Virus record (IMG/VR): IMGVR_UViG_3300014773_000009
Span: 30,868-94,867 of that record
Reading direction: 5' to 3' (one strand)
From: a virus
Taxonomy: Duplodnaviria; Caudoviricetes
DNA length: 64,000 nt
A program made the position numbers and the translations under genes. The stretch's first letter is position 1. The number at the start of each line of letters is the position of its first letter. This document shows positions 1 through 64,000 of the stretch, piece by piece. The notes under the pieces are model-generated. The model was given only the letters and a program-made list of their open reading frames with translations, ran no database searches and was not told the DNA's origin.

Positions 1-1302
1 ACCACGGCCCGCCCCGTGCTCGCGAACCGCGTTCCCGGTCCAGACGCGACGCAGGTGCCTCGCTCGACGCTGATCAAGCTCGACGTCATGGACACGACGG
101 CCTCGGGGATCAGCCTGGCCGCAACCAAGGTGTACGTGGACGACGTGCTGGCGTTCGACGGTGGCACCTTCCAGGGCGGGTGGAACGGCGGCGGGAGCGC
201 CCACTCGAGCGTCGATGGCGGGCGCACGCGCCGGGTAATCATCGACCCGACCAGCGACTTTGCGAGCCTGGACGGCGTCACCGTGCGGGTCGTCAGCGCG
301 ACCAACGACGGTGCTCTCCTGGATGAGAGCTACCAGTTCACGGTCGAGGACTTCACCGCTCCGGTCGTCGCCAGCGCGCAGGCAACCGGAGAATCCGCGG
401 TGCGCGTGACGTTCGACGAACCAGTGCTCCAGGTGAGTGCCAGCGGCGCTGCGGACGCCCTCAATCCAGCGAACTGGGCCGTCGAGCTCGTGGACGGCGC
501 GCCCGCGGTGTGGGTCACGGTCACGTCGGTGGCGTCGATCACGGACCGCGTGGTCGAGCTCGCGACCGACATCCCGATGACCGCCAAGGCGGTGTACCGC
601 ACGCACGCCACCGCCATCGAGGACCTGTTCGGCAACGCCGTCGAGAGCCCCAACGACGTCGCCACCTTCACGGCGATCGGGGACCAGGCGCCGGGTCGGA
701 GCTTCCACATCATGGAGCTGCTGCCGTCCTGGAACGAGGACGTCGACGCGGGCGACTACGCCAAGTTCATGGGGGTGCTGCAGGAGGTGATCGAGCTCCT
801 GCTCCGCCAGATCGACCGCTGGCCTGAGATCATCGACGTGGACCTCGCGCCCGAGGTGTTCGTGGACGCCATGCTCCAAGACCTGGGCAACCCCTTCTCG
901 TTCGAGCTCACGTTGCTCGAGAAGCGCAAGCTCGCCCGGCTGCTGGTGCCCATCTACAAGTCGAAGGGGCTCGCGCGAGGCATCATCAACGCGATCCGGC
1001 TGTTCCAGGGGGTCGAGGTGTCGCTCGACTACCCCTACTTCGGGGGGCTCAGGATCGGGACGGCGCGCATCGGGTCCACGTTCCGACTGGCCGGTTCAGC
1101 CTACGACGCCTACTCCTATCGCATCCTGGTCGACCAGGCCCTCACCGACGACCAGCGCACCAAGATGAGAGCGATCGCGACCTACATGCAGGTCGCTCAC
1201 GAGCACTTGGTAGCAATCGTGGAGCCCGCGCCGCCGGCGGAAGAGCCCGACCACCTGCAGCTCGGGCGGTCGCACCTCGGCGTCAACTGGCGCCTCCACT
1301 AG
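1..1302 (+). CDS. Baseplate/tail protein with Ig-like domains and C-terminal P2 gpI-like domain (probably 5'-truncated)
   Basis: Frame is open from base 1 (TTARPVL...). Beta-rich Ig-like segments (DFTAPVV...VRVTFDEPV). C-terminal DVDLAPEVFVDAMLQDLG...IYKSKGLARGI resembles phage tail protein I. Confidence 0.7.
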   Translation, partial: TTARPVLANRVPGPDATQVPRSTLIKLDVMDTTASGISLAATKVYVDDVLAFDGGTFQGGWNGGGSAHSSVDGGRTRRVIIDPTSDFASLDGVTVRVVSATNDGALLDESYQFTVEDFTAPVVASAQATGESAVRVTFDEPVLQVSASGAADALNPANWAVELVDGAPAVWVTVTSVASITDRVVELATDIPMTAKAVYRTHATAIEDLFGNAVESPNDVATFTAIGDQAPGRSFHIMELLPSWNEDVDAGDYAKFMGVLQEVIELLLRQIDRWPEIIDVDLAPEVFVDAMLQDLGNPFSFELTLLEKRKLARLLVPIYKSKGLARGIINAIRLFQGVEVSLDYPYFGGLRIGTARIGSTFRLAGSAYDAYSYRILVDQALTDDQRTKMRAIATYMQVAHEHLVAIVEPAPPAEEPDHLQLGRSHLGVNWRLH

Positions 1303-1348
1303 GCCGCGCCTACGCGCTCTGGTGGGTGTGGACTGAGACGGTCAGCCC

Positions 1349-3172
1349 GTGGCCAACCGCAGGAACTTCTTTTTCGACCAGCTCGTGGAGGAAGACGAGC
1401 TCGACGCCGCGTTCGATGGGGTCGAGCAGGCCGACTTCAACCAAAACGTCGACCTCGGGCTGATCGGAATCACGACTGGGTTGGCGGCTGCTCAGCACAG
1501 CCCAACCGCAGACCTCACAGTCGACGTGGCGGTGGGCAACGCCTACGACAAGCAGGGCCGGCGGCTCAACGTCCCCTCGCTGCAGGTCGTGAACCTGGCC
1601 GTCGACTCGAACAGCGTCAGCACGTCGGTCGTCAACGTCGGCAACTCGAAGATCGTCAGCCTGTTCCTGCGGTTCAAGCGCAACCAGGGCGACCAGCGGA
1701 CCGACGGAAACGCCGTCACGGTCTACTTCGTCCAGGACGAGGGCTTCGAGTTCTTCGTCGAGCAGGGCGCGGAAGCGGTTACGCCCACCCCACCGGCGCT
1801 GCGCAACGACTCGATCCTGCTTGCAGACATCACGCGCACCTTCGGGCAGACCCAGATCGTCAACGCCAACATCTCGGGCACGCGGCGGGAGCACCAGTTC
1901 GTTCTGGCCGCGGGCTCGCTCACCGTCGCTGCCGGCACACCGGAGGCCTCGGACCAGGCGGTGCTGACGCACCTCAACAACCACGTGACCGGCGTCGCGA
2001 ACCTGCATCCAGCGTCGGCGGTGGACTACGCCGGCGGGTCCGCGTGGGCCGACGGCGTCACCAACCCGGCTACCACGGTGGAGGCTCAGATCGACAAGAT
2101 CCTGAGCGAGCTCGCCTCCACCAGCGGCAGCGGCGCGGACAAGATCGGCATCAAAGCTCGCACTGCGTGGCGCGGAGGCGGGACCAACCCGGCCGGAACC
2201 CTGTTCTCCGCGATCGACGCAATCATCACCGATCTCGCGCTCCAAACCGCATCCAACGACGGAGCCGAGCGCATCGGAGCGCAGGCTTCCGGTGGTCTTG
2301 CGGCGGGGAGCGTGCGCTCCCAACTGGACGAACTCGACAACGAGAAGGGGGGCGTGGCGACAGCCAACAACTGGACGCAGCCACAGGAGTTCGCTGAGAT
2401 CGACGTAGGCTCCGACGCCACGTTTCAGGCGCAGCTGATCCTGTCCGGGGGCGGTGAAGAGAGCCCGGCGATCCTCGATTGCACCCGCGCGCTCACGAAC
2501 TACACCCAGATCTTGCGGGTGCTCATCGATGCGATCCCAACCGGCTCCTACGGCCGGTTCATGGGCATCAAGAACGAGCCAGGAACCGCCGACGAAGACA
2601 CGCCGTATGCGGGCAACCTCCTCTTTACGACGAACGCCAAGATCGTCTCGAGCCAGTGGAATCGCGATGCAAGCGGCGACAGCTGGGCGTTCGCGATTGG
2701 CGGGACCGGCGGGGACGCGCAGGGCGGCATCACCGTCCTGTATCGCGACTCCACATCGGCTAGCGCGTGGACGGACTGGGAGCAGCACATCCACGTCTCG
2801 CCGCTGATCCCCAACGCCAACAACGCCAACGTCAGCCACACGCTCACTCCGAAGAACATGTGCTCGGCGTGGGTGCGTGCGCGCACCGACGGCGCTGGCA
2901 ATGTGTCGGTGGTCGATGGGTTCAACGTCTCGGGGGTTGGCATCAGCGGATCCAACATCCTCGAGATCACCTTCGCTCGAGCGATGGCAGACGCGAACTA
3001 CGCGTACTCCGCCATGGACGGCACCGACGAGACCGTGGCAGGCTTCTACAAGACCAAGAGCGTGTCGACGACCGTGCTGGGCATCGGCCGCACCACGGAC
3101 GGATCGGCGGCAACGAACCTCAGCACGACCGCGATGGACATCGTGGTGGTCGTCACCGGCGCCACCTCCTAG
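1349..3172 (+). CDS. Tail fibre / baseplate-attached fibre protein
   Basis: 607 aa, G/A/T/S-rich, internal repeats (GADKIG/GAERIG; TVEAQIDKI/SVRSQLDEL), directly follows the baseplate gene. Confidence 0.65.
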   Translation: MANRRNFFFDQLVEEDELDAAFDGVEQADFNQNVDLGLIGITTGLAAAQHSPTADLTVDVAVGNAYDKQGRRLNVPSLQVVNLAVDSNSVSTSVVNVGNSKIVSLFLRFKRNQGDQRTDGNAVTVYFVQDEGFEFFVEQGAEAVTPTPPALRNDSILLADITRTFGQTQIVNANISGTRREHQFVLAAGSLTVAAGTPEASDQAVLTHLNNHVTGVANLHPASAVDYAGGSAWADGVTNPATTVEAQIDKILSELASTSGSGADKIGIKARTAWRGGGTNPAGTLFSAIDAIITDLALQTASNDGAERIGAQASGGLAAGSVRSQLDELDNEKGGVATANNWTQPQEFAEIDVGSDATFQAQLILSGGGEESPAILDCTRALTNYTQILRVLIDAIPTGSYGRFMGIKNEPGTADEDTPYAGNLLFTTNAKIVSSQWNRDASGDSWAFAIGGTGGDAQGGITVLYRDSTSASAWTDWEQHIHVSPLIPNANNANVSHTLTPKNMCSAWVRARTDGAGNVSVVDGFNVSGVGISGSNILEITFARAMADANYAYSAMDGTDETVAGFYKTKSVSTTVLGIGRTTDGSAATNLSTTAMDIVVVVTGATS

Positions 3173-3215
3173 CGCCGATGCGCAGGCGAGTGCCCAGCCG
3201 TGGATGGTACGGAGC

Positions 3216-3521
3216 ATGGACGCTCCGTCGACTCCCGCCGAATTCATCGAGTTTCTGACCTCCGAGGACGCCTACATGGTGGCCGCTGGCGTGGTCTTCC
3301 TGGTGGTATGGGCGGTGCCCCGCATTCCGGCGCTGGCCGCGCTCTTCTTGACCGAGGCGCGGCGCGCCGCGCTCGCGCTGGCGATGTCGGTGCTCCCAGC
3401 CATCGGCTTCGCGCTCATGTCGCACGCGCCCGCCAAGCGCATCGTCGCAATCGCGCTCGTGGCGCTGCTGGCTGGTCTCACCCCGCCCGCCCCCAAGCCC
3501 GCCGAGCCGAAGTCGGGCTGA
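3216..3521 (+). CDS. Putative holin (about 3 TM segments)
   Basis: 101 aa, three hydrophobic stretches, first gene of the lysis region. Confidence 0.5.
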   Translation: MDAPSTPAEFIEFLTSEDAYMVAAGVVFLVVWAVPRIPALAALFLTEARRAALALAMSVLPAIGFALMSHAPAKRIVAIALVALLAGLTPPAPKPAEPKSG

Positions 3522-3928
3522 TGCTTCTCGCGCTGGTGGAGCCTGCTGGGGCGGTCGAGCAGAGCGCGATGCAGCTCGTGCGCGAGACCGTACTCGGCGC
3601 CATCTGCATCGTGGCCACCACGATTGCAGTCTGGGCGGTGCTCACCCTGAAGAAGGTCCAGGACCAGCGCGTCACGGACCAGGTCTCGATGGCTGATCGC
3701 GCCGAGAAGAGCAACGAGAAGGACCGGGAAAGAACCGACAAGCAGACGGTCGCCATCGTCGAGCTCGCGCAGGCCATCAAGGAAAACACGCGCAGCCAAG
3801 AAACGATGAAGGGCGCGATCGAGAACCAGAGCCGCCTCTTCGAGAAGCAGTCGGAGTGGATGCGCACCCTGTGGGCCAAGAGCTCGGGCCAGTACTCCGC
3901 GGTGCGACCCAAGAAGGACGAGGACTGA
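3521..3928 (+). CDS. Single-TM coiled-coil membrane protein (holin/antiholin-like)
   Basis: Start overlaps upstream stop (TGATG); TM VLGAICIVATTIAVWAVL followed by charged helical region. Confidence 0.45.
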   Translation: MLLALVEPAGAVEQSAMQLVRETVLGAICIVATTIAVWAVLTLKKVQDQRVTDQVSMADRAEKSNEKDRERTDKQTVAIVELAQAIKENTRSQETMKGAIENQSRLFEKQSEWMRTLWAKSSGQYSAVRPKKDED

Positions 3929-3930
3929 CC

Positions 3931-4179
3931 ATGATCACGACGTGGCTGGATCGGTTGCTGCTGGGCAAGGAAGCCGTCGAGCGCGGACAGGAGGCTGAGT
4001 CGAGGCTGAGACAGGCCGACCGGATCCGGGAGGTGCTCGACGCAGAGGAGACCCGTCAGCTCGGCCGGCTGGAGTCTGAAGCGCGCGCGACCAGGCAGCT
4101 GGCCGAACTCTCGCGCGCGGACTCCTGCCGACCCTTGCGGCATCCGAGCCTGCCCGAGATCGAACTGGAGGTGTCATGA
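3931..4179 (+). CDS. Hypothetical protein
   Basis: Coupled small ORF (MITTWLDRLL...) within the operon. Confidence 0.5.
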   Translation: MITTWLDRLLLGKEAVERGQEAESRLRQADRIREVLDAEETRQLGRLESEARATRQLAELSRADSCRPLRHPSLPEIELEVS

Positions 4180-4583
4180 CGGAGTCGAAGGTTCCACACG
4201 ACCGGGTCGACGTGGTTCGAGCGGCCTACTCCCTCGTGGTGATGACGCGCGAGACGATGCGTCGAGCGATGCTGCTGCTCGTGGCGGTGGGGGTGCTCAC
4301 GCTGGGCGCGGTGATCACGCTCATCGTCTGCGCCATCTACATCCACAAGCAAACCGCACTCGTCGAGGAGATGCTGCTCGAGCAGCAGGCGACCCGTGCC
4401 ACCGCTCAGAGCGCCGAGCAGGCGGCCGCTACCGTGAAGGAGGAGCTCGACGCGCTTCCGACGCTCGAGATCGTTCCGGTGCCGGCGTCCGCGTCGGCGC
4501 TGGTGGTCGTGCGTCCGCGGTCCGTGCCGACCAGCGCTCCTCGGCCGGCCCCGGCCACTCTGTCGACCGGAGGTTCCCCGTGA
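4176..4583 (+). CDS. Membrane protein, i-spanin-like
   Basis: One TM helix, then a coiled coil and a Pro-rich tail; adjacent to a lipoprotein gene. Confidence 0.4.
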   Translation: MTESKVPHDRVDVVRAAYSLVVMTRETMRRAMLLLVAVGVLTLGAVITLIVCAIYIHKQTALVEEMLLEQQATRATAQSAEQAAATVKEELDALPTLEIVPVPASASALVVVRPRSVPTSAPRPAPATLSTGGSP

Positions 4584-5044
4584 TGTGTTCTCTGCTGCGG
4601 CGATTTGCCCACGTCTTCACCGTGCTGGCGCTGACGCTGGTCTCGATCGCGCTGGCTGGCTGCAAGGAGTTCTTGGCGGCCATGCCCAAGGTGGTGTCGG
4701 TGGTCCAGGATGCGATGCTCATTCTGGATCAAATCGAGGGCTTCACGGGGCAGTACTTCCAGGCCCACCCGAGCCCTGACAAGGAGCGCGCGGTGGCCGA
4801 TGCGCTGAGGCGCTCGCGCCACGCCCTGATCGCAGCGCAGCGGGCGGGGACTGGCGCCGACAAGTTGGACAAGGGCACGACGCTGTCGGCGCTGGCCGAC
4901 TTCCAGGCGGCCTACAGCGAACTGCTGAAGGCCTGCGAGGGCATCCCGGGGCTGAGCGTTGGGGCGATGGGAGATGCCGCGCCGCCGGGTGGCCTCACGG
5001 TCCCGGAGCCGGTGGCGATGGGGACGCTCGTTCTGGAGGAGTAG
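4580..5044 (+). CDS. Lipoprotein, o-spanin-like
   Basis: Signal peptide with lipobox LAGC; lysis cassette context. Confidence 0.45.
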   Translation: MMCSLLRRFAHVFTVLALTLVSIALAGCKEFLAAMPKVVSVVQDAMLILDQIEGFTGQYFQAHPSPDKERAVADALRRSRHALIAAQRAGTGADKLDKGTTLSALADFQAAYSELLKACEGIPGLSVGAMGDAAPPGGLTVPEPVAMGTLVLEE

Positions 5045-5048
5045 TTCG

Positions 5049-5444
5049 ATGGACGGCGACGCGTCGCAAGCGCTGGCGGAGCTGTACGGAGCGAAGATCC
5101 AGGCGCTCAGCACCGACCTCACCAAGATCGGCGAAGAACTCGCTGCCACCAGGACGGAGCTCGGCGAGTTTCGCGCGGAGATTGCGACCGAGATGCGGCT
5201 TCAGCGGGGAGCGCTCGAGTCGATGGTGCAGCTGTTGACGGGTGCTGCCGAGGACCGATCGGATGGTGCTCGCCTCAAGAAGAGCGTCACCGACTCGGTC
5301 GTGATCGCAGCCCGTCGGGTGCTCATGCTCAAGGGCGGCGCCGGGTCGCTGCTCCACCTCGCAGACGCGCTGGACCGGCTCGACGCGCTCGACGAGACCA
5401 CCGATCCGGGTGGACCGACCACGATGCCGCCGGACGCGGGCTGA
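5049..5444 (+). CDS. Hypothetical coiled-coil protein
   Basis: MDGDASQALAELYG..., heptad pattern, coupled to next gene. Confidence 0.5.
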   Translation: MDGDASQALAELYGAKIQALSTDLTKIGEELAATRTELGEFRAEIATEMRLQRGALESMVQLLTGAAEDRSDGARLKKSVTDSVVIAARRVLMLKGGAGSLLHLADALDRLDALDETTDPGGPTTMPPDAG

Positions 5445-6235
5445 TGCGGCGCGGCTTCGGCTGGCTGCCGGACCTGCCGAAGCGAGCGAGCGCGGAGCGT
5501 CCGGACTGGACCTTCGAGGAGGCGATGCTGCGCGCGCCCTCGAAGGCGGTGCTGCCAGAGGCGCACTCGAACAGCCGGCTCGTGCTCTCGGTGCTCGATC
5601 AGCTCGAGCTCGGCGCATGCGTGGCGTGTGCCGGGTTCCAGGCCATCCGGATGGCTGAGGTTCGGCAGGGTGTTGCCGCGCCAAAGCTTGGGGCGCGCCT
5701 CTTCAACTACTATCTCTCGCGCGCCGCGCACGGTCTGGCAGCGTTCGACGCGGGCACACAGCTCCGCACGTTCTTCTGGACGCTGAACAAGTTTGGCTTC
5801 CTCTCGGAGGACAGCTACCCGTTCGGCTACGACATCCACCGGTTCGCTGAGTCACCACCGGCGATCGCGTACACGAGGGCGCTGGACCAGAAGTCGCCCA
5901 CCAGGTACTGGGGCATCGGGGAAGGGCCAGCACGCATCGACCAGGTGAAGCGGGCGGTGTCGCTTGGTTATGGCGTGTGCTTCGGCGTGCAGGTTGGCGC
6001 ACCCTTCGCGGACTGGCAGATCGACCCCGGCACGCCTCTCGACCCGCCATCTGCGCGCGCGGTGACCTTCGGCCACGCGATGCTCATCGAGGGGTACGGC
6101 GGGGACGTGTTCACGGTCCTGAACTCGTGGGGTGAACAGTTTGGGGACCGCGGGCGCTGCCTGTTCACCGCCGACTACATCAACGCCGCCCATTCGGTAT
6201 GGGTGGTCGAGTCCGTTCCGAGGAGACGACGATGA
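5444..6235 (+). CDS. Papain-family (C1A) cysteine peptidase
   Basis: DQLELGAC (Q...C), GHAMLIEGY (His), VLNSWGEQFGDRG (Asn): full triad. Confidence 0.85.
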   Translation: MRRGFGWLPDLPKRASAERPDWTFEEAMLRAPSKAVLPEAHSNSRLVLSVLDQLELGACVACAGFQAIRMAEVRQGVAAPKLGARLFNYYLSRAAHGLAAFDAGTQLRTFFWTLNKFGFLSEDSYPFGYDIHRFAESPPAIAYTRALDQKSPTRYWGIGEGPARIDQVKRAVSLGYGVCFGVQVGAPFADWQIDPGTPLDPPSARAVTFGHAMLIEGYGGDVFTVLNSWGEQFGDRGRCLFTADYINAAHSVWVVESVPRRRR

Positions 6236-6507
6236 AAGTGCCCGTGCTGATGGTCTTGGCCGCGTGTGGTCCCGAGCTCGCACCGGCGGCGCCGGCGCAA
6301 ACGACCAGTGCCACCGCCCCAACCTGCGCGGAGGCGTGCGCGCACGCGCGCGAGCTCGGCTGCGAGGTCGGACTTCCGACAGATGCCGGCACGACCTGCG
6401 AGGAGGTCTGCGGCACGGTCGAGGGGCTCGGGCTGGACGAGGCTCGGTGGCCGATCGCCTGTGTGCTCAGCGCCACCACCTGCGACCAGGCCGACCTCTG
6501 CCAGTGA
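6232..6507 (+). CDS. Small Cys-rich lipoprotein
   Basis: AGGAG RBS, lipobox LAAC, eight further Cys. Confidence 0.6.
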   Translation: MKVPVLMVLAACGPELAPAAPAQTTSATAPTCAEACAHARELGCEVGLPTDAGTTCEEVCGTVEGLGLDEARWPIACVLSATTCDQADLCQ

Positions 6508-6514
6508 GGTTTCC

Positions 6515-8056
6515 GTGGGCCGACAGACCATCATCCAGCGAGGCACGGGCGAAGACGTCTTCGTCTACATGCACATCGAGGGAGCCTACATCGCCGAGCA
6601 GGCGAAGAAGGCCACCAAGGACACGGTCGTGTCCGAGCTCTGGGGTGCCGGAACGAGCGTCTACAAGACGGTCATCGCCGGGTACGGCGGGTGGCAGAAG
6701 TACATGGACACCATCGCGGGACTGGCGGGGCGCCGGAGCTTCGAGCACGAGTGCCTGACCACGTGGAGCGCGGGGTCCGAAGTCCTCAAGACGGTCTGCC
6801 GCGGCGCGCGCCAGCCACATGCGATCGTGTCGCTCGACGGCCTGTACGGTACCAAGCCTCCGGGCTCGAAGCCGGGGGACGGCAACGTGCTGTTCGACGC
6901 TGGTATCGAGGCGGTCGCGAACTACGCGGTCGCCGCGGCGCGCGGTGACCGGATCTTCGTCCTGCTGCACTCCTCGATCTCCACGCCCTACGGATCGAGC
7001 GGCGAGGTCGCCGCACGGATTCGAAGACACGTGGAGGAGACGCTCGGGCGGCCGATGGAGAACGACAGCTCCATCACCGCAGCCGAGCTCGACCAGCACC
7101 AGTTCAGCGAGGCGCTCGTGCTGGGCAATTTCCACCTGCTCGAGTTCCCTGGGCGGGACGCCAAGGAGCATGTGCGTGAGGCGCACCTGTTCGACGAGGT
7201 CTGGCGACGCTGGATCCCGTGGGCAACCACGGACAGCGGGACGCCTTCCGACGCCGTTCCGGCCGCACCGACGGTTCTCGGCCTGGGTGCCAAAGGCGAC
7301 GCGGTGAAGACCTGGCAGACCTACCTCGTGGGGCGCGGCGCGCAGATCAAGGCCGATGGCGACTTCGGGCCGAAGACGGCATCGGCCACCAAGCAGTTTC
7401 AGCTCGAGCAAGGACTGGAGCAGACGGGCGAACTCGACGCGGCCACGCGCGAAGCGGCAGGCCGCAACGGGTTCTGCCAACCGATGGGCGGTCCTCAGCA
7501 GCCGGTGGAGCAGCGTGGCGTCGAGTGGCCTCCGTTCCCGCCGTTTCAGCCCCTGGTTGGCAACGCCGCGCGCGTCGCGGCGTGGGGGGCGATCCGGTAC
7601 GAGTCTGCGCCGACTCCGGGCAACCCAGAGGGCATCAGGATCCTGGATGGCTGGGACCGCGCCAACATCGTGATGGTCGCGCTCCCGCAGCTGCGCGGAC
7701 TGGTGGGAGCACCGGCCGACGGCCGCGTTCCGTTCCACCGCGCCGGCGCCGACCGCTTGCGCGAGCTGTTCGAGCGGTGGGAGCGCGCAGGGCTGCTTCC
7801 GTTGGTCAAGACGTGGGCGGGGAGCTGGGCCCCACGATTCATCCGCGGTAGCCGCTCGACGCTGAGTAACCATGCTTTCGGGACCGCGTTCGACATCAAC
7901 GCTGCCTGGAACCCGCTGGGGACGGTGCCCCCGCTCGCGGGGCGCATCGGGTCGGTGCGCGAGCTCGTTCCGATCGCCAACGAGCTCGGCTTCTTCTGGG
8001 GCGGACACTTCGCCTCACGCCCAGATGGAATGCACTTCGAGTTGGCGACACCCTGA
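6515..8056 (+). CDS. Modular endolysin: alpha/beta-hydrolase-like + peptidoglycan-binding + M15 peptidase
   Basis: PG-binding motif (GAKGDAVKTWQ...DGDFGPKT...FQ...GL); M15 motifs SNHAFGTAFDIN and DGMHFE; N-terminal WSAG elbow. Confidence 0.85.
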   Translation: MGRQTIIQRGTGEDVFVYMHIEGAYIAEQAKKATKDTVVSELWGAGTSVYKTVIAGYGGWQKYMDTIAGLAGRRSFEHECLTTWSAGSEVLKTVCRGARQPHAIVSLDGLYGTKPPGSKPGDGNVLFDAGIEAVANYAVAAARGDRIFVLLHSSISTPYGSSGEVAARIRRHVEETLGRPMENDSSITAAELDQHQFSEALVLGNFHLLEFPGRDAKEHVREAHLFDEVWRRWIPWATTDSGTPSDAVPAAPTVLGLGAKGDAVKTWQTYLVGRGAQIKADGDFGPKTASATKQFQLEQGLEQTGELDAATREAAGRNGFCQPMGGPQQPVEQRGVEWPPFPPFQPLVGNAARVAAWGAIRYESAPTPGNPEGIRILDGWDRANIVMVALPQLRGLVGAPADGRVPFHRAGADRLRELFERWERAGLLPLVKTWAGSWAPRFIRGSRSTLSNHAFGTAFDINAAWNPLGTVPPLAGRIGSVRELVPIANELGFFWGGHFASRPDGMHFELATP

Positions 8057-8068
8057 GGAGGACCACCC

Positions 8069-8371
8069 ATGCGACAAGAAGCGCTCAACGTCGAGTGTCC
8101 CAACAGCATCGCCGCTGGAGCGGCGTTGCCGTGCGCCGGGCTGGTGAACAAGTACATCCACGTGCACGGCACCTTCACTGCGACCGTGTCGCTGGAGGGT
8201 CGAGCGCGCGGCGGGGCGACGCCATCACCGTGGGTGGTGATCGCAAGCGTGAGCGCGCCGGGGCTGACGGCTGTGCCTCAGCCCTTCGCGGAAGTGCGCT
8301 GCAACGTCACCGCCTTCACCTCGGGTGACCCGGAAGCGGTGCTCATGGGGGACAACTCCCGCACCGAGTAG
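8069..8371 (+). CDS. Hypothetical beta-sandwich protein
   Basis: GAGGAGG RBS, beta-strand pattern. Confidence 0.55.
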   Translation: MRQEALNVECPNSIAAGAALPCAGLVNKYIHVHGTFTATVSLEGRARGGATPSPWVVIASVSAPGLTAVPQPFAEVRCNVTAFTSGDPEAVLMGDNSRTE

Positions 8372-8535
8372 CGGATCGCCACGGCGTCGTCGTCTACGAC
8401 GACCTCCACCATCTCGGGCAGCGTCGCGGCGACAGCGGCCGCCGCGGCGCGCGCCACCGATTCGCTCACCCCCTCAGCGAGCAGACGATCCATCAGCAGG
8501 CGCTCGGCCAGGTCGCGGATGGTCTCTTCGTCCAC
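8278..8535 (-). CDS. Possible small hypothetical protein, antisense to the late operon
   Basis: Fills the 8372-8596 gap with a natural-looking helical sequence, but overlaps the upstream gene. Confidence 0.3.
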   Translation of the reverse strand: MDEETIRDLAERLLMDRLLAEGVSESVARAAAAAVAATLPEMVEVVVDDDAVAIRYSVRELSPMSTASGSPEVKAVTLQRTSAKG

Positions 8536-8596
8536 GCGACCCAGCGTAGGCTGGTGCCGTCGAGAGCACCACGCCGCGCTCGCCTACCGTGTGCGC

Positions 8597-10321
8597 GTGG
8601 CGAGCGTGGTGAAGGTGCGCGTGGCGGGTGGCCCGGACAAGGCGCCGCAGCCCCCCAACGCCGTGGGGCCGGACGAGAACAGGTTTGTGGGCGTCGGCGC
8701 GCTGGTGCCTCCCTACGACCCGCTGGTGCTCAGCACGATGTACGAAGAGTCGAGTGCGCTCCGGCCGAACGTGGAGGCGTACGCGGCCAACATCGAGGGC
8801 TTCGAGCACCACCTCGAGCCGACGCTCGACCTGGAGGCGAACGACGCGCGCGAAAAGCTTCGCGACGCCATCATGCTCGAGAAGCTTTTCGATGGGGAGG
8901 TACCCACGGTCACGGACGAGGAGATCGACACCAAGATGGTGGAGGTCCAGTCGGTGGCACGCCTGGAGCGCCTGTTCGTCGACTCCTGGTTTGATGCGTG
9001 CTGCAGCGACCTGAGCTTCACCGAGCTGCGTGAGCGAACGCGCATCGATCTGGAGGTGACAGGTAACGCCTACTGGGAGGTCACCCGCAACCAAAGCGGT
9101 CAGATCGCGCAGCTCGAGCACGTGGTCTCGACGATGGTTCGGCTCATGCCGCTCGAGCGCACGCGCGTGGAGGTGTCCACCTTGCGACGCGTGAGCGCGC
9201 TCAGCGTGCGACGCCTCCAGCGGACCAAGCGGTTCAGGACCTACGTGCAGATGGTCGACGGAACCGAGGCCGTGTTCTTCAAGGAGCTCGGCGACCCGCG
9301 AGTCTTGAGCAGCAGAACGGGGCGGCGCTTTGCTTCTGCGGAGGAGTTGATGGCGACGGAGGGCGCCCCGCCAGCGACGGAGCTGATCCACTTCCGCATC
9401 TACAGCCCGCTCTCGGCCTACGGTGTCCCGCGCTGGATCGGCGCCACTCCCGCAGTGCTCGGAACCCGCGCCGCGGAGGAGATCAACGTCCTCTACTTCG
9501 AGGACAAGTGCATCCCGCCTATGGCCCTCTACGTGGAGGGTGCCACGCTCGAAGACGGCGCGCTCGACCGCATCGAGGAGATGCTCAAGGCCAGGATCAA
9601 GGGCCGCGAGAACTTCCACTCCCTGGTGCTTCTCGAAGCGGGTCTGGTCACGATGTCTGGACCCACCGGGGATCAGTCGTTCCTTCCCAAGATCCGGCTC
9701 GAGCCGCTGACGCAGTTTCAGCAGCAGGACGCGCTGTTCCAGAACTACGAAGCCAACAACGCCGAGAAGGTCGGCCAGCAGTTCCGGCTGCCCCGCATCC
9801 TCCGCGGCCAGATGACCGACTTCAACCGAGCCACCAGCGAGAGCGCGCTCGAGTACGTCGAGCAGCAGGTGTTCCAGCCGGCGCGCCACAAGGTGGACCA
9901 CGTCATCAACAACAAGATCCTGGCCGAGCTCCAAGTCCGGTTCTGGACCTTCGTGTCGGGCGCGCCCGTGGTCCGCAACCCGCCGGCGCTCGCGAAAATG
10001 ATCTTCGACATGGTGCAATCGAACGTCATCACGCTGAAGGAGGCGCGCGAACTCATCGTGGACGTGTTCGGGCGCAACTTCGACGCCATCGACGAGGAGT
10101 GGACGCAGGGCCCGGTCGCTCGGCTGACGAACCAACAAAGCCCAGCCGCGGACGCGGTTCGCGAGATCATGGCGCTGCGCGCCGGCCTCGAAACCGCCGA
10201 GGCCGGCAGGCAGGAAACGCCGGCGGAGGCCGCAGCTGGGCACGCCCAGGCAACGTCGCTCGTCGAAGTGCTCGAGATTCCCTCCGACGAGTTCAGGGCG
10301 CTGTTCCGGCCGGCGGGGTGA
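8597..10321 (+). CDS. Phage portal protein (PBSX-like)
   Basis: PPYDP, DLEVTGNAYWEV, ELIHFRIYSPLSAYGVPRW, FRLPRILRG...NRAT motifs. Start is approximate. Confidence 0.85.
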   Translation: MASVVKVRVAGGPDKAPQPPNAVGPDENRFVGVGALVPPYDPLVLSTMYEESSALRPNVEAYAANIEGFEHHLEPTLDLEANDAREKLRDAIMLEKLFDGEVPTVTDEEIDTKMVEVQSVARLERLFVDSWFDACCSDLSFTELRERTRIDLEVTGNAYWEVTRNQSGQIAQLEHVVSTMVRLMPLERTRVEVSTLRRVSALSVRRLQRTKRFRTYVQMVDGTEAVFFKELGDPRVLSSRTGRRFASAEELMATEGAPPATELIHFRIYSPLSAYGVPRWIGATPAVLGTRAAEEINVLYFEDKCIPPMALYVEGATLEDGALDRIEEMLKARIKGRENFHSLVLLEAGLVTMSGPTGDQSFLPKIRLEPLTQFQQQDALFQNYEANNAEKVGQQFRLPRILRGQMTDFNRATSESALEYVEQQVFQPARHKVDHVINNKILAELQVRFWTFVSGAPVVRNPPALAKMIFDMVQSNVITLKEARELIVDVFGRNFDAIDEEWTQGPVARLTNQQSPAADAVREIMALRAGLETAEAGRQETPAEAAAGHAQATSLVEVLEIPSDEFRALFRPAG

Positions 10322-10325
10322 CGTC

Positions 10326-10595
10326 GTGGGCGTCCGCACCGAGCCGCACACGACGTGCGCGCGCAAGCTCAAGCCCGGCCAGGTGAAGCGGGTCACGCTG
10401 GCCGGGCCGCTGATCGGCTACCACATCGCCTGTCCCGGCTGCCGCTTCGTCGCCTCCTACCTCAAGGAGGAGGCGGGGTTTTTGGAGGAGCGGGACGATG
10501 CGGGTCCCGTGCTCCTCGGGCTCGGGCGTCGAGTCACCTGCATCCGGTGCCGGCGCGAGATCACCATGCGCGCAGGACGTCTCGAGGTCGCATGA
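10326..10595 (+). CDS. Small zinc-ribbon protein
   Basis: CPGC and CIRC pairs; coupled between portal and MuF. Confidence 0.55.
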   Translation: MGVRTEPHTTCARKLKPGQVKRVTLAGPLIGYHIACPGCRFVASYLKEEAGFLEERDDAGPVLLGLGRRVTCIRCRREITMRAGRLEVA

Positions 10596-12364
10596 ACGCG
10601 CGTCGCGCAGTCGCGGCACTCGACGACGTGCTGTGGGTCATTGGGCTCGAGCACGTGACCAAGGCCGTCCGCAGCCCGTTCTCGCGCGCGGGCTTCGACC
10701 AGATGGTCTCGTCGTTGGTGGCGGCCCTGCAGCAGGCCACGGAACCCCAGCGCCAGGCGGCGCTCGCCGCTGCGATCCAGCAGCTCGATCAGCGCTGGAG
10801 CGGCGTGACCGAAGGCGACCGCGCGCGGCTAGTGGCAACAGCGATGAGCCAGTACGTGGCCGGGTCGAGTGGCTTGGTGGCTGGCACCGCCGACGTTTTC
10901 GGCACGCACATGAGAGCGATCGCGGGCCGCACGCGCGCAGCCGCGAACCGGACCCACCAGCTCAGGCTGCCGCTCGAAGATCCGTTCGCGCTGATCGATC
11001 CGCGCGTGCTTGAGCACGCCCGCACATCGAACGCCCTGTTCGTGCGCAACGCGCGTGGCGCAATCGCCGAGCGGCTGTCCGGTGTGGCACGTGGGGTGGT
11101 GGCAGACGGCCTCTCTCGTGGCTGGGACGACGACACCATCGCGGACGAGCTCGGCGTGGCGCTGCGCGGGTCCGAAGCGAAGCAAAGTCGCGGCTACCTC
11201 ACCATGGTGAGCAGCGTGTTCGTGGCTCGCTCGCGCCACTACGCCACGCTCCGGTCATTCGAGCAGGCGGGAATCGCGACATACGAGCATGTGGCGGTGT
11301 TGGACGAGAGGACGTGCTCGGCGTGCAGGTTCATGCACGGGCGCACCTTTCGCGTGCGCGTGGCGCTCGACCAGTTCACGGCGGTGTCCGCTGGTGGGCC
11401 GGAGTCCGTTGTGGAGCTCCAGCCGTTCATGCGTGCTGCGCGCTTGCCCAGCGGAGGACAGGTGATCGCGGTGCCATCTGGGGGTCAGGTCGTCCCGGTG
11501 GCTGACATCCAGGACAGCGGCGTGGGGCGTGTCGACGCGCTCGGCTCGTTCCGCGCGCGCGTGAGTGACGCTTCGATCCAGCGGATGGGGTGCGGCTGCC
11601 CGGTGCATCCGCGGTGTCGGTGCACGATCGTCCCAGGAGCCACGACCACTTCGGTGGCCGTCCCGGCGGGGCCGGGAGCGGCGCCCGCTCAGGTCAGTGC
11701 AGCGCCGGCAACGGAGCCACCGAAGCGAAGACGGCGTGGGGCTCCGGCCCAGATCTCTCCACCGCCACCGTCCACTCCTGCGGCGCCCACGTTCACTGTG
11801 GGCGTGCACGCCCTCTCATTCGAGAGCGACATCCCCAAAGCAGCACAGAAGGAACTGCTCGACGGCTTGGCCGCTCGCGTGCCGTGGGTCTTGCCGTTCC
11901 TCGAACGAACGCCCATCTCGACCCTCGCGGTCAAGAAGACACTCAAGAGCCGCCACTCCAACGGGAGCTACTGGATTCACCGCCACCGCATCGACGTCCG
12001 ATGGAACCGCAGCGCCGGAACCTGGGGGCAAGCGCTGGAGCCCTCCACATGGTCCGTCTCACAGACGGGCGCCACCCGCGCCGAAGCTGTGCTGCGCACG
12101 CTGGTGCATGAACTCGGACACCATGTGCACCTCTCTGGTGCCAAGGCCAGGACGGAGCTCTTCCTCACGGTCGATCGGATCATTCGTGGCGCGTTCGTCG
12201 GGAGCAGACCCAGGCTCACGCAATACGCAGCGACGTCGCCATCGGAGCACTTCGCGGAGGCCTTCGCCGCGTACGTGTTCGCCCCGGACGAGCTCAAGCG
12301 CGTGGACGGCGCTGCCTTCGACCTTGTCGAACTCGTGCTCGCGCAGCACGGGATCTTTCCGTGA
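10592..12364 (+). CDS. MuF (SPP1 gp7-like) minor head protein with C-terminal zincin metallopeptidase domain
   Basis: MuF motifs LDERTCSACRFMHG and PVHPRCRC; Pro/Ala linker; HELGH plus TQYAATSPSEHFAEAF. Confidence 0.8.
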   Translation: MNARRAVAALDDVLWVIGLEHVTKAVRSPFSRAGFDQMVSSLVAALQQATEPQRQAALAAAIQQLDQRWSGVTEGDRARLVATAMSQYVAGSSGLVAGTADVFGTHMRAIAGRTRAAANRTHQLRLPLEDPFALIDPRVLEHARTSNALFVRNARGAIAERLSGVARGVVADGLSRGWDDDTIADELGVALRGSEAKQSRGYLTMVSSVFVARSRHYATLRSFEQAGIATYEHVAVLDERTCSACRFMHGRTFRVRVALDQFTAVSAGGPESVVELQPFMRAARLPSGGQVIAVPSGGQVVPVADIQDSGVGRVDALGSFRARVSDASIQRMGCGCPVHPRCRCTIVPGATTTSVAVPAGPGAAPAQVSAAPATEPPKRRRRGAPAQISPPPPSTPAAPTFTVGVHALSFESDIPKAAQKELLDGLAARVPWVLPFLERTPISTLAVKKTLKSRHSNGSYWIHRHRIDVRWNRSAGTWGQALEPSTWSVSQTGATRAEAVLRTLVHELGHHVHLSGAKARTELFLTVDRIIRGAFVGSRPRLTQYAATSPSEHFAEAFAAYVFAPDELKRVDGAAFDLVELVLAQHGIFP

Positions 12365-12569
12365 GGAGATCTTCCCCGGCGTCGATCCAGCTCTCGTCCT
12401 CTGCGAATAGCTCGATGGCCTCCATCCCCTCGGCTTCGAGGCCATCACCCAGCGCGTCTGCCATGTCGGCGTAGGCGATAGCGAAGGCGCCGATGGTGAG
12501 CTGCCCGGCGCGTGAGAGGGTCTCAGCGTCAGCCAGAATCTGCCTTACGCGGTCCATGTCCACGGCCAT
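12294..12569 (-). CDS. Small acidic protein convergent with MuF
   Basis: Starts 3 nt after the stop of the upstream minus-strand gene; acidic core. Confidence 0.5.
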   Translation of the reverse strand: MAVDMDRVRQILADAETLSRAGQLTIGAFAIAYADMADALGDGLEAEGMEAIELFAEDESWIDAGEDLLTERSRAARARVRQGRRQRRPRA

Positions 12570-12572
12570 GAC

Positions 12573-13502
12573 TTACCTCTGCGACGTATCCATCCCGCGT
12601 TTCGCCTTGGCGCGTTGGACCGCGACGTGCGGGCCCTCCTTCGCCGCCTTCGCAACCTTCACGAGCGGCTTCCCGGCTCCAGGCTGCGCCTGATAGTCGG
12701 TCTGGAAGGATTTGAATCGTTCGCGCGCGTCGCGCGGGTTGTTGGTCTTGTCGACGACCCGAAAGCGGCCGGCCACGGCGAACGGTCCAGCCTGGATCTC
12801 GTTGACCTCCGCGCTCGGCTCGAGCTGCCAGAATCGCGCTTTGTCGAGCGTGGCTTCGACGCCAGGACCATCCACGTCCCTGGGCACCTTGCGACTCGAA
12901 AGGATGGCTGCGCTCGTCCAGCGTTCGACTCGGCCCGTTTTCTTGGCGCCGTCCGCACCAGTCTCCACCAGGTCGCCGTCCGACTTGAACGAGAAGCTGC
13001 CGCCGTCGATCGAGCCGTACACCAGCTCGAGCGGGGCTGGCGGACCGCGCCTCGATGTCTCGAGCGCGTTCACCTGCTCTGGATCGAGCATGTGCCGACC
13101 ATCGATCCTCACGCTCGAGAGGCGCCGGTTCTGGATTGCCTGTCGGATCGCGCTCTCGTGAACGCCGCGATGCGCAGCGGCTTGCGCAACCGTCATCGAG
13201 TAGCGTGCGCGAACCTTGTCCATGTCGAGCGAGCCGAGCGCGAGGCGCTTGCGACCGAGCAGGTCAAGCATCACGTGGTAGGCCGGATCGGCAAACACAG
13301 CCTTGGTCACCGTGCCGCGCCCCGGCATGATGGTTTGGTCGAGCAGCGGGTTCTCCACCGAGTACAGGAGCTCGATGAACGTGGCCTCGGAGACGGTGAC
13401 GTCTTCGACGCCGGCGCGGAGTCGATCCAGGAACGCGTTCAGAGCAGGGGACAGTGCGGGGGTTGAGATCTTCTCGCCAGAGAGCAGGGTGAAGTGCGGC
13501 AT
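12573..13502 (-). CDS. HTH_17 (excisionase-like) domain protein
   Basis: MTVAQAAAHRGVHESAIRQAIQNRRLSSVRIDG; GGAG RBS. Confidence 0.7.
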   Translation of the reverse strand: MPHFTLLSGEKISTPALSPALNAFLDRLRAGVEDVTVSEATFIELLYSVENPLLDQTIMPGRGTVTKAVFADPAYHVMLDLLGRKRLALGSLDMDKVRARYSMTVAQAAAHRGVHESAIRQAIQNRRLSSVRIDGRHMLDPEQVNALETSRRGPPAPLELVYGSIDGGSFSFKSDGDLVETGADGAKKTGRVERWTSAAILSSRKVPRDVDGPGVEATLDKARFWQLEPSAEVNEIQAGPFAVAGRFRVVDKTNNPRDARERFKSFQTDYQAQPGAGKPLVKVAKAAKEGPHVAVQRAKAKRGMDTSQR

Positions 13503-13541
13503 CGCGCGACTCCGAGGTTTTGGAGAATAGGTCAGGGGAGG

Positions 13542-13567
13542 AAAACCGAGCCCCCGTGAGGGGGCTC
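13542..13567 (-). terminator. Intrinsic terminator-like hairpin
   Basis: GAGCCCCC-N4-GGGGGCTC 8-bp stem followed by GGTTTT on the minus strand. Confidence 0.6.
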
Positions 13568-13571
13568 CAGG

Positions 13572-13883
13572 TCAGACGATCTCGGACAGGCCGAGGTAGC
13601 GGAGGTAGATGGCCTCCTGCGCGTAGTGGCGCTTCGCGAAGTCGATGACCTCGCGGAGCTTGGTCGCGTCCAGGATGGTCGCGAGCGCCACGATGTAGGC
13701 GCGGTTGGCATCACGGTAGGTGAAGCCACCGTCACCGACCCACGCACCAGCCACGAGGCCAGGCGCACGGGAGAAACCACCGAAGTGGTCGAGCAAGAAG
13801 GCCTCGAACACGCTGTCGTGCTCGGGCGAGAAAGCCGCACCCTCGTTGCTCAGGACGGGGATGAGGATGGTGAACTCAATCAA
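13572..13883 (-). CDS. DUF3574-like / GlnB-like fold small protein
   Basis: AAGGAG RBS with TTG start; FGGFS...GAW...G...YRD...QEAIY pattern. Confidence 0.5.
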   Translation of the reverse strand: MIEFTILIPVLSNEGAAFSPEHDSVFEAFLLDHFGGFSRAPGLVAGAWVGDGGFTYRDANRAYIVALATILDATKLREVIDFAKRHYAQEAIYLRYLGLSEIV

Positions 13884-13951
13884 GCGCTTGGTCTCCTTTG
13901 GAGTGCCCAGAACCGCTGGGCCGGGTCGGGCGTCTCGCCCTGACGAGAGAC

Positions 13952-13980
13952 AATCTAGCCACCCCAAAAACTGTCGTCAA
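13952..13980 (-). promoter_or_regulatory. Sigma70-type promoter
   Basis: TTGACG-N17-TAGATT. Confidence 0.65.
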
Positions 13981-14132
13981 CAGATAGGCGCCAGAAATCG
14001 ACCGGCTACGTCGATTTCGACGCAACTGGGAGGCTCGGTGGTCGACTTCCATGCATGAGCCGAAGAACGCCAACGCCCGATCAGATCGCCCGCTTACTCG
14101 AGGCCGTCCGCCGCCACGCTCACCGCGCCGAG

Positions 14133-14363
14133 CTACGGCGCGCGCGCGCCCAGCTGCTTTGCGACGGTGTTCAGCGCGATCCGCGCCGGACCACCGATGG
14201 GGTGGGTGCCGCTGACCCAGCGGTAGAGGGTCGTCTTGTGGACGCCCAGGAGCTCGCACAGGGCCGCCGTTCCGCCCGCCTTCTCGGCGAGCTCGCCCCA
14301 CGCTCCAGGGAGTTCGACCGGTCGTCCGGCTGATGCCTGAGGTGCCTTCCTGCGCGCCGCCAC
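14133..14363 (-). CDS. Small Cro-like HTH protein
   Basis: GGTAALCELLGVHKTTLYRW. Confidence 0.7.
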   Translation of the reverse strand: MAARRKAPQASAGRPVELPGAWGELAEKAGGTAALCELLGVHKTTLYRWVSGTHPIGGPARIALNTVAKQLGARAP

Positions 14364-14371
14364 GATGACGA

Positions 14372-14400
14372 ATCGTAGCGACGCGCAACTATCAAGGCAA
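14372..14400 (-). promoter_or_regulatory. Sigma70-type promoter with spacer operator
   Basis: TTGCCT-N17-TACGAT; spacer contains TAGTTGCGCGTCGC. Confidence 0.6.
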
Positions 14401-14409
14401 GGCGACAGC

Positions 14410-15456
14410 TCAGGCGACATCGGACATCAGGTCTTCGATCACGCGCCGGCCGATCGCCCGCGGGTCGATGCCGTGGTCGAGCGCACGGTGGACGGTCATG
14501 GGCTCCACGGTCCCGTCTCGAAGCACCACCTCGATGATGGTCTGGATCTCCTGGATGCGCTCTGCGCGGGTGCCGAACAGCAGGTTGTCCAGCTTGTTGC
14601 CGCTGCGGGTCTCGCGCGGGCTTCCGTCGGCGTTGCGGTCCACCAGGTAGGTCGCCGCGTTCCAGACGGTGGCGAGTGTCGGACCCTCGAAGTTGATCGC
14701 CATCGTGGCGGCGACCTGCGCGTCGTGACGCGCGTTCTCCGCGCGGGTGACGGTGGCCTTGCTGGACCCCTCGGGAGCGACCGGGAAGAGCAGGTCGAAG
14801 GCGGCCTGGGCGGTGCGGCGCGAGAGCTTGGCATCGCGGGCGCGGGCGTAGGTCTCGCGTACCTTCTGGCCGGTGGCGATCGCCTTGCCGATGCTCTCAC
14901 CCAGGGCGGCGACCTTCTGCTCCAGGCTCGCGGTGTGGCGGATGCTGGCCATGCCACCGCCGTCCTTTCGAAAGGCTGCGGTCATCGTGTTCCAGCAGAC
15001 CGTGCGGATCTCCGTGGTGCCGCACCGCAGCCCCAACGACCCGTCGAAGCTGTCGACGATGATCAAGTTGGTGCGCAGTCCGTTGGCCGCGCCTACCTCG
15101 AAGGTGGCCAGCGCCCGGGTCCCGTTCGCGAGCGCGAAGGCTCCCGTGGGGCGCCCGCCCGCCTCCACCGCAGCGCGGACCAGCTCGCGCCACTCGTCCG
15201 GGGTGGTCGCGCGGTAGCGACCGCCCACGATACCGAGCACGGCGGTCTCGTGCTGCTGGTAGTCGGCCACGATGGCCCCGTTGCGCGCCTTCACGCCGTT
15301 GGCGGTGAAGAGCGGCTCGCGGCGGATCGCCGTCGGCCAGGCGCCGGTGCGGTCAGCGGCTGCGATCATGCCGTCCGCTCCGACCATCACGCCCACCTCT
15401 TCGAGACCGTGCCACGAGCTCTTGTCCAGGATTCCGCGGTGCCATTCGTGTGCCAT
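14410..15456 (-). CDS. DUF932 family protein
   Basis: SSWHGL, LGIVGGRY, DSFDGS, IRTVCWNT, IRHT, TVWNAATYLVD motifs. Confidence 0.85.
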   Translation of the reverse strand: MAHEWHRGILDKSSWHGLEEVGVMVGADGMIAAADRTGAWPTAIRREPLFTANGVKARNGAIVADYQQHETAVLGIVGGRYRATTPDEWRELVRAAVEAGGRPTGAFALANGTRALATFEVGAANGLRTNLIIVDSFDGSLGLRCGTTEIRTVCWNTMTAAFRKDGGGMASIRHTASLEQKVAALGESIGKAIATGQKVRETYARARDAKLSRRTAQAAFDLLFPVAPEGSSKATVTRAENARHDAQVAATMAINFEGPTLATVWNAATYLVDRNADGSPRETRSGNKLDNLLFGTRAERIQEIQTIIEVVLRDGTVEPMTVHRALDHGIDPRAIGRRVIEDLMSDVA

Positions 15457-15479
15457 GTTCCCTCGCTCTCTCTGGGTAA

Positions 15480-15508
15480 TAAGATGCGTCGCGCAACTAA
15501 TTACGCAA
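15480..15508 (-). promoter_or_regulatory. Probable promoter with the same spacer operator
   Basis: TTGCGT -35; spacer contains TAGTTGCGCGACGC; AT-rich -10 region. Confidence 0.5.
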
Positions 15509-15539
15509 GGGGTTGACCCGAGAAAAGTCGGCTGGTCAC

Positions 15540-15728
15540 CTACTTTGTCCGCTTGGCTGCACGGTCGAGCAGCTGGCGAATCCATGCGGTCAGCGTCATC
15601 CCCGCGCGCTCGGCAGCCTCGCGCCACGCCTCGATCTGGCCCGGCCTCTCCTCGCGCAAGATAACGCCTGCCTGGCTGTTCTTGCCGCTTGGGCCCGACG
15701 CCTTCTTTCGCTTCTGCTCCGTCGCCAC
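15540..15728 (-). CDS. Ribbon-helix-helix-like DNA-binding protein
   Basis: WREAAERAGMTLTAWIRQLLDRAA. Confidence 0.6.
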   Translation of the reverse strand: MATEQKRKKASGPSGKNSQAGVILREERPGQIEAWREAAERAGMTLTAWIRQLLDRAAKRTK

Positions 15729-15748
15729 GGCCAGGATGATAGCCGAGA

Positions 15749-16459
15749 TCACTCGAGCGGCTCCCAGGCTTGGGAAAACTCGCGCTCGGAGAAGAGCTCC
15801 GCAAGGCCAGTGATCTGCTTGAGCCGGAGCACCTCGTCGCCATCCATCCCGAGTTCCTTTCGGATCCTCTCGTCGCTCCAGTTGCGGCGCGAGAGTTCTT
15901 GCACGATGGCGCTCATCCCGCTGACGACGTGTCGCCCGCGGGCTCGGTTGTGGCGGATCGTGGACGCCATGCGGTCGCCGCGGTCGGCGCGGTCGGCGCT
16001 GACGGTGGTCACGGGAAGGTAGCCGAGCGTGCGCGAACGCACGGCCTCCGACTTGCGGCCAACTTCTCCGCGGTGGAAGCCATCGACTGTTTCTCGTCGG
16101 TCGGCATCCTGCCACGTCACCACCGGCTGGGTGTAGCCGTCGCTCTGAATCGAGTGCTCCAGCAACTGCATCTCAGGGCGCGCGGTCACGTTCGGGTTGT
16201 AGTCGTTGGCCTCCACCTGCTCAGCAGGAACCCAGAGAACAAGGTCCACCGGGTGCGATCGCAGCGGGCTCACGGCGTGCAGCGCACGTCGCGCGTCGTT
16301 GAGCGCATCGACCTGCGCCGAGACTGTGGGTAGCGCTGCGATCGCGGCAGCGAGCTCGCGAGCGATGTCGGACGGTGATCTCACGTGGCCTTCTCCAGCG
16401 TGATCCATGAGCCACGCTGCGACACGATCGACCAGCCTCGCTCTTCGTAGTGCTTCCAT
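15749..16459 (-). CDS. ibrB: IbrB-like ParB/sulfiredoxin-domain protein
   Basis: ANDYNPN, SIQSDGYTQPVV, VDGFHR, RMASTIRHNRARG, LGMDGDEVLRLKQITG. Confidence 0.85.
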   Translation of the reverse strand: MEALRRARLVDRVAAWLMDHAGEGHVRSPSDIARELAAAIAALPTVSAQVDALNDARRALHAVSPLRSHPVDLVLWVPAEQVEANDYNPNVTARPEMQLLEHSIQSDGYTQPVVTWQDADRRETVDGFHRGEVGRKSEAVRSRTLGYLPVTTVSADRADRGDRMASTIRHNRARGRHVVSGMSAIVQELSRRNWSDERIRKELGMDGDEVLRLKQITGLAELFSEREFSQAWEPLE

Positions 16460-16791
16460 CGTCGCTTCGGCATGGTGGCTCGGAGTGGGCGTCGGTTCCC
16501 GCGCAGGTGCTTGTCTCGAGCCTTGGACAGTTTGGCGAAGATCCCTTTTCCGCGCATGTCGGGCGCCACGTACGCGTAGTCGTACCAGAGCGCACCGTCC
16601 TTTTCGCGGAGAGAGACGAAGCCCACCGCATCGTCGTGGTCGTCATCGAAGGCGACGAACCAAAGCATCCCGGGTGCGGAGTACATGGGTCCTGCCATCT
16701 CCTTCAGCACGGCTCGGCTGCAGAAGAACTGTCCGAGCACGATCCACATTCTGTCGGTGCCGTGCGGCAGCACCTCTACATGAGTCCCCAT
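16381..16791 (-). CDS. GNAT acetyltransferase
   Basis: AYVAPDMRGKGIF acetyl-CoA motif A; HYEERGW. Confidence 0.8.
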   Translation of the reverse strand: MGTHVEVLPHGTDRMWIVLGQFFCSRAVLKEMAGPMYSAPGMLWFVAFDDDHDDAVGFVSLREKDGALWYDYAYVAPDMRGKGIFAKLSKARDKHLRGNRRPLRATMPKRRWKHYEERGWSIVSQRGSWITLEKAT

Positions 16792-18014
16792 CGCGACCTC
16801 CTGTCCGCCATCAGCTTGCGGTATCGCTCGTAGTGCTCAGGCTTGGTGGGCGAGAACGACAATCCCTTGCACCAGTAGTCGTTGCGCAGCAGCACCTTGC
16901 AGATGCGCCGCCAGCTGGCCACGTCTTCGCTGCCCGTGTCATTGGGCGCTTCGTCCGGGACCTGTATCGAAAGCTTCTCGCTGCAGTACCGAAGGTAGAC
17001 AGCGATCTTGTCGCGGTAGTGCTCGGCTGTGGCCGCCGGCATCGTGTCGAGCAGGAAGCGCGCAAAACTCTCCCAAGTGTGGCCTTCCGGGAGCTCGACC
17101 TTGGCATTGCCCAAGATGTTGCCTCGCTCGCCCGCGTAGAGCGCGCCGCTGTTGGCACCGGCCACGCGCGCGCAAACCTTGCCCCACGTCTCCGGCTCGA
17201 CAGCGTGGAAGAGCCACAGGCCTCGCCGCTGCTCGTCGCCGTACGGCTCGCAGATGCGCATGTGCGCGAGCGGGACGCCGGCCTGATGCATTCGATCGTA
17301 GAGGCGGTTATACGGCTTGCGCGTCCTGCCCAGGTAGGTCCAGATGTCAGCTGTGCGCCAGTCGTAGATGGGGTACGCGTTGAAGAGCGCCCCGCCCTTC
17401 CAAGCCGTCCACGGCTTGCCCTCCAAGCGCGACTTGCGTCGCTTTGAGATCGCGCGCCACCGGTGCAAAGACTCGACGGTGCGGATACCCACGAGACACG
17501 CGGTGCTGGCTCCGCCGTCGCTGTACCACGCACCGAACTTCTCGATGAAGTGCTCGAAGGTGATCTCGGGGTAGTGGAACGGGAACCGATTGGAATCGGT
17601 GATGGCTCGGTCTGGTGGTGGCCGCACCCACAAGTCACGTTTGCTCGGGTCCCAGCATGTCCACTCCGGCTCGATCATGCTCACGGCGTTGGTCGTCGTG
17701 AGTGGAAGCGCGACCCAGAACGGGTCGATGTGGCTCGCGTACAGGTCGAACATCTCGGTGACGTGATCGATCGTCAGGCGGAACTGGGCTTCCCAATCGA
17801 GGAACAGGACCCCGACTCGCCGGTCACGCTTGACCGCTTCCTCCATCACGAGGTGCAGCATCACGCTCGAGTCTTTGCCGCCGCTGAACGAGACGTAGAT
17901 GCGCTCGAAGCTGTCGAACGTCCACCGTATGCGCTCCTCCGCTGCTTCCAGCACGCTGACGCTGAGGTACTGCTTTGGGTAGGCAGCCGCTTTCTTTACT
18001 GAGCTGCTAGCCAC
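16776..18014 (-). CDS. ibrA: IbrA-like PAPS-reductase/PP-loop protein with DUF3440 domain
   Basis: SFSGGKDS, GIRTVESLHR, YPIYDW, MRICEPYGDEQR, SWRRICKVLLRNDYWC. Confidence 0.9.
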   Translation of the reverse strand: MASSSVKKAAAYPKQYLSVSVLEAAEERIRWTFDSFERIYVSFSGGKDSSVMLHLVMEEAVKRDRRVGVLFLDWEAQFRLTIDHVTEMFDLYASHIDPFWVALPLTTTNAVSMIEPEWTCWDPSKRDLWVRPPPDRAITDSNRFPFHYPEITFEHFIEKFGAWYSDGGASTACLVGIRTVESLHRWRAISKRRKSRLEGKPWTAWKGGALFNAYPIYDWRTADIWTYLGRTRKPYNRLYDRMHQAGVPLAHMRICEPYGDEQRRGLWLFHAVEPETWGKVCARVAGANSGALYAGERGNILGNAKVELPEGHTWESFARFLLDTMPAATAEHYRDKIAVYLRYCSEKLSIQVPDEAPNDTGSEDVASWRRICKVLLRNDYWCKGLSFSPTKPEHYERYRKLMADRRSRWGLM

Positions 18015-18610
18015 GTCGCTGCCTCCGACTGCGAGAGCGTGCACAGCGCCGGGCCGGCACCGATCAGGCGCCGCCGCTCGGACTCACCAACGATGTCTCG
18101 TACCTCGTACACGCGACCGTGGCGCAGCCGGTAACACCGCTGGCCAGCCAAGACAACGAAGCCCAGGACGCGTGGCATGCCGAGCCCTGTGATCTCGGCG
18201 ACCCACGGCCGGTCATCGGTGTCGTCCACACGGAGCACGGTTACTGGTCCGTCGTGACGCTCGGCCAACGCCAGCGCTTCAAGCGGCTCAAGCTTGATGT
18301 ACTTTCCGAGCTCGACTCGAAGGAACTCGCGCGCCACGTGGCGCTTGGAAGAGCTGCCGCGCAATCGGCTCACCTCGTACAGGTTGCCCTCGCGCAGCGG
18401 GAAGGTAGCCACCACGCCGTAGAGGTTGCCGCTCCACGCCTTCTTGGCGTGCTCCCAGTCGTTCAGCTTCTGCACGAAGTGACGAGCCAGCCCGTACTTC
18501 GGATCGGTCCCGTCGATGCGCGCCACCCACGGTCTCGGCACATCGGAAGAGCCATGGAAGTGCCCGTCGACCTCGATGCTCAGCATCTTGATGCGGCCGG
18601 GCGATGCCAT
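17996..18610 (-). CDS. Hypothetical protein with duplicated RPWVA domain
   Basis: RPWVARIDG...YEV and RPWVAEITG...YEV repeats. Confidence 0.6.
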   Translation of the reverse strand: MASPGRIKMLSIEVDGHFHGSSDVPRPWVARIDGTDPKYGLARHFVQKLNDWEHAKKAWSGNLYGVVATFPLREGNLYEVSRLRGSSSKRHVAREFLRVELGKYIKLEPLEALALAERHDGPVTVLRVDDTDDRPWVAEITGLGMPRVLGFVVLAGQRCYRLRHGRVYEVRDIVGESERRRLIGAGPALCTLSQSEAATWLAAQ

Positions 18611-19236
18611 CAGTGCGGCGCTCCCGTCTCCCAGCATGACCCCTGACCACGGGTCACGCGCTCGCCGCACTCCTCGCACTCGTAGGAGCGACCGCTCGGG
18701 ATGCCGTCGTCGTTGCCGTCCGCTCGAGCCTGCTTGGCCTCCTCGGCGAAGCGCTTCAGCTTGCCGATCGTGGTCGGGCGCCCGTAGGACTTGACGACCT
18801 GAACCTCATCGCGAGCCGCCCAGAACGACTTGGAGCCGTCCCGGAAGGAGATGAGCACCTTCTGGTGGTCGCGAGTCGAGACGGCTTCCACCGTGTCGTC
18901 CCAGCGCGTGCGACCACGCACGAGGCGGCCCAAGGCGTAGTAGGTGCGTCCCTGGTAGGTGACGCGCGCAGCGACGATGGCGCTCTCGCCGGGGGCAGCA
19001 CGGTCGGCACCACGGTCGGAGTCGGGGGCCGGCGTCGTAGGCGGCGCGTCGTTGGCCGGTTGGCCGCAGGTGCCCTGGACGAGCTCGACCGCCGTCTCGA
19101 GCTTGCCTGTCCACCAGGCCTTGGCATCGCTGTCCCACTTGCAGCCAGCCGCGCGCAGGCGGTCCTTGATGGGGAAGGTGTTCCCGCGGATGTAGTGACG
19201 GCGCCCCTGGGTCTCGACGGTGATCGCGTTGTTCAT
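18610..19236 (-). CDS. Hypothetical protein (DUF5710-like N-terminus, C-terminal zinc ribbon)
   Basis: GNTFPIKDRLRAAGCKWDSDAKAWW; CEECG...CWETG. Confidence 0.65.
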   Translation of the reverse strand: MNNAITVETQGRRHYIRGNTFPIKDRLRAAGCKWDSDAKAWWTGKLETAVELVQGTCGQPANDAPPTTPAPDSDRGADRAAPGESAIVAARVTYQGRTYYALGRLVRGRTRWDDTVEAVSTRDHQKVLISFRDGSKSFWAARDEVQVVKSYGRPTTIGKLKRFAEEAKQARADGNDDGIPSGRSYECEECGERVTRGQGSCWETGAPH

Positions 19237-19244
19237 GGTCTACC

Positions 19245-19272
19245 AGTATGCGCGCAGATATCTGCGCGTCAA
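19245..19272 (-). promoter_or_regulatory. Promoter with perfect 18-bp palindromic operator
   Basis: TTGACG-N16-CATACT; palindrome CGCGCAGATATCTGCGCG at 19251-19268. Confidence 0.7.
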
Positions 19273-19290
19273 GGTGCCGGGGTGCCGAAT

Positions 19291-20316
19291 TCAGAAAATC
19301 CCCCTGGGGATGGCTGGGAACAGGTCCTCCGTCTTGGTGGCCAGCGACCGGCCACGGCGCATGTAGCGCTGGGTGGTCATGATCTGCGCGTGGCCCACCC
19401 TCTCCATGATGTCGCCGATGGGGTCTCCACGCATCGCCCACCACGTGATGCCGGTGGCACGCAAGTCGTGGAAGTTGATGGGCCGCCGCTGGTCGTCGTT
19501 GGCGAAGAGTTCGGCGCGGTCGCATCCGGCGCGCGCCAGGTCCCGCCGGAGCGTCACTGCGGCATCGCCTCGGCCCCATGTGACCACTTGCTCATGGGCC
19601 TTCTGCCGCCCACGGATTGCTCGCAGAAGCTCCAGCACGGTCGGCTCCACGATGAACCGTCGGTCGCATCCTGTCTTGGTGGGACCCACCGCTCCTGTTT
19701 CTGCGCTCGTTGACCGGTACACGTGGATCCGCCCGGAGCGCAGGTCGATGTCGCTCCAGGTCAGCGCAGCGAGTTCGCCAGCCCGTGGCGCAATGTAGAC
19801 CGCGAGCGCGTACGCCCGACGCCGGGCTACCGGCAGTGCGCTGCATCGGAGCAGACGAACGACCTCGTCGGGGTAGAGGAACGTGGCGGCGCGGTCGTGC
19901 CCTTGGTCGGGACCGCGCACTCCAGAAGTGATGTCGTCGTCGCGCACCCGAAGCTCGCGACGTTTGGACCGGCTCAAGTCGCGCAGCATCGCGCGCATGA
20001 AGATCCATCGTCGGCGAGCTGTCCCCCACCGGATGGCATCCTGAGCGACCAGGTCGTCTATGCTCTCGACCCACGACGCGACGTCGTCGCGGGTCATCGT
20101 GTGCACATCGAGCCGACCAAGCGCGGGAGATACGAAGCGCTGGTACATGGTCCACTCGCGCTCACGCCCGAGCGAGCGACGGTGCTCAAACCAGCGGGTG
20201 ACCCAGTCGTCCAGCAGCTCGGTCGCGCGACGTTGGTGTCCGCCGGTCATGCGCTCGAGCCGGTCGGCGATCGCCCGCAGCTGCGCGACGACGGCCAACA
20301 GCTCGGTCACGTCCAC
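19291..20316 (-). CDS. Tyrosine recombinase (second copy, no arm-binding domain)
   Basis: APRAGE (R), TKT (K), HDLR, GH, QRY. Confidence 0.9.
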   Translation of the reverse strand: MDVTELLAVVAQLRAIADRLERMTGGHQRRATELLDDWVTRWFEHRRSLGREREWTMYQRFVSPALGRLDVHTMTRDDVASWVESIDDLVAQDAIRWGTARRRWIFMRAMLRDLSRSKRRELRVRDDDITSGVRGPDQGHDRAATFLYPDEVVRLLRCSALPVARRRAYALAVYIAPRAGELAALTWSDIDLRSGRIHVYRSTSAETGAVGPTKTGCDRRFIVEPTVLELLRAIRGRQKAHEQVVTWGRGDAAVTLRRDLARAGCDRAELFANDDQRRPINFHDLRATGITWWAMRGDPIGDIMERVGHAQIMTTQRYMRRGRSLATKTEDLFPAIPRGIF

Positions 20317-20837
20317 TCCATCGGCTTCGTGTCGCCGCGCAGGTACAGCGGGTGGCGAGGCTGGCCACGCTGGGTCAGCCCGAGATGGTAGAGCCTGCGG
20401 CCGGAGCCTCGCAGCGTCTCGCGCACGAATGCGTCACGGTCGCGCAATGCTCCGTGCGAGCCCCACGCGCAGACGATGATGTCGGCGGTCGTCGACGCGC
20501 TCACGATACGCCCGATGTTCTGCGGGTCGCCCTCAGCCTGCGCGTCGCTGTACAGCGCGCGCGGGTCCGTCGAGCGCAGCGAGAACAGGTTTCGGATCTC
20601 GAGCGCGGTGCAGTGCCACGCCTTGGCGAACCCAATGCAGCGGCGGATCGTGGGGTCGTTGTTTTCGTGGTCCGCTGTCGAAGGGTTGAGCATCACGAAG
20701 AGCGCCGTCTTCGGCTCGGGCCTCGAAAACATGCCGTGGTCGATCACGCGCGAGAGCTCGTAGCGATGGCGCAGGTCTTGGCTGAAGACAGCGCCACCGA
20801 ATCCGGCGAGGTACACGGGGAGCACGATGTCACCCAC
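20307..20837 (-). CDS. DUF1643 family protein
   Basis: FVMLNPSTAD..NDPTIRRC, NLFSLRSTDP, AWG, PRHPLY. Confidence 0.9.
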   Translation of the reverse strand: MGDIVLPVYLAGFGGAVFSQDLRHRYELSRVIDHGMFSRPEPKTALFVMLNPSTADHENNDPTIRRCIGFAKAWHCTALEIRNLFSLRSTDPRALYSDAQAEGDPQNIGRIVSASTTADIIVCAWGSHGALRDRDAFVRETLRGSGRRLYHLGLTQRGQPRHPLYLRGDTKPMEWT

Positions 20838-21036
20838 AGTCCGGCTCCTTCCGCGCGCACTCGCTGCACACCACGAACGCGCCGCATGCTGTGCCATCGT
20901 CGAGCGTCAGGTCGTGCTCGATCGAACACATGTCTCTGCACGGTTCGGCCTCGTGGCACTGTGGGCAGCGGTGTACGTGGTCGCCAATCGCGAGTGGTCG
21001 CGGCGACTGCATGTAGATCGTAAACGTCTCACCCAC
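20830..21036 (-). CDS. Small Cys-rich protein
   Basis: CPQC...CSEC; flanked by the 19-bp repeats. Confidence 0.6.
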   Translation of the reverse strand: MGETFTIYMQSPRPLAIGDHVHRCPQCHEAEPCRDMCSIEHDLTLDDGTACGAFVVCSECARKEPDCG

Positions 21037-21047
21037 AGTCCGGCTCC
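20830..21047. repeat. 19-bp direct repeat at two consecutive gene junctions
   Basis: TCACCCACAGTCCGGCTCC at 20830-20848 and 21029-21047. Confidence 0.9.
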
Positions 21048-21235
21048 GCGTCGCTGCCGCTGGCTCGGTCGATGCCAGTCGCTGCTCGCGACAGCGAATC
21101 GACGTGAACACACGGAGCAGAACCGCCACACGGGAGGTGCCACGCTCGCTCGCGACCAAGCAGCGCGCCGCAGCCGGTGCAGACCCACGGCATTCGTGGT
21201 CGCCTCTTGTTGCCAGCGAATCGATTCGCCTTCAC
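21029..21235 (-). CDS. Small Cys-rich protein
   Basis: CTGC; coupled start and stop. Confidence 0.5.
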   Translation of the reverse strand: MKANRFAGNKRRPRMPWVCTGCGALLGRERAWHLPCGGSAPCVHVDSLSRAATGIDRASGSDAEPDCG

Positions 21236-22026
21236 CCCTCACCTCCTGCCGCCAGCGCGAACTTTCTGTACGGCTCACCTGCCGGCATGTGTCGTCGTAG
21301 GCGTCGATCGAGTGCCCACGCGTACCGGAGGTTCCCCGGGTGTCGAGCGGTGCGCGTGAGCCGTGGCAGCCACGTCGCGACCCACTCTCTCCCGCGCGTC
21401 GGGTCGAGCAGCGGCTCCGCCCCGTGCGCCACCAGCATGCGCATCGAGTACCGCCAACCGCGATCACCAGACCGGATCTTCTGGATGGCGCGCGCGCTCA
21501 AGACGTGCCCGTCAGGCAGCAGGCGCACGGTGCGCGGGTTTGCCTGACCCAGGAACACGCCGTTGTGCGCCTGGTAGATGGTCCCGATGTGGCCTGCGAA
21601 CACCAGCGATCCGGAGGCGCTCCTGCGCGGCATCGGATCCGAGAAGCTCAGGACCATGTCTGCGTCGTGGCGGAGCAGGTCCCAGCACCGCGCCAGCGTC
21701 CACGTTTCGGCGTTGGCCGGAACACGATCCAGCAGCACGAACCGAGACAACTCGATGGGCGTGCCAGGCAGGCGCGCGGCTTGGACTGCGGCGGGAAACG
21801 GGTCCGAGAACACCGCGACGCCGACGAGCTCGCCACGGTCGAATAGGCCGAACCGGAAGCGAGCCGCTGGGTAGCTGGCCGCGTAGTGATGCCTCTCGAC
21901 GAACGCCTTCACCGTCGCGTCTTGTTCGATGGGTGCCACGTCGAGCGTGGCGGTGGAGACGACCTCGCCCGCCGGTCGGTAGTGATCGCGCCGATCGCGC
22001 CAGCGCTGGCACACGGCGGTCAGCAT
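21232..22026 (-). CDS. Mom-like (GNAT-fold) DNA modification protein
   Basis: FVERHHY, LVGVAVF, ELSRFVL, NAET, SFSDP, GHIGTIYQAHN. Confidence 0.8.
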   Translation of the reverse strand: MLTAVCQRWRDRRDHYRPAGEVVSTATLDVAPIEQDATVKAFVERHHYAASYPAARFRFGLFDRGELVGVAVFSDPFPAAVQAARLPGTPIELSRFVLLDRVPANAETWTLARCWDLLRHDADMVLSFSDPMPRRSASGSLVFAGHIGTIYQAHNGVFLGQANPRTVRLLPDGHVLSARAIQKIRSGDRGWRYSMRMLVAHGAEPLLDPTRGREWVATWLPRLTRTARHPGNLRYAWALDRRLRRHMPAGEPYRKFALAAGGEG

Positions 22027-23414
22027 GACTCCACCGCCAACTCGTTCATGTCCCAGAGGTCAGAGAGGTGGTCGACGTCCGCGCGCATCCTGGCGACGTC
22101 GAAGCCACCTTTGGCGAGACCAGGTCGCCGCTGCTCCTGTTCACCCGCGGTGCAGTCAGCGCCGAATCGCGAGCAGTTACGGCCACCAGCTGGTGGGCTG
22201 TTAATCACCGGGTCGCTGGTTCGAGTCCAGCAGCTGGAGCCAAAAATCACGCAGAACTCGCTGCGTGGCGTGGGCACCAAGACCCCAAAATCCTGCGGTG
22301 AGTTCTCCCGCTTTCGAGGCTCCTGATACACCGGCGCTACAGCGCGCAGCATGCGCGCTGCGAGTTCTTCGCGGCTGAACCGTCCGTAGGTGGTCTCCAC
22401 CATCCGCGTGTCCACGTGGCCCATGCTGGGCCCGATGAGCTCCACCGGCATGCCCGCGGCGCGCATCCAGTGGGAGTAGGTTCTGCGGAGGTCGTTGGCT
22501 GAGCATGGCTCGATGCTGGCGCGGCCGCACGCGTCGCGCAGGTCGCGCACGTTCTTCACCCACGGGCGAAACAGGCGACCGGCATCCTTGTTCGCGGCGC
22601 CGGCGAGCGCGTGCTTGAGCAGTTCGCGCTGCCACGTCGTCACGATGGGAACCCAGCGCTCGCTCGCGTCGGTCTTGGTGCCGCGCACGCGAACGAAGCC
22701 AGCGTCGAGGTCGATGTCCACGCGCTCTGCCCGGTCGCTCTCCCCAAGGCGTGCGGAAGTGGCCACGATGAACGCCACCCGAGCGGCGCGATCTGCGGCG
22801 ACCATGTTGTGCCACGGCCATTTCGCTCCACGGTCGCGCCCGAGCTCGACCAACAGCTGGTCGAACTCCTCTCGCACGAGCCACCGCTGACGCGGTTGGT
22901 AGCCGGGCGAGAACCCGATCGGCATGATCTTGGCGAGGTCGCCGTCCCAACGGTCGCGGCGCTTCGCGAGTCGGAGCGTCTTGCGGAGCACGACCAGCTC
23001 TTTGCTGATGGTGTTGGCGGTCACGCCCTCGTCGCGGCGCAGCGCGATGTACCCGTCCACATGCCGCGCAGCCAGGTCGCTCGCGAGCGTGGGGAGCACG
23101 AGCTCGCCTTCGGCGTCCTTGGTCTGGAGCGCGCGCACGAGGTGACCGGCACGCGCCGTGTAGAAGTCGACGGTCGCGGTGGACAGCTTGCCCTCCTTCG
23201 CCTGCGCCCAGCACTCCGCGATCATGTCGTCGAGCGCGGACTCGAGCGTGGTCGTGCTGGTCGTGTGATTGGGATCAGCCGACTCCCGCTCGAGACGTCG
23301 TGCGACCTGCTCAGCCGCCGCGCGGTCGTGGCACTTGGTGGATCGCGTCTGCCGTTCGCCGGCGCGATCGTAGAACTGCGCGTACCAGACCCTGCCTCGC
23401 TTGAAGACCCGCAC
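22020..23414 (-). CDS. int: Phage integrase (tyrosine recombinase) whose 3' end spans attP
   Basis: Arm-binding-like N-terminus (VFKRGRVWY...RSTK); ARLGE, GTKT, NDLRR, MGH, TTY; GGAGGT RBS. Confidence 0.9.
   Translation of the reverse strand: MRVFKRGRVWYAQFYDRAGERQTRSTKCHDRAAAEQVARRLERESADPNHTTSTTTLESALDDMIAECWAQAKEGKLSTATVDFYTARAGHLVRALQTKDAEGELVLPTLASDLAARHVDGYIALRRDEGVTANTISKELVVLRKTLRLAKRRDRWDGDLAKIMPIGFSPGYQPRQRWLVREEFDQLLVELGRDRGAKWPWHNMVAADRAARVAFIVATSARLGESDRAERVDIDLDAGFVRVRGTKTDASERWVPIVTTWQRELLKHALAGAANKDAGRLFRPWVKNVRDLRDACGRASIEPCSANDLRRTYSHWMRAAGMPVELIGPSMGHVDTRMVETTYGRFSREELAARMLRAVAPVYQEPRKRENSPQDFGVLVPTPRSEFCVIFGSSCWTRTSDPVINSPPAGGRNCSRFGADCTAGEQEQRRPGLAKGGFDVARMRADVDHLSDLWDMNELAVESC
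22198..22242 (+). mobile_element. attP core: 3' half of tRNA-Asn(GTT)
   Basis: CTGTTAA-TCACC-GGGTC-GCTGG-TTCGAGT-CCAGC-AGCTGGA-G-CCA: anticodon loop, T-arm, acceptor strand, G discriminator and CCA; no D-arm upstream. Confidence 0.88.
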
Positions 23415-23581
23415 CGCATCACCTCCGCCACGTACTGCTCCCAAACCGACCGCGGGACTCGCAGGATGCCACGAGCTCCGCGCTTGCGCTGCACCGCTCT
23501 TCGCATGTGCGCATACGCCGTCGACTCCACCACGTCGAGCGACGCCATCACCTCCTGCACGGTGACGAACTCGGCGCTCAT
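23222..23581 (-). CDS. Excisionase-like HTH protein
   Basis: VTVQEVMASLDVVESTAY...ILRVPRSVW; overlaps the int start. Confidence 0.65.
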   Translation of the reverse strand: MSAEFVTVQEVMASLDVVESTAYAHMRRAVQRKRGARGILRVPRSVWEQYVAEVMRCGSSSEAGSGTRSSTIAPANGRRDPPSATTARRLSRSHDVSSGSRLIPITRPARPRSSPRSTT

Positions 23582-24699
23582 GGCATCTCCTGCATCTCGC
23601 GCGCCACGCGCGAGAGGTAGCCGCATCCATCGATGTGCGGACCAGGATCCTCAACGTCGGTCATGCATGGGCACACTGGCCACGTGTCTCCCGGCATCAT
23701 CCGCGCGCGCAGGCCAGCGGGCCACTCCGACATGTCTCCGCCCTTGCGGTCCTTCAGCGATCGCACGCCTAGCGGTCTCGACCCGAGCTGCTTCACGAAC
23801 GCCGGCACACCTGCTGCGCGGCACTGCTCCACGATGTCGTGGACCCACCGAACGTCGCACGGCCTGGCGCCGGGTCCGCTTTCGCCGCCAACGATGACCC
23901 AGTCGATTCTCGCGACGTCGCGGCACGGTCTGCCCATGTCTGAGTGTCGACCGGTGAGCGCGTCTACCTGGCACATGCTTGTATGTCCGGCGCGGTCGGC
24001 GTCCAGGTGCCTGAGATTGATCTTCTCCAATAGCGGCTCACACGACAAGAACCGCACGGTTGCAGGTGTTTGGAGCAGATGCGGAATGCGCTCGTCTGCG
24101 CGCTGCTGGTCTTCAACGCTCACGCCCAGGTGGACGTTGCGCAGCGGCCATTGCTGGAAAACAAGGTATCCATGCTTGTCGAGGTCGTTGAGCAGCCTAC
24201 GGCTCTGGTGCGTTCCTGGAGGCAATGCTCCAGCCTGCTCGGCGCACAGCTCGCAGCGAGAGATCGTGCCTGCGGCTAACGGCTCCGCGGTGAACGAGTC
24301 GACCCACATGAACCAGCGTCGCATCCGCTCTGTGCGCTTGGTGAGGACTTGGAACGTGTGCTGCGGCGCCGCTGCCATCACTCCGAAGACGGCAGCGATC
24401 TGCTCGTTGGTGTTCTGCTCGAAGAACAGATCGCCCATGTCGCAGACGAAGATGCGCGATGGGCTGCGCAGTCGAAGCGGCATCGTGAGGTCCTTGCCCC
24501 ACAGCCGAGACTCGCCAGTCCACCGCGGGCCGCCCTGCCTCTCCGACCACTGTGCGAGCCCGGCGTACTTGGGCAGGTGTCGCAATCGCGTGGCCGTAAG
24601 CCGCTCGGCGTAGCAGTTCGCACAGCCTGGGCTGGTCCGCAGGCACCCGTTGAGGACGGGCCAGCTGTGGTCGGTCCACTCGATGTTGGTCTTACCCAT
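23578..24699 (-). CDS. DUF5131 (Gp37/Gp68) radical-SAM-like protein
   Basis: TNIEWTD, GC...SPGCANCYA, LTKR, FLSCEPLL, WVIVGGESG, FVKQLG. Confidence 0.92.
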   Translation of the reverse strand: MGKTNIEWTDHSWPVLNGCLRTSPGCANCYAERLTATRLRHLPKYAGLAQWSERQGGPRWTGESRLWGKDLTMPLRLRSPSRIFVCDMGDLFFEQNTNEQIAAVFGVMAAAPQHTFQVLTKRTERMRRWFMWVDSFTAEPLAAGTISRCELCAEQAGALPPGTHQSRRLLNDLDKHGYLVFQQWPLRNVHLGVSVEDQQRADERIPHLLQTPATVRFLSCEPLLEKINLRHLDADRAGHTSMCQVDALTGRHSDMGRPCRDVARIDWVIVGGESGPGARPCDVRWVHDIVEQCRAAGVPAFVKQLGSRPLGVRSLKDRKGGDMSEWPAGLRARMMPGDTWPVCPCMTDVEDPGPHIDGCGYLSRVAREMQEMP

Positions 24700-25096
24700 C
24701 GTCTCGCTCCAAGCAATTCCACTGCCCGCTCTTCGCGCGGACATAGTCGCGCCACGAACCGCCGAACTCGCGGCGACACTCGGCGAGTTCGGCCATCGTC
24801 GGATGGCCGCGCATGATCGGCGAGTCGCCGGCCTCGTGCAGGCGGACCCGCTTGGTGATTTGGAAGCGTAGGTGACCCGGAGCCGACGGACACACCGCTC
24901 CACGCCAGCAGCGTTTGTGACACTCGACCACAAAGCGCGTCAGTAGCGAGTCGTCGAACGTGCTCGCGCCAGGTCGTCCAACGTAGATCGAGACGCTGAA
25001 GACGCGGCCACCGTCGTGGCGGATGTCGCGGTCGCGCATGTGGCGCTGGAGCGCGGCCTCGAACAGCGCTCGGGCCTGGGCGGCTAGGTCGCTCAT
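24692..25096 (-). CDS. Hypothetical protein
   Basis: Coupled ORF in the leftward operon. Confidence 0.5.
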   Translation of the reverse strand: MSDLAAQARALFEAALQRHMRDRDIRHDGGRVFSVSIYVGRPGASTFDDSLLTRFVVECHKRCWRGAVCPSAPGHLRFQITKRVRLHEAGDSPIMRGHPTMAELAECRREFGGSWRDYVRAKSGQWNCLERDDG

Positions 25097-25371
25097 CGCC
25101 ACCGCTCCAGCAAGAACGCCACTGCCGCCTCCGGATCCTCGAACCGAACGGCTCCCATCTGGATCTCGCTCAGCTCCAGCGCGGACAAGCCAGCGCGTTT
25201 GGCGGCCTCGCGCAGTCCAATACCAGCAGAGACCCGCATCGACCGAATCTCGTTGCCGAGCGTCTCGGTGGCGTGCGAGTACATCTCGAGCTTGACCACG
25301 CCGAGTCCAATGGCATGCGCGTCGCGCGTCCCGATGGGCTCGAGCTTAGTTCTCTTGAGCGGATCGGTCAT
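25093..25371 (-). CDS. XRE-type HTH protein
   Basis: IRSMRVSAGIGLREAAKRAGLSALELSEIQMG. Confidence 0.7.
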   Translation of the reverse strand: MTDPLKRTKLEPIGTRDAHAIGLGVVKLEMYSHATETLGNEIRSMRVSAGIGLREAAKRAGLSALELSEIQMGAVRFEDPEAAVAFLLERWR

Positions 25372-25443
25372 GGTCTTGCTCCTGCGCGCAGCAGACCCAT
25401 CTCGACCATGGGCGCGACGCACATTGGGTGATGGAGAGGGCTC

Positions 25444-25689
25444 TCATCGCTTGGTCTTCCGACGCGGTGCCATCCTGGCTGGGCGAATTCCTACGACTTC
25501 GAATGTGCGACCGGAGGCGCACATGGTGAGAAACAGCGTGGCTCCGTCGCCATGGAAGTGAGCGTCGACGTGCACGCTCAGCTGCACGTTGGTGGCCTTT
25601 GCGTGGCGCATCGCGCGCAGCACGATAGCCAGCGCAGCCATCTCGCCGCTCGTCGCGCCATTGACGAGCGCCTCGTCTCGCTTGCTCAT
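25444..25689 (-). CDS. Hypothetical protein
   Basis: Coupled ORF (MSKRDEAL...). Confidence 0.45.
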   Translation of the reverse strand: MSKRDEALVNGATSGEMAALAIVLRAMRHAKATNVQLSVHVDAHFHGDGATLFLTMCASGRTFEVVGIRPARMAPRRKTKR

Positions 25690-26114
25690 GCTGGCTCCAA
25701 AATCGCAGCGGCGCACACGATCTCGCCGCAGTAGGTCACGCCCAGCTTGGGCAGGATGTCCCTGCCAAGCACCGTGCGGTGGCAGCGCTCCGGGTCGGTG
25801 CAGAAGCACAACAGCACGACGCGCGGAAGTCCCAACAGCGCATCCCACGCCGGCCGGCGCTCGCGATAGCTGAGCCGCATCTCCTCCGTGTACGCGGCCA
25901 CGTAGCGCTCCCAGTCGCCGTCGGTGAGCCGGTTGAACTTGCGCTTGCTCAGGTACGGGTAGAGCAGCTCGGGCGACGGCGCGAAGAACAAGCCGATGCC
26001 GCGATGGCCACCGACCTCGCCCTTGTTTGCGCGCCGCACGTTGCCCTGCAGCGAGACGTCCAGGTGGTCGTCGTCGCGGATGCCAAGGCGGGCGGTGAAG
26101 ACGTGGACGGTCAC
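25686..26114 (-). CDS. DUF488-like protein
   Basis: FAPSPELL...Y...YTEEM...VLLCFC...CHR. Confidence 0.75.
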   Translation of the reverse strand: MTVHVFTARLGIRDDDHLDVSLQGNVRRANKGEVGGHRGIGLFFAPSPELLYPYLSKRKFNRLTDGDWERYVAAYTEEMRLSYRERRPAWDALLGLPRVVLLCFCTDPERCHRTVLGRDILPKLGVTYCGEIVCAAAILEPA

Positions 26115-26494
26115 GTGCCGCCTCCGATCACCTCGAGGTGCGAGTCGAGCGCAGCTCCAGCTTCCTCCCAGTTGCTGCCGCGGCATGGCTGTCCGCAGAG
26201 GCATGAGAGGACCACGTCGCCTACGAGGTTGTCGTAGCGCCCACCGCGCACACCGTGCTCGACGGTTCGCTGCGCACCCGTCGCCGCCAAGTACAGCTGG
26301 TCGATCGTCTTGCGGCCGACGCCACGAAGGTGGGCGATGTTGCGGCTTGGGTTCTTGCGCCACTCGAAGACGGCGTTCATGGCACGCACGTCGCTCCAGA
26401 GTGCCTGGCGTACGTCGTCGTCGCTGGTCTTCGCGAGCCATGCCTGGATCGTCTCGGCCTGTTCGAGCCGCTGCATGATGCTGGCTGCGCTCAT
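26111..26494 (-). CDS. Hypothetical protein
   Basis: Coupled ORF with HhH-like LRGVGRKT. Confidence 0.5.
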   Translation of the reverse strand: MSAASIMQRLEQAETIQAWLAKTSDDDVRQALWSDVRAMNAVFEWRKNPSRNIAHLRGVGRKTIDQLYLAATGAQRTVEHGVRGGRYDNLVGDVVLSCLCGQPCRGSNWEEAGAALDSHLEVIGGGT

Positions 26495-26712
26495 CGCGTC
26501 CGCCTCCTGACAACGAACTGCACAGGCTCCCCGCTCTCGTCGAGCAGCAGCCCGCCGGGTGTCGGCATCAGTCCTGTGACCTTGTGGATCGCGGCGCGCA
26601 GCTGTGGCGTGCACATCATCCCGCTGTCTTCCTCCACCGCAGCAATGCACGCCGCGAGCAGATCAGGGGCTGCTGCGAGCAACTTGCGCCAGTCGACGTC
26701 GATGCGCTTCAC
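26491..26712 (-). CDS. Hypothetical phage protein
   Basis: LLAAAPDLLAAC motif common in phage early proteins. Confidence 0.55.
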   Translation of the reverse strand: MKRIDVDWRKLLAAAPDLLAACIAAVEEDSGMMCTPQLRAAIHKVTGLMPTPGGLLLDESGEPVQFVVRRRTR

Positions 26713-27065
26713 AGCCGACCTCTCATCGCGCGTTTTGCGCGAGCGTTGGCAATCTCAAGCGCCACTTCCAGCGCCTCGATGCGCGCCTTTTGCTCTGCCA
26801 TCTTCTCGACCACGCTGGGGCCGTTCAACGCTCGCGCTTGTAGCTCCCAGCGTGTGCCGTCAACACCTGTTGAAATCGCACCTGCGTAGGTCTTGCACTC
26901 CGGATGAGCCATCGCGTCGAGCAGCCGCCACGCGATCGACGATTCGATCATCGTCAGCATCTCGTTGGCCAACTCCAGGTGCTTCAACTCGCGTTCGCAC
27001 TCGCCAGCTAGAACGGGATCCAGGCCCAGCGTCTCACAGTCGAGCAATCTCCGAAGCGCGCTCAC
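26709..27065 (-). CDS. Hypothetical protein
   Basis: Coupled ORF. Confidence 0.5.
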   Translation of the reverse strand: MSALRRLLDCETLGLDPVLAGECERELKHLELANEMLTMIESSIAWRLLDAMAHPECKTYAGAISTGVDGTRWELQARALNGPSVVEKMAEQKARIEALEVALEIANARAKRAMRGRL

Positions 27066-27715
27066 AGCCCCGCCTTGCGCAGCCGCGCGTCAAGGGCTTC
27101 GATGTTGCGGCGTAGATCGACCGCGTAGCGGCCCTCGAAATCGCCGGGTGTTGGGAACCCCGGCGACCAATCCAGCGGAGGCGCCTCCGCCTTCGGCTCG
27201 TCGTCGCGCTCGAACTCGTCCCCGTCGGCGAAGTGGCTGCCTTCGTGGCCGGCTTTGCGCTCGCACTGCTGCTGGCCGAAGTGGTGCCCGCTCGTCTCGC
27301 ACATGAATGGGCACTGCTCAGGCAGACGAGGCTTGAACGGACTTAGCGCCCGCACTCGCTCCACCATAGCCTCTCGCGAAGACTCACACCCAAGCGCTTC
27401 AGCTACCGCGAGCAGGTCGGCGCGCGCCTCGTCGCGCTCGCGGGTGGTCTGCTCGAGTCTGGCACAGGCCATGTCGCGCCCCCTGGCGAGTTGCTCGATC
27501 CCAGCCGCCAGGCCCAGATCACCAACGCCAGCGCGCGCCAGCGCGTCGAGCGCCTCGGTGACGATCTTGTACGCCTTCGCCGACTCGGCATGCAGGCTCT
27601 CGGCGAAGTCGATTCCGCTCGCTGCGTTCAGCGCCAGCTGCGCCATCTCGTCCACGTCCGCCTTGCGCGCGCTGCCGTCGAGCCACGCGCGGGCCAGCTC
27701 TTCCAGGCGGGTCAC
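27062..27715 (-). CDS. Hypothetical coiled-coil protein with C...C...GH...H motif
   Basis: Coupled ORF. Confidence 0.55.
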   Translation of the reverse strand: MTRLEELARAWLDGSARKADVDEMAQLALNAASGIDFAESLHAESAKAYKIVTEALDALARAGVGDLGLAAGIEQLARGRDMACARLEQTTRERDEARADLLAVAEALGCESSREAMVERVRALSPFKPRLPEQCPFMCETSGHHFGQQQCERKAGHEGSHFADGDEFERDDEPKAEAPPLDWSPGFPTPGDFEGRYAVDLRRNIEALDARLRKAGL

Positions 27716-30129
27716 CGCACCACCACCCTTCCACCGCCAACCTCAACCCTCGTGTCCGCCAGCTCCCACGTCGCTGGGTTGTGGCTGACGAACAGCAGGT
27801 GCCGACACGACGCGAGCTCGCGCGCGCGCCGGAGCATCTGCATGAAGCGCACGGCGTTGGCCCCGTCGAGCGCCGCACCACTCTCGTCGCGCACGATGGT
27901 GACGTCGGTGAGCCCGTGGGCGCGGCAGTTGATCGTGGTCAGCGCGAGCGCCACAGCCTCGCTCAGGATGACCTTCTCGCCGCCGCTGAAGGTGTCCAGA
28001 CTCCCCTCCCGGCCGCGCTCGGTGTCCATCACGGAAACGTCGCAGTCCTCCACCAGCTTCTTGCCGTCCGCGCTGACCCGCGTGGTCTCGAAGCGCACGC
28101 TGAACCGTGGCCCGAAGGCGGTGTGCAGCAGGTCGTTGGCCAGAGTCGACAGCTCTGGGCCAGCCGCGTCGACCAGCAGCGCCTGGACACCGTCGCGGCC
28201 GAGGCCGTCGGCGATGAGCTGCCAGTCGGCGACATCTTCGTCAGCCGCGGAGAGCTCGGCGCGCGCCGCTTCGACCCGCTTGGTGAGCTCCGGCAGCGCG
28301 TCCTTGGCCTTCGTGGTGGTGTGCACCCGGAGCAGCGCGGTCGAATGCGCGGCCTTGCGGACGCCCAAGCGCGCCTCCGCCTCGGTGACGGTGTGCATGC
28401 ACGTCGGCCACACCGGGTCGAGCATTCCGTTGCGCTCGCCCTTGGCGCGGGCGAGTTCATCTTCGACTTGCAGAGCCTGCTCGCGCAACTCGACGACCCG
28501 GGCAGACGCGGCGGCCAGTGGCTGCTCCAGCCGGAGGAGTGGCTCCAGCTGGGCACGCTCGGCCTCGTGGGCCTTCAGCGTGGTGGTTGCCTGCTCGAGG
28601 CTCTGCTGGGCGCGGCGTTCGTCCTCGGTGCGGGCGTGCGCCACGTCGACAAGGCGCGCCACCTCGGCTCTGGCGGCGGCCTCGCGCTCGAACAGGTCAG
28701 CGGCATCGAGTTCGGCCTGCTCGACCTGGGGAAGCCGCGCGGATGTCGCCGAAAGCTCGGTGTGCCGACGACGGGCTTCGGTGATCGCGGTGGACGCCTT
28801 CTCGACGACGGACCGAGCGCTGGCCAGCTTTTTCGGGTGCTCCTGGGCGAGACGTGCTGCCACCTCGTCGTTGGTGAGCGCCGCCTGGGCCGCCCGACCG
28901 GCCATGTGCTCCTCGGCCACGATGTCCGTGAGCGCACACCGCAGCCCAGCGATGCGCCCGTCCGCGCCCACCAGCTGCGCGCCCATCGTCGCCTCGAGGT
29001 CGGCGCGGGCGCTGACGAGTGCCGCCTCCATCGCCTCCAGGTTGATGCCACGCAGCTCCTCCACCGCCCTGCGCACGCCCGGCCCCTCGCGCACCACGGC
29101 CTCCGCCTCACCCAGCAGCTTGGCCAGGCGGCCCCGCTCGCCCTCCGCCCGCTGAAGGGCAACCTGGGCGTCTCTCGTGCCCTCTCGTGCCCTGTCGCGG
29201 CTTTCCGTGCACGACTCGAGGTGCAGTCTGGCGCGCTGGATGAGCTCGACGTCGAGCTGGTCCGCACGCACTCTGGCAGCCCCCACCCGGTCGCGGTCGC
29301 CCACCAGCCGCACGTTGTTGGTCACCCTGGTCTCGATGTCGGCGAGCCTCCGCTGGAGTTCGTCCACGCGGGCGTCCGCCCGAGCGATGGCCGACGCCTG
29401 CTCCTCTGCGAGACGGCGCTCGCCGACCGCGCGCTCCGCCGCGCGCAGGTCGTCCTCGGCAGCCGCGAGCGCCTGGACGGCCTCAGCCAGGTCGCTGGCG
29501 GCGCCCTCGAACTCGTTGTCCACGAGGCCCTGGGCCAGCCAGAGCGCTTCCTCCGCCGCCCGCAGACGGTCACGCACGCCGCCGGCGGACGTCTTCCCGT
29601 CGCGCCCACGCTCCCGTGCCGCCGCAGCCAGCTGCTCGAGCTTCTCGACGCCCAGGAGCCGCAGGATGGTGGCCTTCCGCTCGCTCTTGCCCAGCGCGGC
29701 GAACCCCCCCGAGCCCTGGGCGGCGAACACCGAGGAGAAGAAGACCTCTGGGCTCGGCATGTGCCGGGCTGCCCAGGCCGCGAAGGCTTTTCGGCCCGTG
29801 CCCGGCAGCGCGGGCTGGCCAGCCGCGTCGAGCACCAGCACCTCGCCCGTGCCCTTCACCGCATCGATGAGGTGTCGGATGGTGTAGCGGCTGCCGTTCA
29901 CAACGGTGGCCTCCACGAGCGCGTCCCTGGCCACCGCGCGGTCTTGCAGCGACTGCCGCTGGTCCGGAACGCTCAGCCCGAGGGCACCGGGGAACGCGTT
30001 GAGCAGGCTGGTCTTGCCCTGGCCGTTGGTGCCGACGACAGCAACCAGACCAGGCTCCACGGTGGAGAGGTCGAGCTCTGCGTCGGTGAATGGCCCGAAG
30101 GCGTGAAGGCGAAGGCGGTCGAGTCTCAT
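27712..30129 (-). CDS. sbcC: SbcC/Rad50-like SMC ATPase
   Basis: Walker A GTNGQGKT, Q-loop FAAQG, long coiled coil, FSGGE, IVRDE, VSH. Confidence 0.92.
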   Translation of the reverse strand: MRLDRLRLHAFGPFTDAELDLSTVEPGLVAVVGTNGQGKTSLLNAFPGALGLSVPDQRQSLQDRAVARDALVEATVVNGSRYTIRHLIDAVKGTGEVLVLDAAGQPALPGTGRKAFAAWAARHMPSPEVFFSSVFAAQGSGGFAALGKSERKATILRLLGVEKLEQLAAAARERGRDGKTSAGGVRDRLRAAEEALWLAQGLVDNEFEGAASDLAEAVQALAAAEDDLRAAERAVGERRLAEEQASAIARADARVDELQRRLADIETRVTNNVRLVGDRDRVGAARVRADQLDVELIQRARLHLESCTESRDRAREGTRDAQVALQRAEGERGRLAKLLGEAEAVVREGPGVRRAVEELRGINLEAMEAALVSARADLEATMGAQLVGADGRIAGLRCALTDIVAEEHMAGRAAQAALTNDEVAARLAQEHPKKLASARSVVEKASTAITEARRRHTELSATSARLPQVEQAELDAADLFEREAAARAEVARLVDVAHARTEDERRAQQSLEQATTTLKAHEAERAQLEPLLRLEQPLAAASARVVELREQALQVEDELARAKGERNGMLDPVWPTCMHTVTEAEARLGVRKAAHSTALLRVHTTTKAKDALPELTKRVEAARAELSAADEDVADWQLIADGLGRDGVQALLVDAAGPELSTLANDLLHTAFGPRFSVRFETTRVSADGKKLVEDCDVSVMDTERGREGSLDTFSGGEKVILSEAVALALTTINCRAHGLTDVTIVRDESGAALDGANAVRFMQMLRRARELASCRHLLFVSHNPATWELADTRVEVGGGRVVVR

Positions 30130-31499
30130 GCTGCAATGGTCTCCTGGCGGCCAACGTTGGCGCGGATGAGTGCGGCCGCGACGGGGGGCGACACGCTGTT
30201 CCCGCACAGTCGGATCTGGGCCGTCTTCGTGAGCGGCCTTCCATCGACAAGCGCATCGATGGAGTAACCATCATGGAAGCCCTGCGCTCGAAAAAGCTCT
30301 CGCGGCTGAAGCATTCGGTGGTGAATGTCGGCCACATCGAAGCGCTCACCGTCAACGACTACCGTCGCGTCGACGCCCAACAACTCGCGCACGTCGGCGC
30401 GACGGTCGCCGTCAGAGTGCACGGTCACGAATCCGTGATGGTCCTTGGCTGTGATGGTGGAGATGGACCGGTCGAGCGGGACGCCGTCGTTGCCGTGTCC
30501 GCTGTAATGGCGAGCCAGGAAGGCGCACACCAGCGCATGCTTCTGGCCTTGGGCCATCACGGTGCCGAGCGGCTGCTGGATGTCGTAGACACGCGGAGAT
30601 TGGCCCTCCCGCTCTCCGTTGCCGCTGTGGATCAGCGTCGGCGCGACGAGCGCGAACGGGCTGCGGCTCGACGCCGTGATGGTGCGCAGCGGCTCGTCGA
30701 CCGAGTGGACGCGGTGGTCTCCAGCGTGAGAGACGGGGATCACAAATGGGCGCGGGCAGTCGAGAACAAAGCGCCGGATGCCTCGCGCGATGCGAGCCAA
30801 CGTGTTCGCCGCTAGCGGGCGTGAGCGCCCGAAGATGGATCGCGATGGCAGGCCGAAGTCGATGCATTCGGCAGCAGTGCGGAATGGTTGCTCCCACATG
30901 GACGTGCCGTGTGTTGGCATCGGCCACACGATGGGCCGGCCGTCGCGCCTGGCGACGACGAACAGGCGCTTGCGCGTCGTTGGCGCGCCGTAGTCGCACG
31001 CGCGTAGCTCGCGCCAATCCACCGCGTACCCAGCCGACTTGAGGCAACCTACCCAGTGGCGAAAGTTGCGACCAGCGCGGCCCCAATCGGGTCGACCAGC
31101 GGCAGTCAGAGGGCACCAGTCGGCGAACTCGGTCACGTTCTCCAGGCAAATGATCGCTGGCCGGACCTCGCGGGCCCAACGCACGACCACGTGAGCGAGA
31201 GCCCTCCTGGCGGTTGCAACTCGTCGGTCTCGGAAGGGCGCCGCGCCGCGGCTTCTCGAGAAGAAGGTGCAATCCGGAGAAGCCCACAGCAGCGAGACCT
31301 TGCGCCCACCGACGACCATGCGCGGGTCCGCGTGCCAAACGTCGCCGCAGACGTGGTGGGTGTCTGCGTGGTTGACAGCGTGCAGGGCCACCGCATCTGG
31401 GTCGTGGTTGATGGCAACGTCAGGAGAGCGGCCGAGCGCTAGCTCGATCCCGAGAGAGGCGCCACCGCCCCCAGCGAAAAGGTCCACCACAATACTCAC
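30126..31499 (-). CDS. dcm: C5 cytosine DNA methyltransferase
   Basis: DLFAGGGG, SPDC, ENV, PTTRKRLF, GNSV. Confidence 0.92.
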   Translation of the reverse strand: MSIVVDLFAGGGGASLGIELALGRSPDVAINHDPDAVALHAVNHADTHHVCGDVWHADPRMVVGGRKVSLLWASPDCTFFSRSRGAAPFRDRRVATARRALAHVVVRWAREVRPAIICLENVTEFADWCPLTAAGRPDWGRAGRNFRHWVGCLKSAGYAVDWRELRACDYGAPTTRKRLFVVARRDGRPIVWPMPTHGTSMWEQPFRTAAECIDFGLPSRSIFGRSRPLAANTLARIARGIRRFVLDCPRPFVIPVSHAGDHRVHSVDEPLRTITASSRSPFALVAPTLIHSGNGEREGQSPRVYDIQQPLGTVMAQGQKHALVCAFLARHYSGHGNDGVPLDRSISTITAKDHHGFVTVHSDGDRRADVRELLGVDATVVVDGERFDVADIHHRMLQPRELFRAQGFHDGYSIDALVDGRPLTKTAQIRLCGNSVSPPVAAALIRANVGRQETIAA

Positions 31500-31729
31500 G
31501 ATCGCGACCTCCACATCCCAGCTACCTGCTCGAACGCCTCAGCGTGCTCGAAGCACCTTGCCGCCAGATGCTCGACGTCGGGCGTGGAGACGCGCACCAG
31601 GGCCTGTACGAACAGATCGCGCGCCAGGCTTTCGATGCGGTCCCGACGTGCGCGAGCTTCGCCGTCAGCCATCACACGATGGTGGTGGTCGAGCAAGGCC
31701 TTGCGTTCTTCGTCGCTGATCAGACTCAC
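31496..31729 (-). CDS. Hypothetical protein
   Basis: GGAGG RBS; coupled to sbcD and dcm. Confidence 0.5.
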   Translation of the reverse strand: MSLISDEERKALLDHHHRVMADGEARARRDRIESLARDLFVQALVRVSTPDVEHLAARCFEHAEAFEQVAGMWRSRS

Positions 31730-32910
31730 GCCCCACCTCCAGCAATCTCGGCCTGCAGCTGCTCGACCTTCTCCCGCAGCCGCGCCCGCCGTTCCTGCGT
31801 CAGCTCCACGCCGTCGGCCGCCCACTTGGTCTCGAGCTGCTCGAAGACCGTGGCCTTCCTCGCGATCTCCGGAGCGCGCGCCTTGCTGGTCGCGATGACC
31901 TGCTCCTCCACCTTCACCTCGACCGCGCCGTACTCGCGCAGACGTTGCTGCATCTGCGACGCGCCCGCTCGAGCCGCATCGCGGCGGTCTGCCTGCACGC
32001 GGTAGCGGAAGCGCACCTCCGCGCCGCGCACGTCCCAGTCGATGGCGGCGCAGTTGGTCCAACCAGAGACGTCGTCCTGGACCTTCCACTCGTCCTCCCA
32101 GAGCAGCATCGGGCGGCACGGCGTCTCGACGTGCTCGACGTCGACGCAGCGCCAGCGGCAGGCCACGAGGTCGAAGCTGGCCACCACGAAGCCCTTGCCA
32201 GGCGTAGGCTCGCCCCAGTTGCAGTGCCGCGGCGCCCCCGGGTAGACGACCGGCGCGCCATCGATATCCATGAGCTGGTGCGCGTGGATGTGTCCGAGGG
32301 CGTAGTAGTCGGCGCCGGCCAGCGCGAGCTCCGCAAGGTTCACGCTCATGTCGCCGTTGAGCATCGGCTGGTCGTGGTCGGTCACCGCGCCGTTCAGATC
32401 GACGTGGCCAACGAGGATGCGGGGGCCACCTGCATGAGCAGCGCCAGAGCTGAAGCCTCGCAGCACGTTGGCCAGCGCCTCGCGCGCCAAGGTGTTCGCC
32501 TGCTCGCGCGGCACATCGGCGCCGAGCGCCGAGAGCAGCGCAGACCGGCGCGGCCACGGAAGGCAGTGCACCTCGCAGCCAGCCACCGTGATGGTCCCTG
32601 GCCTGGCAAAGGCGAAGGCAGGCTGGTCGGTCCTCAGCCTATTGAGCGCCAGCACGTCGAGCTCGGCGTCGTGGTTGCCGCGCACCACCACCAGCGGCGC
32701 CCACTCGGTCACCTCTTGAGCCCAGTCGGCCACCGCCTCACGCTCGCGCGCGGTCGTGGTGGCCCTCTCGAAGATGTCCCCGGAGTGAACGACAAGGTCG
32801 AGCTCGCTGTCCCGGATCTGTTGCGCGATGAAGCGCATGACCCGCTCGTGCTCGTCGAAGCGCGAGTGCTCGTCCGCGTGGGTGTCAGCGACGTGGGCGA
32901 CGCGGATCAT
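31726..32910 (-). CDS. sbcD: SbcD/Mre11-like metallophosphoesterase nuclease
   Basis: ADTH, GDIFE, GNHD, GH, GHIH, YPG. Confidence 0.92.
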   Translation of the reverse strand: MIRVAHVADTHADEHSRFDEHERVMRFIAQQIRDSELDLVVHSGDIFERATTTAREREAVADWAQEVTEWAPLVVVRGNHDAELDVLALNRLRTDQPAFAFARPGTITVAGCEVHCLPWPRRSALLSALGADVPREQANTLAREALANVLRGFSSGAAHAGGPRILVGHVDLNGAVTDHDQPMLNGDMSVNLAELALAGADYYALGHIHAHQLMDIDGAPVVYPGAPRHCNWGEPTPGKGFVVASFDLVACRWRCVDVEHVETPCRPMLLWEDEWKVQDDVSGWTNCAAIDWDVRGAEVRFRYRVQADRRDAARAGASQMQQRLREYGAVEVKVEEQVIATSKARAPEIARKATVFEQLETKWAADGVELTQERRARLREKVEQLQAEIAGGGA

Positions 32911-33281
32911 CGGGACGCCCTCGCTGCCAATAGGTTGGCCAGCAGGCTCTTCGCCTTCGCGTCCCCGTCGGCGAGCTCGCTCAGCCGCCGCTGCTCGAGC
33001 GCCGCGAGGTCGGCGTAGGCCTTCCTGGTAGCGTCGTTCTTGAGCTGCTCACGGAGCAGCTGGTCGCGCGCAGTGTCGAGCATCGCGGACGCGTAGACCT
33101 TGTCGGCGAGCGCGCGCGCGGATGCGGCCACGTCCAGCGAAGCCTTTAGGTCTCGGATCGCCTCCAGCGCGTTCTTGAAGCGGTTGGTGTCTGGGTCGCC
33201 GAACTCCTCCGCGCGCGCAGCGCGAGCCCGCTCCAGCGCTTCCTGCTGGTCGTAGGCCACCGGCGTCTTGGGCGTCTCCAT
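32907..33281 (-). CDS. Hypothetical helical protein
   Basis: Coupled ORF. Confidence 0.55.
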   Translation of the reverse strand: METPKTPVAYDQQEALERARAARAEEFGDPDTNRFKNALEAIRDLKASLDVAASARALADKVYASAMLDTARDQLLREQLKNDATRKAYADLAALEQRRLSELADGDAKAKSLLANLLAARASR

Positions 33282-34519
33282 CACAGGCCTCCTCGGTCGG
33301 CGTACTCGTCGGCGTACGGCTGCTCTTCCTCTTGCTCCTGCGGCGTGGCCTTGCGCGGAGTCGGAGCTGCCGGTGGCGCATCTCCGTCGGGCGAGTGGTC
33401 CCAGGAATCCACGGTCATTCCGATCGGAGGAGGAGGGCTCGGCAGGTACTGGACCGGCGCTGGCTGTGGCGCGGCAAGCGCCGGGGCCATCGTCTGGACC
33501 GTGGGCCCGTAGAGCTGGTGGCTGGCGCCCAGGAAGCGCTGGCCGATCATCTGACGAAACTCCCGACGCGCCTCCGGGTCTTCGGAGTGCCCCGTGAAGA
33601 TCAGCCTTGCCACCGCGAACGGCTTCTTGAGGTCCGCCCGCTTGTAGCTTCGACGCACGCCTTTGTTCCCGATCGCCTTGTTCATCGCCTTGCTCTCGCA
33701 GTGACGGACCAAGAACTTGCGGAGCTCGAGCAGCTGCTTGTCGCCGCCGTCCTCGGCGCCCTTCGCGCGCGCCTTCGTCCGGATCTCCTCCGCCGCAGCG
33801 CCGCGCACGTCGCCGTCCTCACGGGTGTCGATGTCGACGTTGCCGGGGATGTCGGAGCTGGTCATGTCGAAGTTCTGGAACCGGGCGATGGCCTCCCACG
33901 CGCAGTAGTGCGGATGGCTCCCGTCATCGGTGCGGCGCGACGAGACCCACGTGACGCCAGCGGCCGCCGCGATCTTGGCCAGCGCGACACGATCCAGCCC
34001 GACCGTGTCGTCGTCGCGCGGGTTCTTGGCGTTGCCCGTGATGCAGTAGACGTCGCTGCTGTACGGGTCGATCTGCACCACGCTGACCACCACCTCGCAG
34101 CCCTCTGGAAGACGACCGACGACCGTCGCTGGTGAGACCAGGTGGTATTTCTGCGACGCCTCCAGCAGAGCGCGGCTGGCTGCCTCTCCGTTCGCGAACG
34201 TGCCAGCGACGATCCGCTGGGGCGCCTCCTGAGACCGCGCCATCGCCGTGATCTGCTGAGCGCGCTGTGGCGCCTGCTGCCTGGGAGCGGCAGCGGCCCG
34301 AGGAGACTCTGTCGCAGTCGACTGCCCAGGGTCCACACCGCGGCTCTTGAGCTCCGCGTGAATGGCCGCAAGCAACTCGCGGTTCTGGCCGGCGAAGCGG
34401 CTGTCAGGGTCCGTCTCCAGCTTCTCGCTGATGGTGCCGGCGACCCAGCGCAGGCCAGCCTCAGACGCGCTCGTGATGGCGACGCCCTTCTCTTTCCCGT
34501 ACGGGATGACGTGTGCCAT
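33281..34519 (-). CDS. Putative single-strand annealing/recombination protein
   Basis: Position upstream of sbcD/sbcC; ESKAMNKAI helix; Pro-rich and acidic tail; N-terminal IPYGKEKG. Confidence 0.45.
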   Translation of the reverse strand: MAHVIPYGKEKGVAITSASEAGLRWVAGTISEKLETDPDSRFAGQNRELLAAIHAELKSRGVDPGQSTATESPRAAAAPRQQAPQRAQQITAMARSQEAPQRIVAGTFANGEAASRALLEASQKYHLVSPATVVGRLPEGCEVVVSVVQIDPYSSDVYCITGNAKNPRDDDTVGLDRVALAKIAAAAGVTWVSSRRTDDGSHPHYCAWEAIARFQNFDMTSSDIPGNVDIDTREDGDVRGAAAEEIRTKARAKGAEDGGDKQLLELRKFLVRHCESKAMNKAIGNKGVRRSYKRADLKKPFAVARLIFTGHSEDPEARREFRQMIGQRFLGASHQLYGPTVQTMAPALAAPQPAPVQYLPSPPPPIGMTVDSWDHSPDGDAPPAAPTPRKATPQEQEEEQPYADEYADRGGL

Positions 34520-34523
34520 GGCT

Positions 34524-34775
34524 TCACGCGCTCCCTTCGTGGGCGAAGACCGGAGCGCGCACGCCCCAGAAGACGACCTGCCCGCGCCGCTGGCCGCGCA
34601 CAGCGGCCTCCATCTCGAGCGCGACCGCGAAGGCCGCCTCGAAGCTGAGGTGCTGGTAGTCGTCCGCGAGCAGCACGCGGCGGTGGTGGAGGTCGATGGC
34701 CTCGTCTGGAGTGAGCGCAGCTGCGTGAGCGAAGCTGCCGCCGGCGGTTTCGTAGAGAGCAATGGGGTCGGACAT
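34524..34775 (-). CDS. Hypothetical protein
   Basis: AGGAG RBS. Confidence 0.5.
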   Translation of the reverse strand: MSDPIALYETAGGSFAHAAALTPDEAIDLHHRRVLLADDYQHLSFEAAFAVALEMEAAVRGQRRGQVVFWGVRAPVFAHEGSA

Positions 34776-34822
34776 GACGAATCTCCTGCGAGCGCCCGAT
34801 GAGGGGTGCGCGTCGGGTTGGT

Positions 34823-35854
34823 TCAGCGATGGGAGCGAATGCGGATGAGCTTCGCGGACACGTTCGTCCGCTGCGTGACGTCGGAATGGTTGAAAGTGCC
34901 GGGCGGGAGGTCCTCGCAGTGGTCGACGGTCACCGTCTCCAGCCAGGCGCGGAACGAGCGGCTCTTGGTGTCCTCGCGAAAGAACGCGCCTTGGCCGAGG
35001 ATGGCGACGAGCGTTCCGCCTGGGCGCAGGTGCTTGAACGCGTGCCGCACGTGTTCGATGTCCTGCCCGCCGCTGAACGGTGAGTTCATCAGGATCACGT
35101 CGGGTCGCAGTCGCTCAGGGAGCGTGTCGAAGTCGGCCACGTCCAGGAAGTCACCCTGAGTGGCGACGAAGCCCTTGGCCTCCAGCAGCTCGCACAGCGT
35201 GACGTTCAGCTCGATGCACAGGATCTGCTCGCACCCTGCGCGTCGCGCAGCCTCAGCGAGGCGCCCGCTGCCCGCGCTGGGCTCGAGGACGAAGTGCTTG
35301 GGCCGAAGCCCCGCGAGTTCAACCATACGATCGGCGACAGCGACCGGGGTCGGGAAGAAGTCGTTGCCCGTGAGCCCCACGAGCTTGCGCTCCAGCGCCT
35401 TGACCGGGTCCTCTTGCGGTGGCTCGCCACGAAGCGAGCACATCTCGCGCAGCGCCAACCTGAGAGTGGTCAGGCCGCCGATCCCAGCAGCCATCATCCG
35501 CCTGACCGCTTCGCCATCGTTCACGGGGAACCGCACAGCCTCGATGGCTTCGTCGTCGGAGACGCTCTCCACCATCTTGCGGGGAGGGTCCGCCGCTCGA
35601 TAGCGACCAGCCTCCAGCAGTTGCTCGAGCGTCTCCACCATGCGCAGGTTGACCACGCCGCGCAGAGCATCGACGCCGTCGCCGTCGGCGATCTTGAGCG
35701 CGACCTCCGCACGAGCCGCGTCGCGCATCGCGCGCTTGGTGATGTTCGCGGCCATGTCCGCGCGGCGCCGCGTGTTGGTGAGGCGATTGGCGCCGAGCGC
35801 CTCTTCGGCCTTGGTCTTGAGCCGCAGCGCGGCACTTCGAAGGGCGACGTTCAT
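34823..35854 (-). CDS. SAM-dependent amino (N6-adenine-type) methyltransferase
   Basis: DFFPTP, VLEPSAGSG, GDFL, MNSPF, LRPGGTLVAI. Confidence 0.85.
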   Translation of the reverse strand: MNVALRSAALRLKTKAEEALGANRLTNTRRRADMAANITKRAMRDAARAEVALKIADGDGVDALRGVVNLRMVETLEQLLEAGRYRAADPPRKMVESVSDDEAIEAVRFPVNDGEAVRRMMAAGIGGLTTLRLALREMCSLRGEPPQEDPVKALERKLVGLTGNDFFPTPVAVADRMVELAGLRPKHFVLEPSAGSGRLAEAARRAGCEQILCIELNVTLCELLEAKGFVATQGDFLDVADFDTLPERLRPDVILMNSPFSGGQDIEHVRHAFKHLRPGGTLVAILGQGAFFREDTKSRSFRAWLETVTVDHCEDLPPGTFNHSDVTQRTNVSAKLIRIRSHR

Positions 35855-35945
35855 GGTGACACCTCGGCCCACCGGGGGTGGCCGGCAGCGACCTGACGCG
35901 ACCACGCGCGCGCCATCACGGACGCACACATCCTGATGTCGCGGA

Positions 35946-36254
35946 TCATCGTGCACCTCCCACCGACAGCTCCAGCCGCTGGGTGAGCACGGCGCTCTGG
36001 CAGCCGTCGCACACATGCGCGCCGCAGCCGTCCTCACACACGTGGCAGCGCCGCCGCACGTCGTCGAGCTTGCCGGCCACGACCGCGCGGTCCCTGTCGA
36101 CGGCGCACGGAACACCCATGCGGGTCAGCGCGCCCGCCATCGTTGTCGCCGCCGCCGAGGGCAGCTCCGCGATGGTCATGCGCCAGCCCTGGACCACCAG
36201 GTGCTCGTGGGCCTCCAGGAGGCCCAGCCACAGGTGGTGCGCCTTGGCCTTCAC
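35946..36254 (-). CDS. Hypothetical zinc-finger protein
   Basis: CHVC...CDGC. Confidence 0.5.
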   Translation of the reverse strand: MKAKAHHLWLGLLEAHEHLVVQGWRMTIAELPSAAATTMAGALTRMGVPCAVDRDRAVVAGKLDDVRRRCHVCEDGCGAHVCDGCQSAVLTQRLELSVGGAR

Positions 36255-36586
36255 GACGCCAGCTCCAGCGCGCGAGCGCGCAGCGCCACGCCGCAGGGTC
36301 GGTAGGGACACGCAACGTGCTCCGGGGCGAGGTCGGCGTAGCAGCAGGGGCAGACCGTGCGGCGCGCGCCCGTAGCCAGGTAGAACTCGACGCGCGGCAC
36401 CGGCGCCGTGGGGCGCTTCAGCGGGTCGGCGACCGTCGAGCAGACGGTGTACGACAGCTCGTGGCGCTCGAGCACGGACGGGCGCAGCCCAAGGCACCTG
36501 GCGATCTCAGCGGGGTCGTAGCTGTCGAGCCCGGGGTGGTCGTGCACCCACGAGATGAACGCCAGGGCCGGGGTCGTCGTTCGCAT
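36251..36586 (-). CDS. First gene of the leftward early operon, zinc-finger protein
   Basis: CPCC...CPYRPC; ATG 6 nt after a -10 box. Confidence 0.55.
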   Translation of the reverse strand: MRTTTPALAFISWVHDHPGLDSYDPAEIARCLGLRPSVLERHELSYTVCSTVADPLKRPTAPVPRVEFYLATGARRTVCPCCYADLAPEHVACPYRPCGVALRARALELAS

Positions 36587-36592
36587 GACCAG

Positions 36593-36621
36593 AACGTAGT
36601 TACGTAATCCGAACGTGTCAA
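36593..36621 (-). promoter_or_regulatory. Strong leftward promoter (PL-like)
   Basis: TTGACA-N17-TACGTT; TTACGTAA palindrome in the spacer. Confidence 0.75.
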
Positions 36622-36682
36622 TACCAAAGCGTATCTAGTTCGGAGCTGGCGGCCGCGGTGGGCGTGATGTCCGATTCCAAGC

Positions 36683-37825
36683 ATGCAGCGATGGGTCGGG
36701 GCGTTGGTCTTGTTGATGGGGTGTGAGGCTGGGGGGCAGGGCGCGGCTGGCTCCGCGTCGGCAGGTGACCCGGCGGCGACATCAGACTCGGCTTTGGCGA
36801 GCAGCAGCGCACCGCCGCCAGCTCCGGCAAAGGTCCGGCGTTGGCCGACTCTGAAGCCGGACACATCGGCGGCGCTCCCTGAGTTGAGCGGCGAAATCCC
36901 CGGCATCGAGGCAGACCTGGCGCGCGAACTAGACATGCGGGCCATCTGGTTGCCCGAGAACGAGGCCAACTTACGGCTGCTGCTCACGGCGCTGTCCTCG
37001 GCGATGCGGACCGGCTCGTTCTACGGGCCGTTGATGACCACGCTCGGTGAGGAGAAGAACAGGTCGGTCAAGCAAGCAGCCATCAAGCTTTGGACCATCC
37101 TGGCGCGGCAGCCGACCTTGCCCTCCAACTTCTCAGACCAGTTGGAGGACTTCCTCGCCCGCATCGCGACTCAGCCAAACCACGGCGTGTGGAAAGAGGG
37201 TGACCCGTTGCACGACTTCGCGGCGCTTGCGGCGTGGTTTCGGCGTGACGATCCGGAATACGTCCGCGAGTTCATCCGCGCCGCGGACAAGAACGATCAG
37301 TGGCCCCACGCGAAGAGCAGGCACCCGATGTTGCGCAGCAAGTTCGGCGCGATCTCGTGGCTCGCGGACATGAAGGCGGCCACAAAGGAGGAGATCGCCA
37401 CCGGGCTTGCGTCGGTCACGCACAAGCTCAAGGAGCCGTTCACGGTCTCGTCGTTCAAGGTCGCGTTGGTCGAGGTCAGCAGAACGCAGCAGATTGGAAC
37501 GGAGGTTCCTGCGTCAGGCGCCAGCTTTGTTGTGGTGCGGTACACGGTCGAGAATCTCGGTCAGCAGCCAACGAGTGACCCAAAGGTCGAGGTCGCCATC
37601 ACCGATGCCAAGGGACGAACGTTCACGCCATCCTTCCAACTGCGCGTGGCGATGCAGATGGAGGACCTGATGCGCGGACAGCGCTCGACGGTGGACTACC
37701 AACCGGGTGTCGCAGCTCCCGCTTTGCAGGTGTTCGAGTTGCCAACCGATGCTGCCAAGGGCGCGCTGAACGTGACCGCTGGCGTCGACAATGAGTTCGG
37801 CGTCGTGGTGGTGGAGGGAAGGTAG
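36683..37825 (+). CDS. Lipoprotein with C-terminal DUF4352-like domain (moron)
   Basis: Lipobox LMGC; FVVVRYTVENLG...ITDAKGRTF...QPG...VFELP. Confidence 0.7.
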   Translation: MQRWVGALVLLMGCEAGGQGAAGSASAGDPAATSDSALASSSAPPPAPAKVRRWPTLKPDTSAALPELSGEIPGIEADLARELDMRAIWLPENEANLRLLLTALSSAMRTGSFYGPLMTTLGEEKNRSVKQAAIKLWTILARQPTLPSNFSDQLEDFLARIATQPNHGVWKEGDPLHDFAALAAWFRRDDPEYVREFIRAADKNDQWPHAKSRHPMLRSKFGAISWLADMKAATKEEIATGLASVTHKLKEPFTVSSFKVALVEVSRTQQIGTEVPASGASFVVVRYTVENLGQQPTSDPKVEVAITDAKGRTFTPSFQLRVAMQMEDLMRGQRSTVDYQPGVAAPALQVFELPTDAAKGALNVTAGVDNEFGVVVVEGR

Positions 37826-37827
37826 AG

Positions 37828-38004
37828 ATGCCCACCTACTGCTGCGTCGGAAAGACCGACGGCTCGTGCGGCGATCAGGTCGTCGTGGACGTCGAGTCGA
37901 TCTGGCTCCCCCACCCATCGCCGCCGAAGCCGTTCAAGAAAGGTGAGATGAAGATCGACCTCGCGGACTTCATCAAGGCCGCGCTGAAGCAGTGCTCGAG
38001 CTGA
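37828..38004 (+). CDS. 58-aa hypothetical protein (below the ORF-track cutoff)
   Basis: MPTYCCVGKTDGSCGDQ...KQCSS*; GC-rich third codon positions; RBS upstream. Confidence 0.5.
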   Translation: MPTYCCVGKTDGSCGDQVVVDVESIWLPHPSPPKPFKKGEMKIDLADFIKAALKQCSS

Positions 38005-38046
38005 CCGCCTTGGTGGAGCGTTCAGCGGGGTCGTCAGCGCACCCGG

Positions 38047-38850
38047 CTACGCCGCGATCGGCTGGGCCAACGCCTCTGCCGATTCGAGCACCTCGCGCGC
38101 AGCGATATCGGCGTCGCGGCTGCGCTTCACGACGCGGGCCTTGTCGGATGCGATCTCCTGCCTGGCAGCCTCGAAGTTCTTGTCGAGCGCAAGGAACACG
38201 AGAGGTACCGTTGCGTTGTCGACCCACGCGGCGACGCGTGGCGCGACATCGGCGGCGTCATCTGAGAGCGGGATGATGGCGACACGGGAGCGATCTCGAG
38301 CGAGCGCGGCGCGCGCCGTCCAGGTGCGATCGTGGCGCGCCAGATCGATCTCGACGCGCTCGTCGACTCTCCACTCCTTCTCCTTCCCGAACTTGGTCAC
38401 CTGCTCGATAACTCGTCGCGTCTGGACCGCTTCCTCCACCCGCCTGTGTGGCTCGAGAACGAAACGCCACCCATCGACCACGAGTGATGCTGCTGCGACG
38501 CGCAGGGCAACCTCGGCAAAATCTTGAGCGGGGACGAGCAGCTGCTCTAGCGCCTTGGATTGCTGGTTGAACTTGAGACCAAAGCCCTTGGCCACGCGGT
38601 CAAACCTGTCGACTTCGTACGTGCGCAGCGGCTTGCGCACCAAGTTACTCATCCACAAGCCGCTCCAGGCATCACCACCGTCGGAGACGTTCACGCGCTC
38701 GGTGTCCACCCAGTCCACGGACACGCCGACTTCAACGCCGTTGGCGTTGAACAGACCAGAGCCGACCACCGAGTTCTTCACCCAGCCGCGCGACAGCACC
38801 TCGCGGCGTAGCGCGCGGAGCAGCTTGGGGTCGTCGTTCCAGGAGTTCAT
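38047..38850 (-). CDS. DUF1828-like protein
   Basis: LFNANGVEVGVSV...VNVSDGGDAWSGL resembles the DUF1828 N-terminus; possible degenerate restriction-fold C-terminus. Confidence 0.5.
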   Translation of the reverse strand: MNSWNDDPKLLRALRREVLSRGWVKNSVVGSGLFNANGVEVGVSVDWVDTERVNVSDGGDAWSGLWMSNLVRKPLRTYEVDRFDRVAKGFGLKFNQQSKALEQLLVPAQDFAEVALRVAAASLVVDGWRFVLEPHRRVEEAVQTRRVIEQVTKFGKEKEWRVDERVEIDLARHDRTWTARAALARDRSRVAIIPLSDDAADVAPRVAAWVDNATVPLVFLALDKNFEAARQEIASDKARVVKRSRDADIAAREVLESAEALAQPIAA

Positions 38851-39269
38851 ACGAGGCGATCGCCCGTTGGATCGGTGTCGAACGAAATGTGCCAGCAAGA
38901 GACCAGCAGGTCCAGAGCCAGCCTGTCCGCGTCGTGCCCAGGTTTGGCGCACGCGATCCAAATCCGGCACGCTGGGAACGGGTAGGCGACGTCCCAGTGG
39001 TACGAATTGGGCGGGAAGATGCCCTCCGCGCCACGGACGGAGGTCTGGTGCCAGTCGAGACCAAGCACCGGTTGATCGCCCACCACAAGCCTGGCCATGA
39101 TCATCCCCTTCTTGCGCTCGCCCTCGACCGTCCATCGCTCGGCGCGCTGACCGAATTCGATGGGACGTCGCAGCCACGCCTCCTCGGTGCAACCCGGGCG
39201 CTTGGGCATGCGAAGGATCCCCTCCACCTCCGCCAGCTTGGGCGGATCGTGCGCACGGCGACCACCCAC
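38847..39269 (-). CDS. Hypothetical protein (DUF6978-like partner)
   Basis: ILRMPKR...LGLDWH...HW...WHI pattern; coupled to the DUF1828-like gene. Confidence 0.45.
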   Translation of the reverse strand: MGGRRAHDPPKLAEVEGILRMPKRPGCTEEAWLRRPIEFGQRAERWTVEGERKKGMIMARLVVGDQPVLGLDWHQTSVRGAEGIFPPNSYHWDVAYPFPACRIWIACAKPGHDADRLALDLLVSCWHISFDTDPTGDRLV

Positions 39270-39311
39270 CGCGCCAGCCTACGAACCGGTCGGCCGGCTG
39301 GCCAAGAAAGC

Positions 39312-39926
39312 TCAGGCGATCAGCGCCACCCGCCGCCGGTCGTCGGTGACCGCGATCTTCCGCAGCCCTGGGTGGCCGGTGCGCGCGAGGCGCCGGAGCT
39401 CAGCGGGCGCTGGCAGCACGAACTCCTCGGGCGCGCGCACGTAGACCGTCGCCGGCGTCACCACCGCGCAGACGTCGACCGCACGCACCTCGGCCAGGCG
39501 AAGCGCGACCGCCGTCTCGGTCGTCGCGAACTGGTCGGCGAGCTCGGGCAGGTTCTGACCCCAGTCGCGCACCTGCTCTCGAAAGCAGAGGCGAGGCATC
39601 AGCAGCGCCGCCGCGATCGCGTTCGCCTGCTGCTCGACGTCGGGCGCGCGGTAGTCGAGCACCCCCAGGTGGTCTTCGGCGATCTCGTGCGCGATGCACC
39701 ACGTGCGCGTCTTGGGCGTGAGCCCGCGGCGCAGGGCGATCTCCGGCCGAGCAGAACGGCCGCGCGGCCAGAAGAGAAGCGAGTTCAGCCCGCGCAGAAC
39801 CGTGTGCGGGTAGTAGGCGACGCCGAGCTCAAGCCCGAGCGCGAGCGCGATCACGCTGTGCGGTTCGTTGGGCTCGAGCTTGGCGCGCTGCGCGATCGCG
39901 GTGGCCTCAGCATCAGGGTCGAGCAT
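39312..39926 (-). CDS. ImmA/IrrE-family metallopeptidase, variant HEXXE motif
   Basis: RTWCIAHEIAE...EQQANAIAAALLMP...LADQF...VALRL. Confidence 0.8.
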   Translation of the reverse strand: MLDPDAEATAIAQRAKLEPNEPHSVIALALGLELGVAYYPHTVLRGLNSLLFWPRGRSARPEIALRRGLTPKTRTWCIAHEIAEDHLGVLDYRAPDVEQQANAIAAALLMPRLCFREQVRDWGQNLPELADQFATTETAVALRLAEVRAVDVCAVVTPATVYVRAPEEFVLPAPAELRRLARTGHPGLRKIAVTDDRRRVALIA

Positions 39927-40010
39927 TCGACCGATGATGCGTGCGCGAGCTGGCTGCGGAAAGTGGACGGCGCGCGATCCTCGGACACGGATTGTCCGAG
40001 CTTGAGTCCG

Positions 40011-40235
40011 CTACAATTGCGCCCAGAATTTCTCGAAGTCGAGGTCGAAGAAGCGACAGAAGCCCTTGATGTACACGTTCGAGATCTCGGTCTTGTCGCC
40101 GTTGTTGGCCGGGATTGGATAGCAGCCCCCAGTCCCTTCTCTTCGAGCCTTCCAATGCGACCCGCTTGAGGGCTCTTCGATCGTGATCTGGTACGATCGT
40201 GCTGCCCGTCGGATGTCCGAAAGACGGGCGCCCAT
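40011..40235 (-). CDS. hicA: HicA-like toxin
   Basis: GSHWK motif, 74 aa, dsRBD-like pattern. Confidence 0.7.
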   Translation of the reverse strand: MGARLSDIRRAARSYQITIEEPSSGSHWKARREGTGGCYPIPANNGDKTEISNVYIKGFCRFFDLDFEKFWAQL

Positions 40236-40238
40236 CGA

Positions 40239-40688
40239 TCAGCAGGGCTTGGACGATGTCGGTGGCCTCGAGTTGGGCCCGATGCCGAACTGATCGTAGG
40301 CCGCGATCTGCCAAGCCTCCGGGAGGAGCTCCTGGTCACGACCGAAATGTTGAAGCACGTTGTCGTTCAAAACGTGCCGCATCTGGGTGACGACAAGTGC
40401 GACGCGAGCTCGCTCCTCCGCCGTCAGGCTCTTGAGTGACCGACCGCGACGCCGAACGAGGTTCAACCTCTCCCAGCACTCCGGCGGTGCCGCTTCGCGT
40501 TGTGTAGGGTCGAGGCCTCGTTGGAAGTCGTCCTCCAGCATCACCGACACCGCCTCGTGCACAGCCTGTGCAGCTTCAGCGATCGATGTCCCTTGGCTAA
40601 GGATGTCGAAGTCGAGACAATGCGCCACCCACACGCCCTCCATGTCGGGAGCGCGCTCGATGACGACGGACGTCAGGAGCTCCACCAT
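40239..40688 (-). CDS. hicB: HicB-like antitoxin
   Basis: WVAHCLDFDILSQGTSIAEA...EAV. Confidence 0.75.
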   Translation of the reverse strand: MVELLTSVVIERAPDMEGVWVAHCLDFDILSQGTSIAEAAQAVHEAVSVMLEDDFQRGLDPTQREAAPPECWERLNLVRRRGRSLKSLTAEERARVALVVTQMRHVLNDNVLQHFGRDQELLPEAWQIAAYDQFGIGPNSRPPTSSKPC

Positions 40689-40772
40689 GAAGGGATAATA
40701 ATCCCGACTAATCGCGCGGCACTAACAATCGTGCGTCTTGGAAGGGCTTGGCCGCTGAGCGCGCGTGCAATG

Positions 40773-41390
40773 TCAGCGCCTTGGCGCCTTCACCCTCGGC
40801 TTGGCGACGTCGCTGTCCTGAACCGCAACACCGCCCAGCGCCTTGCGGATCTGCGCCTCGGTGGCGTCGGCCGCCTCCTTCCGCCGACGGACGTGGCCCT
40901 TCACCAGCTCCATCCACATGGCGACCGGCGGGTCCTCCTCTGACAGCGCGCTGAACGAGTTCTCGAGCTCGGTGATCATGTCGGGCGCCACCCCCTCCCC
41001 CGCTTCGGCCAGGCGCTTGATGGCGATGCCCAGGTTCCGGTAGCGCGGCTCGTAGACCACGGTGCGCTCGCGGACCTGCGGGGGCGCTGGGTCGGTCTTG
41101 GGTAGGGTGGCAAAGGGGGCCTGGCCGGCCATGAGCGCTTCAAGAGGCATGCGCCCGTGCGCGTACTCGACCAGCGAGCCCATCGCGACACCGTAGACGG
41201 TGGCCAGCTTCTGCTGGATGTCGGACGACTGAAACTTCAGCCGACCTGTCTCGATGTTGGACAGATACGTGCGCTCCACGCCAGCGGCATCCGCGGCTTT
41301 TTGTTGGGACAGTTTCAGCGCTTCCCGCAGCGTCTTGAGTCGCTGACCGCGCTCCACATCATCCTCTGATGGCTTCGTGAATCCGCTCAC
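40773..41390 (-). CDS. XRE-family prophage repressor without S24 domain
   Basis: LKTLREALKLSQQKAADAAGVERTYLSNIETG; divergent from cro; start uncertain (41390 or 41357). Confidence 0.8.
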   Translation of the reverse strand: MSGFTKPSEDDVERGQRLKTLREALKLSQQKAADAAGVERTYLSNIETGRLKFQSSDIQQKLATVYGVAMGSLVEYAHGRMPLEALMAGQAPFATLPKTDPAPPQVRERTVVYEPRYRNLGIAIKRLAEAGEGVAPDMITELENSFSALSEEDPPVAMWMELVKGHVRRRKEAADATEAQIRKALGGVAVQDSDVAKPRVKAPRR

Positions 41391-41450
41391 GACTTCGCTT
41401 GTCGCGCAGATCGAACTGCACCGGAACGCTCTGCATCCGCACGCTTTGAC

Positions 41451-41479
41451 TTGACAACGTTTTGATCTGGCCACATCCT
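41451..41479 (+). promoter_or_regulatory. Rightward promoter (PR-like)
   Basis: TTGACA-N17-CATCCT. Confidence 0.6.
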
Positions 41480-41488
41480 CCGCCGGAG

Positions 41489-41770
41489 ATGGACGTCGCA
41501 TCGCTGGTTCGTGATCTCAGGAAGGAGCTGGGCCTCACCCAAGATGTTCTGGCTCAGCGATGCGGCTTCGCTGACCGCACCCGCGTGGCGCTGATCGAGT
41601 GCGGTCGCTGCAAAGCGACATCGTTGGCGAAGAGGACCGCGCTCGCTCGCGGTCTCGGTCTGAGCGAGATGGAGTTCCAAGGTCTTCTTGCTGGCGAACT
41701 CGACATGGCGACCGTGGCGCGCCGCATCCGCGCGCGTGCGAAGACCAAGACCGCCACGAGGGCCGCCTGA
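41489..41770 (+). CDS. Cro-like XRE protein
   Basis: LRKELGLTQDVLAQRCG...VALIECG. Confidence 0.8.
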   Translation: MDVASLVRDLRKELGLTQDVLAQRCGFADRTRVALIECGRCKATSLAKRTALARGLGLSEMEFQGLLAGELDMATVARRIRARAKTKTATRAA

Positions 41771-41773
41771 CCC

Positions 41774-42496
41774 ATGGCCGACGTCCTTCTCTCCGTCGCG
41801 GCCGCGATCAGCATGGGCGCGGTCCTCATCGCCCCAACTCACTCGGTCGGCCCCTGCCGCGTCGCGGTGGGCGACGAGGCGCTCTGGGCGTGCTTCGACA
41901 GGCATGGCGCGCCGGTCGTCGCGGTCGAGGAGTGGACGGAAATGGATCCGTACTTCACCCTGGCGGGGAAGCCGTTTCCGCTGCTCTCTGGGAAGCGCAC
42001 CGAGTCGCGCCAGGACTGGTCGGCGTTCGCTGCTGCGCGGTGCTTCATCGCTGCGGTCGGTGAGGACGCGGCACAGGCCGCTCTCGCTCGCGCCAAATGT
42101 TCTCCCACAGAGGAAGAAGCTCCCGAGCCGTCGGCGGGGTCGGGCCTGATCAGCCCGAGCGATCTGGGCGACGCGCACGTCACCCAGCGAGCGGGCGTCG
42201 CAGAGCCCGACGGGGCTGGTCAGCCGAATCTGGCCAGCGTGAGCGGCGGCGCGAAGACCGTCGCGACCCCGGGCCGGCCAGCGGGGGATCGCACTGGCCG
42301 GGCTTCTTCTGTGCCTGTGGTGAAGCAGTGGGCGGCTCGCGAAAGCGGTGAGCGCACGGCGTTCTTCCAGGTCCCCGGCGCGCGGCACGTCACGGTCAAG
42401 GTCGAGCCGCTGTTCGAAGAGCAGAACGCCGAGGCGCTGGCGCTGGCGCACGACATCGCCGCGTTCGTGGCTCGTCGCCAAGGGGAGGGCAAGTAG
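41774..42496 (+). CDS. Hypothetical protein with hydrophobic N-terminus
   Basis: Follows cro. Confidence 0.5.
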   Translation: MADVLLSVAAAISMGAVLIAPTHSVGPCRVAVGDEALWACFDRHGAPVVAVEEWTEMDPYFTLAGKPFPLLSGKRTESRQDWSAFAAARCFIAAVGEDAAQAALARAKCSPTEEEAPEPSAGSGLISPSDLGDAHVTQRAGVAEPDGAGQPNLASVSGGAKTVATPGRPAGDRTGRASSVPVVKQWAARESGERTAFFQVPGARHVTVKVEPLFEEQNAEALALAHDIAAFVARRQGEGK

Positions 42497-42655
42497 ATGG
42501 CCCCGCTCTTCGTCTGCCGCGTCTGCGGCGAGTGGTGGCGGACGTGCGTGGACTTCGTCTGCGCGGTCTGCCGCGAGAAGACTTCGGAGAACGGCGCTCC
42601 CCCCCCGCCGTCGATTCCCTCTCGCCCGGCGGAGGCTCCGAGGAGCCGGGCATCT

Positions 42656-42727
42656 AGCGGGGAGATCGAGCGATCGGACTGGGCTCATAACCCACGTCAG
42701 CCAGGCGCGACTCCTGGCCCCGCTTCC
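42656..42727 (+). tRNA. tRNA-Met(CAT)-like element, initiator-type anticodon arm, non-canonical D and T loops
   Basis: AGCGGGG/CCCCGCT acceptor stem; TGGG-CTCATAA-CCCA anticodon arm; CCAGG-CGCGACT-CCTGG T-arm; ends TCC(G). Confidence 0.65.
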
Positions 42728-42895
42728 GCTCACTCGCTGAGCGAAGCCGACCTCGAGTCGGCCGCTGGCGCTGGCCCCGGCGAGATCCGTACAGCCGGTT
42801 CTGCGGGCCGCTCCGCAGCGTCGCCGACCAACGAGACGGGCCGAGTGCCCACGGGCGTCACAGTGGGCGTCTCTCCGCAATGGGAGGGCGCGTAG

Positions 42896-43015
42896 ATGCT
42901 GCGCGCCCTCGCTATCCGCATCCTCTGGGGTTTTCTGCTCCAACTCGCCCGCTACCTCGGCGCGGCGTTCCTGCTCGGTCTGTCGGCTGCGCTCGGTCTG
43001 CTGGAGGGCTGCTGA
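42896..43015 (+). CDS. 39-aa membrane peptide
   Basis: GGAGG RBS; MLRALAIRILWGFLLQLARYLGAAFLLGL... Confidence 0.45.
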   Translation: MLRALAIRILWGFLLQLARYLGAAFLLGLSAALGLLEGC

Positions 43016-43018
43016 GCC

Positions 43019-43219
43019 ATGACCGACGCCATCGCCTGGCTCTGCCTCTACCTGCTCGTCTCGGTCGTCGCCTTCGACGCCATCCTGGCAGACGCCGGTG
43101 AGGTGACGAGCGGACGCCAGTACGCCGTCATCGTGGTGTGCGCGCTCCTGTGGCCGCTGTCCGGGCTGCTGGTGCTGCTCGACCTGGCGGCGCGCTGGCG
43201 TAGCCGGAGGGCCAGGTAG
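43019..43219 (+). CDS. Small 2-TM membrane protein
   Basis: Two hydrophobic helices, LLWP motif. Confidence 0.55.
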   Translation: MTDAIAWLCLYLLVSVVAFDAILADAGEVTSGRQYAVIVVCALLWPLSGLLVLLDLAARWRSRRAR

Positions 43220-43450
43220 ATGGGCTGCGAGCACGAGCGCTTCGGCGATGTGCAGGTGTGGACCTGCGGCAACAGCGTGGCTCCACCATGCGCAAGCTGC
43301 GGCGCCACGTCCGTAGGCAGCTGCCAGGCTGAGCTCCGCGGCTCGAAGGCCGGAACGAATTGCGGGCGTCACGTGTGCGCCCGCTGCAACGACGGGACGC
43401 GGCAGGCGCCGCTCTGCGGGCCGCATGCGCGCATTGCGAGGGGGCGGTGA
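43220..43450 (+). CDS. Cys-rich zinc-finger protein
   Basis: Nine Cys; GGAGG RBS. Confidence 0.6.
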   Translation: MGCEHERFGDVQVWTCGNSVAPPCASCGATSVGSCQAELRGSKAGTNCGRHVCARCNDGTRQAPLCGPHARIARGR

Positions 43451-43827
43451 TGGCCGCAGCTGCAGCACCCTCATGGCCGCCGCCCCGCCCTGCCGACCCC
43501 ACGAGGCGCGCGAAGACGTTGCGCCACGAGGACTTCGACGTCGCGCACATCCGTTCGGCTTCCCGCCGTGGTGGACGCCGCGAGTCGAGGCGCCTGCTCC
43601 GCCAGGCGATGACCGAGACGCGGGCGTTGGTGCTCGACCTGGCCGATGGTCTCGATGTCGACGAGCGCGGGGCCCGCGCTGCGCTTCAGGGCCGCCGTCC
43701 GATCGACATGGGTGACGTGCTGGCGGTGGGCGCGACGGGCCCTGGTGGGCTGCGCTTGGCGCGCCGGTGGCTCGCACTCGTGCGTGACGAGCTCGACCGT
43801 CTCGAGCAGTTGACCTCTCACGAGTGA
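43450..43827 (+). CDS. Hypothetical protein (CII-like position)
   Basis: Coupled ORF, helical. Confidence 0.45.
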   Translation: MAAAAAPSWPPPRPADPTRRAKTLRHEDFDVAHIRSASRRGGRRESRRLLRQAMTETRALVLDLADGLDVDERGARAALQGRRPIDMGDVLAVGATGPGGLRLARRWLALVRDELDRLEQLTSHE

Positions 43828-44115
43828 GGAGTTTGACGATGGGAGTCGACCATTGCGATGGGCGTTCGTTTGCGCAGGCCACAGTTCAGGCCGATGCGCA
43901 GCACCGTGTTCAGGCCGGCCGACTCGAGCCGGAGGCGTGGGACGACGTCACCGAGCCGCGGATCGACATGGCGCGGTTCGGCCGCAAGCTCGACCGGGCC
44001 CAGTTCGATCACGAGTTTGGCGCGGCATCTGCGCTGGTTCCTGCGATCGGGATGGTGCCGTGATGGGCTGGTTTCAACGCGCGCAGCAGGCGCAGAAGCC
44101 TGGGGGGCCGGTGTC

Positions 44116-44760
44116 GTGAAGTGGACGAAGAACACGGTCACCGTGCACGCGCGCGAGCTGCGTGCGCTGGCGGCGGTCGCATTCAGGAGTTGCAACCGCC
44201 GAGAGTACGCCGCGATCTGGTTTGACCTGTGCGAGCGAAGCGCTTGGGCGACCGATGGGCACGTGCTTGTGGTCTGCGGCCGGTACGCGCGCACGAGCAG
44301 GCATGTGTTCGCGGTGCCCATGGCTCAGGTCCCGCAGCTCTTGCGCGTCGCCAAGGCCTCGCCCTCCAAGTCTGTCCTACTCGGACCAGGCGTGCGGAGC
44401 GGGCTCAGCCTGGATCCGATGGGGTCCAATGTGCTGCCGTTGTGGCGCAGAACAGCAGCGCTCTGTCGAGATCGCGCTGGCTCAGCGTCGAGCGAGACTC
44501 GTTGGTGGATGGGCGGGAACCCACTGCGCCAGATTGGACAGGTCGAGCGTGGGCTGCCTGGCAATCGTCTGTGGCCGCGAGGGATGGTGCTCGCTCCTTC
44601 ATCGCCGCTCGACGCCATGGTGGTGGTCTACCCGACCTCCGAGAACGACAACGACGCCGCGCGAGAGGCCAACGCCAAGCTTGGGTCGGCGGGGATGTGG
44701 ACCGTGATCGCGATGCCGATGCGGCACGCGACTCATCCCTACGATGGAGGGAAGTCGTGA
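44116..44760 (+). CDS. Truncated beta-sliding-clamp-like protein
   Basis: WATDGHVL and C-terminal VIAMPMR resemble DnaN ATDGHRL and VVMPMR. Confidence 0.5.
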   Translation: MKWTKNTVTVHARELRALAAVAFRSCNRREYAAIWFDLCERSAWATDGHVLVVCGRYARTSRHVFAVPMAQVPQLLRVAKASPSKSVLLGPGVRSGLSLDPMGSNVLPLWRRTAALCRDRAGSASSETRWWMGGNPLRQIGQVERGLPGNRLWPRGMVLAPSSPLDAMVVVYPTSENDNDAAREANAKLGSAGMWTVIAMPMRHATHPYDGGKS

Positions 44761-45305
44761 CCCTCTTCGGCTGGGCACTACTTGCCCTTCTAGCGCACGA
44801 CCCAAAGCAACCAGCGCTCCCTGGACACGAAGAGACGCCAGCGGAGGCCTTCGCTCGCCGGGTTGGGATCGCACACGCGATCGTGGTCGCCGCCGAAGAA
44901 GACCAGGGCTGGATGTCCGATCGCGCGGAGGCTGCGCTCCTGGTGAGCATCGCGCTGGGGGAGGGAGGCCTGGCACGTGATGTTGACGTCGGCCCTTGCT
45001 ACCGGGGGCCTGGTCACCGCACGCGCTGCGACAGCGGTGCGTCGGCATCCACGTTCCAGGTGTGGGCCTCTGCGTGGGGGCACACCCCCGAGCAGATCTT
45101 CGCTGACCGCGTGCTTGCCGCCCGTCTCGCGCTGCGTGCCGCGCGTGGGTCCCTCGGGATGTGCAGGTCGCTTCCAGCCGAGGACCGCCTGAGCGGACTC
45201 GCCGGAAGGTGCATCCTCGGGCTCGAAGCCGCCCGCGGGCACTACCGGCGCTGGATGTGGCTGATGGCGTGGGAGCCAAGCACGGCGAAGGGAGCCTGGA
45301 GATGA
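44757..45305 (+). CDS. Secreted lysozyme/transglycosylase-like protein
   Basis: Hydrophobic N-terminus; LLVSIALGEGG...DSGASASTFQV. Confidence 0.4.
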   Translation: MTLFGWALLALLAHDPKQPALPGHEETPAEAFARRVGIAHAIVVAAEEDQGWMSDRAEAALLVSIALGEGGLARDVDVGPCYRGPGHRTRCDSGASASTFQVWASAWGHTPEQIFADRVLAARLALRAARGSLGMCRSLPAEDRLSGLAGRCILGLEAARGHYRRWMWLMAWEPSTAKGAWR

Positions 45306-45598
45306 GCGGCGAGCATTGGTGGCTGGTGGCCTACGGAATGCTGGGAGGGATGGCGGCCATGGTGGTGGCGCTCGCGCTTGTTGGACGGACGCAGGTGCCG
45401 CCGATCACCCCAGAGCCGCCGCGCGTGCTCGAGCTCCCGTGCGGCGACGCCGACCGCCTCGTCGAGCTCGCCCGCGCGGCCGAGCGCTGGCGGTGTGCGG
45501 AGTCGATTCACGCGGCAACCGCCTCCGCGTTCGATGCCGGCTTCCTCGCGGGGGCATCGGGCTGCGAGGAGTACGAGAATGAGGAGCCCTTCCGGTGA
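45302..45598 (+). CDS. Single-TM hypothetical protein
   Basis: N-terminal TM. Confidence 0.5.
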   Translation: MSGEHWWLVAYGMLGGMAAMVVALALVGRTQVPPITPEPPRVLELPCGDADRLVELARAAERWRCAESIHAATASAFDAGFLAGASGCEEYENEEPFR

Positions 45599-45900
45599 CG
45601 TTCAATCGGTTCCTCGGCTCCGCGTCGGACGGACAGCTGCGCGCCGTACCCAACACAGTGTGCGACGGCTACCGCGTGGTCGAGCGGAAAGAGGCAGTGA
45701 TCTCGCTCTGGTGTCGGGACTGCGTTGTGGGTCGCTGCACCTGTCCGCTCATCGCCACGCGGTACGCACGGAAGCTGGTCCTCCGGCATCGGAACGAGAC
45801 CGCTGTCGACGGCCTGGTGCAGACCATCGTCAACGGACTGGCCTCGCAAGAGTGGAAGCGGCTCAAGACCTTCACGCCGATGGAGGCCCTCCGTGGATGA
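45595..45900 (+). CDS. Hypothetical protein
   Basis: Coupled ORF. Confidence 0.45.
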   Translation: MTFNRFLGSASDGQLRAVPNTVCDGYRVVERKEAVISLWCRDCVVGRCTCPLIATRYARKLVLRHRNETAVDGLVQTIVNGLASQEWKRLKTFTPMEALRG

Positions 45901-46495
45901 CGCATTGGCAGACGCGCGCCGGCTCATTGTCGAGCTGTCGAAGCGCATGGACCACGAGTCCTTCGTCAACGCTGTGCTGGCAGTGCTGGAGCGCCGAACG
46001 TCGCAGCTTCCGGAGCGAACGTCGACGCCTCCTGCGCCAGCGCCTTCTTTCCCAGCTCAGGAGGTCGCGACGAGCACCGTAAACCCTACCGGGACGAAGA
46101 CTCGAGACCGCGTGCTCGCGGTGCTTCGAGCTCACCCGCAGGGGATTGCGCGGGCCGAAGCCGAGCGGCTGGCCGCGTGTCCACCATCCTCGATGCACAG
46201 TCTCATCCGGTCGCTGGGTCTCGAGACCGAACGGTCGGCGGGCGACGGACGCAGCGTGCTGCTGAAGCTTCCGTCGACGTTGCCGCCGCGGGAGCAGGTC
46301 CCGCGCGTGGACTGGCAGGCGCGCGTCGAGGAGGTGGTGGCAATGCTGCGCAAGCGCCCGATGACGAGGGGCGAAATCTTCAAGGCGCTGAAGAAGGCGC
46401 CGACCGGGGACGGCGCGGACCGGCTGATCAAGATGCTGCACGGCGACCCGCGCGTGGTCGCCCCACGAAAGGGGGACGCGTGGAAGCACATCTGA
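45893..46495 (+). CDS. Tandem winged-helix-like protein
   Basis: RDRVLAVLRAHPQGIARAE and VVAMLRKRPMTRGEI. Confidence 0.55.
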   Translation: MDDALADARRLIVELSKRMDHESFVNAVLAVLERRTSQLPERTSTPPAPAPSFPAQEVATSTVNPTGTKTRDRVLAVLRAHPQGIARAEAERLAACPPSSMHSLIRSLGLETERSAGDGRSVLLKLPSTLPPREQVPRVDWQARVEEVVAMLRKRPMTRGEIFKALKKAPTGDGADRLIKMLHGDPRVVAPRKGDAWKHI

Positions 46496-46548
46496 ACCCG
46501 TCCGCCCCGTGGCGTCCGACGGAGCCGCTACCGCCGCGCGAGGCCAAC

Positions 46549-46803
46549 ATGCCTATGGTGCTGGGACCGCTGGTCGACCCGGCGAGAGTGACGTCGCCTG
46601 CTGACCGCATTCTGTGCGAGCCATACCGAGTGAAGCTCTCGGCGGGCGCTTGCTCGAAGCGGCATCTCGCGGTGTCGGCGACCAACCAGAAGCGTGGTGG
46701 TGAAGGTCTGCGGATCGACGGCCACATCAGCGCGCGCTCCGACTGCGTGCTCTGCGTCAACTGCGCCATCGGCACCACCGTTCGCGAAAGGCTCTCCTCG
46801 TGA
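46549..46803 (+). CDS. Small Cys-rich protein
   Basis: CEPY...ACSKRH...CVNCAIG; same pattern as 57767-58015. Confidence 0.5.
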   Translation: MPMVLGPLVDPARVTSPADRILCEPYRVKLSAGACSKRHLAVSATNQKRGGEGLRIDGHISARSDCVLCVNCAIGTTVRERLSS

Positions 46804-47033
46804 GCAACAACTACTTCAAGGTCTACCTGCCGGCGCCCCACCAGATCGACGGCGTCTTCCCATTCGACGACCGCGACGACGCGTCGATCCGCCGCGCGTG
46901 GAACGACGCCGACCGGTTGCGCGACCTGCTCGACGACGAGGACGGGCAGCCATTCATGCGCCGCACCATTGCGGTGCTTCACCAGCCGTTGCGATCGGGA
47001 GCCTGGTCTGGCTGCCCGGTGATCTTCCTCTGA
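46800..47033 (+). CDS. Hypothetical protein
   Basis: Coupled ORF. Confidence 0.5.
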   Translation: MSNNYFKVYLPAPHQIDGVFPFDDRDDASIRRAWNDADRLRDLLDDEDGQPFMRRTIAVLHQPLRSGAWSGCPVIFL

Positions 47034-47047
47034 GCCCGAGGTTCCCC

Positions 47048-48427
47048 ATGAGTGAGTACGATCCGAACCACATCCGCCGCACCATCCTCGACAACATCCT
47101 GGCGTGGGCGACCATCGACGACATCGTCCGAGAGGTGAGCGCGGCCCGTGAGCGCGACGGCCTCAAGCCGTTCCACTGCCCCATCCAGAACGTGCAGCAG
47201 GTGGTCCTGCAGCTGGTCGAGCAGGGGACGATGGTCACCAAGACCGGCAGCAGCATGCCGGTCTACAAGCTCGAGCGTCGGGGCGTGATGCGCCGCCGGG
47301 GAGCGGTGATCACGGCGCTGGCGGTCATTTCCGACAAGACAGACACCCAGGCGCACGTGGTCGAGAAGTCTGGTGCATCGCGCGCAGACCTCGAAGACAT
47401 GTCCGCGCACGGGCTGATCTCCCTGCGTGACACGGAGCTCGGCTGGGTGGTGCAGCTCAACAGCCAAGCGCTCCACACGGTGCTCCAGCGCGGGGCCGAG
47501 GCTGTCGTGGGAGACAAGATGCCGCCCGACGATGACCTGAGCACCGCAGCTCGCGAGAGCCGGATGCAGGCGTCAGTCGACCAGGCGGACCAGGCGAGAC
47601 ATGACGCCGAGCACAAGTTGGAGCTCATCACCGCGTGGCTGCGGAAAAACAACGTCACCGACTTGGACGCGGTGATCGGGCGATTCGAACACGAGTCGGA
47701 GCAGCGGGTGACGTTCGAGTTCGAGGAGGAGCGCGAGATCAACGACGCTGAGCGCATCCTGATCGGCAAGGAGCAGGCGACGCTGCGGACCAAGCTCGCC
47801 GACCTGGAGCGCAAGATGGCGCCGATCCAGGCCGCGATCAAGCTCAGCAAGCAACGGTTGGAAGAGCTGGTGCTCGAGCAGTGCGGGCGGACGCGCATCA
47901 TCTCGACGCGCGCCTACACGTCGATCGACTGGGAGACCAACGTGGCCATCACGCGGGACTACCTGACCGAGCGCGAGCTCAAGCGCGAGCCCATCCCCAA
48001 GGGCACGCAGAAGCCCTTGCTGCCGCCGCCCACCAAAGCGGAGGTGAAGGTGGCTGACGTGCCGCCGATCAACGTGGCACCGCCCGAGGCGCCGGCTGCG
48101 CCGCCGGTTGACCTGCCCACGGCGATCTTGCGCGCCATCGGTGAGGACGCGCTGACGGTCGAGGAGATCGTGGAGAAGTGCAATGGCGGACCGGACGTGA
48201 CCGGAGAGTTCACCGGCAAGGTGAAGGGCGAGCTCAACGTCCTGTCGCGAGCGAACGCGGTCAGGCGCGCTCGGAACGGCAGGTACTCCATCATCGCCAA
48301 GGCGACGCCACAGCGGGACGGAGCCGACGCACGCGAGGATGCTGACGACGAGGAGCCCGGGCCCCTCGCACCGCCCGAGAAGCGACGGCGCGGGAAGAAG
48401 CCGAGCGGAGGGGAGGTGCACCCGTGA
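47048..48427 (+). CDS. Multi-wHTH / coiled-coil protein
   Basis: wHTH-like segments at both ends, central coiled coil. Confidence 0.55.
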   Translation: MSEYDPNHIRRTILDNILAWATIDDIVREVSAARERDGLKPFHCPIQNVQQVVLQLVEQGTMVTKTGSSMPVYKLERRGVMRRRGAVITALAVISDKTDTQAHVVEKSGASRADLEDMSAHGLISLRDTELGWVVQLNSQALHTVLQRGAEAVVGDKMPPDDDLSTAARESRMQASVDQADQARHDAEHKLELITAWLRKNNVTDLDAVIGRFEHESEQRVTFEFEEEREINDAERILIGKEQATLRTKLADLERKMAPIQAAIKLSKQRLEELVLEQCGRTRIISTRAYTSIDWETNVAITRDYLTERELKREPIPKGTQKPLLPPPTKAEVKVADVPPINVAPPEAPAAPPVDLPTAILRAIGEDALTVEEIVEKCNGGPDVTGEFTGKVKGELNVLSRANAVRRARNGRYSIIAKATPQRDGADAREDADDEEPGPLAPPEKRRRGKKPSGGEVHP

Positions 48428-48846
48428 ACGTCGACGACGTCATCGAGTTGCTGAGGGTCAAGAACAGGGCCTACGGATCGTCAGCGACGCAACCTCTTCG
48501 TATCTGGGCGAGCGCCAACGCGATGGAGCAGATCCGGGTGCGCATCGACGACAAGCTGAGCCGCATCGCCCGCGGTAAGGACACCGAGCTCGTGCCGGAG
48601 GACACGGTCAAGGACCTGATCGGGTACCTCGTGCTGCTTGACGTTGCTCGGGCGATGGACGATGGCCCGGTCGACTTCGACGCGGCGCTGGATGCGCGTC
48701 ATGAGGTGCTGACGACGCTGTGTGGTCTGAGGCCCCGCGATGCCTGTGTTGGTGCGGAGGACATCCTGGCCGCAGCCAAGGTGTTCGCCGCGTCCGACAG
48801 TCCCCTGCGGTTCGCGGCGCGCCTGATCAACGGGAGTCAGCCATGA
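48424..48846 (+). CDS. DUF1599-like (nucleotide-modification-associated, MazG-like fold) protein
   Basis: KNRAYGSS...RIDDKLSRI...EDTVKDLIGY. Confidence 0.7.
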   Translation: MNVDDVIELLRVKNRAYGSSATQPLRIWASANAMEQIRVRIDDKLSRIARGKDTELVPEDTVKDLIGYLVLLDVARAMDDGPVDFDAALDARHEVLTTLCGLRPRDACVGAEDILAAAKVFAASDSPLRFAARLINGSQP

Positions 48847-49403
48847 CGCCCGACGAAGAGCTGCGGCACCTTCGCCAGCAGGTCACCGAGCTGCAGAACA
48901 GGTGCACGGAGCTGATGCTTGAGGCCCGTGACATGCGCTGGAAGTACGCCTGTTCGGAGCGTGCGCGGGAGGTGCTGGCGGAGGAGTTGAACAACCTTGA
49001 GGCTTTGCACGGATCCTCCATTCTCTGGGACGTCATCGGGCTGTTCGACGCGCTCGGTCAAGAGGATGACGTCCAGAAGCCTGGGGTGTGCGCGCTGCCA
49101 AGCGACGCTTCTCTGGCGCTCGCGCGGAGGCTCATCGAAGAGGAGGTGGGCGAGACGCTGACCGCGATCGACGCTCGAGACCTTCCCGAGATCGCGGACG
49201 GTGTCATCGACTCGATCGTGGTTCTCGTCGGACTAGCAGTCCGATGCGGGCTTCCGCTCGCGAGGCTGTGGCACGAGGTCCACCAGAGCAACATCAGCAA
49301 GCGCGGCGGCCCCGTGAACGAGCACGGAAAGCGGCTCAAGCCGCCGGGATGGGTGCCGCCGGACATCGAGGGGGTACTGCGCAAGCACGGGTGGACGCCA
49401 TGA
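48843..49403 (+). CDS. MazG-like / PRA-PH nucleotide pyrophosphohydrolase
   Basis: LIEEEVGE...EIADGVID...EVHQSNISK...KRLKPPGW. Confidence 0.85.
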   Translation: MTPDEELRHLRQQVTELQNRCTELMLEARDMRWKYACSERAREVLAEELNNLEALHGSSILWDVIGLFDALGQEDDVQKPGVCALPSDASLALARRLIEEEVGETLTAIDARDLPEIADGVIDSIVVLVGLAVRCGLPLARLWHEVHQSNISKRGGPVNEHGKRLKPPGWVPPDIEGVLRKHGWTP

Positions 49404-49621
49404 CCACGCGCCATTCCGGATACCTGGTCGTGCTCGAGGTGGACCTACGCGAGGACGACGCACAGCCGCTGCTCGATGCCATCCGGCTCCTGCGCGGCGT
49501 GGCCAGCGTGCAGCCCATCGAGAGCGAGTGCGGCACGCAGGCCATCTCTGATGCGCGCGTGCGGAGCGAGCTCGCCAAGAAGCTGCACGAGGTGCTGCGA
49601 CCGATTGGCGGTGGGCAGTGA
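49400..49621 (+). CDS. Hypothetical protein
   Basis: Coupled ORF. Confidence 0.55.
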   Translation: MTTRHSGYLVVLEVDLREDDAQPLLDAIRLLRGVASVQPIESECGTQAISDARVRSELAKKLHEVLRPIGGGQ

Positions 49622-50343
49622 ACCAGACGGCGATGGCATTCGTCGAACCAGCGGCCATTCTGGCGCCGAGTGAAAGGTGGGGCCTGCTTCAGGCCGACGC
49701 GGTTGCCATGCTCACCGAGATGCCAGCGGAGAGCGTGGACCTCATCGTCACAGACCCTGCCTACGAGTCGCTCGAGAAGCACCGCAAGGTGGGTACCACC
49801 ACGCGGCTCAAGCACTCCAAGTCGAGCAGCAACGACTGGTTCCCCATCTTCCCCAACGATCGCTTCGCCGATCTGTTTCGCGAGGCGTACCGCGTGCTCA
49901 AGAGGAACACCCACCTCTACCTGTTCTGCGATCAAGAGACGATGTTCGTGGCCAAGCCATTGGGAGAGGCTGCCGGCTTCAAGTTCTGGAAGCCGCTCGT
50001 TTGGGAAAAGCAGCGCATCGGTATGGGGTACCACTACCGTGCCCAGTACGAACTGATCTTGTTCTTCGAGAAGGGCAAGCGCCGGCTCGCCGATCTGGGC
50101 GTCGCTGACGTGATCTCGGCGACGCGCGTGAACAACGGCTACCCGACGGAAAAGCCGGTCGCGGTGTCGGAGGTCCTCGTCAAGCAGAGCAGCGCGGTTG
50201 GCGAGCTGGTGGTCGACCCGTTCTGCGGTTCGAGCTCGGTGGGCGAAGCCGCGATCAGAACAGGTCGAAGGTTCTTGGGTGGTGATGTTCAGGCGGCCGC
50301 TATCGAGCTGTCAGGCACCAGGCTGCGAGGGCTGGCGCTGTGA
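49618..50343 (+). CDS. N4/N6 DNA methyltransferase (beta class)
   Basis: TDPAY, YPTEKP, VVDPFCGSSS. Confidence 0.9.
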   Translation: MNQTAMAFVEPAAILAPSERWGLLQADAVAMLTEMPAESVDLIVTDPAYESLEKHRKVGTTTRLKHSKSSSNDWFPIFPNDRFADLFREAYRVLKRNTHLYLFCDQETMFVAKPLGEAAGFKFWKPLVWEKQRIGMGYHYRAQYELILFFEKGKRRLADLGVADVISATRVNNGYPTEKPVAVSEVLVKQSSAVGELVVDPFCGSSSVGEAAIRTGRRFLGGDVQAAAIELSGTRLRGLAL

Positions 50344-50455
50344 ACCGCCACGACGGACAGCCGAAGCGTCGGTGGACGGCCGCGGGCCCGAAGGCTCCTG
50401 GCAACACGGTGTTCCTGCCCTGTGACGTGGTGGACATCGCGCTCGGGAGGGCCGC

Positions 50456-50932
50456 GTGAGCACGCTGTTCCTGGACCTCGATGGGTGTCTGAATACCGAC
50501 GCGTTCCTCGCGGCACTCCCCAAGCCACGCGGGCTGTTGCGCGTGGAGGACGTCGACTGCTCATCGCACATCGACCCTGCGCGGGTGGTGCACCTGAATC
50601 GCATCGTGCAGGAGACGGGCTGCCGCGTCGTGCTGTCCTCTTCCTGGCGCCACATGTTCGGTGTGGATGCCACGCTTTTGGCGCTGCGTGCTCGCGGGTA
50701 CGTCGGGGAGATCCACGATCGGACGCCGAAGTTGAGCGTCTCTCCGAACCCAAGGTGGAAGGAGATTGCTGCCTGGCTGCAGATGAATCCCGACCACGGA
50801 GAGTTCGTGGTCATAGACGACTTCGAGGACGCCGGCGTCGGCTTCGGTGCCCGCTTCCTCCATTGCACCAAAGGGCTGACGGACGAGCTCGCGGAGCGGG
50901 CTGTCCTGATGCTCGGGAGGCGTGCCACGTGA
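50456..50932 (+). CDS. HAD-family phosphatase (SAK_2-like)
   Basis: FLDLDGCLN, VLSSSWR, FVVIDD. Confidence 0.85.
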   Translation: MSTLFLDLDGCLNTDAFLAALPKPRGLLRVEDVDCSSHIDPARVVHLNRIVQETGCRVVLSSSWRHMFGVDATLLALRARGYVGEIHDRTPKLSVSPNPRWKEIAAWLQMNPDHGEFVVIDDFEDAGVGFGARFLHCTKGLTDELAERAVLMLGRRAT

Positions 50933-51291
50933 ACAGCGACGCGATCGTCAAGGCGCTGGCCGGATGCGTGTGCCGCTCGACGAGCGAGGCAGACGTCCAG
51001 CGTGCGCTCACGGACCGCTTCACCGCCGCTGGCCTGGAGTTCGAGCGCGAGTATCGACTGAACGCTCAGTCGCGCGTCGACTTCTGGTTTCCGTCGGTTG
51101 GCGACGAGGGGAGCGCGGCCGAGGTGAAGGTCGCCGGTGGCGAGGCCGAGATGCTGAGGCAGATCGGTCGGTACGCGGAGCTGTCTCGTGTGCGTGAGGT
51201 GGTGCTGATCACCACGCTCATTCGCCTGCGCGTGCCCGCCGACATCTTGGGCAAGCCGTGCCGCAAGGTCTGGATCGGAGGCCCGCTGTGA
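50929..51291 (+). CDS. PD-(D/E)XK nuclease-like protein
   Basis: E..Q...ERE...RVDF...AEVK...QIGRY. Confidence 0.75.
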   Translation: MNSDAIVKALAGCVCRSTSEADVQRALTDRFTAAGLEFEREYRLNAQSRVDFWFPSVGDEGSAAEVKVAGGEAEMLRQIGRYAELSRVREVVLITTLIRLRVPADILGKPCRKVWIGGPL

Positions 51292-52994
51292 GGACCTACG
51301 GAACGGCGACGCTCAAGAATGGCGAGTGGCGCATTGAGGCGGAGCCGCACGTGATGATGCGGCTCAAGCGGGTGCTCGGTCGCGCGAACAGCCGCGCTGG
51401 CAAGGAGCTGAAGCTGCGAGACACGCTCGACGTGTGCCGCGACCTCGCCTGGTTCAGCGAGCGCTGGCCGCTGCAGATCGAACCCGCAGACCATCTCGAG
51501 CGGCGTGCGTCACTCCACCGCCTGCGAGCTGCAGACGTGGCCGAGCTGTTCGCTGGCAAGATCGAGCCTCGCGCGTTCGATCTTGCGGTGCCGCTGCGCG
51601 AGTACCAGCAGCTGGCGGCGGAGTTCATCCTGCGGCGCAAGAGCGGGCTGATCGCGGACCAGGTGGGCTTGGGGAAGACCGCGTCAGCCATCGGCGTGCT
51701 GACCGACCCGAGCACTCGGCCCGCGCTGGTGGTGACGCTGACCCACCTGCCGCGGCAATGGGAGCGGGAGATCAAGCGGTTCGCGCCGACGTTGCGCACG
51801 CACATCCTGAAGAAGGGCACGCCCTACCCGTTGACGAGCGCAAAGCCCGACCAGGGAGCGCTCTTCGACGACTGGCCGGACGTGGTGATCACGAACTACC
51901 ACAAGCTCGCCGGCTGGTCGGAGACCCTCGGGGGGCGGGTGAAGACCGTGATCTTTGACGAGGTCCAGGAACTGCGTTCCGGGTTGTCGCGCAACCGGCC
52001 GGCGAAGTGGGACGCGGCCAAGACGATTGCGGACGCCGCCGAGTTCCGTGTGGGCCTCTCGGGGACACCCATCTTCAACATGGGCGGCGAGTTCTTCGCG
52101 GTGCTCGAGTGCCTGACTCCGGACGCGCTTGGCACGTTCGAGGAGTTCCACCGCGAATGGTGCGTGGGGCGCGACGACAAGCCCCGGATCAAGGACCCCG
52201 CGGCGTTCGGGACCTACCTCCGTGACGAAGGGCTGATGCTGCGGCGCACGCGCGCCGACGTGGGTCGCGAGTTGCCTCCGGTCTCGACGGTGCTCCAGCC
52301 GGTGGAGGCGGACCTCAACCACCTCGCATCCGTGGAGAGCAACGCCACCGCGCTGGCTCGCACCATCCTGGCTGCGACGGGCAGCGGCTTCGACAAGATG
52401 CGCGCGGCCGAGGAACTCGACATCCTGATCCGCCGTGCGACAGGGGTAGCGAAGGCTCCCCACGTGGCTGCTTTCGTTCGGATGCTGGTCGAGAGCGGCG
52501 AGAAGGTCGTGCTCTTCGGCTGGCACCACGAGGTCTACCGGCTCTGGGCCGAGCAGCTCGAAGACCTCGGCGTGCGGTTCTTTACTGGGCGGGAGTCGGC
52601 GACGCAGAAGGCTCAGGCGGTCGACGAGTTCAAGGCTGCCAAAGCCAAGGTGCTGGTGATCTCGCTCCGCGCCGGCGCTGGCCTCGATGGCCTCCAGCAC
52701 TCGTGCAGCACGGTGGTCTTCGGCGAGCTCGACTGGTCCCCGGGGGTGATGGAGCAGTGCGTGGGGCGCGTGGCTCGAGACGGGCAGCCAAGTCCGGTGT
52801 TTGCCTACGTGCTGCTCGCCGACTGCGGCAGTGACCCGGTGATCGCTGACATGCTGGGGCTGAAGCGGAACCAGCTTGAGCGCGCGCTCGACCCGAACGC
52901 CCCGGTGCTGGAGAAGCTCCAGGTCGATCCGGACCACGTGAGGAAGCTGGCCGCTGCCTACCTGGAGCAGGTCGGAGGGGAGGTGGCGGCATGA
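51288..52994 (+). CDS. SNF2-family helicase
   Basis: DQVGLGKT, DEVQ, LSGTP, GLDGLQ, QCVGRVARDGQ. Confidence 0.92.
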   Translation: MRTYGTATLKNGEWRIEAEPHVMMRLKRVLGRANSRAGKELKLRDTLDVCRDLAWFSERWPLQIEPADHLERRASLHRLRAADVAELFAGKIEPRAFDLAVPLREYQQLAAEFILRRKSGLIADQVGLGKTASAIGVLTDPSTRPALVVTLTHLPRQWEREIKRFAPTLRTHILKKGTPYPLTSAKPDQGALFDDWPDVVITNYHKLAGWSETLGGRVKTVIFDEVQELRSGLSRNRPAKWDAAKTIADAAEFRVGLSGTPIFNMGGEFFAVLECLTPDALGTFEEFHREWCVGRDDKPRIKDPAAFGTYLRDEGLMLRRTRADVGRELPPVSTVLQPVEADLNHLASVESNATALARTILAATGSGFDKMRAAEELDILIRRATGVAKAPHVAAFVRMLVESGEKVVLFGWHHEVYRLWAEQLEDLGVRFFTGRESATQKAQAVDEFKAAKAKVLVISLRAGAGLDGLQHSCSTVVFGELDWSPGVMEQCVGRVARDGQPSPVFAYVLLADCGSDPVIADMLGLKRNQLERALDPNAPVLEKLQVDPDHVRKLAAAYLEQVGGEVAA

Positions 52995-53656
52995 CGACGC
53001 TGGCGCTCGGAGTGGACCCCGGGCCGACGAAGAGCGGGTGGGCTCGGGTGTTCCTCGACCCGAAGGACTGGCTCTGCATCGACTACGGCGCCCACCTGCC
53101 CAACGACTCGGACGACTGGCGCAAGCTGCTCGGCGACGTGAAGCGCAGTAGCGGCGTTCTTGCGATCGAGCAGATCCATGGGTACGCGTACGAAGCCTCG
53201 CGCGTGGCGGCACTTGTCGAGACCAGCCGCTTTGAGGGGCGCGTGCTCGAGCTCGCGCGGTTCAGCGAGACACGGCTGCTGACCTTCACCAACGGGACGG
53301 TGCGGGGTGAGCTCTGCAGGATGCGGCAGGCGAGCGATGAGCAGGTGCGAATCGTGCTCGCCGGCATCACGCGCCCTCGCGCTCCGTTCCGGGCGGACGA
53401 GCAGGTCCACATCTACGACGCGGCGGCGGCGGCGGCGTTGGCCATCATCCGAACGCAGGGCATCAATCTGCAGCTGCCGCCGGCGGTGAGCGCAGCGCTG
53501 CACATGCAGCAGCTCAAGGAGAAGGGGGCGCGCGAGCGGAAGAAGGCGACCGGCGGCGCGCCGCCGGAGAAGCGCTCTCTCACGAGAGAGCAGCGGGGGC
53601 GGCGCAAGCAGGCGGCGAAGGACAAGGCGTGGGCGGTGTTGAAAGGTGGTGCGTGA
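52991..53656 (+). CDS. RuvC-like Holliday junction resolvase
   Basis: LGVDPG...SGWA, LAIE, HIYDA. Confidence 0.8.
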   Translation: MTTLALGVDPGPTKSGWARVFLDPKDWLCIDYGAHLPNDSDDWRKLLGDVKRSSGVLAIEQIHGYAYEASRVAALVETSRFEGRVLELARFSETRLLTFTNGTVRGELCRMRQASDEQVRIVLAGITRPRAPFRADEQVHIYDAAAAAALAIIRTQGINLQLPPAVSAALHMQQLKEKGARERKKATGGAPPEKRSLTREQRGRRKQAAKDKAWAVLKGGA

Positions 53657-54699
53657 TGGGATCGGAGTTGAAGACGCTGGCATTCGATGGTGACGAACTC
53701 GAGGTCGTGGAGCTCGATGACGCTGGCTGGGTCAGCATCCCGAGCTTGCTTCGCCCGTTCGGCAAACGAGCGGACAACATGGCGGGCCTGTGGGACGGGT
53801 GGGGACGCGTCCGCGTGGAGGTTCTCCCTTCCAGGAAGGGTGAACCAGGAAACCCGCGCACCACGCTGATCCACGTCAAAGACGCACCGCTGCTCATCGC
53901 TCGCATGGACAAGCGCGGGATGGACGACGACATCAAGGAGAAGCACAACCGCTACCTGCGCCTCGTCGCCGGCGTGTTGGCTGAGCACTTCGGTCTGAAG
54001 GATCCAGCCCCCCCGACGTCGCCCGACCCATGGGCCGCCATCCAGGCTGTCGCAGCCGGGGCGCTCGAGCTGCGTGCGGACGTGAAGCAGGCCAAGACCG
54101 ACGCCTCCACCGCGGCGCGCGCGGCGCTCGACGCCGAGAAGACCGCTCGAGAGGCCAAGACCATCGCGGAGCAGGCTCGCACCATGGCCGGCGCGCGCGG
54201 GGTGCTCGACACGCTGGCCGGCGCCACGCCTCCCGGCGGCAGCTCCGCGACTCCCGACGGCGCGTGGAGCGCGAAGGCGCCCATGGGCTACAAGTCGATG
54301 CGCGCGGTCGCGCGGGAGTTCGCGCTCCCCTCGGATGGGATCGGGTGCGGCTTCGTCGGCAAGGTCGCCCGCGCGCTCGGGGTGCACGAGGACCTGCATG
54401 CAGTCGCCTACCAGGATGTGGTGATCGGCGGTCGCGCGCGGCGCCAGCACATGGTCTACGGGCCGAAGGCGCTCGCGCTGCTGGATGGCCCGCTCCGGGC
54501 GGCGCATGCAGCGATGGTGGCGCGCGGCTACGTCACCAGGCACGGCGTGCTCTGCCCCGCTGGCGTCGGCCCCGCGAAGCGCGCCAAGGACTTCGTCCTG
54601 GCGGAGATGTTTGAGGCTGCGGCGTCGGGCCGCGCGGAGGTGCCAGACGAGCGGCAACAGACCATCCCAGGCGTGGACGAGCAGCGAAAGGCTGGGTGA
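53656..54699 (+). CDS. Antirepressor-like protein
   Basis: FDGDELEVV...WVSIPSL N-terminal domain plus coiled coil. Confidence 0.5.
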   Translation: MGSELKTLAFDGDELEVVELDDAGWVSIPSLLRPFGKRADNMAGLWDGWGRVRVEVLPSRKGEPGNPRTTLIHVKDAPLLIARMDKRGMDDDIKEKHNRYLRLVAGVLAEHFGLKDPAPPTSPDPWAAIQAVAAGALELRADVKQAKTDASTAARAALDAEKTAREAKTIAEQARTMAGARGVLDTLAGATPPGGSSATPDGAWSAKAPMGYKSMRAVAREFALPSDGIGCGFVGKVARALGVHEDLHAVAYQDVVIGGRARRQHMVYGPKALALLDGPLRAAHAAMVARGYVTRHGVLCPAGVGPAKRAKDFVLAEMFEAAASGRAEVPDERQQTIPGVDEQRKAG

Positions 54700-55670
54700 T
54701 CGAGGTGCGCTGGGAAGACGAGCGCTACGTCCGCCTCTACACCCGCGAGACGCCCGAGTGGGCTGTGCTCTCGTGGGAGGCTCGCGCCGTCTTCCACGAG
54801 CTCATCAAGAAGGTCGACCGCGCTGGGATCATCTTGGTCGGTAAGTCCGGGCTGCGCGGCCTGGCTGGCCTCCTGCGGATGCCGATCGACGTGGTCGAGC
54901 GCGGGCTGATGTCCATCGACGGGCTCATCGAGGACGGCTGCGTGGTCGCGATCGACGGCGGCTTCATGCTCCCGAACTTCATGGCGGCCCAGGAGGCCAA
55001 CGCGTCCGACAAGGCGAGGAAGCGAGAGCAGCGAGAGCGGGCCCGCGCAGCCGCTGCCAAGACCGGACAACCTGTCACGAATCGTGACTCAGAGTCCCGT
55101 GGCGTGACCGAAGGTCACGATCTGTCACGCGGCGTCACGAGCGGTCACACGGAGTCACAACCTGTCACTCCTAGCTGTGCTGTGCCTAGCCGATCTCCCC
55201 CTACCCCCAAGGTGACTGGACACGGTGTCCCGGAGCCTGGACCGCCGACCCCACATGAGCCCGGTGGCGGTGGTGGTGGTGGTGGTGGTGGGCTCGACGA
55301 CATGCGGGCGCAGATCCGGCGGGTGCTACGCAAGCACGGGTGCTTCGCTGCGCTCGACGTGGCCGCAACCGTCGAAGTGCTCACCATGCGCGCGGTGGAG
55401 GCCGGTAAGACCGTGCGAGAGGTGGTCGACGCCATCGAGCACCTGGCAGCGAAGGCGACGATGGGGGCGTGGTCCGAGTCACGCATCCAGGGCGCGCTCT
55501 CGCGTGGCGTCCAGTTCGCGAAGCTCCCGCGATCGCCGCCAGCGGCGGACCCAGGTGACGACGACGAAGTCCCCTACGACCAGCGCCCAGGCGTGAAGCT
55601 TCGAGCTCCGCCGCCGCGCGAGCCGAGCAAGTTCGACGACCACGAGACCCAAGGAGTGAGCGATGGGTGA
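54696..55670 (+). CDS. Replication initiator (lambda O-like position)
   Basis: wHTH N-terminus, KARKREQRER helix, internal iterons, directly upstream of DnaB. Confidence 0.8.
   Translation: MIEVRWEDERYVRLYTRETPEWAVLSWEARAVFHELIKKVDRAGIILVGKSGLRGLAGLLRMPIDVVERGLMSIDGLIEDGCVVAIDGGFMLPNFMAAQEANASDKARKREQRERARAAAAKTGQPVTNRDSESRGVTEGHDLSRGVTSGHTESQPVTPSCAVPSRSPPTPKVTGHGVPEPGPPTPHEPGGGGGGGGGGLDDMRAQIRRVLRKHGCFAALDVAATVEVLTMRAVEAGKTVREVVDAIEHLAAKATMGAWSESRIQGALSRGVQFAKLPRSPPAADPGDDDEVPYDQRPGVKLRAPPPREPSKFDDHETQGVSDG
55074..55168. repeat. Iteron array / probable replication origin
   Basis: GT(C/G)AC at 55074, 55084, (55094 is GTCCC), 55104 and so on to 55164: exact 10-bp period. Confidence 0.8.
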
Positions 55671-57120
55671 GGTTCGATCCCTGATGCGTGAACCACCAAA
55701 GGTGGCTGGACGACTCCCGCCGCACGACCTCGATGCCGAGGCGGCGGTGCTGAGCACGTGCCTGCTGAAGCGGGGCTCGGTGGACGAGTTGGCGTTCCTG
55801 GCGCCCGAGCACTTCTACAGCGACGCGAACCGGCACATCTTCGAGGCCGTGCTCGAGCTCCAGCGTGGTGGACGTCCGGTGGACGTGGTCCAGGTTGCTG
55901 GCGTGCTGCGGGACCGCGAGCGGCTCGCGAGCGTGGGGGGGCCGGCGTACCTGGGGCAGGTGGTCGACGCCACGCCCGCGGTGGCCAACGTGGTCGAGCA
56001 CGCCAAGCGGGTGGTGGCCAAGGCGCGGGTCCGGCGGATCATCGCGGAGGCGCAGGCCATCGCGGCCGAGGGCTATGGCGACATCGGGGAAGAGCTCGCG
56101 TGGGTGGAGCAGGCGGAGGCGCGGCTGTCGAAGCTCGCTGAAGGGGCCCACCGGCGCGAGCTCGTGACCATCGGGGAGGCGCTCACACGAGCGTGGACCA
56201 AGGTCCAGCAGGAGGCCGATGGCAAGGGTCAGGCTGGCGGAGGACGGGTCGGGATCGAGGCTCTCGACAACCTGCTCGGGTTCCTGCGGCCCAAGCGTGT
56301 GACGGTGATCGGAGGCTTCTGGGGGGACGGGAAGAGCGCGCTGGGCCTGCTCGTGGCGCTCTCGACCGTCGGGCAGCGGCCTTCGCCGGCGGGGCTTCAC
56401 CCGGCGGCGGTGGTGCTCTCGGTCGAGATGGAGGACGAGGAGCTGGCGCAGCGCGCTCTCTTCATGCGGGCTCGGGTGGACTCGGTGAAGGCTCGCGCGG
56501 ACCGGCAGCGCGACCTCACACCCACCGACTGGCGGGCGCTGAACGAGGAGATCGTGACGGTGGGTCGCATGCCGCTTTGGATCGACGACACCGAGGACCT
56601 GTCCACCCAGGGGATCGGTGCGACGGTGAGGCGGCACAAGGCGGCGGCCGCGCGGCGCGGGTGCGAACTGCAGGTGGTGGTCGTGGACTACTTGCAGCTC
56701 ATCGACGGACGGCCAGGTCTAGCGAAGGGAGCGAACCGAGAGAACGAGATCGCGAACGTGGCGCGCACGCTGAAGCGGGTGGCGAAGTCCGAGGGCGTCC
56801 ACATCGTGGCGCTGGCCCAGCTGAACGACGACGCGAACAAGGCTGGCAAGGAGGCGCGCAAGCCGCGGGCGCGCGACTTCCGGGAGTCGAAGGCCATCCC
56901 GATGAACGCGGACAACGTGGTGCTCATCCACAACGCGAACGCGCGGCAGCGGGCCCAGCAGCACTGGAGCGGGGAGCGGGCACGGGTGAACGGTCAGCAG
57001 AGCGAGACCGTGGAACTCATCGTCGACAAGCACCGCGGAGGGCCGACCGGAACGGTCAAGGCGCTCTTCTACCCGGCGCTCACCCTCTTCACAGACCACG
57101 ATGGACGGGAGGACGACTGA
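55663..57120 (+). CDS. dnaB: Replicative DNA helicase
   Basis: PPHDLDAEAAVL, GDGKS, SVEM, VVVDYLQL, LAQLN, IVDKHRGGPTG. Confidence 0.95.
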   Translation: MGEVRSLMREPPKVAGRLPPHDLDAEAAVLSTCLLKRGSVDELAFLAPEHFYSDANRHIFEAVLELQRGGRPVDVVQVAGVLRDRERLASVGGPAYLGQVVDATPAVANVVEHAKRVVAKARVRRIIAEAQAIAAEGYGDIGEELAWVEQAEARLSKLAEGAHRRELVTIGEALTRAWTKVQQEADGKGQAGGGRVGIEALDNLLGFLRPKRVTVIGGFWGDGKSALGLLVALSTVGQRPSPAGLHPAAVVLSVEMEDEELAQRALFMRARVDSVKARADRQRDLTPTDWRALNEEIVTVGRMPLWIDDTEDLSTQGIGATVRRHKAAAARRGCELQVVVVDYLQLIDGRPGLAKGANRENEIANVARTLKRVAKSEGVHIVALAQLNDDANKAGKEARKPRARDFRESKAIPMNADNVVLIHNANARQRAQQHWSGERARVNGQQSETVELIVDKHRGGPTGTVKALFYPALTLFTDHDGREDD

Positions 57121-57521
57121 TGGCCCGGGACACCCTGCTCGTGACGGGCTCTCGCGGGTGGACCGACCCGGAGCCGATCAAGCGCTGGCTCGGCCTGGTG
57201 ATGGCGCAGACGAACATCAGGAGGCTGGTCCACGGTGGCGCCCGGGGGGCCGACACGCTGGCCGACATCGTCTGGCGCGAGCTCGGCGGTACCGTCGAGG
57301 CTTATCCGGTCGACGAAGCCATCGACGGGCCGTGGCCACGCGCGGGCCACAACCGGAACGAGCGGATGGTGAGGCGGGAGCAGAAGCGGATCGCTCGAGC
57401 CCTGGCGTTCACGACTCCGACACGCGCAGGCATGACCGCGGGGACCGCCAACTGCGTGGCCAGGTGTCTCGGCGCCGGCATCGTGGTGACCGTGGTTCCA
57501 GACCAGACGGGGTTCGGCTGA
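57120..57521 (+). CDS. SLOG (YspA/DUF2493) protein
   Basis: VTGSR, VHGGARGAD, AG..RN..M, GT. Confidence 0.85.
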   Translation: MARDTLLVTGSRGWTDPEPIKRWLGLVMAQTNIRRLVHGGARGADTLADIVWRELGGTVEAYPVDEAIDGPWPRAGHNRNERMVRREQKRIARALAFTTPTRAGMTAGTANCVARCLGAGIVVTVVPDQTGFG

Positions 57522-57766
57522 TGACAGTCGGCCGCAAGATGAGCGCATCTCGGCGTCATTCACCGGGAAAGGAGCAACGTGTCGCTCCTCGTGCGAGCCG
57601 GTTCAAACTTCACCGGTGGCGCATGGCGTGGGCCCCAGGACGGCAGCTGCGCGCCCTTCGCAGCCGGGCCGTCCGCTCTTCTTCTGCTGGGACCTCAAGC
57701 CCGAGAACATGATCCTCGGGCGCGCCGACAGGACCGGTGCTCACTTTTTAGGCACCACCTTGATCC

Positions 57767-58015
57767 GTGCCGAGGGTCGAGATCCTTCCGGTGGAGAGGC
57801 TCACGAGTGGGCGGGACTTCATGCGGTGTCCGCCCTACCGTGCCGTGCTGTCGGCGCAGACCTGCGTCGCTCGGCAGGACGCGGTCGCGGTCCAAGCCAC
57901 GCAGGATGTCCGCAAACCACTGTCCGACCGGTTGAACGGGGACTACCGGCACTGCCGGGACTGCGCGATCGGCCGAGCGGTGCGCGCGCGCCTGGATGGT
58001 GGAACTCCGCCATGA
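57767..58015 (+). CDS. Small Cys-rich protein
   Basis: CPPY...TCVARQ...CRDCAIG. Confidence 0.55.
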   Translation: MPRVEILPVERLTSGRDFMRCPPYRAVLSAQTCVARQDAVAVQATQDVRKPLSDRLNGDYRHCRDCAIGRAVRARLDGGTPP

Positions 58016-58668
58016 GCTGGCGGGCAGCGCTCGCCTGGGCCGAGGCAGAGGAGGCCTCTCGGCAGCTGAAGGCCGGCGTCGACGTGTTCGCTCTCGAGCG
58101 TGCCCGTCAGGCGTTGATGCAGGCGCTCCAGGCCTCGCACGTCGACGACACGCCCATCCCCGAGATCACCGTCATCCTGCTTGAGCAGCGCCTCCAGGAC
58201 GCGTCCGACATCCTGCGCCTGCCCGAGGCCACCGAGCCACCACGGCCCAAGCCGGCACCCAACGACCGGCGCGGCAAGCACAAGGAGCTGCGCGCGAGCC
58301 GGATCGCTGCCGGGCTCTGCACCAGCTGCGGGCGAGCTCGAGACCGCGAGGGCGTCACCTGCCACCGGTGCCTCGACACCGACAAGAAGTGGCGGGCTGA
58401 CCGTGCGGTGCGTGAGAAGACCGCCGAGTACCTGGACGACGAGTGCCAGCCCCTCGTGCTCGCGTTCCCGACCCGCATGCTCCCCGTGCTCGGCGGTCCG
58501 CGCTACGACTGCGTGAACGAGGACGAGTGCCTGAGCGAGCTCGTCAAGGCGTGCGGTCGACAGGACGCGCCAGGCTCGTCGTGCCCCAAGGACTGCCCGA
58601 GCCGCGAGGACCGAGATGCGCGGCGCGAGTTCGAGCACGATGCGCTCAGCCGCTCCGAGATGGTCTGA
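58012..58668 (+). CDS. Zinc-finger protein, possible regulator
   Basis: CTSC...CHRC plus a second Cys cluster. Confidence 0.55.
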   Translation: MSWRAALAWAEAEEASRQLKAGVDVFALERARQALMQALQASHVDDTPIPEITVILLEQRLQDASDILRLPEATEPPRPKPAPNDRRGKHKELRASRIAAGLCTSCGRARDREGVTCHRCLDTDKKWRADRAVREKTAEYLDDECQPLVLAFPTRMLPVLGGPRYDCVNEDECLSELVKACGRQDAPGSSCPKDCPSREDRDARREFEHDALSRSEMV

Positions 58669-58824
58669 GCCGCTCTCCACTGGGTGAGCACGTGCTCTGT
58701 CACCGCGCGCATGCGAGACATCCGATCTGCGCCAGGTGGGAGGGCTGTCGCGTTGGCACGGCAACGTCTCTTGACCTGATCTCTTTTAAGAGAGCACCCC
58801 TCCCACGCCGGCAAGCTGTCGTAC

Positions 58825-59199
58825 ATGTCGCCCGAGCAGAATTGGCTGGTGCGAGACGACCCGCGCAAGGACCCCGAGGACGAGCAGACGGTGGACCGGG
58901 AGGCGCCGACCCCGAAGTGCTCGGACACGCTCGCGCGCTGGCCGATGCTGCGAGAGGCCGCGATGGCGGTGTTCAACGGCTGCTCGTCGGAGGCGCTGGT
59001 CTGCGAGAAGGTCTACGAGAAGCTCTCGTACACGAAGGCTGGCCACCTTCGACGCATCGCCCGGCAGGCGCGGGCGCTGGCCGAGGCCTTCGAGCACTGG
59101 GAGTTCGGCGACCCGGGCGACGAGTTGCGACGGGGAGCGATCGCCAAGCTATACGACCTGCGGCAGCAGGCTCGAGACCACGGGGCCAAGGTCGACTGA
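58825..59199 (+). CDS. Hypothetical protein
   Basis: ORF ends exactly at the second 40-bp repeat. Confidence 0.55.
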   Translation: MSPEQNWLVRDDPRKDPEDEQTVDREAPTPKCSDTLARWPMLREAAMAVFNGCSSEALVCEKVYEKLSYTKAGHLRRIARQARALAEAFEHWEFGDPGDELRRGAIAKLYDLRQQARDHGAKVD

Positions 59200-59363
59200 G
59201 CGCGCCGACAGGACCGGTGCTCACTTCTACGGCATCACCCAATGCGGCGTGCACGGGCATGGTGTCGGAGGAGACCTCCGGACAAGGGTTGTTAGGTTCC
59301 CCTCATGAAACACCCGCCCACGCCCCTCCTGCGCGGCATCGAGCCGCAGGAAGGCAAGGCAGC

Positions 59364-59675
59364 ATGGAACGCAAGTACGACCACAACGCAGCCATCGTGT
59401 ACGTGGACCCGCAGGGAGTGAAGCACTCGGCCATCGTCACCAGTTGGTGGGGCGCGCCGGGCGCGGACTCTCAAGGGCAAGCGGAGGTCTTCGGATCGCC
59501 GGCCATCCACGCGTACACGAGCGAGACGGGAGAGCCGGGGTGCAACCTGGTGTGTGTCTCGGGCGACGTGGCCAAGACGGATCCGTACGGTCGCCAGATC
59601 GAGCGAGCCACCTCGGTGGTTCACCGGTCGAAGCAGGCGGCGCACGGGAACTTCTGGCACTGGCCGGACGAGTGA
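59364..59675 (+). CDS. Hypothetical protein
   Basis: AIVT..W...CNL...SVVH...WHWP pattern. Confidence 0.6.
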   Translation: MERKYDHNAAIVYVDPQGVKHSAIVTSWWGAPGADSQGQAEVFGSPAIHAYTSETGEPGCNLVCVSGDVAKTDPYGRQIERATSVVHRSKQAAHGNFWHWPDE

Positions 59676-59760
59676 GCCGAGGCCGAGCGGTCGGTACCGA
59701 TGAGGCGCCGATGACCGTGGGTCGCTGCCGCGCAGGGGGATCACCCAAAGGAGACGAGCG

Positions 59761-59985
59761 ATGGATCAGCCGGAGATTCTGAAGTACTTCGCCTACGAAC
59801 ACTTGCCACCGCACCTGCAGCCCGCATCCAAGGCGGTGGGCGACGTGGCGCGCCAGATGGCCGAGCACCTGCCGCCGAGCGCGGAGCTCAGCGCCGGCCT
59901 GCGGAAGCTGCTCGAGGCGAAGGACTGCTTCGTGCGCGCGACGCTCGACAGCTCGTCGAAGCCGCTCCCGAAGACCGCGGGATGA
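59761..59985 (+). CDS. Small helical-hairpin protein (Acb2/Tad1-like candidate)
   Basis: AAGGAG RBS; FAYEHLPPHLQ...SAELSAGLRKLLEAKDCFVRA. Confidence 0.6.
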   Translation: MDQPEILKYFAYEHLPPHLQPASKAVGDVARQMAEHLPPSAELSAGLRKLLEAKDCFVRATLDSSSKPLPKTAG

Positions 59986-60305
59986 TCCCGCTGCCGCTGA
60001 CCGCCACTACCTCTGACTGGCCGCTGCTCACCTTCACCTTCAGCGTCGGCGGCGTCAGCGACAGCGACGTGCGACTCGTGGCCGCGCGGCTTGAGCGCGA
60101 GCTACGGGAGGCCGAGTTCGCGGCGGAAGCCAAGCGCAACGCGAACAGGCTGCGGGCCCAGCAGCGCGGCAAGGGTGCTCCGGCGCCATGTAGACGGGCG
60201 TGCCGACCGCAGCTCGAGCGGCGCCCAGCAGCGACTCGGCCACACCAGCGCGGGCAGGGCTGCCGCTGACACGACCAGCCACCACCGGACGGATAGGTCA
60301 CTCCC

Positions 60306-62198
60306 ATGGCGCTGATCACAGACCCCGACCTGCTCGATGACTCTGCCGTCGATGATGGGAGCCAGGAGGTGTACGTCAACACCACGACCAAGACGGTGAA
60401 GCTGAACACCGTCGGCAACCTGTCGACCGACGGCGTCACCGGAAAGGCGCTCTACTCGTTCCTCAAAGAGGAGTGGAGGAACGACCCGCACAGCAAGAAC
60501 CTCGCGGCCTTCCCGTTCCCGCTCGTTCCGATCACCGACGAGTTCTTCGAGTGGGTCGAGGGGTGGGACCTGCTGAACGACACCGGGCGCAACCTCATCC
60601 GGAACTCGGGGTGGCTGGTCCGCAACACCAGCGGCAACGTGACCCAGCACTTCGCCGGGGTGAAGACCACCGGCACGACCGAGAGCAACGACCAGCTCTA
60701 CTACGAGCTCGACGGCGCGAGCGGCAAGGGCTCGCCAACCAACTTCGTGCTCACAGGCTCCGCCAACCAGGCGGTCAAGATCATCGACGACCCGAACGGC
60801 GACGGCAACTACGCCGACGGCTTCTCGCGCACCACCAACGTCAAGGTCTTCAACCGCGAGCAAGGCCAGGCGTTCTCCCTGAGCTCGACCTCGGCCAACG
60901 GCGAGGCCACGCTCACGGCGCCCAAGGTCTTCGGTCTCGACGCCAGCACGAGCAACGATCTGAAGGTGTCCGACGCAGACGCGAAGGTGGCTCTCGCCGG
61001 CGCCATCGCAAGCGCATCGTGGACCGGCGGGGTGGCCACCATCAACACCAGCGCCGCTCACGGGCTCACCAGCGGCGACTACGTCGCCATCGCTGGCGTT
61101 ACCCCCGCCGGCTACAACGTCCGTGGCGTCGCGACGGTGATCGACACCGACACGTTCACGATCCCGATCGCGAGCGACCCCGGCGCCTACAGCAGCGGAG
61201 GCACGGTTGGCTCGGTCTACAGCCTGATCCGCGTGCGCTACTTCGACCAAGCGTTCACGCGCGACGTCGACTCCACCACCGACCGCAACTTCGGAATCGT
61301 GGTGGATGTGGGTACGCACTCCGGGGTCGACGGATCGTTCTCCAACGGCGGTTCGGTGCTCACCACCACTGAAGGCGGCATCGCCACGGAGAACAACCCA
61401 TTCGCTGGTGGCACGCTGGTGGTGCACGAGGGCGCAGCCGCCGGCACCTATCCGATCAGCGGCAACCCAACGGCGACCACGGTGACCATCACGGGCACGT
61501 TCCCTGCAGCAGGGACGAACGTCTCGTTCACCATCAAGCCCGCGACAGCTACGCCCGCAACCGCGGAGCAGATCTACACCAAGGTCCAGTACCTGCTGCG
61601 CCAAAACGCGGACATCGACTCCACCGATCAGAGCGTGATCGGAAAGGTCGCAGACCAGCTGATGCACTTCATCGGCGCCACGCTGGTCTGCGGACGGTCG
61701 CTGTCCGCGGTCCAGCCCACCAACCCGAACGGTGGCGGCTCGGGCGTCATCATCGAGGGCTTCATGTCGGCCGACACCAACCGACTGACCTTCTACGACA
61801 ACACCAACACCGCCCGCACCTACCCGTTCGTCGCGGTGCTGACGTTGCTCTTCGGGGCCAACCTCGTAGCCGACGGGAGCGCCAAGTACTGGGTCTACTT
61901 CAGTACGCTGCCTGGCGGCGGGAACGACTACGGGGAGAGCGGGGCGCTCATCGTGGACGACAACGCGGGGGCAGACATGGCCGGAAACGTTTCCGGGCAG
62001 AACAGCATCCAGCACACGTTCAACTACGATGGCAACGTCCAGGGCGGTCGCACGGCGGGGACGGATGCGGCCATCACCATCATCGGTATCGGCCTCGCCA
62101 CCGGCCAGTACGTGCGCGCCACCGGCACGATCGAGCGGTCGACATCCAACAGCGTGTCGCTCGTGGCCGCGCTCGAGCGCAACTACGCCAACCCGTGA
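60306..62198 (+). CDS. Virion structural protein
   Basis: 630 aa, T/G/N-rich; beta-domain ATINTSAAHGLTSGDYVAIAGV...YN...TFT. Confidence 0.65.
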   Translation: MALITDPDLLDDSAVDDGSQEVYVNTTTKTVKLNTVGNLSTDGVTGKALYSFLKEEWRNDPHSKNLAAFPFPLVPITDEFFEWVEGWDLLNDTGRNLIRNSGWLVRNTSGNVTQHFAGVKTTGTTESNDQLYYELDGASGKGSPTNFVLTGSANQAVKIIDDPNGDGNYADGFSRTTNVKVFNREQGQAFSLSSTSANGEATLTAPKVFGLDASTSNDLKVSDADAKVALAGAIASASWTGGVATINTSAAHGLTSGDYVAIAGVTPAGYNVRGVATVIDTDTFTIPIASDPGAYSSGGTVGSVYSLIRVRYFDQAFTRDVDSTTDRNFGIVVDVGTHSGVDGSFSNGGSVLTTTEGGIATENNPFAGGTLVVHEGAAAGTYPISGNPTATTVTITGTFPAAGTNVSFTIKPATATPATAEQIYTKVQYLLRQNADIDSTDQSVIGKVADQLMHFIGATLVCGRSLSAVQPTNPNGGGSGVIIEGFMSADTNRLTFYDNTNTARTYPFVAVLTLLFGANLVADGSAKYWVYFSTLPGGGNDYGESGALIVDDNAGADMAGNVSGQNSIQHTFNYDGNVQGGRTAGTDAAITIIGIGLATGQYVRATGTIERSTSNSVSLVAALERNYANP

Positions 62199-62205
62199 GG
62201 AGCAC

Positions 62206-62418
62206 ATGATCGCAACCATCTCCGGCAACCTGATGGTCCTGAACCCCAACACGACGCAGTTCTCCGTGCTCTGGGGAGGCGTGGTGGTCCCTGGCGTGGT
62301 CGCCGTGCGGATCGATTGCGACTCCGACGAGCACCGCGTGAAGTTGCGAGTCAACGGCTCGTCTCCGGTCTACGACCAGCTGCGAGCCGCCGGTGTCATC
62401 GTGAAGGAGGAGGGCTGA
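62206..62418 (+). CDS. Hypothetical protein
   Basis: GAGGAG RBS. Confidence 0.55.
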   Translation: MIATISGNLMVLNPNTTQFSVLWGGVVVPGVVAVRIDCDSDEHRVKLRVNGSSPVYDQLRAAGVIVKEEG

Positions 62419-62421
62419 GCC

Positions 62422-62661
62422 ATGTCAGATCTGCTGATTGTGCTCCCGAGCGAGTGGGTCGAACTAGACCAGCCCGGGCTGTCCGAGCACCTCGTCAACA
62501 ACATCGGGCAGCAGACGCTGCAAAACATGATCGACGACGGGTCGTGGGCCGAGCTCACCGCGCTGTTGGAGGACTTCTGGACTCCTCCGCCAGGGCTCGC
62601 GATGACTGGTGCGCGCGTGTTCGCGGAGGACTCGCTGCGGCTGTTCGTCATGCTGGGCTGA
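62422..62661 (+). CDS. Hypothetical acidic protein
   Basis: GGAGG RBS. Confidence 0.55.
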   Translation: MSDLLIVLPSEWVELDQPGLSEHLVNNIGQQTLQNMIDDGSWAELTALLEDFWTPPPGLAMTGARVFAEDSLRLFVMLG

Positions 62662-62664
62662 GAC

Positions 62665-64000
62665 ATGCCGAAGATCCGGGCGAAGGACTTCAACATCCAG
62701 ACGGGCAACGTCTCGTCTGTGACGGTGGTCATGCCGCCCCACGAGACTGGAGATCTGCTACTCGTGTTCGCAGGCAAGGACGACGCGACGGGCAACGACC
62801 CGAGCACCGTCACAAGCGGCTGGACGCGCGGCGGCAGTAGCGCATCGGCAGGAGCGACGACCGCGGCGGTGCGGTCAGCCTGGTTCTACAAGGTCGCAGC
62901 TAGCTCCGCTGAGCCCGACCTCGTCATCACCTCGAGCGACGCGGACACGTGGTCCATCATTGCGATGTCGATCGCTGGCGCGCACGCGACACCGATCGAT
63001 GCATCGAGCGGCAACGGCAGCACCGACGCGACGGGGTCGCCGTTCACCGTGACGGGCGTGACCACGAACTTCGACCACTCGCTCGTGGTCTTTGCGTGCC
63101 TCTCTGGTGGCACCGGCTGCCCCATGCCGTACCCAGGTCTGCAGCTCATCGACGCAGTCGACTCCGCAGCCGAGGGACTCGGGTGCGCGTACACGGTCAA
63201 GGCCACCGCTGGGGCCACCGGCAACAAGGACTTCTACACCGACGCACTCAACACGAATACCGTCGGGTTCTGCGTGGCGGTCCGCGACGACGGCACGTCA
63301 GGGCAGCGGGCGGCGTATTGGGATGCGGACTACGCGACGCTGGTGCACCCATTCCGCGGGTCGGTCGCGATCATCACCAGCGACGTGTGGGGCACAGCGC
63401 TCACCACCTACCCACAGCTCGGGAAGGACGCGGTGGACTACTGCGTCCAGGTCGACCAGTCGGGAGGGCCGAGCTACGTCGACTACACGACGGCAGCGAA
63501 CAACTCGACCGACGCTGATGTGACACCGTACCCAGCGACCGAGGCCGCGGGCGCGGAGGGCACCGGCGACTGGTTCGCGGTCGGCTACGAGAAGCCGTTC
63601 AACTCGCTCGTCTTCGATCGAGCTGGGTGCACGCAGGGTGTGGCCGGCGTGGTGGCGTGGGAGTACTACAACGGCACGGCCTGGGTCGCGCTGACGAGCG
63701 TCACCGACGGGACCACGTCGTTCACCGCCACGCTGGGCGACGGGCAGGAAGTGCGCTGGGCGTTCCCTCCCAATTTCAACTGGGCGAAGACCAGCATCAA
63801 CGGCAGCGCGTCGCTCTACTTCGTGCGCGCTCGTTGCACGACGGTGTGGACCACCAACCCCACCATCTCGCAGGTCTACATCGGCGGGCGCGCACTGCTG
63901 TACGACGCGATCGGATCGGCCGGTGACGCAGGCGTTGTGCAGTTCGAGAACGCCTCGCTCTTCACGCCGGCCACCAGCACCGTGCAGGCCGGGGGGACGT
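62665..64000 (+). CDS. Large virion/tail-fibre-like protein (3'-truncated by the window; absent from the ORF track)
   Basis: MPKIRAKDFN...GDLLLVF...GWT...WFYKVA...WEYYNGTAW; frame appears open to the window end. Confidence 0.65.
   Translation, partial: MPKIRAKDFNIQTGNVSSVTVVMPPHETGDLLLVFAGKDDATGNDPSTVTSGWTRGGSSASAGATTAAVRSAWFYKVAASSAEPDLVITSSDADTWSIIAMSIAGAHATPIDASSGNGSTDATGSPFTVTGVTTNFDHSLVVFACLSGGTGCPMPYPGLQLIDAVDSAAEGLGCAYTVKATAGATGNKDFYTDALNTNTVGFCVAVRDDGTSGQRAAYWDADYATLVHPFRGSVAIITSDVWGTALTTYPQLGKDAVDYCVQVDQSGGPSYVDYTTAANNSTDADVTPYPATEAAGAEGTGDWFAVGYEKPFNSLVFDRAGCTQGVAGVVAWEYYNGTAWVALTSVTDGTTSFTATLGDGQEVRWAFPPNFNWAKTSINGSASLYFVRARCTTVWTTNPTISQVYIGGRALLYDAIGSAGDAGVVQFENASLFTPATSTVQAGGT

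What the first reader, a model, noticed from the sequence alone, without database searches (positions are those of the whole stretch)
22020..22242. attP inside the integrase ORF may act as a double switch: rewrites the Int tail and cuts off a Mom/DUF1643/second-recombinase block
Seen: the tRNA-Asn 3' half (22198-22242) lies inside the int frame, about 59 codons before its stop. The int stop (22020) overlaps the start of the Mom-like gene (22026), and genes then run coupled down to 19291 with no obvious internal promoter. Known: myxophages Mx8 and Mx9 carry attP within int, and Mx8 integration alters the Int C-terminus; Mu mom is toxic and tightly controlled. Inference: integration swaps the Int tail and moves mom-DUF1643-recombinase 2 to the other prophage end, away from its promoter, so DNA modification would be licensed only after excision.
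Basis: partly seen in the sequence, partly recalled or inferred. Interest (0 to 1): 0.82.

Follow-up and report, generated by a model that had tools for sequence, protein, structure and literature searches.

The report
Attachment site inside phage integrase gene
A roughly 95-kb temperate phage of soil myxobacteria (Polyangiaceae) carries its docking site, the last 45 bases of the host tRNA-Asn gene, inside its own integrase gene, so integration should swap the enzyme's 58-residue tail for 7 residues (a trick known from myxophage Mx8) and move the downstream Mom DNA-modification genes to the far prophage end, which is topologically true but unproven as a control.

Summary
Bases 22198-22242 (+) are identical to the 3' 45 nt (anticodon loop to CCA) of tRNA-Asn(GTT) genes in seven Polyangiaceae/Myxococcales MAGs. 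They lie antisense inside a tyrosine-integrase ORF (23414..22020, 464 aa), 58 codons before its stop. That stop overlaps the Mom start (ATGCTGA). The record has no tRNA gene and has phage DNA on both sides, so this is the unintegrated attP form.

Relatives confirm the tail swap. Integrated copies end ...VINSHLLY(Q/R)LS* inside an intact tRNA-Asn. Ten free-form relatives keep long tails with a shared motif (LPGLAKAVRxLxxxWDxxE) whose substitution pattern is coding-like. Modelled recombination gives a 413-aa IntX and regenerates the tRNA.

This is the Mx8/Mx9 architecture in an integrase with no detectable similarity to Mx8 Int. This scan has already reported the same family on other Polyangia phage DNA.

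The second switch is only partly supported. The topology is right, the genes are tightly packed, and no sigma70-like site as good as the phage's own lies between about 36.6 kb and 19.3 kb. But the same topology exists in Mx8 and lambda. A terminator-like hairpin sits just upstream of the core. Mom lies downstream of int in only one other relative. No expression data could be obtained.

Verdict: new member of a known kind, moderate interest.

The parts
22198..22242 (+). attP core: 45 nt identical to the 3' part (anticodon loop to CCA) of host tRNA-Asn(GTT)
   Evidence: Exact matches in 7 Polyangiaceae/Myxococcales MAG tRNA-Asn genes. No whole tRNA in the record.
22020..23414 (-). Tyrosine integrase IntP, 464 aa, reading through the core; catalytic Tyr343 lies upstream of the core
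   Evidence: PF00589 and phrog_1 hits. Start set by GC3 frame switch and homolog N-termini. AF2 model confident for residues 1-360.
22020..22197 (-). IntP-specific tail: 58 codons plus stop, lost on integration. Carries the conserved motif PGLAKG...VDHLSDLWDMNE.
   Evidence: In-silico attL. Motif shared by 10 free-form relatives. Codon-position identity 0.50/0.49/0.36. AF2 gives low confidence, with a helix at 440-463.
21232..22026 (-). Mom-family DNA-modification gene, 264 aa; its ATG overlaps the int stop (ATGCTGA)
   Evidence: PF25680 71.6 bits, phrog_1384. Sequence read. Homologs align from residue 1.
21029..21235 (-). Small ORF, 68 aa, whose GTG overlaps the Mom stop (GTGA); no family match
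20307..20897 (-). DUF1643 protein. The true start may be later, because family matches begin at residues 35-45.
   Evidence: PF07799 128 bits, phrog_3230.
19291..20316 (-). Second tyrosine recombinase, 341 aa; last gene of the block; overlaps the DUF1643 stop by 10 nt
   Evidence: PF00589 56.6 bits, phrog_1. Only weak Xer-like NCBIfam similarity.
19245..19272 (-). Sigma70-like promoter TTGACG-N16-CATACT with a perfect 18-bp palindrome in the spacer; starts the next transcription unit just after recombinase 2
22248..22267 (-). Terminator-like hairpin (7-bp stem) followed by ATTTTT, on the int-sense strand 5 nt before the core
   Evidence: Scan. Fold -14.1 kcal/mol, z -2.2. Not conserved in relatives.
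22253..22368 (.). Cluster of three G(C/T)GAGTTCT copies at 22253-61 (-), 22298-306 (+) and 22360-68 (+): candidate arm-type Int sites inside int
   Evidence: There are 32 hits in 64 kb overall, of which 3 fall within 116 bp here.
22183..22196 (.). Perfect 14-bp palindrome CCACCAGCTGGTGG abutting the core on the tail side
   Evidence: Sequence. Function unknown.
23222..23581 (-). HTH (excisionase/Uoi-like) ORF starting at ATG 23581, in another frame, running on over the int start
   Evidence: GC3 frame switch. Weak HTH_17 match, E 0.05. Same position as Mx8 uoi, but no sequence similarity to it.
23578..24933 (-). DUF5131 gene upstream of int, co-directional with it
   Evidence: PF07505 239 bits.

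Best explanation
The window shows the unintegrated (attP) form of a roughly 95-kb temperate phage whose host is a Polyangiaceae myxobacterium.

The site. Its attachment site is a 45-bp copy of the 3' part of the host tRNA-Asn gene. The copy lies antisense inside the 3' part of the phage's tyrosine-integrase gene, downstream of the catalytic tyrosine.

What integration does. Recombination probably crosses over at the anticodon-loop end of the identity block; this is inferred. It regenerates an intact tRNA-Asn at attL. It converts the 464-aa IntP into a 413-aa IntX, whose last 58 residues are replaced by 7 residues (HLLYRLS) read off the antisense tRNA. The stop codon comes from the D-loop. The lost tail is a flexible segment ending in a conserved amphipathic motif. 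By analogy with Mx8 IntP/IntX it most likely modulates recombinase activity or directionality; this is also inferred.

Effect on neighbouring genes. int lies inside a long leftward co-directional array. The same event therefore moves the last 2.9 kb of that array (Mom, small ORFs, DUF1643 and a second tyrosine recombinase) to the opposite prophage end, facing the host flank. This separation is a necessary topological consequence. Whether it is the operative control of Mom expression is not shown. I put that at about 0.35. Ordinary repressor control of the upstream promoter would already silence the whole array in a lysogen.
For: - Exact 45-nt identity to tRNA-Asn in 7 Polyangiaceae MAGs, and no identity outside it.
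- No tRNA gene in the record, and phage genes on both sides.
- The two record ends share a 106-bp repeat, consistent with a circular or terminally redundant genome.
- In-silico attL regenerates the tRNA and gives IntX of 413 aa.
- Relatives at 51% and 46% identity end ...VINSHLLYQLS* or ...VVNSHLLYRLS*. For the former (P0006; L011-L013) ARAGORN calls an intact tRNA-Asn over that end, with host genes beyond.
- 79 of 119 listed homologs carry an antisense-tRNA peptide in their C-terminal part.
- 10 free-form tRNA-Asn members share a tail motif. Third codon positions are the least conserved there: 0.36 against 0.50 and 0.49.
- In all 8 free-form contexts seen, int is followed by co-directional genes, mostly with stop/start overlaps.
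- Minus-strand sigma70-like sites scoring 9 of 12 occur only at 36621, 19272 and 13980 (plus one far away at 60379). None lies between int and Mom.
- The Mx8 precedent is stated in the review PMC6070905.
Against: - No integrated or second free copy of this very phage was found, so its own integration is inferred from relatives.
- The AF2 model gives the tail pLDDT below 50, so there is no structural hint of what it does.
- The tail motif in this phage carries a 10-residue insertion relative to relatives.
- A terminator-like hairpin plus T-run lies on the int-sense strand immediately before the core. It could stop transcription before both the int stop codon and Mom.
- The consensus promoter scan is weak evidence in a 67% G+C phage with possibly non-sigma70 promoters.
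Confidence: 0.8

Rival explanations
1. Full double switch. Mom, DUF1643 and recombinase 2 have no promoter of their own and are transcribed only by read-through from the int side. DNA modification would then be possible only in the circular genome, after infection or after excision, and would be physically impossible in the lysogen.
For: - ATGCTGA overlap of the int stop and the Mom start.
- All junctions down to 19291 are overlaps or a few bases, and a clear promoter with operator begins the next unit at 19272.
- No site scoring 9 of 12 between 36621 and 19272 on the minus strand.
- The closest Mom-bearing relative, L009, also has int, orf69, orf77 and Mom joined by overlapping stops and starts.
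Against: - A hairpin plus ATTTTT lies on the int-sense strand just upstream of the core.
- Relative L044 has a promoter-like AT-richer gap right after int.
- The cargo downstream of int differs among relatives, and Mom in 5 Polyangiaceae genomes lies beside methylases or DnaB, not beside int or att.
- The array would be repressed in a lysogen anyway, so the split adds little.
- The same topology in Mx8 and in lambda's b region is not known to act as a modification licence (own knowledge).
- No expression data.
Confidence: 0.3
2. The long ORF is only read-through in stop-poor high-G+C DNA. The functional Int ends soon after the catalytic domain and the 58-residue tail has no function, so integration changes nothing that matters for the enzyme.
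For: - AF2 gives the tail very low confidence.
- Tails of the non-Asn family members look like arbitrary Arg-rich sequence.
- GC3 signal is flat across the core and the first half of the tail.
Against: - Ten diverged free-form relatives (41-59% overall identity) share the motif LPGLAKAVRxLxxxWDxxE after the core.
- First and second codon positions are more conserved than third.
- The last 30 codons show coding-type GC3 of 0.83 in the int frame.
- Mx8 shows that such a swap alters Int behaviour (PMC6070905).
Confidence: 0.12
3. The attP is a relic. The phage now lives as a plasmid-like or purely lytic element and uses the second tyrosine recombinase (19291..20316) for dimer resolution or for integration elsewhere.
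For: - A second, complete tyrosine recombinase is present.
- No integrated copy of this phage was found.
Against: - The 45-nt identity to extant host tRNA-Asn genes is perfect.
- Int keeps all family-invariant residues, including K247, R310, H333 and Y343.
- Relatives are found integrated at exactly this site.
Confidence: 0.05

Closest known systems
Myxococcus phage Mx8 IntP/IntX (and Mx9 Int): attP inside int
   Same: - The attP core lies within the integrase coding sequence, downstream of the catalytic region.
- The target is the 3' end of a host tRNA gene.
- Integration creates a recombinant int with a new, shorter 3' end (review PMC6070905).
- A small HTH gene (uoi) overlaps the int start.
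- int sits in the middle of a long co-directional gene array (Mx8 record).
- The host is a myxobacterium.
   Different: - No detectable sequence similarity to Mx8 Int (BLASTP E 0.63) or to Uoi.
- The target is tRNA-Asn rather than tRNA-Asp (the Mx8 target is from own knowledge).
- The host family is Polyangiaceae.
- The genome is about 95 kb rather than 49.5 kb.
- The genes immediately downstream are Mom, DUF1643 and a second recombinase, instead of small unknown genes and replication genes.
Phage lambda int-attP-sib retroregulation and b-region transcription from pL (own knowledge)
   Same: A promoter on one side of attP reads through int and across attP in the circular genome. Integration separates the sequences beyond attP from that promoter, which changes expression according to integration state.
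   Different: In lambda attP lies outside int. The element beyond attP is an RNase III site that controls int mRNA stability, not a cargo operon. The lambda case is demonstrated experimentally, whereas here nothing is.
Tn916-type circularisation-dependent expression of transfer genes (own knowledge)
   Same: Genes at one end of the integrated element are expressed only when excision joins them to a promoter at the other end.
   Different: Tn916 is a conjugative transposon with random-ish targets and no tRNA att. The dependence is shown experimentally there, and is only a topological possibility here.
Fusellovirus SSV1 integrase, split by integration
   Same: The att site lies inside the int gene and the target is a tRNA gene (PMC5861418).
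   Different: In SSV1 the gene is cut into two parts and inactivated. Here only a post-catalytic tail is exchanged. SSV1 is an archaeal virus.
Phage Mu com-mom
   Same: A Mom-family protein sits at the end of a transcription unit, and its start codon is overlapped by the preceding ORF. In relative L009 that preceding ORF is a 77-aa Cys-rich protein, in the same position as Com.
   Different: In the window the overlapping upstream ORF is the Int tail, not a zinc-finger protein, and no Com-like gene was found in the genome. The Dam/OxyR/C control known for Mu (own knowledge) has no visible counterpart here.

Membership tests
Tyrosine recombinase / phage integrase (PF00589) | Match to the family profile above the curated cut-off | tested here: met
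   PF00589 36.8 bits against a cut-off of 27.1. phrog_1 integrase E 6e-33.
Tyrosine recombinase / phage integrase (PF00589) | Catalytic residues R...K...HxxR...H/W...Y | tested here: met
   K247, R310, H333 and Y343 are invariant in 50 aligned family members. The first His of HxxR is Asn (N307) throughout the family. The first Arg lies in ATSARLGE; its column is not invariant in the alignment.
Tyrosine recombinase / phage integrase (PF00589) | Arm-binding N-terminal domain typical of phage integrases with complex attP | tested here: inconclusive
   AF2 predicts a three-stranded sheet plus helix at residues 1-46 with pLDDT above 95. Three G(C/T)GAGTTCT repeats lie beside the core. Binding was not tested.
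Mx8-type 'attP within int' architecture | att core lies inside the int ORF, downstream of the catalytic Tyr | tested here: met
   The core at 22198-22242 corresponds to codons 392-406 or so of 464, and the catalytic Tyr is residue 343.
Mx8-type 'attP within int' architecture | Core is identical to the 3' part of a host tRNA gene, and integration restores the tRNA | tested here: met
   45/45 identity to tRNA-Asn in 7 MAGs. The modelled attL is called as an intact tRNA-Asn by ARAGORN.
Mx8-type 'attP within int' architecture | Integration yields an Int with a different C-terminus | tested here: met
   Modelled: 58 residues replaced by 7. Observed in natural integrated relatives P0006 and P0009; for P0006 (L011-L013) the ORF end overlaps an intact tRNA-Asn. 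Not observed for this phage itself.
Mx8-type 'attP within int' architecture | The two Int forms differ in activity or specificity | not testable with these tools
   Needs recombination assays. Only indirect support is available: a conserved tail motif with coding-type substitution pattern.
Mx8 Int protein subfamily (homology) | Detectable sequence similarity to Mx8 Int | tested here: not met
   BLASTP E 0.63. tblastn against 50,697 phage records finds no myxophage. The architecture is analogous, but the protein is not a member of that subfamily.
Mom family (PF25680) | Profile match above cut-off | tested here: met
   71.6 bits against 27.1, profile positions 2-158 of 202. phrog_1384 'Mom-like DNA modification protein' E 7e-25.
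Mom family (PF25680) | Adenine modification activity, and toxicity needing tight control | not testable with these tools
   No assay is possible. No Com-like partner was found in the window genome.
Excision-licensed operon (Tn916 / lambda-sib type logic) | The regulated genes have no promoter of their own on their side of att | tested here: inconclusive
   There is no sigma70-like site scoring 9 of 12 or better between 36621 and 19272. The best site near Mom scores 8 of 12 with a poor -10. Consensus scans cannot exclude other promoters.
Excision-licensed operon (Tn916 / lambda-sib type logic) | Transcription actually crosses att from the promoter side | tested here: inconclusive
   Overlapping stop and start argue for it. 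A hairpin plus T-run just before the core argues against unimpeded read-through.

The most novel reading that the evidence does not exclude
In this large myxobacterial integrase family the removable C-terminal module (flexible linker plus the LPGLAKAVR...WD..E helix) is a built-in directionality or activity determinant. The act of integration would then convert the enzyme from an integration-competent to an excision-biased or attenuated form. In this phage lineage the same crossover would also serve as a physical licence, allowing the toxic Mom-type DNA modification module to be transcribed only from the circular genome. Genome topology, rather than a repressor, would store the lysogenic state for both functions.
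Probability: 0.2. Interest if true: 0.65.

Novelty: new member of a known kind. Interest (0 to 1): 0.38.

Why it matters
The finding gives a clean, host-assigned example (Polyangiaceae, tRNA-Asn) of the Mx8-style 'attP inside int' design. The integrase lineage is unrelated in sequence to Mx8 Int.

It adds to the evidence that this design is the rule for a large family of myxobacterial integrases. At least 79 of 119 listed homologs carry an antisense-tRNA peptide in their tail.

The conserved, removable tail is a testable candidate for a self-editing control of recombination directionality.

Integrase and attP pairs from Polyangiaceae could also be useful as integration tools for these genetically difficult natural-product producers, as Mx8 int-attP is for Myxococcus.

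The Mom-licensing idea, if shown, would be a neat phage counterpart of circularisation-dependent expression in Tn916. At present it is only a topological possibility.

Tried and rejected
- The search for related loci with Int in viral contigs found no relative.
- A homology search restricted to the tail (residues 385-464) returned only the protein itself.
- Exact-pattern scans of viral contigs and metagenome contigs found nothing, both for the predicted attL junction and for the phage-side core junction. No second copy of this phage, integrated or free, is on hand.
- I looked for Mom next to attR in host genomes. Mom homologs in 5 of 383 Polyangiaceae genomes lie beside a C5 methylase, an N6/N4 methylase or DnaB, with no family Int or tRNA fragment within about 10 kb. 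The 'Mom at the prophage end' pattern is therefore not general.
- I examined a complete 76-kb element in G219, bounded by tRNA-Phe and its 48-nt repeat, for a co-directional attR-proximal block. The attR-proximal gene there is convergent.
- I first thought the last 22 codons of int were a fused remnant of the small ORF that follows int in L009. A six-sequence alignment instead places them in the conserved tail motif, with a 10-residue insertion upstream.
- The terminator-like hairpin is not conserved in relatives and overlaps a candidate arm-site repeat. I do not claim it as a terminator.
- The AF2 model of IntP gave no confident placement of the tail. No fold search or complex prediction was run because the tail model is too poor.
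- Pfam found nothing for the small ORFs or for the Cys-rich L009 ORF.
- The ORF 20907..21467 listed mechanically is a wrong-frame artefact.
Full report
WHAT IS THERE

The window is bases 30868-94867 of a 94,867-bp virus record that CheckV rates complete. The two ends of the record share a 106-bp direct repeat, offset by 4 nt. The genome is therefore probably circular or terminally redundant. It has 64-72% G+C, no tRNA gene and no Rfam match.

On the minus strand a long co-directional gene array runs from about 36 kb down to about 12.5 kb. Within it, in order:
- DUF5131 (23578..24933).
- A small HTH ORF starting at ATG 23581.
- A tyrosine integrase.
- A Mom-family gene (21232..22026).
- Small ORFs.
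- DUF1643 (20307..20897).
- A second tyrosine recombinase (19291..20316).

The mechanically listed int ORF of 544 aa begins too early. The GC3 frame plot switches frame near 23430. All homologs begin M-R-x-x-K-R-G-R-x-W-Y. Int therefore starts at GTG 23414 and has 464 aa.

THE OBSERVATION

The plus strand at 22198-22242 reads CTGTTAATCACC...GCTGGAGCCA.
- A 42-nt version of it occurs exactly in seven stretches of the 185,579-species genome collection. All seven are Polyangiaceae or Myxococcales MAGs.
- In each the match lies in a tRNA-Asn(GTT) gene called by ARAGORN.
- The alignment shows identity from the first base of the anticodon loop through CCA, 45 nt, with unrelated sequence on both sides.
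- The fragment lies antisense in the int frame, where it encodes ...GSSCWTRTSDPVINS.
- The catalytic tyrosine (Y343, TTYGRF) is 50 residues upstream of this peptide. 58 further codons follow before the stop.
- The stop TGA (22022-22020) and the Mom ATG (22026-22024) form ATGCTGA.

Both flanks are phage DNA and no whole tRNA is present, so the site is in the attP configuration.

EVIDENCE FROM RELATIVES

A search of 5.8 billion proteins gave 178 homologs.

Integrated forms:
- Two of the closest, P0006 (51% identical) and P0009 (46%), end ...CWTRTSDPV(I/V)NSHLLY(Q/R)LS*.
- On the contigs that encode P0006, the end of int overlaps an intact tRNA-Asn on the opposite strand, and ordinary host genes follow: polysaccharide deacetylase, DUF3224 and an AraC regulator.
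- These are natural attL forms. The stop is the TAA complementary to the TTA of the D-loop.

Modelled integration of this phage:
- I recombined the window with the tRNA-Asn locus of one MAG in silico.
- attL is called as an intact tRNA-Asn.
- Int becomes 413 aa, identical to IntP through residue 406, then HLLYRLS*.

Free forms:
- Ten other homologs with the same antisense tRNA-Asn peptide have long tails.
- They are only 41-59% identical overall, yet share a motif after the core: a conserved Cys, then (L)PGLA(K/R)(A/G)V(R)xLxxx(W/F/Y)Dxx(E/D).
- Among six of them with DNA in hand, pairwise identity in the tail is 0.50, 0.49 and 0.36 at codon positions 1, 2 and 3. That is the pattern of protein-level constraint, not of a conserved DNA site.
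- The tail is therefore a real, translated, conserved module that integration removes.
- AlphaFold2 with a 50-sequence alignment models residues 1-360 with pLDDT above 90. The tail stays below 50, apart from a low-confidence terminal helix (440-463) that coincides with the motif. It looks like a flexible tether with a terminal helix.

Family-wide picture:
- Of 119 listed homologs, 11 carry the tRNA-Asn antisense peptide and 68 carry G-I-E-P-(P/A)-T, the antisense T-arm of other tRNAs.
- Family members in Polyangiaceae genomes sit with their 3' ends in tRNA-Phe or tRNA-Arg genes.
- attP inside int is thus the rule in this family.
- This scan has already reported the same conclusion on other Polyangia phage DNA, with tRNA-Leu, Thr and Arg targets. 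My tests agree with those notes independently.

RELATION TO Mx8

The review PMC6070905 states three things:
- Mx8 attP lies within int.
- Integration creates a new 3' end that modifies rather than inactivates the enzyme.
- Mx9 integrates by a similar principle, site-specific recombination between attachment sites in the phage and host genomes.

The Mx8 record shows more shared architecture:
- uoi, a small HTH gene, overlaps the int start.
- int is embedded in a long co-directional array that continues into replication and structural genes.

The proteins themselves are not detectably similar. Int against Mx8 Int gives BLASTP E 0.63. The HTH ORF against Uoi gives no alignment. A tblastn against 50,697 phage records finds only distant Pseudomonas phage integrases. 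The architecture is the same; the protein family is not.

THE SECOND SWITCH

With the tRNA on the plus strand, the prophage would read as follows:
- Host, then tRNA-Asn (attL), then int' reading outward into the tRNA, then the rest of the phage.
- At the far end: recombinase 2, DUF1643, Mom, the 178-bp tail-coding segment, the core (attR) and the host.
- Mom would have to be read from the host side, across the hairpin of the tRNA's own terminator.

In favour of dependence on upstream transcription:
- Every junction from int to recombinase 2 is an overlap or a few bases.
- Right after recombinase 2 there is a clear promoter, TTGACG-N16-CATACT, with a perfect 18-bp palindrome.
- On the minus strand, sites that good occur only at 36621, 19272 and 13980 (plus one far away at 60379). 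By this crude measure int and Mom belong to one 17-kb unit.
- In L009, the closest relative with DNA in hand (Int 56%, Mom 68% identical), the order is int, a 69-aa ORF, a 77-aa Cys-rich ORF and Mom, all joined by GTGA or ATGA overlaps.
- In all eight free-form contexts the genes after int are co-directional. In most a start codon overlaps the int stop.

Against:
- On the int-sense strand a 7-bp G+C-rich hairpin followed by ATTTTT lies 5 nt before the core (-14.1 kcal/mol, z -2.2).
  - If it terminates, neither the int stop codon nor Mom would be reached.
  - It is not conserved in relatives.
  - Half of it is one of three clustered G(C/T)GAGTTCT repeats that look like arm-type sites. Its meaning is therefore open.
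- Relative L044 has an AT-richer 119-bp gap with a promoter-like TTGCGT...TACTAT directly after int.
- The downstream cargo differs between relatives. DUF1643 is upstream of int in L009.
- Mom homologs in five Polyangiaceae genomes lie in methylase or replication modules, far from any int or att.
- In one complete 76-kb element of the family, the attR-proximal gene is convergent.
- The same promoter-int-attP-downstream-genes topology exists in Mx8 and in lambda (own knowledge). There it is a by-product of gene order, apart from sib.
- A lysogen's repressor would silence the whole array anyway.
- No RNA or read data could be obtained.

VERDICT

The attP-in-int reading and the tail swap are solid, at about 0.9 for the architecture. 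A functional consequence of losing the tail is about 0.5. They represent a new member of a known kind, already seen repeatedly in this scan.

The Mom-licensing idea is a legitimate and testable hypothesis. It rests on correct topology and tight packing, but it has no direct support and several counter-indications, so I put it at about 0.3-0.35.

Noticed in passing
G000:C1 bases 5-110 and 94762-94867 (outside and at the end of the window; window 63895-64000): The two ends of the record share a 106-bp direct repeat, offset by 4 nt at the start. The genome is probably circular or terminally redundant, although the collection classes it as linear.
   Followed up: partly
window 19245-19272 (-): Sigma70-like promoter TTGACG-N16-CATACT with a perfect 18-bp palindrome, CGCGCAGATATCTGCGCG, in the spacer. 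It lies immediately after the recombinase-2 stop and starts the next (IbrA/GNAT/IbrB) unit. No further copy within 3 mismatches occurs in the window.
   Followed up: partly
window 36621 (-), 13980 (-): These are the only other nearby minus-strand sites scoring 9 of 12 against the sigma70 consensus. The one at 36621 (TTGACA-N17-TACGTT) could head the roughly 17-kb leftward unit that contains int and Mom.
   Followed up: no
window 22253-22261 (-), 22298-22306 (+), 22360-22368 (+): Three copies of G(C/T)GAGTTCT lie within 116 bp, inside the int coding sequence beside the core. The background is 32 hits in 64 kb. They are candidate arm-type integrase binding sites.
   Followed up: partly
window 22183-22196: A perfect 14-bp palindrome, CCACCAGCTGGTGG, directly abuts the core on the tail side. 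Its CCAGCTGG also occurs in the tRNA acceptor/T-stem part of the core. Absent from relative L009.
   Followed up: no
window 23222-23581 (-): The HTH (weak HTH_17) ORF upstream of int has no stop until 23222, about 190 nt into int in another frame. Its real end is unclear. It occupies the same position as uoi in Mx8.
   Followed up: partly
L009:3485-3718 (+): In the closest Mom-bearing relative, a 77-aa Cys-rich (zinc-finger-like) ORF overlaps the Mom start. This is the position that Com holds in phage Mu. It has no Pfam match and no homolog in the window's genome.
   Followed up: partly
Int residue N307 (window about 22494-22496): The whole integrase family has Asn instead of the first His of the HxxR catalytic motif. 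It is invariant in 50 aligned members.
   Followed up: partly
window 20907-21467 (-): The mechanically listed 186-aa ORF between Mom and DUF1643 is a wrong-frame artefact (Arg/Cys/Trp-rich). The space is filled by small ORFs with GTGA-type overlaps, for example 21029..21235.
   Followed up: partly
window 23578-24933 (-): The DUF5131 protein (PF07505, 239 bits) has a weak local match to the NCBIfam 'radical SAM mobile pair protein A' (E 1e-8, far below cut-off).
   Followed up: no
G219:C1:493655-569752 (L047, L048): A 76-kb integrated element in a 16-Mb Polyangiaceae genome is bounded by tRNA-Phe and a 48-nt repeat of its 3' part. A family integrase ORF ends inside the tRNA.
   Followed up: partly
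L039:8270-10665, L042:2103-4802, L038:5761-10383: Mom homologs (46-53% identical) in Polyangiaceae genomes sit next to a C5 cytosine methylase, an N6/N4 methylase, or DnaB and DUF1643. This suggests Mom travels in DNA-modification or replication modules in myxobacterial prophages.
   Followed up: partly
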